Shown: positions 1 to 13,595 of the stretch, piece after piece
Position numbering within the stretch: the stretch's first letter is position 1
How the letters are laid out: every line of letters starts with the position of its first letter
From: Candidatus Micrarchaeota archaeon
Lineage (GTDB): Archaea > Iainarchaeota > Iainarchaeia > Iainarchaeales > JAGVWC01
NCBI GenBank assembly: GCA_043803815.1
Contig: JAZDJR010000020.1
Location: forward strand, 1-13,595
DNA length: 13,595 bases
Reading direction: 5' to 3'
Notes under the pieces: model-generated
Databases searched by the model: none
What the model saw: only the letters and a program-made list of their open reading frames with translations
What the model was told of the DNA's origin: nothing
Position numbers and translations under genes: made by a program

Positions 1-63
1 GCCGGACTCGAGTTCCTGCAAAACCTCGAGTTTAAACTGTTTGGAAAATATTCGTTTTTTCAT
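1..63 (-). CDS. IS3-family transposase OrfA, N-terminal fragment (truncated by window edge)
   Basis: Manual translation gives MKKRIFSKQFKLEVLQELESG, matching the 'FSxEFKxxxV' start of HTH_Tnp_1 OrfA proteins. GGAGGTG lies 5 nt upstream of the ATG. Not in the ORF track. Confidence 0.8.
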   Translation of the reverse strand, partial: MKKRIFSKQFKLEVLQELESG

Positions 64-140
64 TTCTACACCTCCAAAAAAACCCATTATTTGGGTTCAA
101 AAAGTCTTTTCTACAAGCACAATTTCAGGGGTGCAGTCCA
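1..140 (-). mobile_element. Left end of an IS3-family (IS150-group-like) insertion sequence, continuing off the window
   Basis: Reverse complement from 140 reads TGGACTGCACCCCTGAAATTGTGC. This has the TG start of IS3-family ends and resembles IS150-group terminal repeats (TGnACTGCACCC, from memory). A GGAGGTG RBS and an OrfA-like start follow. Confidence 0.8.
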
Positions 141-178
141 ATCAAAGTCCTCTATTTTTTTGTTCTTTTTTCGTTAGC

Positions 179-187
179 TTTTTAAAG
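179..187 (+). promoter_or_regulatory. Putative archaeal TATA box for the 691-aa gene
   Basis: TTTTTAAAG about 21 nt upstream of the ATG at 209, spacing consistent with a leaderless archaeal transcript. Confidence 0.45.
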
Positions 188-208
188 GGGGAATCGCTTG
201 TGTAGTGC

Positions 209-2284
209 ATGCGTTCCCCAAAAGGCCAGGGTTCTTTGGAGTATTTATTGATTATTGGCGGCGGAATCCTGGTTGCGGTCGTCATTATTACGACTGTTTT
301 GCAATTGGCCAACCCGTGTGCGACAAGCGGTTCCCAACTTCTAATGGCCGGCCAGACCTGCAATACCTATACTGTTTCTTCGCCGTGTACAACCGCGCAA
401 TTGAATGGTGTTGACACAACTGGAATTTGTTCGGGAGCTGGTCCAAGTGATTGTTGTTGGACGGAAGGTGCTGCAAAAGGAAAGCAATGTTCCTTGAATC
501 CGACTGCAAAAGCCGTTTGTGCAACCGGTTCTGGCGGGACAAGTTGTACGGATGGGGACTATGATGGTTATGGTTTGGCTGGTTCTACTGGCTGTTCCCA
601 TCCGGAGGTGGATTGTGATGACACCAATCCCGCTATTCATCCAGGTGCAATTGACCTGTGCAGTACTTCCCTTCTTGATGAGGACTGTTCTGGAACCCCG
701 TTTACTTGTGGTGCGGGAACAACCTGCAATGTAGTAACCAACGAGTGTGACCCCATTGTCAATTTGTGTACCTTTACGGTTTTACCTGATGCAGTTTCTG
801 TGAGCACTGGTTTCAAAACATTTGATTTTTCTTTCGCGGGCAGTACTGAAGCTCCAACCGGTATTGTTTCAGCGAGTTCTTCCTGCGGTCTGGATGCACA
901 ATCGGATGACCCCGTGCTCACTCTTCCCTCTTACGCAACGTGTGGCACCTATTCTTCCGCCGGAAAAAAAATAGTTTCGTTCGCCCTTCAATTCCCATTC
1001 GACCCGAAAGTGTGCACTGCCACGGGAACTCCCGCACAAAATTGGTTCTGCGTCAATGAAAACTGCACGCCTGGTCAAACCCGCTGCGACCCGCTTAATC
1101 CGACAACAATCGTTCAAACCTGCCAAACCAATGTGGACACTTGCATTGTTTGGAACAATACCCAAACCTGTACCGGCGGTCAGGTCTGTTCGGGCGGCGT
1201 TTGTGTCACGCCGAGTGTTTGTGGAGATGGGGCAATCACAGGAAGCGAAACCTGCGATGACGGCGGAACAATCGCGGGGGATGGCTGTAGCGCGACTTGC
1301 CTGGTTGAGGCGGGCTTTGAGTGCTTTGGAGCGCCCAGCGATTGTTACTATGTTGTTTCTTCCTGCGGTTTTTCCGATTGGGCCTTGTACGGAACAAAAT
1401 ATACCATTCCGCTCGCAGGAATAACCACTAACACGACCAACGACTGCTTTACCATTGGCCAGGCGGGCACAACTCTGAATTGCCAGGACCGCACCATTAC
1501 TTTGAACAAACCTTCCAGTGGAGGGGTCGCGGTTAGGCTTTCGGCATCCAACACGACCTTTAAAAATTGCAACTTAATCGTGAATTCAGTCTATACAGAC
1601 TCCGGCATTTATGCTTGGGGTGCGCTAAGCAATGTGCTAGTTGAAGACAACGACATTTCAAACGCAAGACCCGGAATCCTAGTTAACATGACCGGCGCTG
1701 CTGCTAATATTCAAATATCGAAAAACCGGATAATCACGGTTGGAACGACCGGGGAGGCCGGAATCATTGTGAGCACTAGCCAATCCTGCCCCACTTGCAT
1801 TATTGGCGGGGGGGCAAACGCGAACACCATTTCAGGAACCCGAAGGGGAATTGAGGTTAACATGGCTATTGGCGTTCAAGTCCTTGACAATATTGTTTCT
1901 TCCACAGGAACTCAACCGGTTTTTTTGGTTATGGATAGCGTCAGCAATGCAATAATCCGGGGAAACCAGATATCGGGCAGTTACACTTTTGGTTCTCAAA
2001 TGGGTGTTTTGGAAATCGACGGCACCAACAACACGGTACAAAACAATTTCATTACCACCAATTCGACTGGTGCCGCCGCATTTGCGTTTTATGTGGCCGG
2101 TGCGGATAACCTGTTGACGGGAAACAATGTGTGCGGGGGGACAAACAAAAAACTCAAGGTTACCGACCACCAGACCTGGAATAGCCACGGGAATACTTGC
2201 GGAAACAATTTATGTTATGATAACGGCACTCCGCTCACGGTTTGCACGGCCGCACTGGGCCAATGCGGATCCACGTGCAGTTAA
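209..2284 (+). CDS. Cys-rich surface protein with class III (type IV pilin-like) signal peptide, MopE-like putative metal-binding motif, Myxococcus-type Cys-rich repeat and C-terminal parallel beta-helix
   Basis: N-terminus KG/QGSLEYLLIIGGGILVAVVII. CTDGDYDGYG...DCDDTNPAIHPGA..C...DEDC at about 545-688. CGDGAITGSETCDDGGTIAGDGCSATC at about 1220-1324. Asn-ladder repeats (NVLVEDNDIS, NIQISKNRI, NAIIRGNQI, NNTVQNNFI) in the C-terminal half. Confidence 0.85.
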   Translation: MRSPKGQGSLEYLLIIGGGILVAVVIITTVLQLANPCATSGSQLLMAGQTCNTYTVSSPCTTAQLNGVDTTGICSGAGPSDCCWTEGAAKGKQCSLNPTAKAVCATGSGGTSCTDGDYDGYGLAGSTGCSHPEVDCDDTNPAIHPGAIDLCSTSLLDEDCSGTPFTCGAGTTCNVVTNECDPIVNLCTFTVLPDAVSVSTGFKTFDFSFAGSTEAPTGIVSASSSCGLDAQSDDPVLTLPSYATCGTYSSAGKKIVSFALQFPFDPKVCTATGTPAQNWFCVNENCTPGQTRCDPLNPTTIVQTCQTNVDTCIVWNNTQTCTGGQVCSGGVCVTPSVCGDGAITGSETCDDGGTIAGDGCSATCLVEAGFECFGAPSDCYYVVSSCGFSDWALYGTKYTIPLAGITTNTTNDCFTIGQAGTTLNCQDRTITLNKPSSGGVAVRLSASNTTFKNCNLIVNSVYTDSGIYAWGALSNVLVEDNDISNARPGILVNMTGAAANIQISKNRIITVGTTGEAGIIVSTSQSCPTCIIGGGANANTISGTRRGIEVNMAIGVQVLDNIVSSTGTQPVFLVMDSVSNAIIRGNQISGSYTFGSQMGVLEIDGTNNTVQNNFITTNSTGAAAFAFYVAGADNLLTGNNVCGGTNKKLKVTDHQTWNSHGNTCGNNLCYDNGTPLTVCTAALGQCGSTCS

Positions 2285-3570
2285 CCCCTTCCTTTCTCCC
2301 TTTTGGGAAATTGCTTTCTTACTTCACCGGCGTTAGCCGGTTTTTGAATTTGGGATTTTTTCCGTGCACGATTTTGGTATAATATTCCTGGATTTTTTTG
2401 GTGAGCGGCCCGACTTTTCCGTGCCCGATTTTGCGGTAATCCATTTTGGTAATCGGAGTCAGTTCCGTGGCGGTTCCCGTGAAAGCTTTTTTCGGTTTGC
2501 TTTTTCGCCCAAAAATCAACCACGATTTGCACGGTGTCCCTGCTGAAGGTGCGGACTTGGCGCTCAAAATCAAAGCGAACAAAAAAACCGTTTTTTTTGG
2601 CAACGTCCCGGATTATTTTTCGTATGGGTTCAAACGGATTTGCCGCTTCCGCAAACGAATAAAAATGAACGAATCCGCCGGACCTTTTGATTCCCTGCAA
2701 GGCGGCTTTCAAAAAAGAATCCGAACTTTTGGGAATCGGCATGACAACCCGGTCAAAAGTTCCCCGATACTTTTTGGGAACGATTTTATTCACATCCCCG
2801 AGAACCGGAACGATTTTTCCTTCCAATTTGTTCAGTTTGATATTAAATTTCATGTCCGAAACCGCGGCCGGATTCAGTTCGATGGCAATCGCTTTCTTCA
2901 TCCCTGAATTTTTGGCAAAAACAATGGGAAACGGCCCGCTTCCGGCAAAAAAAGCGCCGACCACTTCGTCCGGACGGATAAGTTTTGCGATTCGCAGGCG
3001 TTCCATGGACAAGCGGGGAGAAAAAAACACTTTTCCGATTGAAACCCGAAAACGGCAGCCGCTTTCGCGGTAATCCGCAGCGAGGCTTTTTTTGCCCGCC
3101 AAAATTTTTACCGGCTCGATTCGAAACCTGCCCCGATGCGCCCCGGTTTTTTTGCAGACCGTCTTAAAATTCGCGTTGGACTGCAAAACCGCGTTGGCAA
3201 TCAGTTTTTCCTTTTTTTCCAGTTCTTTTGGAACCTCGATAATCGCAATCGTTCCCAAAGAATCAAAACCCGACACGAGCTTTTCCATTTCGTCACTTGT
3301 CAAAAAATCCTTTAGGGTTTCCTTTAGCGAAGCAGGCTTGAAAAACACGGATTCAAATTCGGCTTTGACAAGTTTTGAATTCGGAAACTTTTTTTTCAGT
3401 TCTTTTTTTTCCTTTCCGGAAAGTTCGGCCGCCAAGGGAAAAATGACCGTTTCTTTTTTCCGCGTGGGCTTTTGTTTGGCATTTAACAGGCGATGAACCA
3501 AAAGCCAAGCGTGGAGTTTTTGCGCGGCCCGAGAAGAAATCCCGACTCCAAAACCCAAAACAGATGCCAT
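2281..3570 (-). CDS. trm5: Trm5/Met-10+-family tRNA methyltransferase with an aberrant C-terminal extension of about 70 aa
   Basis: Motifs FDSLGTIAII, YRESGCRF, VFFSPRLSMERLRI, FAGSGPF, IELNPAA, FDRVVMP and GGFVHFY. Start moved to the ATG at 3570 (MASVLG) because the 3705 start overlaps the divergent DUF63 gene and a TATA box lies at 3602-3607. Confidence 0.85.
   Translation of the reverse strand: MASVLGFGVGISSRAAQKLHAWLLVHRLLNAKQKPTRKKETVIFPLAAELSGKEKKELKKKFPNSKLVKAEFESVFFKPASLKETLKDFLTSDEMEKLVSGFDSLGTIAIIEVPKELEKKEKLIANAVLQSNANFKTVCKKTGAHRGRFRIEPVKILAGKKSLAADYRESGCRFRVSIGKVFFSPRLSMERLRIAKLIRPDEVVGAFFAGSGPFPIVFAKNSGMKKAIAIELNPAAVSDMKFNIKLNKLEGKIVPVLGDVNKIVPKKYRGTFDRVVMPIPKSSDSFLKAALQGIKRSGGFVHFYSFAEAANPFEPIRKIIRDVAKKNGFFVRFDFERQVRTFSRDTVQIVVDFWAKKQTEKSFHGNRHGTDSDYQNGLPQNRARKSRAAHQKNPGILYQNRARKKSQIQKPANAGEVRKQFPKREKGRG
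2319..2486 (-). pseudogene. ilvE: C-terminal relic of a branched-chain amino acid aminotransferase (class IV PLP enzyme)
   Basis: A frame different from trm5 reads AFTGTATELTPITKMDYRKIGHGKVGPLTKKIQEYYTKIVHGKNPKFKNRLTPVK*. This matches the IlvE C-terminal pattern FTGTAAEVTPI..D...IG.G..GP.T..LQ......V.G......WLTPV. The rest of the gene is absent. Confidence 0.85.
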
Positions 3571-3601
3571 AACCCTACTCCAAAAAGGTGTTTCGCAGTG
3601 A

Positions 3602-3607
3602 TTTAAA
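3602..3607. promoter_or_regulatory. Palindromic TTTAAA, candidate shared TATA box for divergent trm5 and DUF63 genes
   Basis: 31 nt from the ATG at 3570 (minus) and 27 nt from the ATG at 3635 (plus). Confidence 0.5.
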
Positions 3608-3634
3608 ACAAATTGCTCAAAAAGAATAGCTAAC

Positions 3635-4489
3635 ATGGCAGCCGATTTTGTGTTTGAATATTTTTGCAAGCCCATTTTGCAGCGCGAAGGATACAATTTA
3701 GTCAATACGGGAGTTTACGCGGCGATTTTACTGGTCATTGCGTTCGGACTGGTCATTCCCTGGCTCAAAAAAACCAAACTGCCGCTCGACCACCGCTTTT
3801 TAGCCGCCTTATTGCCGTTTATCGTACTCGGTTCGGGTTTTCGCGTTTTCGAAGATTTGGGGCTTGTCCACCGCTCCTGCAATCCCCTTTCGCCTTGGTT
3901 TTACACCATAACCCCCGGCATTTACATTGCAGTTGGAATACTGACGATTCTGGCATTATGGATTAGCCTGAAAATCAACGGCAAAAACACACCGGAAAAA
4001 AACCCAAGCCGCATATTCAAAATTTTTGGCGGAATCGGAATCGTTTTGACGCTTCCCGTTTTGTTTTTTTTAGGAACCCGAACAATCGTTTGGGACGGAA
4101 TCGCGGGAGTCTTTTTTTTAGCCGCGCTTACCACGGCGATTGCTGTTTTGGCAAGCAAAAGATTTTCCAAAACCAAAAAACTGTTCGAAATCCTGCTTAA
4201 CCGGCTTGTTTTTTTCGGGCAAATGCTTGACGCCAATGCGACGTTTGTTTCCCTGCAATTTTACAATTGCAGCGAACAGCACGTCTTGTCCGCGGGAATC
4301 ATAAGTTCTTTCGGGCCATTCGCGTTTGTCATTGTCAAATTCGCCCTGATGTATCTGGTGCTTTATTTTGCGGATAAAGAAATCGAAGACGAAAAAACGC
4401 GGCAGTTTGTCAAAATCCTGATTGGAATCATCGGCTTTGCCCCGGGAATACGCGACGCGCTTACTTTGGGCGTTGGCACGTGCTTGTAA
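3635..4489 (+). CDS. DUF63 family archaeal multi-pass membrane protein
   Basis: GYNLVNTGVYA, LLPFIVLGSGFRVFED, TPGIY, GQMLDANATF, EQHVLS and GFAPGIRD motifs, with many hydrophobic segments. Confidence 0.85.
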   Translation: MAADFVFEYFCKPILQREGYNLVNTGVYAAILLVIAFGLVIPWLKKTKLPLDHRFLAALLPFIVLGSGFRVFEDLGLVHRSCNPLSPWFYTITPGIYIAVGILTILALWISLKINGKNTPEKNPSRIFKIFGGIGIVLTLPVLFFLGTRTIVWDGIAGVFFLAALTTAIAVLASKRFSKTKKLFEILLNRLVFFGQMLDANATFVSLQFYNCSEQHVLSAGIISSFGPFAFVIVKFALMYLVLYFADKEIEDEKTRQFVKILIGIIGFAPGIRDALTLGVGTCL

Positions 4490-4497
4490 GAAAAAAG

Positions 4498-5226
4498 TCA
4501 TTTTCCAATTACAAAACCGGCATACTTTTGCATTTGGGGGTCTTTTTGGAGCATTTTAAATGTGCGCTCTAAAATCCGAAATACGGTTATTGGAACTACG
4601 CTGTATTTTTCCGCCAGTTCGTTTTGAGTATAAACGTGTCCATCCAAAAGCCCGAAGCGGTCCAACACCAGTTCCCTGCGCTGCCGTATAGACAACCGCC
4701 CCTTTATCTCCCCTGAAATAACCAAATTGCGGATAATCCGAGCCAGATTCGCTCGAATCTTCGGGTCCGATAACTCCGAAGGGCGATGAATCAATTTGCG
4801 CGTGTCCGGCACCGAGGCATACTTTTGCTCGTCGCTTTCTTCACTTGGTTGCTTTTCGGCACGTGACTGATTAAGGGAAACCGGAATTGCACTCCGTTTT
4901 AACCGCTTGCACCGAGTCACTTCATCCCCAAGCGCTTTTTGAACCACAGAATAAGCATAAGTGCCAAAACGTGTTCCACGGCTTTTGTCAAATTTCTCGC
5001 TCGCACGGTCCATGGCTATTGCACCGATTTGGCACAAGTCCTCCAAATCCACGCCATTTGCCCGCAACAAAACCAAATGCGCTTCCAAAACTTTGTTTGC
5101 CACGCTACGAATTAGCGCCGCATTTTTAAGGTACACTTGCTGCCAACGAACCGTTTTTTGGGAAACCCTACGCGTTGGGCGTTTTCCCTTTTTGGAAGGA
5201 GAATTCTTTTTCACGGTTATAGGCAT
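4498..5226 (-). CDS. Bacterial-type sigma-70 family protein (regions 2 and 4), copy 1
   Basis: Region 2: LIRSVANK...DLEDLCQIGAIAMDRASEKFDKSRGTRFGTYA. Region 4: RRELVLDRFGLLDGHVYTQNELAEKYSV. Confidence 0.88.
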   Translation of the reverse strand: MPITVKKNSPSKKGKRPTRRVSQKTVRWQQVYLKNAALIRSVANKVLEAHLVLLRANGVDLEDLCQIGAIAMDRASEKFDKSRGTRFGTYAYSVVQKALGDEVTRCKRLKRSAIPVSLNQSRAEKQPSEESDEQKYASVPDTRKLIHRPSELSDPKIRANLARIIRNLVISGEIKGRLSIRQRRELVLDRFGLLDGHVYTQNELAEKYSVVPITVFRILERTFKMLQKDPQMQKYAGFVIGK

Positions 5227-5244
5227 GCCATCAGTCGATATAAT

Positions 5245-5263
5245 TACCCAAAAGGGTATTTAA
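5245..5263 (-). promoter_or_regulatory. Archaeal TATA box (TTAAATA, 5257-5263) of sigma copy 1 with overlapping TACCC-N4-GGGTA palindrome
   Basis: Minus strand reads GCAAAAAACTATTAAATACCCTTTTGGGTA: an A-rich BRE-like stretch, then the TATA box 30 nt upstream of the ATG. Confidence 0.55.
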
Positions 5264-5321
5264 TAGTTTTTTGCAGAGAATGACAAAAAACAGGGCGATT
5301 CAAACAAAGCACCTCGTCAGC

Positions 5322-5438
5322 TTTGCGGACTCCAAGCCCAAACCAAAAAAAAACGCGGTTTCATCAAAATCGCAATCGCCAGTATCGGTTTGCCTCGCCT
5401 TCGAACCGCTTACCTTAGAGGTTGGTACCTGCCTTTAG
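5322..5438 (+). pseudogene. Decayed second copy of the DUF63 gene 3' end
   Basis: Aligns by eye with 4367-4489: tttgcggac vs tttgcggat; aaaacgcgg in both; atcaaaatc vs gtcaaaatc; IKIAIASIGL vs VKILIGIIGF; LTLEVGTCL* vs LTLGVGTCL*. Frameshifts separate the blocks. Confidence 0.8.
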
Positions 5439-6090
5439 GTTTTTTCTTCCCGTGTTCAATCAAATCATACAATTTTTGTACATCCGGACGTTCCCGCAAA
5501 AGCGAGAATACTATTTCTTGGTAGAGCCGTACGTTTTCCTTTGACATCTTAAATCGTCTGCCAACCCCTTCCAATGTTCTTGGATGACCGTCTTTCAAAC
5601 CGGTTCTCAACAAAAAAATTTCTTTTGCTCTGCCCTGAATCGAAAGGGAATCCACAATCCGGGCCAACTCGGCTCGAATATGCGGGCGAAGCCTTTCAAA
5701 TGCTATTGTATCGGGTTTATCGGCCAAGGCATCACCCCTAAAGCGCGATAAGGACGTTTCTCGCATTTCGCGTTTGCGCAGCAGGCTACTGAACTCGCGT
5801 TTTATGATGTTTACGGCAAATGTGGAAAATCGAAACCCCCTTGCCTCGTCAAATCCCACTACCGCCCTTCGCAAGGCAAGGCGGCCTTGCTGAACAACAT
5901 CGCCAAAACCATATTTGGACTGAATGGCACGCTTGTTTTTTTTCCAAAACTTATTGGCAAATGCGAAGACAAGCCCCTCGTTTTCCAGCATCTTTTTATT
6001 AACCTCTTCGATTGAAAGAACACGTTTTACCCTAATCGGTTTGGGCTTAACCGGCTTTGTTTTCGCTTGATGGCTGAACGGCGTTGGCAT
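5410..6090 (-). CDS. Bacterial-type sigma-70 family protein (regions 2 and 4), copy 2
   Basis: Region 2: NEGLVFAFANK...DVVQQGRLALRRAVVGFDEARGFRFSTFA. Region 4: KEIFLLRTGLKDGHPRTLEGVGRRFKMSKENVR. Confidence 0.88.
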   Translation of the reverse strand: MPTPFSHQAKTKPVKPKPIRVKRVLSIEEVNKKMLENEGLVFAFANKFWKKNKRAIQSKYGFGDVVQQGRLALRRAVVGFDEARGFRFSTFAVNIIKREFSSLLRKREMRETSLSRFRGDALADKPDTIAFERLRPHIRAELARIVDSLSIQGRAKEIFLLRTGLKDGHPRTLEGVGRRFKMSKENVRLYQEIVFSLLRERPDVQKLYDLIEHGKKKPKGRYQPLR

Positions 6091-6114
6091 GAATCAATTA
6101 TGCATGAAATGAAC

Positions 6115-6121
6115 TATTTAA
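6115..6121. promoter_or_regulatory. Candidate bidirectional TATA box shared by sigma copy 2 and dph5
   Basis: TATTTAA (TTAAATA on minus) lies exactly 24 nt from both ATGs (6090 and 6146) and is the same heptamer as at 5257-5263. Confidence 0.6.
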
Positions 6122-6145
6122 CCATTACTGAACAAAGAAATAGGT

Positions 6146-6919
6146 ATGCTTTACCTGATTGGAATCGGGCTCAAGCCCGACCACCTGACCAGCGAAGCGA
6201 TTGCGGCCGCCGGTGTCTGCGACGAAATATACCTGGAATACTATACCAGCCGCCTTGCGGAATCCGATTTGGCGGACCTGCAGCAAAAATTAAAATGCAA
6301 AAAAAAAATCGTTCCGTTAAGCCGCGAAGACGTCGAAGGCGGAATTTCGGACCTGGTCTTGGAATCGCGCCCGCGAAACGTGGGCATACTGGTCATCGGA
6401 AACCCGCTGATTGCGACCACGCACATCGAATTTTTGCTTGAAGCCAAAAACCAAAACGCTGCCATTCGGATTATTCCGGGAATTTCCGTTTACGACCTGG
6501 TTCCCGTCTGCGGCTTGGACGCCTACAAATTCGGCCGCGTTTCCACCGTTGTCTTTCAGGAAAAAGACTATTCTCCCGAATCGTTTTTTGATTTTATTTC
6601 AGGCAATCACGACAACGGACTGCATTCGCTTTGCTTATTGGATATCCGCGCCGAAATCGAACAACTAATGACGATTAATCAGGCCCTGGAAATCCTCGAA
6701 AAAATCGCGGAGAAAAAAAAACAAATCTGGTTTTCCAAAAGCATCATTGTCGGCCTCAGCGGATTATCGCACGCCAACCAAAAAATAATGGTCGGAACAC
6801 CAGCAGAACTGCGGGAAGAAAAATTCGAATTGTTTCCCCAATCCCTGATTGTCTGCGGAAAACTCAACGGCAAGGAAAAAGAAGCCTTGCAAAAACTGCA
6901 CGGGTGGAAAGAAGAATGA
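6146..6919 (+). CDS. dph5: Diphthine synthase
   Basis: MLYLIGIGL, IYLEYYTS, REDVE, LVIGNPLIATTH, GLDAYKFGRVSTV, GLHSLCLLDI and PQSLIVCG motifs. Confidence 0.96.
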   Translation: MLYLIGIGLKPDHLTSEAIAAAGVCDEIYLEYYTSRLAESDLADLQQKLKCKKKIVPLSREDVEGGISDLVLESRPRNVGILVIGNPLIATTHIEFLLEAKNQNAAIRIIPGISVYDLVPVCGLDAYKFGRVSTVVFQEKDYSPESFFDFISGNHDNGLHSLCLLDIRAEIEQLMTINQALEILEKIAEKKKQIWFSKSIIVGLSGLSHANQKIMVGTPAELREEKFELFPQSLIVCGKLNGKEKEALQKLHGWKEE

Positions 6920-7239
6920 AAAACAAACCCGATTCCCGTTCCAATCCGACCGATTCCAATAACCTGGAAAAAAAAACCGAACACTACGAAAAAATCACCG
7001 CCAAAGCGCTTGGAATAGTAACTGTTTTTCCCAACCTATCCGCGGAAAAAAAAGCCCAAGCCAATGATTTTTTGGATTTGGCCAAACGCTATTTTGACGA
7101 TGCCCGCTATTTCCGCCAAAAAGGAGACTTGGCAACCGCATTGGCCGCGTTTTCGTATGCCCACGCCTGGCTGGACGCCGGAGTCCGAGGCAAAATACTG
7201 GACGGAAAACAAAACGACAAACTATTCGTACTGCCGTGA
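6916..7239 (+). CDS. DUF357 domain protein
   Basis: FLDLAKRYFDDARYF..KGD...ALAAFSYAHAWLDAG motif. ATGA overlap with the dph5 stop places the start at 6916. DUF357 is a common dph5 neighbour in archaea. Confidence 0.9.
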   Translation: MKNKPDSRSNPTDSNNLEKKTEHYEKITAKALGIVTVFPNLSAEKKAQANDFLDLAKRYFDDARYFRQKGDLATALAAFSYAHAWLDAGVRGKILDGKQNDKLFVLP

Positions 7240-7308
7240 AACTTACGTAACTCCATATCAAAACCAAAAGCTTATTATTGCAAAAAACACTGATACAACG
7301 GGAACATC

Positions 7309-7782
7309 ATGGGAATTTACGACACGCTCAACGTCGACATCGACATCCAAACCTTCAAATGGCCCTTAATCGCGCTGGTTATTATTATTGTTTTAGTGGC
7401 GATTGGAAGCGTTTTGTTCGGCGCCTTCCGGCCCGACCCCTTGGAACTCACACTTGACGGTCCCATCGACTTGTCCGTTCAGGCCAATGGCTACGCCAAA
7501 AAACCCATTTCCGAATTGACCGTCAAGCTCAATAACCCCGTTTCGGGGCCGGTTCAAAACGTCAGCGTTTTTGTAGAACCTCAGGATCCAAAATCAATTC
7601 TGGTTTTTCAGTCCCCCCAAACCGTTCCGATTCTGGACAAAAGCAGGACCTTATCCTTCACCCTGCGCCCCAACCCGATTCAGAACGTACTGCCCGGAAC
7701 CTACATCATCAATGTAACCACCACGATTAACGGAAAACAATACGCCAAATCAATCGAACTTTCGATTCAAACCGCAAGCTAA
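7309..7782 (+). CDS. Hypothetical membrane-anchored protein with probable Ig-like beta-sandwich domain
   Basis: Single N-terminal hydrophobic helix (WPLIALVIIIVLVAIGSVLFG), then alternating beta-strand patterns (LTVKLNN, LSFTLRP, PGTYIINVTT). Confidence 0.7.
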   Translation: MGIYDTLNVDIDIQTFKWPLIALVIIIVLVAIGSVLFGAFRPDPLELTLDGPIDLSVQANGYAKKPISELTVKLNNPVSGPVQNVSVFVEPQDPKSILVFQSPQTVPILDKSRTLSFTLRPNPIQNVLPGTYIINVTTTINGKQYAKSIELSIQTAS

Positions 7783-7804
7783 AAAAAAAGCGAAACTCGT
7801 TTTT
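7781..7804. terminator. Possible terminator between convergent genes
   Basis: AAAAGCGA-AAC-TCGTTTTT imperfect hairpin with A and T runs in a 40-nt convergent gap. Confidence 0.35.
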
Positions 7805-7822
7805 GCATCGGCTTGAATTTTT

Positions 7823-8581
7823 TTATTTGGCGGCCATTTGCAGCAAGGGATTCACGGTTTCCTCGCCTTTTTTGGTGAAAATGCGGACTTCCTGAATTCC
7901 GCGGATTTTTTGCGCGATTTCAATCAGTTCGTCATACGAAGTTGCGGGTTTTTTGGAAAACAACGGGCTAATGGTCCCGTTGTCGGGAACAAACTGGTGC
8001 AAAACAAACCTTTTTGCGCCTTTGACGCTTTTGGCAATCGACAAGATGTCGGAAGCTGAGTGATAACCCGGAACTACTACCGTCCGGAACTCGTAATCGA
8101 TTCCTGCATGCATCACCAAAAAAACCGATTTTTTTATTTTAGCAACCAAAGCCGACTTATTCGTAGCCGCCAAATATTTTTCCGGATAAAGCGGCGCTTT
8201 CAGGTCCAATGCAATGCTGTCCACCAAGTCGCGCTCGACTAGGGTGCGGATTAAAAACGGGTTGGTGCCGTTCGTTTCGATTCGGGTCAGCAATCCGCCA
8301 TTTTGGCATTCTTCCAAAAAATTCATCAGCCGCTGGCCATGCAAGGTGGGTTCGCCGCCCGTCACCACCACGGCTTTAACTTCGTTTTTTTTGTCAAACA
8401 TAAAACCCAAAACGTCTTTTTTTGAAATCCTGGGCAAAGACATCGGCCGGGTTACCATTTCTCCGGAAAAACAATAACCGCAGGACAGATTGCATCCCGG
8501 AACAAAAACAACGCTGGAAACGCGGCCCCGCCAAGCGGTCGTGCTCTTGGGAAAAAACGCGGCGATATCCAAGTCAGGCAT
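7823..8581 (-). CDS. nrdG: Radical SAM glycyl-radical activase, anaerobic ribonucleotide reductase activating protein-like (long NrdG type)
   Basis: VVFVPGCNLSCGYC (CxxxCxxC), VVVTGGEPTL, IETNGTNP, IALDLKAP, YEFRTVVVP and LHQF. Start moved to the ATG at 8581 (MPDLDI) to avoid overlap with acyP. Confidence 0.8.
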   Translation of the reverse strand: MPDLDIAAFFPKSTTAWRGRVSSVVFVPGCNLSCGYCFSGEMVTRPMSLPRISKKDVLGFMFDKKNEVKAVVVTGGEPTLHGQRLMNFLEECQNGGLLTRIETNGTNPFLIRTLVERDLVDSIALDLKAPLYPEKYLAATNKSALVAKIKKSVFLVMHAGIDYEFRTVVVPGYHSASDILSIAKSVKGAKRFVLHQFVPDNGTISPLFSKKPATSYDELIEIAQKIRGIQEVRIFTKKGEETVNPLLQMAAK

Positions 8582-8621
8582 GACCACTTGCAAGACCAAA
8601 GAACTTAAAAAACCGATTTTT

Positions 8622-8903
8622 TTAATGCCGGATTTCAAAGCCGTTCAAGGGCTCAAAAGAATCGAACCAATCCAAAGAAACAGTATCCACCGAAATCCAA
8701 AACGTTCCCTTTGAAACGGTTTTGGCGAATTGCTCCAGCTTTTCTTTGGTTCCCTGAGAAACAATCCGAACCGAACCGTCGGATTCGTTGCGGCAAAAAC
8801 CCGAAAGCCCCATTTTTTTGGCGGTGTAGCTGATTAGAAATCTAAAACCCACGTGCTGAACCCGGCCAAACACAACCATGACCAATTGCCGATTCATAAG
8901 CAT
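8622..8903 (-). CDS. acyP: Acylphosphatase
   Basis: VFGRVQHVGFR, GLSGFCRNESDGSV and C-terminal GFEIR. Start is ATG 8903 or 8897. Confidence 0.9.
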   Translation of the reverse strand: MLMNRQLVMVVFGRVQHVGFRFLISYTAKKMGLSGFCRNESDGSVRIVSQGTKEKLEQFAKTVSKGTFWISVDTVSLDWFDSFEPLNGFEIRH

Positions 8904-8918
8904 CGTCAAATCGGGGAA

Positions 8919-9365
8919 TTATATTTCAGCTGACGCCGCCTGAAAAAAATCGCGCATATTATCAAACCGCAGCTTTTCAAGCACGGTTTTCCGGTCGGTC
9001 CACAAAAAATCGTCGTGCTCGGCAACCAAGTTGTTTTCCAAAGAAACCGCTTCATCCGCACCGGCCTCCACCAAAAACCCGAATACTTCGCAGGTTTTTT
9101 GGTGAACCTTGTCGAAAAAAGCCATTTTGTGCGCGATTGGCTTTACAATCCGGACATTTTTAAGCCCGGTTTCCTCGAAAATTTCGCGCAGCAACGCGTC
9201 TTTTTTGGATTCGTTTTCCTCGACCTGGCCTTTGAGCAATTCCCAGCCGTTCCAGTTCAGGCAGCGGTGCAAAATCAAAAAACGCGGCTCGCTGGCCTTG
9301 TTTTTTGAAAAAATTACCGCGACAATGCGGTGAACCGCGCCGAAATTTTCCGGTTTATCGGACAT
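8919..9365 (-). CDS. NUDIX hydrolase (Ap4A-hydrolase-like)
   Basis: Nudix box GQVEENESKKDALLREIFEETGL, plus FLILHR and EHDDFLW. Start placed at ATG 9365, an 11-nt overlap with the upstream gene. Confidence 0.9.
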   Translation of the reverse strand: MSDKPENFGAVHRIVAVIFSKNKASEPRFLILHRCLNWNGWELLKGQVEENESKKDALLREIFEETGLKNVRIVKPIAHKMAFFDKVHQKTCEVFGFLVEAGADEAVSLENNLVAEHDDFLWTDRKTVLEKLRFDNMRDFFQAASAEI

Positions 9366-9699
9366 GCATCCCGCCGGGCTGCTGAATGGAATCGCCGGAA
9401 TCCACTTTGCGCTTTTCATTATAGGTTCCAAAGCGCTCCCATGTTTTTTTGCCAAGCTCGCCGCGCAACAATTTGACAATGATTTGCCGCGGAACCGGCG
9501 CGTTGACGTTCATGGGAGTATAATCCACCAATACTATATCCGCTTCTTTTATTTTTTCACCCAGTCCGTCTTCACAGCCCACAATCAGCAGGTTTTCATC
9601 CCACATTTCCAGCAAAACCTGAACGCTTTTATCGTGGCCAATCGCGGTTTTTTCGTCCGAACCGAATATTTTCAGCACTTTTCCAACATGAAACACCAA
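9355..9699 (-). CDS. Hypothetical protein, possible small OB-type beta-barrel
   Basis: Open 114-codon frame in operon orientation, GAGGGA upstream of the TTG/GTG start, protein-like composition (FHVGKVLKIF, LEMWDENLL, DIVLVDY). Confidence 0.75.
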   Translation of the reverse strand: MVFHVGKVLKIFGSDEKTAIGHDKSVQVLLEMWDENLLIVGCEDGLGEKIKEADIVLVDYTPMNVNAPVPRQIIVKLLRGELGKKTWERFGTYNEKRKVDSGDSIQQPGGMHVR

Positions 9700-9731
9700 A
9701 CATCCCTCGGCTAAAAAATGCTACAAAACTC

Positions 9732-9739
9732 TTTTAAAA
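9732..9739. promoter_or_regulatory. Palindromic TTTTAAAA, candidate shared TATA box of divergent genes
   Basis: 32 nt from the 9699 start and 34 nt from the 9774 start. Both genes have RBS-like motifs (GAGGGA, AGGTGA). Confidence 0.5.
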
Positions 9740-9773
9740 CAACAAAACGCCTAAAGGATAACTAGGTGAAAAA

Positions 9774-10652
9774 GTGCCCAAAATCCGAACCGCCGAACAG
9801 GTGCAAAAGGCCATTGACAAAAGGGGGTTTCCTTCCAGAAGCCGGGAAGAAAGCCTGCTGCTGCACCTTTTTCGCTGGTCGGAAGGAAACGCCAAAAAAG
9901 ACATTGTCCGGCGGCTGGATGAACTAAACAAAACCAATCGGCCGAAACTTTCAACAAACGTCATCCAAAGAAACCGGCAAAAGGCCAATCTGGCCCGCTG
10001 GCAGGAATTTTTCACCATTAACCGCGACCGAATCATGCAGGCCCTAAACGAAAGGAATTTGGATGCCGTTAATGCGTATCTGGCCAAAGGACTGCAAATA
10101 GCCAAGGGAAGAAAAGCGCTGTCCGACCTTGCCGGCTTGCTGGATTCATTTTCCGATGTTTGCCTGAAAGTAAGAACCCGAAATTCCAAAGCAGAAAATT
10201 ACGCAAAAACCGCTTTGGTTCAGGCGATTATTTGCGCAGAAAAAGCGCGCGATTTTTTTTATGCCGACCGGCTACTACACAAAGCCAAAATCAACCGCAT
10301 TCCATTGACAACGCCTTGGAGCAGATTTTTTCAAAACTATTTCAAGGGCGAATTCACCAAAGCGGCCCGGCAAAATCCCGAGTACGTTTTTGATTTATTA
10401 AAAGATAACCGGTTTGACGCGCTGCTGCGCAAAGAACAGGAAAGCCTTGCGTACTGCTGGCTATGCGTGGCGGACCGGCTTTCAGCCGACCAACCCGCCG
10501 TTCCGGAAGACCGGATAGAAAACCGAAAAAAAGTTCGTTACTGCTGGAAAAGCGCTTTTTTTGCCGCGAAAAAAAGCCAAAACGAAAAATTCGCGGAAAG
10601 CATCCGGCGAAATGCGGAAAAAGAAGGCATCGAAGTAAAGTGGACGCCCTAA
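9774..10652 (+). CDS. Hypothetical basic all-alpha-helical protein, paralog A
   Basis: AGGTGA RBS before the GTG start. End-to-end similarity to 10718-11659. Confidence 0.8.
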   Translation: MPKIRTAEQVQKAIDKRGFPSRSREESLLLHLFRWSEGNAKKDIVRRLDELNKTNRPKLSTNVIQRNRQKANLARWQEFFTINRDRIMQALNERNLDAVNAYLAKGLQIAKGRKALSDLAGLLDSFSDVCLKVRTRNSKAENYAKTALVQAIICAEKARDFFYADRLLHKAKINRIPLTTPWSRFFQNYFKGEFTKAARQNPEYVFDLLKDNRFDALLRKEQESLAYCWLCVADRLSADQPAVPEDRIENRKKVRYCWKSAFFAAKKSQNEKFAESIRRNAEKEGIEVKWTP

Positions 10653-10717
10653 ATCAACGCTTTTTCGGCTGCAAAACCATTATTTATTCCAATCAGCCCT
10701 ACTTTTACTGAATCGCC

Positions 10718-11659
10718 ATGTCAACTCCACGCCGGCCCATTATCAGGAACAAAAGGCTCGCTCGCAGAGTCGTAAAAGCCATTAACCGGGGCGTTTTGAA
10801 AGCCGCGGGCCTGACACGCCAACAACACATCGATGAACTCCTTCAGGCGCTTAGTCGCGCCCAAACCACAGCCGCCAAAAACGTGATTAAAAACCAGATA
10901 CAAGCGATCCAAGAAAGCGAACCCCAAAGGCCCGGATTGCAAAGGGAACTGGACACGTTAGTCACGGCACGAAAACAAAAACAAAATGCGGCTTGGGACA
11001 AGTACTGGCAAAAAAACCAATCCCTGTTCAATGACTATCTCAAGAACGCAAAATTCCCCGAAGCCATCCTCTTGCTTGAAGAAGCGGGAAAATATGCAAA
11101 AACGCAAAAAGCACGGGCATTCCTGATGGACGGCTGGCAGGAAACCGGAAGCCTACTGCTGAAAAAAATAAACTCTCTTGAAAACCAAAAAGGAAAACGC
11201 GGCGGCGCGGAACAGCCCCTGCGGTATTTGGCAGGCATTGCTTTTTCAAATGCAATTATTCTGGCTGAAAAAAACCGGTTTTTCACCATCGCCGACGAAT
11301 TATTCCACACGGCCAAAAGCGCCAAACTCGCAATCCAGACCCCTTCAAACAAGTGCCTTTCCGAAAACGGTGTCAAAGGAATCCTCGCCATGAAACAAAA
11401 CCGTTTCGACGTTGTTTTCGGCATTCTTTTCAAGGCTGACGAATATGCGGCCACACGGGATGATTTTCGCGGAATCAGTTATTTATGGAAAGAATTAGCC
11501 CAAAAAATTCCCCACGCCGAAAACAGGGCCCTTTACCACCACATGGAAGCGACCGCGTGGGAAAATTCGGTCCAAGCCGCCCGAAAAAGCGGCGACCGCG
11601 AATTAGCCCAGGAAATAACCCGCTTAGCCGTCCAAAACGGAGTGCAAAACATACCATGA
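10718..11659 (+). CDS. Hypothetical basic all-alpha-helical protein, paralog B
   Basis: 313-aa ORF with its own AT-rich TATA-like element (ATTATTTATT) upstream. Shares blocks with paralog A, e.g. AIILAEKNRFFTIADELFHTAK vs AIICAEKARDFFYADRLLHKAK. Confidence 0.8.
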   Translation: MSTPRRPIIRNKRLARRVVKAINRGVLKAAGLTRQQHIDELLQALSRAQTTAAKNVIKNQIQAIQESEPQRPGLQRELDTLVTARKQKQNAAWDKYWQKNQSLFNDYLKNAKFPEAILLLEEAGKYAKTQKARAFLMDGWQETGSLLLKKINSLENQKGKRGGAEQPLRYLAGIAFSNAIILAEKNRFFTIADELFHTAKSAKLAIQTPSNKCLSENGVKGILAMKQNRFDVVFGILFKADEYAATRDDFRGISYLWKELAQKIPHAENRALYHHMEATAWENSVQAARKSGDRELAQEITRLAVQNGVQNIP

Positions 11660-12111
11660 ACTACAATTCCGACCACGCATTGGCCAAAAAAACCGCGGAA
11701 ATCATCCGCGAAAACTTTCCCGAACGCGAAATCACCAACTTGCTGGTCATTCGCTGGTCGGGCCAAGCGTGGAAAAGCAAGCTTGGCCACATTACGCCGC
11801 TTAAAAACCCGGAATTCGGAAGCCTCATTGAAATCAATTCCCTGTTAAACGACCCGTACGTGCCCGAATTCGTGGTCGAAGCGACTTTGCTGCACGAACT
11901 CATCCATTACTTTGACGGATTCGGCTCCAACCACGAGCGCAAACGCCGCCACCCGCACCTCGGAGGCATCATGAAAAAAGAATTCGCGGAATTCGGCTGG
12001 ACCGAACTGCACAAAAAACAAAAAGGCTGGCTTGAAAAAAACTTTTCAAAATTGTATTACGAACACGAACGAAGACAAAAAATGCAAAACGCAACAACGC
12101 TGAAAAAATAG
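11656..12111 (+). CDS. SprT-like HExxH zinc metalloprotease-domain protein
   Basis: WSGQAWKSKLG, IEINSLL, PEFVVEATLLHELIHY and a downstream HPH. ATGA overlap with the paralog B stop places the start at 11656 (151 aa). Confidence 0.75.
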   Translation: MNYNSDHALAKKTAEIIRENFPEREITNLLVIRWSGQAWKSKLGHITPLKNPEFGSLIEINSLLNDPYVPEFVVEATLLHELIHYFDGFGSNHERKRRHPHLGGIMKKEFAEFGWTELHKKQKGWLEKNFSKLYYEHERRQKMQNATTLKK

Positions 12112-12116
12112 CGAGA

Positions 12117-13223
12117 TTATTTTTTGTACAATTTTTTCAGTTCCGAAATAATATTTTCCTTGAATTGGGGCAGAAATTCCCGCGGAACCCGCGCTCCCGC
12201 CGCGGGAGCATGCCCTCCGGCCTGTCCCAAAGGAATTCCAACAACCGCGGCTTCCAGCAAATCGTTTACCGCAACTTTTCCGTCCTGGCGCCTGGCCGAA
12301 ATCGAAACGTGGGAATTTTCCTGCTTAAAATCCTGGACAAAAATCAGGGTTTTGTCCGGATGCAGTTCGAACGAAATCTTGTTTACCAGCGGCGCCTTAA
12401 TCGGAAAGTGCGGCTTGCATTCAAACCAAATCAATTCGATATCATCCAAAAACTCGGCTTCTTTTTTAAACCTTTCAAACCACACGGCCATTTCTCCCCG
12501 CATTTCCGACAAAAAATCGGCAAATTTGGATTTTTGAACTTCGCCGGGATTTTGCGCGTCGGTAAACACCTTAATCAAACCGTTGAACTGGAACGGCTCG
12601 ATTAAGCCGACGGATTCTACGATTTCCTTGCACTCGTCCAAATCCAAAAACGAACAACCCGTCGATTCCATTGTTTCTTCCAGAAAAGTTTTCCATTGCA
12701 GGCCGCTGGCATCCCCCAAAATTCCGACCGCTGCAACCCATGCAATGTCGGACATGTCCAAGTGCCGTGAAAACAAATCAAAGCACAGCTTGGAAGCGGG
12801 ATATTTGGAAGAATCGATATCGGAATAATACGGCACTTTTATAAAAACCGTCTTGTCGGAATTAAAATCATTGTAAATTTTATGGTGGTCCAAAAAAAAT
12901 ACGGCATCGCAAAACTTTTCCGCTTCCCTGACAAAAAAATCGTCCTGATCAAAAGACAAGTCGGCCACAATTAGTTTAGTACAGCGGCTATACTCCAGAA
13001 TTCCGAGTTTTTCCTCCATCAAATCATGGTCGCCATACGAAGACGACAAAATTTTTTTGGGTTCTTTTCCGATTAACCGCTGAACCGCATGAATCAGCAC
13101 TACGGCGCTGGCCAACCCGTCGGGGTCGGAATGCACCAAAACCCCGATTTCGTCTTTGGGGGACAATCGATGAACAAAATCGTCGAATTTGGCCAAAATT
13201 TCGGGTTTTAAAAGACTCGGCAT
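12117..13223 (-). CDS. DHH/DHHA1 family phosphoesterase (RecJ-like nuclease)
   Basis: HSDPDGLAS, ADLS, LDHH, GILGD, SISARR and GGHAPAAG motifs. ATG 13223 is 22 nt from a TATA-like TTTTTTAAT. Confidence 0.9.
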   Translation of the reverse strand: MPSLLKPEILAKFDDFVHRLSPKDEIGVLVHSDPDGLASAVVLIHAVQRLIGKEPKKILSSSYGDHDLMEEKLGILEYSRCTKLIVADLSFDQDDFFVREAEKFCDAVFFLDHHKIYNDFNSDKTVFIKVPYYSDIDSSKYPASKLCFDLFSRHLDMSDIAWVAAVGILGDASGLQWKTFLEETMESTGCSFLDLDECKEIVESVGLIEPFQFNGLIKVFTDAQNPGEVQKSKFADFLSEMRGEMAVWFERFKKEAEFLDDIELIWFECKPHFPIKAPLVNKISFELHPDKTLIFVQDFKQENSHVSISARRQDGKVAVNDLLEAAVVGIPLGQAGGHAPAAGARVPREFLPQFKENIISELKKLYKK

Positions 13224-13297
13224 TACCAATCAAGGCAGGCGCAGGATTAAAAAACCCCAATTCCTAAGAATACAACAAATCAAACAGGAAGGAAACC

Positions 13298-13471
13298 ATG
13301 GCTTACCAGCACACCAATTCAAAAGGCAAAACCTATTTTTTGCACCAAAGCGGCAGGTTATACTATTTTTCCAGCCAGCAAAAAAGCAACGCCATCGACC
13401 TGCCCGAAGGATTCACCATCATTGAAAACAGCAAAACCGGACTGCCCATGCTCAAAAAAAGGAACTCCTGA
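13298..13471 (+). CDS. Small hypothetical protein (57 aa), missed by the ORF track
   Basis: MAYQHTNSKGKTYFLHQSGRLYYFSSQQKSNAIDLPEGFTIIENSKTGLPMLKKRNS*, with a GGAAGGA RBS. Resembles a small uncharacterised family I recall (NSKG.TY.LH...YYF...LP.G...EN..TGLP.LKK). Confidence 0.8.
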   Translation: MAYQHTNSKGKTYFLHQSGRLYYFSSQQKSNAIDLPEGFTIIENSKTGLPMLKKRNS

Positions 13472-13536
13472 CAAACTCGGTTGGTTTTTAAAGGTCTAAT
13501 TTTTTAGGGGGCGAGCATTCTTATTTTGGTGATTGA

Positions 13537-13595
13537 ATGCTTTGCCCAAATTGTTTTGGGGCAAAGGGGGATATAGTTCTTTGGGGTCACCGGTA
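13537..13595 (+). CDS. Start of a CxxC zinc-ribbon protein (truncated by window edge)
   Basis: GGTGA RBS 4 nt upstream, TTTTTAAA at 13485-13492, translation MLCPNCFGAKGDIVLWGHR. Confidence 0.5.
   Translation, partial: MLCPNCFGAKGDIVLWGHR

What the first reader, a model, noticed from the sequence alone, without database searches (positions are those of the whole stretch)
4498..6090. Tandem bacterial sigma-70-like genes in an archaeal genome, under archaeal promoters
Seen: two intact genes with sigma regions 2 and 4 between DUF63 and dph5, each preceded by TTAAATA. They also share a linker motif (IRANLARII / IRAELARIV) and a C-terminal PxxQK. Established: archaeal RNA polymerase initiates with TBP/TFB, not sigma. 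Sigma-like genes in DPANN genomes have been reported (Rinke et al. 2013), but I know of no established function. Inference: a retained, diversifying family that either acts as an archaeal regulator or targets bacterial RNA polymerase in a host or competitor.
Basis: partly seen in the sequence, partly recalled or inferred. Interest (0 to 1): 0.85.

Follow-up and report, generated by a model that had tools for sequence, protein, structure and literature searches.

The report
Compact sigma-like gene pair in DPANN archaeon
Two neighbouring genes in a small archaeal genome really do encode stripped-down relatives of bacterial sigma factors; such genes in this group of archaea are already in print, their job is still unknown, and their anatomy points to ordinary DNA-binding regulators rather than true sigma factors.

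Summary
Window 5410-6090 (-) and 4498-5226 (-) are intact ORFs of 226 and 242 aa. Both pass Pfam Sigma70_r2 and NCBIfam TIGR02937, and the model of the first matches group-1 sigma structures. Each has TTAAATA 24 or 30 nt before its ATG. The flanking genes are archaeal, and the genome has one archaeal RNA polymerase, one TBP and one TFB. A chimera is very unlikely: the position is shared with a relative, and a family member lies in a one-contig genome.

Sigma-70 genes in DPANN archaea are already published (Castelle 2021; Rinke 2013 via a review), so this is a new member of a known kind.

New detail: the pair belongs to a compact, fast-evolving family. Strong matches occur in 10 of 215 genomes of the phylum. 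Compared with bacterial primary sigmas the family has:
- no sigma-3 domain;
- no tryptophan pair in region 2.3 (0 of 24 rows);
- no acidic 3.2 linker;
- a basic N-terminal tail;
- in some members, a fused winged-helix domain.

My reading (about 0.5) is a DNA-binding regulator acting on the archaeon's own genes. A real RNA polymerase partner is not excluded (about 0.2). An anti-bacterial effector role is unlikely.

The parts
5410..6090 (-). sigA' : 226-aa sigma-like protein. It has a basic N-terminal tail (about residues 1-33), a sigma region 1.2/2 domain (about 27-110), a short disordered 3.2-like linker (110-126) and a sigma-4 HTH domain (about 129-213).
   Evidence: ORF. Pfam and NCBIfam matches. 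AlphaFold2 mean pLDDT 78.8. Foldseek probability 1.00 to group-1 sigma chains.
4498..5226 (-). sigB' : 242-aa paralogue, 29% identical to sigA'. It has a basic tail, a sigma-2 domain (28-111), a longer disordered linker (114-150) and a sigma-4-like domain (155-233). The recognition helix of that domain no longer carries the usual residues.
   Evidence: AlphaFold2 mean pLDDT 71.3. Column comparison.
6115..6121 (-). TATA-like heptamer TTAAATA, 24 nt before the sigA' ATG. On the + strand it reads TATTTAA, 24 nt before the dph5 ATG (6146). It may be a shared bidirectional TATA.
   Evidence: Function inferred from position only.
5257..5263 (-). TATA-like heptamer TTAAATA, 30 nt before the sigB' ATG.
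   Evidence: Function inferred from position only.
5345..5353 (-). Run of nine T on the coding strand, 57-65 nt after the sigA' stop. It is a likely archaeal oligo-T terminator, which would make the two genes separate transcription units.
   Evidence: Read. Inference.
4491..4496 (-). Run of six T directly after the sigB' stop codon (4498-4500).
   Evidence: Read. Inference.
3635..4489 (+). DUF63 membrane protein (context). In a same-order genome it lies directly next to dph5, with no sigma gene between.
   Evidence: Synteny.
6146..6919 (+). Diphthine synthase (dph5; context), divergent from sigA'.

Best explanation
The two genes are real, chromosomal genes of a small DPANN-type archaeon. Named homologues of the neighbouring dph5 point to Diapherotrites/Iainarchaeota-like organisms.

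They encode members of a compact sigma-70-derived family with this layout: a lysine/arginine/proline-rich N-terminal tail, a sigma region 1.2/2 domain, a short remnant of region 3.2, and a sigma-4 helix-turn-helix.

The family is closest to bacterial group-1/2 (primary-like) sigmas. It has lost the sigma-3 domain, the tryptophan pair of region 2.3 and the acidic character of the 3.2 linker. Where primary sigmas have an acidic region 1.1 (recalled), it carries a basic tail.

Each gene is read from its own archaeal TATA-type promoter.

The most likely mechanism is inferred, not shown. The free protein binds DNA through the sigma-4 HTH, helped by the basic tail and perhaps by sigma-2. It then acts as a gene-specific regulator of TBP/TFB/RNA polymerase initiation in the archaeon itself. 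It would not be a promoter-melting initiation factor. The two diverged copies would have different targets.
For: Identity:
- Pfam, NCBIfam and PHROG sigma matches.
- A PDB profile search finds primary SigA best (8h3v E 2.6e-22), with region 3 appearing as an insertion in the targets.
- Fold match.

Archaeal setting:
- DUF63, dph5, TYW2/Trm5, a class III signal peptide protein and DUF357 lie on the same contig.
- GC is 0.44-0.52 across the window, 0.46 over the pair.
- The genome has one Rpb1-type polymerase, one TBP and one TFB.
- G003 has a sigma-like gene in the same position next to dph5-DUF357-...-NUDIX.
- Family members occur in the one-contig genome G032. Pfam Sigma70_r2 matches also occur in G018 (one contig) and G017 (two contigs).

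Family anatomy (24 family rows against 41 bacterial-side rows):
- W at the two region-2.3 columns: 0 of 24 and 0 of 24, against 35 of 41 and 41 of 41.
- About 50 reference positions of sigma-3 are absent.
- Linker median net charge is 0 against -8.
- The N-terminal tail is net positive in 20 of the 21 rows that have one.
- The recognition helix keeps the usual pattern in about half of the family.

Other points:
- Long forms fuse an ArsR/MarR/IclR-like winged helix to the sigma-like module.
- Archaeal regulators with sigma-4/LuxR-type HTH domains, such as Tfx, are listed in PMC5413776 (passages read).
- No zf-HC2 or HATPase_c_2 anti-sigma match was found in this 85.6%-complete genome. This agrees with Castelle 2021.
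Against: - Nothing here shows DNA binding or expression.
- The most conserved columns of the family include D64 and Q67 in region 2.2, R107 at the end of 2.4, and the S-L of region 3.2. In bacterial sigmas these lie on polymerase-contacting parts (recalled), so an RNA polymerase partner remains possible.
- ECF sigmas also lack the tryptophan pair and sigma-3 yet are true sigmas (recalled).
- The family set was defined by a tree built on the same alignment in which the columns were then counted, so those counts are partly circular.
- In sigB' the recognition helix has lost the usual residues, so sequence-specific binding by it is uncertain.
- The one measurable within-genus pair has omega 0.42, against 0.096 for a neighbouring gene. 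This means weak constraint.
Confidence: 0.5

Rival explanations
1. The proteins are RNA polymerase-bound factors. The sigma-2-like domain docks on the clamp coiled-coil of the archaeal Rpo1 subunit, the site homologous to the bacterial beta-prime clamp helices. The sigma-4 HTH reads an upstream element. The protein would then add to or replace part of TFB/TFE function at some promoters.
For: - Region 2.1-2.2 is the best conserved part of both proteins. D64 and Q67 are nearly invariant in the family.
- The S-L of region 3.2 is kept in 83-91% of family rows.
- The window proteins and their 79-81% identical relatives differ least in region 2.
- The clamp coiled-coil is nearly invariant among the 23 aligned Rpo1 N-terminal parts.
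Against: - In region 2.2, two glycines that are invariant on the bacterial side are A in 75% and 58% of family rows. The N between them is L in 54%.
- The acidic linker and the tryptophan pair are lost.
- The family is patchy: 10 of 215 genomes. A core initiation role is therefore excluded; only an accessory role is possible.
Confidence: 0.2
2. The genes are slowly decaying leftovers of old gene transfer from bacteria, without a present function.
For: - The positional orthologue in G003 is only 28-31% identical. Its neighbours are mostly 43-60% (two at 30-33%) and Rpo1N is 77%.
- Omega is 0.42 in the G112/G113 pair, and G112 has an in-frame TGA near the N-terminus.
- Distribution is patchy.
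- sigB' has lost the usual recognition-helix residues.
Against: - Both frames are intact, with well-placed promoters and T-run terminators.
- The fold cores are modelled with confidence.
- Family-wide motifs persist despite branch lengths of 1-4 changes per site.
- Intact relatives at 79-81% identity exist.
- Omega is still below 1.
Confidence: 0.12
3. The proteins are exported and act on the RNA polymerase of a bacterial host or competitor.
For: Only the bacterial ancestry of the fold.
Against: - The translations show no hydrophobic N-terminal segment.
- The region 2.3 tryptophans, sigma-3 and the acidic linker are lost.
- The genes sit among housekeeping genes, with no secretion or mobile-element genes beside them.
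- There are no close phage relatives.
Confidence: 0.03
4. The pair is bacterial DNA joined to archaeal DNA by mis-assembly or mis-binning.
For: None found.
Against: - Archaeal genes lie on both sides within one contig of even composition.
- The same arrangement is found in G003.
- A family member lies in the single-contig genome G032.
- All 15 rows from genomes of this order fall on the side of the 99-supported branch that holds none of the 8 named bacterial sigmas.
- Castelle 2021 also ruled out mis-binning for such genes.
Confidence: 0.01

Closest known systems
Sigma-70-like genes of DPANN archaea (Rinke et al. 2013; Castelle et al. 2021, fam00359)
   Same: Sigma-70 family genes in small DPANN genomes, not due to mis-binning, without anti-sigma factors, beside a normal TBP/TFB/TFE set, and with unknown function. 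I read the Castelle passage. Rinke 2013 is known to me only through one sentence in PMC6126073 and from recall.
   Different: Castelle reports them as most common in Woesearchaeota. This genome's neighbours point to a Diapherotrites/Iainarchaeota-like lineage. Whether these two genes fall in fam00359 could not be checked, because supplements are closed. I did not see the anatomy described here in the passages I read, but I did not read the whole papers.
Bacterial group 1/2 sigma factors (SigA/RpoD, RpoS)
   Same: They are the best sequence and fold matches. They share a region 1.2-like start, regions 2.1-2.2, the S-L of 3.2, regions 4.1-4.2 and the C-terminal tail pattern.
   Different: The archaeal family has no region 1.1, no sigma-3 domain, no tryptophan pair and a neutral instead of acidic linker. 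It has a 7-8 residue insertion in region 2.1, and no bacterial core polymerase is present in the genome.
ECF (group 4) sigma factors
   Same: Two-domain sigma-2 plus sigma-4 layout without sigma-3 and without the tryptophan pair. TIGR02937 passes.
   Different: The sequence is nearer to primary sigmas than to ECF models. Pfam Sigma70_ECF matched only 1 of the 21 frames tested, and the table does not say which. No anti-sigma partner was found. The C-terminal tail is of the primary-sigma type.
Archaeal HTH regulators with sigma-4/LuxR-type DNA-binding domains (e.g. Tfx)
   Same: A sigma-4-type helix-turn-helix used by an archaeon as an ordinary DNA-binding domain (PMC5413776, passages read). This is what I think the pair works like.
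   Different: Those proteins have no sigma-2 domain. No direct sequence comparison was made here.

Membership tests
Sigma-70 family (Pfam Sigma70_r2/r4; NCBIfam TIGR02937) | Region 2 domain | tested here: met
   Sigma70_r2 scores 44.7 and 34.9 bits against a cut-off of 24.
Sigma-70 family (Pfam Sigma70_r2/r4; NCBIfam TIGR02937) | Region 4 helix-turn-helix | tested here: inconclusive
   Pfam r4 scores 17.7 bits (cut-off 24.1) in sigA' and has no match in sigB'. TIGR02937 spans both domains and passes in both. The models show a helical domain there.
Sigma-70 family (Pfam Sigma70_r2/r4; NCBIfam TIGR02937) | Sigma fold | tested here: met
   Foldseek probability 1.00 to SigA chains, 100 matches at E <= 0.001. 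TM-scores are low (about 0.3) because the two domains are placed freely.
Sigma-70 family (functional definition) | Binds a bacterial-type core RNA polymerase encoded by the same organism | tested here: not met
   The genome has only one Rpb1-type largest subunit, adjacent to an Rpb2-type gene, plus TBP and TFB. The genome is 85.6% complete.
Sigma-70 family (functional definition) | Binding to the polymerase clamp helices | not testable with these tools
   Needs a pull-down or a structure.
Group 1-3 sigma factors | Sigma-3 domain between regions 2.4 and 3.2 | tested here: not met
   It appears as an insertion of about 50 positions in the PDB and bacterial rows. Only 1 of the 21 order frames matches Pfam Sigma70_r3.
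Group 1-3 sigma factors | Conserved tryptophan pair in region 2.3 | tested here: not met
   0 of 24 family rows at either column, against 35 of 41 and 41 of 41 bacterial-side rows.
ECF (group 4) sigma factors | Two-domain layout with a cognate anti-sigma factor | tested here: inconclusive
   The layout fits. No zf-HC2 or HATPase_c_2 match was found in the genome. Other anti-sigma types were not searched.
DPANN sigma-70 protein family fam00359 (Castelle 2021) | Membership in that paper's protein cluster | not testable with these tools

The most novel reading that the evidence does not exclude
The sigma-like module is a working partner of the archaeal RNA polymerase. Sigma-2 would dock on the Rpo1 clamp coiled-coil, the site used by TFE and Spt5, while sigma-4, or a fused winged helix, reads DNA. 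These DPANN archaea would then run a hybrid bacterial/archaeal way of choosing promoters alongside TBP/TFB.
Probability: 0.15. Interest if true: 0.9.

Novelty: new member of a known kind. Interest (0 to 1): 0.45.

Why it matters
Sigma factors define bacterial transcription initiation, and archaea use TBP/TFB instead. Sigma-like genes in DPANN archaea have been known since 2013, but none has been given a function.

This locus gives a clean test case. It has two intact, separately promoted paralogues in a housekeeping neighbourhood, and they belong to a compact family with defined losses and gains. Those features turn the open question into concrete experiments: does the protein bind DNA alone, or does it bind the archaeal polymerase clamp?

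If it is only a regulator, it shows how a bacterial initiation factor can be reused as a plain DNA-binding protein. If it binds the archaeal polymerase, it would be a new initiation mode.

Tried and rejected
- Complex prediction of the sigA' sigma-2 domain (residues 25-112, alignment A4) with the first 423 residues of the organism's Rpo1 (alignment A5) gave no verdict: score 0.00, controls not run. This is neither for nor against binding.
- Sequencing runs: none was listed, and no RNA holder was listed. Read laying was therefore not used and expression is untested.
The window genes therefore have no dN/dS. All other pairs were saturated at synonymous sites, or nearly so (dS above 2), except G112/G113.
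- The listing of cluster members gave few names. Of the 22 proteins asked about, 2 were named archaeon, 1 Anaerolineales bacterium and 2 had generic names only. Most tree rows therefore remain unlabelled.
- Conserved gene neighbourhood: only lineage-level synteny was found. In family f20 the upstream neighbour is a roughly 430-aa protein with a weak, sub-threshold PHP_C match, unrelated to the N-terminal extension of the long forms.
- The tandem unknown genes at 9774-11659 were tested as possible partners. They occur in only 2 of 196 order genomes and do not track the sigma family.
- Mobile-element origin: no tRNA, no close phage match and no Rfam family. The 13-nt direct repeat bracketing the pair is coding on both sides and is probably chance.
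- Bacterial-type promoters: 1 match in 4300-6300, on the other strand, against a shuffle mean of 2.2.
- The Atlas search on 10718-11659 gave only weak TPR-like leads.
Rinke 2013 is not held.
- Literature searches for a tested function of archaeal sigma-like proteins turned up none. I read only listings and the passages cited.
Full report
**What is there.** The window is a whole 13,595-base contig (C20) of a 1.08-Mb genome in 36 contigs, 85.6% complete and 1.3% contaminated. On the - strand lie two intact ORFs: 5410-6090 (226 aa, here sigA') and 4498-5226 (242 aa, sigB').
- Both pass Pfam Sigma70_r2, with 34.9 and 44.7 bits against a cut-off of 24.
- Both pass the full-length NCBIfam model TIGR02937, with 45.4 and 52.9 bits against 42.9.
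- Pfam Sigma70_r4 is sub-threshold in sigA' (17.7 against 24.1) and missing in sigB'.
- The two proteins are 29% identical.
- AlphaFold2 models, made with a 15-row family alignment, give two confident helical domains joined by a disordered linker. Mean pLDDT is 78.8 for sigA' and 71.3 for sigB'.
- The sigA' model matches primary sigma chains in Foldseek with probability 1.00.
- A third, more distant copy lies on contig C8: 263 aa, Sigma70_r4 E 5.7e-12, r2 weak.

**Archaeal setting and promoters.** The contig also carries several archaeal-type genes:
- DUF63;
- a TP_methylase whose homologues are named diphthine synthase;
- TYW2/Trm5;
- a class III signal peptide protein;
- DUF357;
- a radical SAM protein, an acylphosphatase, a NUDIX protein and a DHH protein.

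GC is even across the window. The genome has one Rpb1-type polymerase subunit, one TBP and one TFB. It has no zf-HC2 or HATPase_c_2 anti-sigma match.

Named dph5 homologues come from 'Candidatus Diapherotrites', 'Candidatus ainarchaeum', 'Candidatus Micrarchaeota' and unnamed archaeon records.

TTAAATA occurs only twice in the window. Both copies are on the - strand, 24 nt before the sigA' ATG and 30 nt before the sigB' ATG. The count is what chance gives; the placement is not. Other genes of the window have TTTAAAA-type elements at similar distances, for example 3602-3608 before DUF63.

The heptamer at 6115-6121 is also 24 nt from the divergent dph5 ATG, so one TATA element may serve both genes. 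A T9 run follows sigA' and a T6 run follows sigB', so the two genes look like separate transcription units. No bacterial-type promoter was found on their strand.

**Not a chimera.**
- In G003, of the same family, a sigma-like gene lies in the same place, divergent from dph5. It is followed by the same DUF357, unknown gene, radical SAM, acylphosphatase and NUDIX genes.
- In G017, of the same order, DUF63 and dph5 are directly adjacent. The pair was therefore inserted in, or lost from, this spot within the order.
- Pfam Sigma70_r2 matches occur in 11 of 41 sampled genomes of the order, among them the one-contig genomes G018 and G032 and the two-contig G017.
- This agrees with Castelle et al. 2021. 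They report sigma-70 genes in DPANN, ruled out mis-binning and found no anti-sigma factors (passage read).
- A review credits Rinke et al. 2013 with the first description of archaeal sigma factors (passage read). The original paper is not held.

**The family.**
- Word-based searches found only one close relative for each gene: P0002 at 81% and P0028 at 79% identity. After those come bacterial primary sigmas, for sigA' only.
- A profile search of 1.84 billion representatives gave 65,849 hits at E <= 0.001 but only 4 at E <= 1e-30.
- Among the best hits is a set of 164-246-aa proteins (most about 200-245 aa) that match end to end. Two of them carry the source name 'sigma factor [archaeon]'.
- A profile of 15 such proteins (A4) finds matches at E <= 1e-5 in 36 of 196 genomes of the order.
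- Strong matches (E <= 1e-20) occur in 10 of 215 genomes of the phylum, 8 of 79 genera, and 1 of 58 high-quality genomes.
- Five of those ten genomes contributed rows to the profile, or near-copies of rows. G112, G097, G141, G032 and G088 are independent.
- In a quick maximum-likelihood tree of 70 rows, one branch (SH-aLRT 99) separates two groups. One group holds 41 rows: all 8 named bacterial sigmas and 33 unlabelled hits. The other holds 29 rows: both window proteins, 15 rows from genomes of this order and 12 unlabelled hits.
- This fits a single archaeal group but does not prove it. Most rows are unlabelled, only primary-like sigmas served as the other side, and branches are very long (median end branch 0.9, many above 1.5).
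- The two window paralogues do not group together, so the pair is not a recent duplication.

**Anatomy compared with primary sigmas.** The best solved relatives are primary SigA proteins (8h3v, 8gzg, mycobacterial SigA), and their region 3 shows up as an insertion. I compared columns between 24 family rows and 41 bacterial-side rows. These groups come from the tree on the same alignment, so the counts are partly circular.
1. About 50 positions of sigma-3 are missing. The deletion runs from just after the conserved R that ends region 2.4 to the S-L motif of region 3.2.
2. The tryptophan pair of region 2.3 is absent: 0 of 24 at both columns, against 35 of 41 and 41 of 41. Where cyanobacterial SigA has YATWWIRQ, sigA' has FAVNIIKR and sigB' has YAYSVVQK.
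3. Two glycines of region 2.2 that are invariant on the bacterial side are A in 75% and 58% of family rows. The N between them is L in 54%.
4. A 7-8-residue insertion sits in region 2.1.
5. The linker is neutral, with a median net charge of 0 against -8.
6. The part before region 2.1 is K/R/P-rich and net positive in 20 of the 21 rows that have one.
7. The sigma-4 recognition helix keeps the usual pattern in about half of the family. It is partly kept in sigA' and lost in sigB'.

From recall: the tryptophans help melt the -10 element, and the acidic region 1.1 and the acidic 3.2 finger act inside the holoenzyme. The family has thus shed the parts that make sense only inside a bacterial holoenzyme and has gained a DNA-friendly tail.

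Some members (G141 646 aa, G032 451 aa, P0032 632 aa) carry an N-terminal ArsR/MarR/IclR-like winged helix fused to the sigma-like module. G088 has a short form followed by such a long form.

**Rate of change.**
- The positional orthologue in G003 is 28-31% identical to sigA'. Most neighbouring genes are 43-60% identical (two are 30-33%), and the Rpo1 N-terminal part is 77%.
- Only one pair in the family was close enough for dN/dS. G112 against G113 gave dN 0.21, dS 0.50 and omega 0.42 over 190 codons. The neighbouring 497-aa gene gave omega 0.096.
- G112 also has an in-frame TGA near the N-terminus.
- Constraint is therefore weak but present.
- Against this stands an unexplained point. The window proteins have relatives at 79-81% identity, while the best non-self dph5 hit is only 63%.

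**Mechanism.** The best-supported reading is that these are DNA-binding regulators derived from a sigma factor. They would be expressed from archaeal promoters and act on the archaeon's own TBP/TFB-dependent transcription. I put this at about 0.5.

The main rival, at about 0.2, is an accessory factor that still docks on the polymerase clamp. It rests on the strong conservation of regions 2.1-2.2 and of the S-L of region 3.2. The one complex prediction allowed gave no verdict and counts for nothing either way.

Decay (0.12), an anti-bacterial effector (0.03) and a chimera (0.01) are less likely, for the reasons given under the rival explanations.

**Novelty.** The kind is known, since sigma-70 genes in DPANN archaea are in print, so this is a new member. 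In my searches and the passages I read, I did not see the family anatomy, the insertion between DUF63 and dph5, the possible shared TATA or the winged-helix fusions. I did not read the whole papers, and the supplements are closed, so I do not claim these points are unpublished.

Noticed in passing
G000:C16 (L022 1492-3897, +): The Rpo1 (A') gene carries an intein-like insert after about residue 478, with a LAGLIDADG-type motif. This gives a 1365-aa open frame. In 22 of 24 relatives the frame is 863-893 aa; the other two are cut by contig ends.
   Followed up: partly
window 9774-10652 (+) and 10718-11659 (+): A second tandem pair of paralogues, 25% identical, with no Pfam family. With this query it was found only in G000 and G003 among 196 genomes of the order. 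The Atlas gives only weak TPR-like leads.
   Followed up: partly
window 6115-6121: One AT-rich heptamer lies exactly 24 nt from both the sigA' ATG (6090, -) and the dph5 ATG (6146, +). It may be a shared bidirectional TATA box. G003 has a similar 52-bp divergent spacer.
   Followed up: partly
window 4417-4429 and 6154-6166: An exact 13-nt direct repeat brackets the sigma pair. Both copies are coding and give the same LIGI peptide in DUF63 and dph5, so it is probably chance rather than an insertion scar.
   Followed up: partly
L099 287-2224 (G141), L032 7402-8754 (G032), P0032, P0034, P0051; L050 2155-3123 (G088): Long forms of the family carry an N-terminal part of about 240-430 aa. In the three scanned (G141, G032, P0032) it contains a winged helix of the ArsR/MarR/IclR type, fused to the sigma-like module. 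In G088 a short form is followed by a long-form gene.
   Followed up: partly
proteins P0036, P0040, P0050, P0060; L102 (G095): Some profile hits have many repeated sigma-4-like stretches, for example 1692 aa with 12 stretches. The G095 frame of 326 aa holds two sigma-4-like units.
   Followed up: no
window 6146-7239: dph5 and DUF357 overlap by 16 nt as two frames here. In some relatives they are one fused protein: P0181, P0228, P0252 and P0269 carry both Pfam families.
   Followed up: no
window 5410-6090 and proteins P0001, P0002: The stored gene call for sigA' (193 aa) and its 81% relative (203 aa) start at the internal M34. The TATA position and the basic tails of other family members favour the 226-aa form.
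   Followed up: partly
The sigma-like proteins have relatives at 79-81% identity, but the adjacent dph5 has none above 63%. The reason is unexplained: a missing sibling gene, or independent movement of the sigma genes.
   Followed up: no
window 209-2284 (+): A 691-aa protein with a class III (archaeal pilin-type) signal peptide, a MopE metal-binding motif and DUF4215. It is probably a surface protein.
   Followed up: no

What the first reader, a model, noticed from the sequence alone, without database searches (positions are those of the whole stretch)
5310..5438. Displaced DUF63 3' end between the sigma genes: footprint of cassette acquisition
Seen: the spacer holds a frameshifted copy of the last ~40 codons of DUF63, so the locus reads [DUF63 end><sigma1][DUF63' end><sigma2]. 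The last codons differ almost only synonymously (ctt acc tta gag gtt ggt acc tgc ctt tag vs ctt act ttg ggc gtt ggc acg tgc ttg taa). Sigma2 reads past the position of the sigma1 stop into the relic. Inference: the two DUF63 ends diverged while both were coding, which fits uptake of a cassette from a relative by recombination inside DUF63, displacing the old 3' end, better than a simple duplication. Such stacking resembles the growth of polymorphic effector arrays.
Basis: partly seen in the sequence, partly recalled or inferred. Interest (0 to 1): 0.75.

Follow-up and report, generated by a model that had tools for sequence, protein, structure and literature searches.

The report
Decayed gene end marks sigma-gene gain
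A 129-base broken leftover of a membrane-protein gene's tail lies between two bacterial-type sigma-factor-like genes of a small archaeon and shows that a second gene block was joined on there, a well-preserved but ordinary footprint of gene gain.

Summary
Window 5310-5438 (+) is a frameshifted copy of DUF63 residues 240-284 plus the stop codon. A frameshift-tolerant scan of the whole 1.08-Mb genome scores the real gene 275, this relic 88 and nothing else above 50.

Over 34 matched codons the two ends differ at 8, 6 and 25 first, second and third positions. Third positions are saturated. The pattern equals that between the resident gene and a functional ortholog from another genus (9/7/25). So the relic was coding for nearly all of its divergence, and a partial duplication that never coded is rejected (P=0.002).

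The two sigma-like genes are only 29% identical. TYW2-DUF63-dph5 synteny is conserved across the order. The DUF63-dph5 gap holds varied inserts, but a sigma gene only here and probably in one family member.

Best reading (about 0.5): a [DUF63 3' end + sigma] block from a diverged relative was joined next to the resident block. Main rival (about 0.27): an old duplication of the whole block, followed by deletion of the 5' part of the second DUF63.

No mosaic inside the resident DUF63 was found. DNA of the closest relatives could not be reached. This is a new example of a known kind of footprint, of modest interest.

The parts
3635..4489 (+). Resident, intact DUF63 membrane-protein gene (284 aa).
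   Evidence: PF01889 E 5.2e-60. It is the only DUF63 match in the genome.
4352..4489 (+). Resident 3' end (codons 240-284 plus stop), the counterpart of the relic.
   Evidence: Frameshift-tolerant alignment. Codon table.
4498..5226 (-). sigma1: sigma-70-family-like gene (242 aa), convergent with DUF63. Its stop lies 8 nt beyond the DUF63 stop.
   Evidence: Sigma70_r2 E 1.2e-11. TIGR02937 52.9 bits against a cut-off of 42.9. One close homolog, P0002, at 79%.
5227..5309 (-). Upstream region of sigma1. It carries an A/T-rich box (TTAAATA on the minus strand, plus-strand 5257-5263) about 30 nt before the ATG. The junction to the relic is at about 5309/5310.
   Evidence: Read directly from the sequence. 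The promoter role is inferred. No significant similarity to the sigma2-dph5 spacer or to DUF63 sequence 5' of codon 240.
5310..5438 (+). Relic: decayed 3' end of a second DUF63 gene (residues 240-284 plus stop), with two frameshifts and four codon deletions.
5410..6090 (-). sigma2: sigma-70-family-like gene (226 aa from the ATG at 6090; the database calls a 193-aa form starting at 5991). Its last 9 codons (5413-5438) are read antisense to the relic.
   Evidence: Sigma70_r2 E 1.3e-8. TIGR02937 45.4 bits. P0004 81%. Tail compared.
6146..6919 (+). dph5 (diphthine synthase), the conserved right-hand neighbour of DUF63 across the order.
   Evidence: TIGR00522 179 bits. Synteny.

Best explanation
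5310-5438 is the dead 3' end of a second DUF63 gene (called DUF63_b here). That gene evolved as a working gene, separately from the resident DUF63, until fairly recently.

The locus once held a single block: DUF63 followed by a convergent sigma-like gene, then dph5. A homologous block from a relative diverged at about genus-to-family level was then joined in tandem to the resident block. The donor block carried its own DUF63 end and its own, very different, fast-evolving sigma-like gene. One junction was illegitimate, between the upstream region of sigma1 and codon 240 of DUF63_b. The other end probably lay in homologous DNA.

The result is one intact DUF63, two sigma-like genes and the orphaned DUF63_b tail. 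After DUF63_b died, sigma2 lost its original stop and now reads 9-12 codons into the antisense of the relic.

Shown: the relic is real; it has a coding history; it is not a copy of the resident end; the interval is variable among relatives.

Inferred: a donor from another lineage, the type of recombination, and which of the two blocks was the newcomer. The likeness of sigma2 to the sigma next to dph5 in G003 hints that sigma1 plus the present DUF63 end came in.
For: - The relic is unique and far above noise: 88 against a maximum of 50 over the genome.
- Differences by codon position are 8/6/25 over 34 codons; 15 of 23 codons with the same residue use another codon. In ungapped blocks only, 19 of 28 differences are at third positions, P=2e-4 (counted from the rows).
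- The pattern equals that between the resident gene and the functional G002 ortholog, 9/7/25.
- A relic neutral since its birth is rejected, P=0.0024.
- In the C-terminal tree, WIN+P0030+P0036 group at UFBoot 99 and the 13 closest DUF63 proteins at 86, both without the relic. The relic keeps I259 and A264 where the window and P0030 have V and G.
- sigma1 and sigma2 are 29% identical. They are not sisters in a star-like tree, with a path of 3.9 changes per site. sigma2 is nearer to the sigma beside dph5 in G003 than to sigma1 (82.8 against 65.5 bits).
- These values match the calibration for family-level orthologs: DUF63 C-terminus about 68% (P0042) and sigma about 30%.
- No tandem pair of DUF63 genes was seen among 178 of 196 genomes with DUF63 (41 matches unlisted).
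- G002, of the same family, has DUF63 and dph5 34 nt apart. An old whole-block duplication would therefore need long retention here plus losses elsewhere.
- The interval is an insertion-prone spot: 14 of 25 loci carry 252-2182 nt of varied cargo.
Against: - No donor lineage is known.
- Apart from its 79% ortholog, sigma1 has no relative better than about 62 bits among 1.84 billion representatives. Sigma2 is among its nearest kin, which also fits an old local duplication.
- GC content is flat at 0.44-0.48 across the locus.
- No mosaic is seen inside the resident DUF63.
- Both sigma genes are equally far (0.26) from their orthologs P0002 and P0004. The tail of P0004 implies that the relic-type DNA is also under sigma2 in that relative. 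So the event is not recent, and both genes may have been inherited together.
- The relic tree rests on 45 columns, and decay may pull the relic towards the base.
- Codon counts rest on an alignment guided by the protein sequence.
Confidence: 0.5

Rival explanations
1. Old tandem duplication of the whole [DUF63 + sigma] block within this lineage. Both DUF63 copies stayed functional for a long time. A deletion then removed the first 239 codons of the downstream copy.
For: - It explains the identical geometry of the two units and the coding-type divergence.
- Outside its ortholog, sigma1's nearest known kin include sigma2.
- GC content is uniform.
- Both sigma genes are equally distant from the relative's orthologs.
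- The 5' and 3' trees of the resident DUF63 are congruent.
Against: - It needs a duplication, retention of two DUF63 paralogs long enough to saturate synonymous sites in a genome of about 1 Mb, and then a deletion.
- It also needs complete loss in relatives: G002 has a 34-nt DUF63-dph5 gap.
- No tandem DUF63 pair was seen in the places listed for 178 DUF63-bearing genomes (41 matches unlisted).
- sigma2 is nearer to the G003 sigma than to sigma1, so the duplication would predate the family.
Confidence: 0.27
2. Site-specific integration of a small mobile element into the 3' end of DUF63. The element brought a substitute 3' end plus sigma1 and has since lost its integrase.
For: - A direct repeat of a gene's 3' end flanking cargo is the classic shape of such an integration (recalled knowledge).
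- Sigma-like genes sit at many different places among housekeeping genes in relatives.
- The DUF63-dph5 gap holds varied cargo, including HicAB.
Against: - No integrase or transposase family was found in any of the 18 longer window frames submitted to Pfam, nor next to sigma genes in 12 related loci.
- The putative element is only about 960 nt.
- The repeats are about 62% identical and saturated at third positions.
- No other genome shows a DUF63 relic.
Confidence: 0.08
3. Simple partial tandem duplication (codon 240 to the sigma upstream region), in which the relic never coded and has drifted since.
For: It is the simplest way to get the geometry with one event.
Against: - Third positions are saturated while first and second positions differ at only 14 of 68 sites. 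The expected value is at least 0.37 per site if the relic had been neutral for half the path, P=0.0024.
- The sigma copies are only 29% identical.
- The relic is excluded from the resident gene's group.
Confidence: 0.03
4. Chance similarity, or an assembly chimera of two strains.
For: - The nucleotide-level score alone is matched by two A-rich segments elsewhere in the window.
- The genome is a 36-contig draft.
Against: - The genome-wide protein-level scan gives 88 against a maximum of 50.
- The copies share no long exact words that could mislead an assembler.
- The relic carries frameshifts and lacks conserved residues, so it is not a piece of an intact gene from another strain.
- The relative's sigma2 carries the same antisense-encoded tail.
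Confidence: 0.02

Closest known systems
C-terminal displacement in rhs loci (Jackson et al. 2009, PMC2935791; abstract read)
   Same: A conserved gene keeps a working 3' end. An older, homologous 3' end lies orphaned downstream, behind newly acquired DNA. The model proposes recombination with an incoming piece that carries a fragment of the conserved gene.
   Different: - Here the displaced piece is the conserved part, not a variable toxin tip.
- The variable cargo is a separate, convergent sigma-like gene.
- There is no toxin or immunity pair.
- There is one relic, not an array.
- The host is an archaeon.
Homology-facilitated illegitimate recombination during uptake of foreign DNA (recalled from the bacterial transformation literature; no paper read here)
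   Same: One end of the incoming DNA is anchored in homologous sequence and the other is joined illegitimately. This gives an insertion plus a truncated resident gene in one step.
   Different: It has not been shown in these archaea, and no anchor or donor was identified here.
Integrative elements that replace the 3' end of their target gene, such as tRNA-gene integration (recalled)
   Same: A direct repeat of a gene's 3' end brackets the inserted DNA, and the upstream copy is the functional one.
   Different: There is no integrase, the insert is very small, the repeats are only about 62% identical, and the target codes for a protein.
Sigma-70-like genes in DPANN archaea (Castelle et al. 2021, PMC8204110; one passage read)
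   Same: Both inserted genes are sigma-70-family proteins in an archaeal genome. That paper reports such genes in DPANN, mostly Woesearchaeota, without anti-sigma factors.
   Different: In the passage read, that paper does not treat how the genes were gained. Here a footprint of the gain is preserved.

Membership tests
DUF63 (PF01889) gene, for the relic | Recognisable DUF63 sequence with the conserved C-terminal motif | tested here: met
   Residues 240-284 align, including the terminal GTCL and the stop. The relic matches the 13 closest DUF63 proteins at 21-24 of 33 positions and 18 more distant ones at no more than 19 of 33.
DUF63 (PF01889) gene, for the relic | Intact reading frame of full length | tested here: not met
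   Only the last 45 codons are present, with two frameshifts and four codon deletions. Residues invariant among the 31 rows compared (I265, G271) or nearly so (F268) are changed. The 55-aa frame has no Pfam match. It is a pseudogene fragment.
Rhs/CDI-type displacement array | Orphaned 3' fragment homologous to the 3' part of the upstream full-length gene | tested here: met
Rhs/CDI-type displacement array | Variable toxic tip with a cognate immunity gene, and several stacked orphans | tested here: not met
   The DUF63 end is the conserved part (one search lists the C-termini). The cargo is a sigma-like gene. Only one relic exists in the genome.
Partial tandem duplication with a never-coding copy | Differences spread evenly over codon positions | tested here: not met
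   Differences are 8/6/25, P=8e-5. The one-sided model gives P=0.0024.
Integrase-mediated insertion | Integrase or recombinase gene in or beside the insert; near-identical att repeats | tested here: not met
   No such Pfam family in any of the 18 longer window frames submitted; shorter frames were not scanned. The repeats are about 62% identical.
Sigma-70 family (sigma1, sigma2) | Region 2 and region 4 domains | tested here: met
   Both pass the TIGR02937 cut-off (52.9 and 45.4 bits against 42.9) and the Sigma70_r2 gathering score. Region 4 in sigma2 is below cut-off (17.7 against 24.1) and is not called in sigma1 by Pfam.
Sigma-70 family (sigma1, sigma2) | Acts as an initiation factor with RNA polymerase | not testable with these tools
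   The host is an archaeon. Binding to its polymerase is unknown (the question is raised in PMC8204110).

The most novel reading that the evidence does not exclude
The 3' end of DUF63 serves as a recurrent landing pad at which related DPANN archaea exchange and stack fast-evolving sigma-like genes by recombination. This would be an archaeal, regulator-carrying counterpart of the displacement arrays of polymorphic toxin loci.

Three hints point that way:
- The relative has sigma1 and sigma2 at 79-81% identity but an adjacent DUF63 at only 69%.
- The closest DUF63 relative (80%) has no detectable sigma1 or sigma2 homolog in the protein collection.
- The DUF63-dph5 interval carries varied cargo across the order.
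Probability: 0.15. Interest if true: 0.6.

Novelty: new member of a known kind. Interest (0 to 1): 0.35.

Why it matters
Bacterial-type sigma-like genes are scattered patchily through DPANN archaea: 55 of 196 genomes of this order have a match. How they spread is not known.

This locus preserves a dated scar of one such gain. It shows that a whole block, the tail of a neighbouring gene plus a sigma-like gene, was added next to an existing one at a conserved housekeeping junction.

It also gives a small, clean example of a coding region (the tail of sigma2) growing out of the antisense strand of a dead gene.

It does not reveal a new kind of system.

Tried and rejected
- Nucleotide alignment alone: suggestive, but matched by two A-rich segments. 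It was replaced by a frameshift-tolerant protein-to-DNA scan.
- Search for the DNA of close relatives:
  - The metagenome scan with DUF63 gave only two loci, at 45%.
  - Two scans of genome contigs, with P0002 and P0031, found nothing.
  - No sigma1 homolog above 33% in the 196 genomes of the order.
  - For sequencing runs, none was listed.
- An inverted match between 5291-5307 and DUF63 just 5' of codon 240 (pair I21): 6.3% of 3000 random genome windows score as high, so it is chance.
- Homology between the sigma1 upstream region and the sigma2-dph5 spacer: none beyond A/T-rich words.
- GC composition as a sign of foreign origin: flat.
- Terminator-like hairpin at 5414-5439: 4 sites found against 3.2 expected in the region, so it carries no weight.
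- Mosaic structure of the resident DUF63: none.
- Relics downstream of DUF63 in related loci: none. The best single hit has E 0.011 and there are no colinear pairs (42 other locus entries, several being longer versions of the same locus).
- Earlier notes of this scan: nothing found.

Full report
WHAT IS THERE

The window is contig C20 of a 1.08-Mb, 36-contig draft genome, 86% complete.

It is archaeal. It carries dph5 (TIGR00522, 179 bits), a TYW2/Trm5 methyltransferase, a protein with a class III signal peptide, and DUF63, a family found only in the three archaeal control genomes. Sources name close DUF63 homologs as Micrarchaeota or Diapherotrites, so I take it to be a DPANN-type archaeon; this is an inference.

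The genes around the finding are:
- TYW2, 2281-3705 (-)
- DUF63, 3635-4489 (+)
- sigma1, 4498-5226 (-)
- sigma2, 5410-6090 (-)
- dph5, 6146-6919 (+)

Both sigma-like proteins pass the Sigma70_r2 gathering score and the TIGR02937 cut-off. They are the only two clear Sigma70_r2 matches in the genome. There is one weak third match, on C8, with E 0.005.

CHECK OF THE OBSERVATION

The three reading frames of the spacer show pieces of the DUF63 C-terminus. A protein-to-DNA alignment that allows frameshifts places DUF63 residues 240-284 and the stop on 5310-5438. It has two frameshifts and four missing codons.

Run over the whole genome on both strands, the same aligner gives 275 for the real gene, 88 for this place and at most 50 anywhere else.

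The plain nucleotide score is less decisive. It is 32, against shuffles with mean 16.1 and maximum 24, but two A-rich segments of the window reach 34.

Among 42 other locus entries from relatives, none has a comparable second copy downstream of its own DUF63.

HOW THE TWO ENDS DIFFER

Over the 34 codons that can be matched, there are 8, 6 and 25 differences at positions 1, 2 and 3. Fifteen of the 23 codons that encode the same residue are spelled differently.

- Against an even spread, P=8e-5.
- Against 0.44, my rough estimate of the third-position share if only the functional copy were constrained, P=0.009.
- Using only the ungapped blocks, 19 of 28 differences are at third positions, P=2e-4 (counted from the rows).
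- Third positions mismatch at 0.735. The random expectation from the gene's composition is 0.743, so they are saturated.
- The resident gene compared with the functional ortholog of G002, another genus of the family, gives 9/7/25 over the same codons.
- If the relic had drifted freely for half of even the lowest plausible third-position distance, at least 0.37 of first and second positions should differ. Observed are 14 of 68, P=0.0024.

Hence the relic belonged to a working DUF63 for nearly all of its separation from the resident gene. A partial duplication that never coded is rejected.

Relic-specific changes at residues otherwise conserved, such as I265, F268 and G271, together with the indels, indicate a modest period of decay since. 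I estimate this at roughly 0.1 change per site.

WHERE THE RELIC COMES FROM

The relic matches the 13 closest DUF63 proteins, the resident one included, at 21-24 of 33 positions. It matches 18 more distant ones at 8-19 of 33.

It keeps I259 and A264, where the resident gene and its nearest relative P0030 have V and G.

In a tree of the last 45 columns, the resident end groups with P0030 and P0036 (UFBoot 99) and the 13 close proteins group at 86, both without the relic. The alignment is short and the relic branch is long, so this placement is tentative.

The resident DUF63 is closest to P0030 in all five segments. It groups with P0030 and P0036 in both the 5'-part and the 3'-part trees. No breakpoint inside the resident gene can be seen.

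THE SIGMA-LIKE GENES

- sigma1 and sigma2 are 29% identical.
- In a tree with related archaeal and bacterial proteins they are not sisters. The archaeal part is a star, with a path of 3.9 changes per site between them.
- sigma2's best distant match is the sigma-like gene that sits directly before dph5 at the start of a contig in G003, same family: 82.8 bits, against 65.5 to sigma1.
- sigma1 has only one close homolog in 5.8 billion clustered proteins, P0002 at 79%.
- Among 1.84 billion representatives nothing else exceeds 62 bits. The short hits there (P0067, P0086, P0091) share the basic N-terminal tail and the C-terminal end of the window proteins.
- I read these as a fast-evolving, mostly archaeal subfamily. 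Sigma-70-like genes in DPANN have been reported (PMC8204110, passage read).
- sigma2 runs about 12 residues, and its 81% homolog P0004 about 22, past the usual end of the family. In the window this tail is encoded antisense to the relic.
- P0004 shares 10 of the first 12 tail residues, so the relative must carry the same DUF63-type DNA under its sigma2.
- At one tail position P0004 has D where the window has Q. D cannot be encoded opposite a Val-Gly pair in that register (my reasoning from the genetic code). The relative's copy therefore seems decayed too, and the event seems older than their split.

THE NEIGHBOURHOOD IN RELATIVES

- Of 30 loci (29 genomes of the order and one metagenome contig), 25 have dph5 downstream of DUF63 on the same strand.
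- Eleven of these gaps are 100 nt or less. They include the same-family genome G002, at 34 nt.
- Fourteen gaps are 252-2182 nt.
- The inserts carry HicA/HicB, SdpI-like plus matrixin, TauE plus EamA, a ClpP-like protease, or small unknown proteins.
- None of the inserts holds a sigma gene.
- In the order, 55 of 196 genomes have a Sigma70_r2 match and 178 of 196 have DUF63.
- Comparing the two tables by eye, the nearest pairing outside this genome is 7.3 kb apart, in G017. Forty-one DUF63 matches were not listed.
- Sigma-like genes in 12 related loci lie among housekeeping genes, with no integrase nearby.

A POSSIBLE INCONGRUENCE

P0002 (sigma1-like, 79%) and P0059 (DUF63, 69% to the resident gene) are both recorded on a contig of 5,307 nt, probably the same one.

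P0030 (DUF63, 80%) lies on a 37.6-kb contig. Yet no sigma1 or sigma2 homolog other than P0002 and P0004 exists in the collection.

Sigma-like genes that are better conserved than the neighbouring membrane protein, together with a nearer DUF63 relative that seems to lack them, hint at exchange at this locus. Without DNA this cannot be tested.

EXPLANATIONS

Best, about 0.5: a homologous [DUF63 end + sigma] block from a relative at about genus-to-family distance was joined next to the resident block.
- The join used one illegitimate junction, at codon 240.
- This fits the calibration: DUF63 C-terminus about 68% and sigma about 30% at that distance.
- It needs one event, and it fits an insertion-prone interval.

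Main rival, about 0.27: an old tandem duplication of the whole block, long coexistence of two working DUF63 genes, then a 5' deletion.
- It fits the codon data equally well.
- It also fits the lack of any foreign signal: flat GC, and sigma2 among sigma1's nearest kin.
- But it needs more events, losses in relatives, and a tandem DUF63 state that I saw nowhere.

Less likely:
- An integrase-type insertion (0.08). No integrase is present and the repeats are about 62% identical.
- A never-coding partial duplication (0.03).
- Chance or assembly error (0.02).

COMPARISON WITH WHAT IS KNOWN

The geometry is that of C-terminal displacement in rhs loci (PMC2935791, abstract read). It is not a member of that kind: the displaced piece is the conserved part, there is no toxin or immunity pair, and there is a single relic.

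VERDICT

This is a new example of a known kind of recombination scar, found in an unusual setting. Interest is modest.

Noticed in passing
window 5991-6090: The protein collection holds sigma2 and its 81% homolog as forms starting at MLENEG (193 and 203 aa). The longer frame from the ATG at 6090 adds a basic, Lys/Pro-rich N-terminal tail. This tail aligns with the N-termini of sigma1 and of related archaeal sigma-like proteins, so the longer start is probably the real one.
   Followed up: partly
L020 (G056) 1059-1498; L057/L064 (G041, G015); L058 (G050); L056 (G001) 1386-2243: The DUF63-dph5 gap of relatives carries unrelated cargo: a HicA/HicB pair, SdpI-like plus matrixin peptidase, TauE plus EamA transporters, and a ClpP-like protease. 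It looks like an insertion-prone junction across the order.
   Followed up: partly
proteins P0002, P0059, P0004, P0030 (no DNA): A relative has sigma1 and sigma2 at 79-81% identity, but the DUF63 recorded on a contig of the same length as the sigma1 homolog is only 69% identical. The closest DUF63 (80%, on a 37.6-kb contig) has no detectable sigma1 or sigma2 partner in the collection.
   Followed up: partly
L048/L053 (G002 contig C7, about 2.7-4.6 kb): A same-family genome has two sigma-like genes on the same strand with a nitroreductase gene between them, far (more than 110 kb) from its DUF63.
   Followed up: no
window 209-2284: A 691-aa protein with an archaeal class III (pilin-type) signal peptide and the cysteine-rich MopE and DUF4215 motifs.
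   Followed up: no
window 5257-5263 and 6115-6121: Both sigma-like genes have an A/T-rich TTAAATA box on their coding strand about 25-30 nt before the ATG. This spacing is expected of an archaeal TATA box with a short or absent leader (read; the role is inferred).
   Followed up: no
G000 contig C8 714-920: A weak third Sigma70_r2 match in the same genome (E 0.005, below cut-off).
   Followed up: no
window 6904-7239 and L044 1419-1760: A DUF357 gene follows dph5 both here and in G003, which extends the conserved TYW2-DUF63-dph5 synteny by one gene.
   Followed up: no
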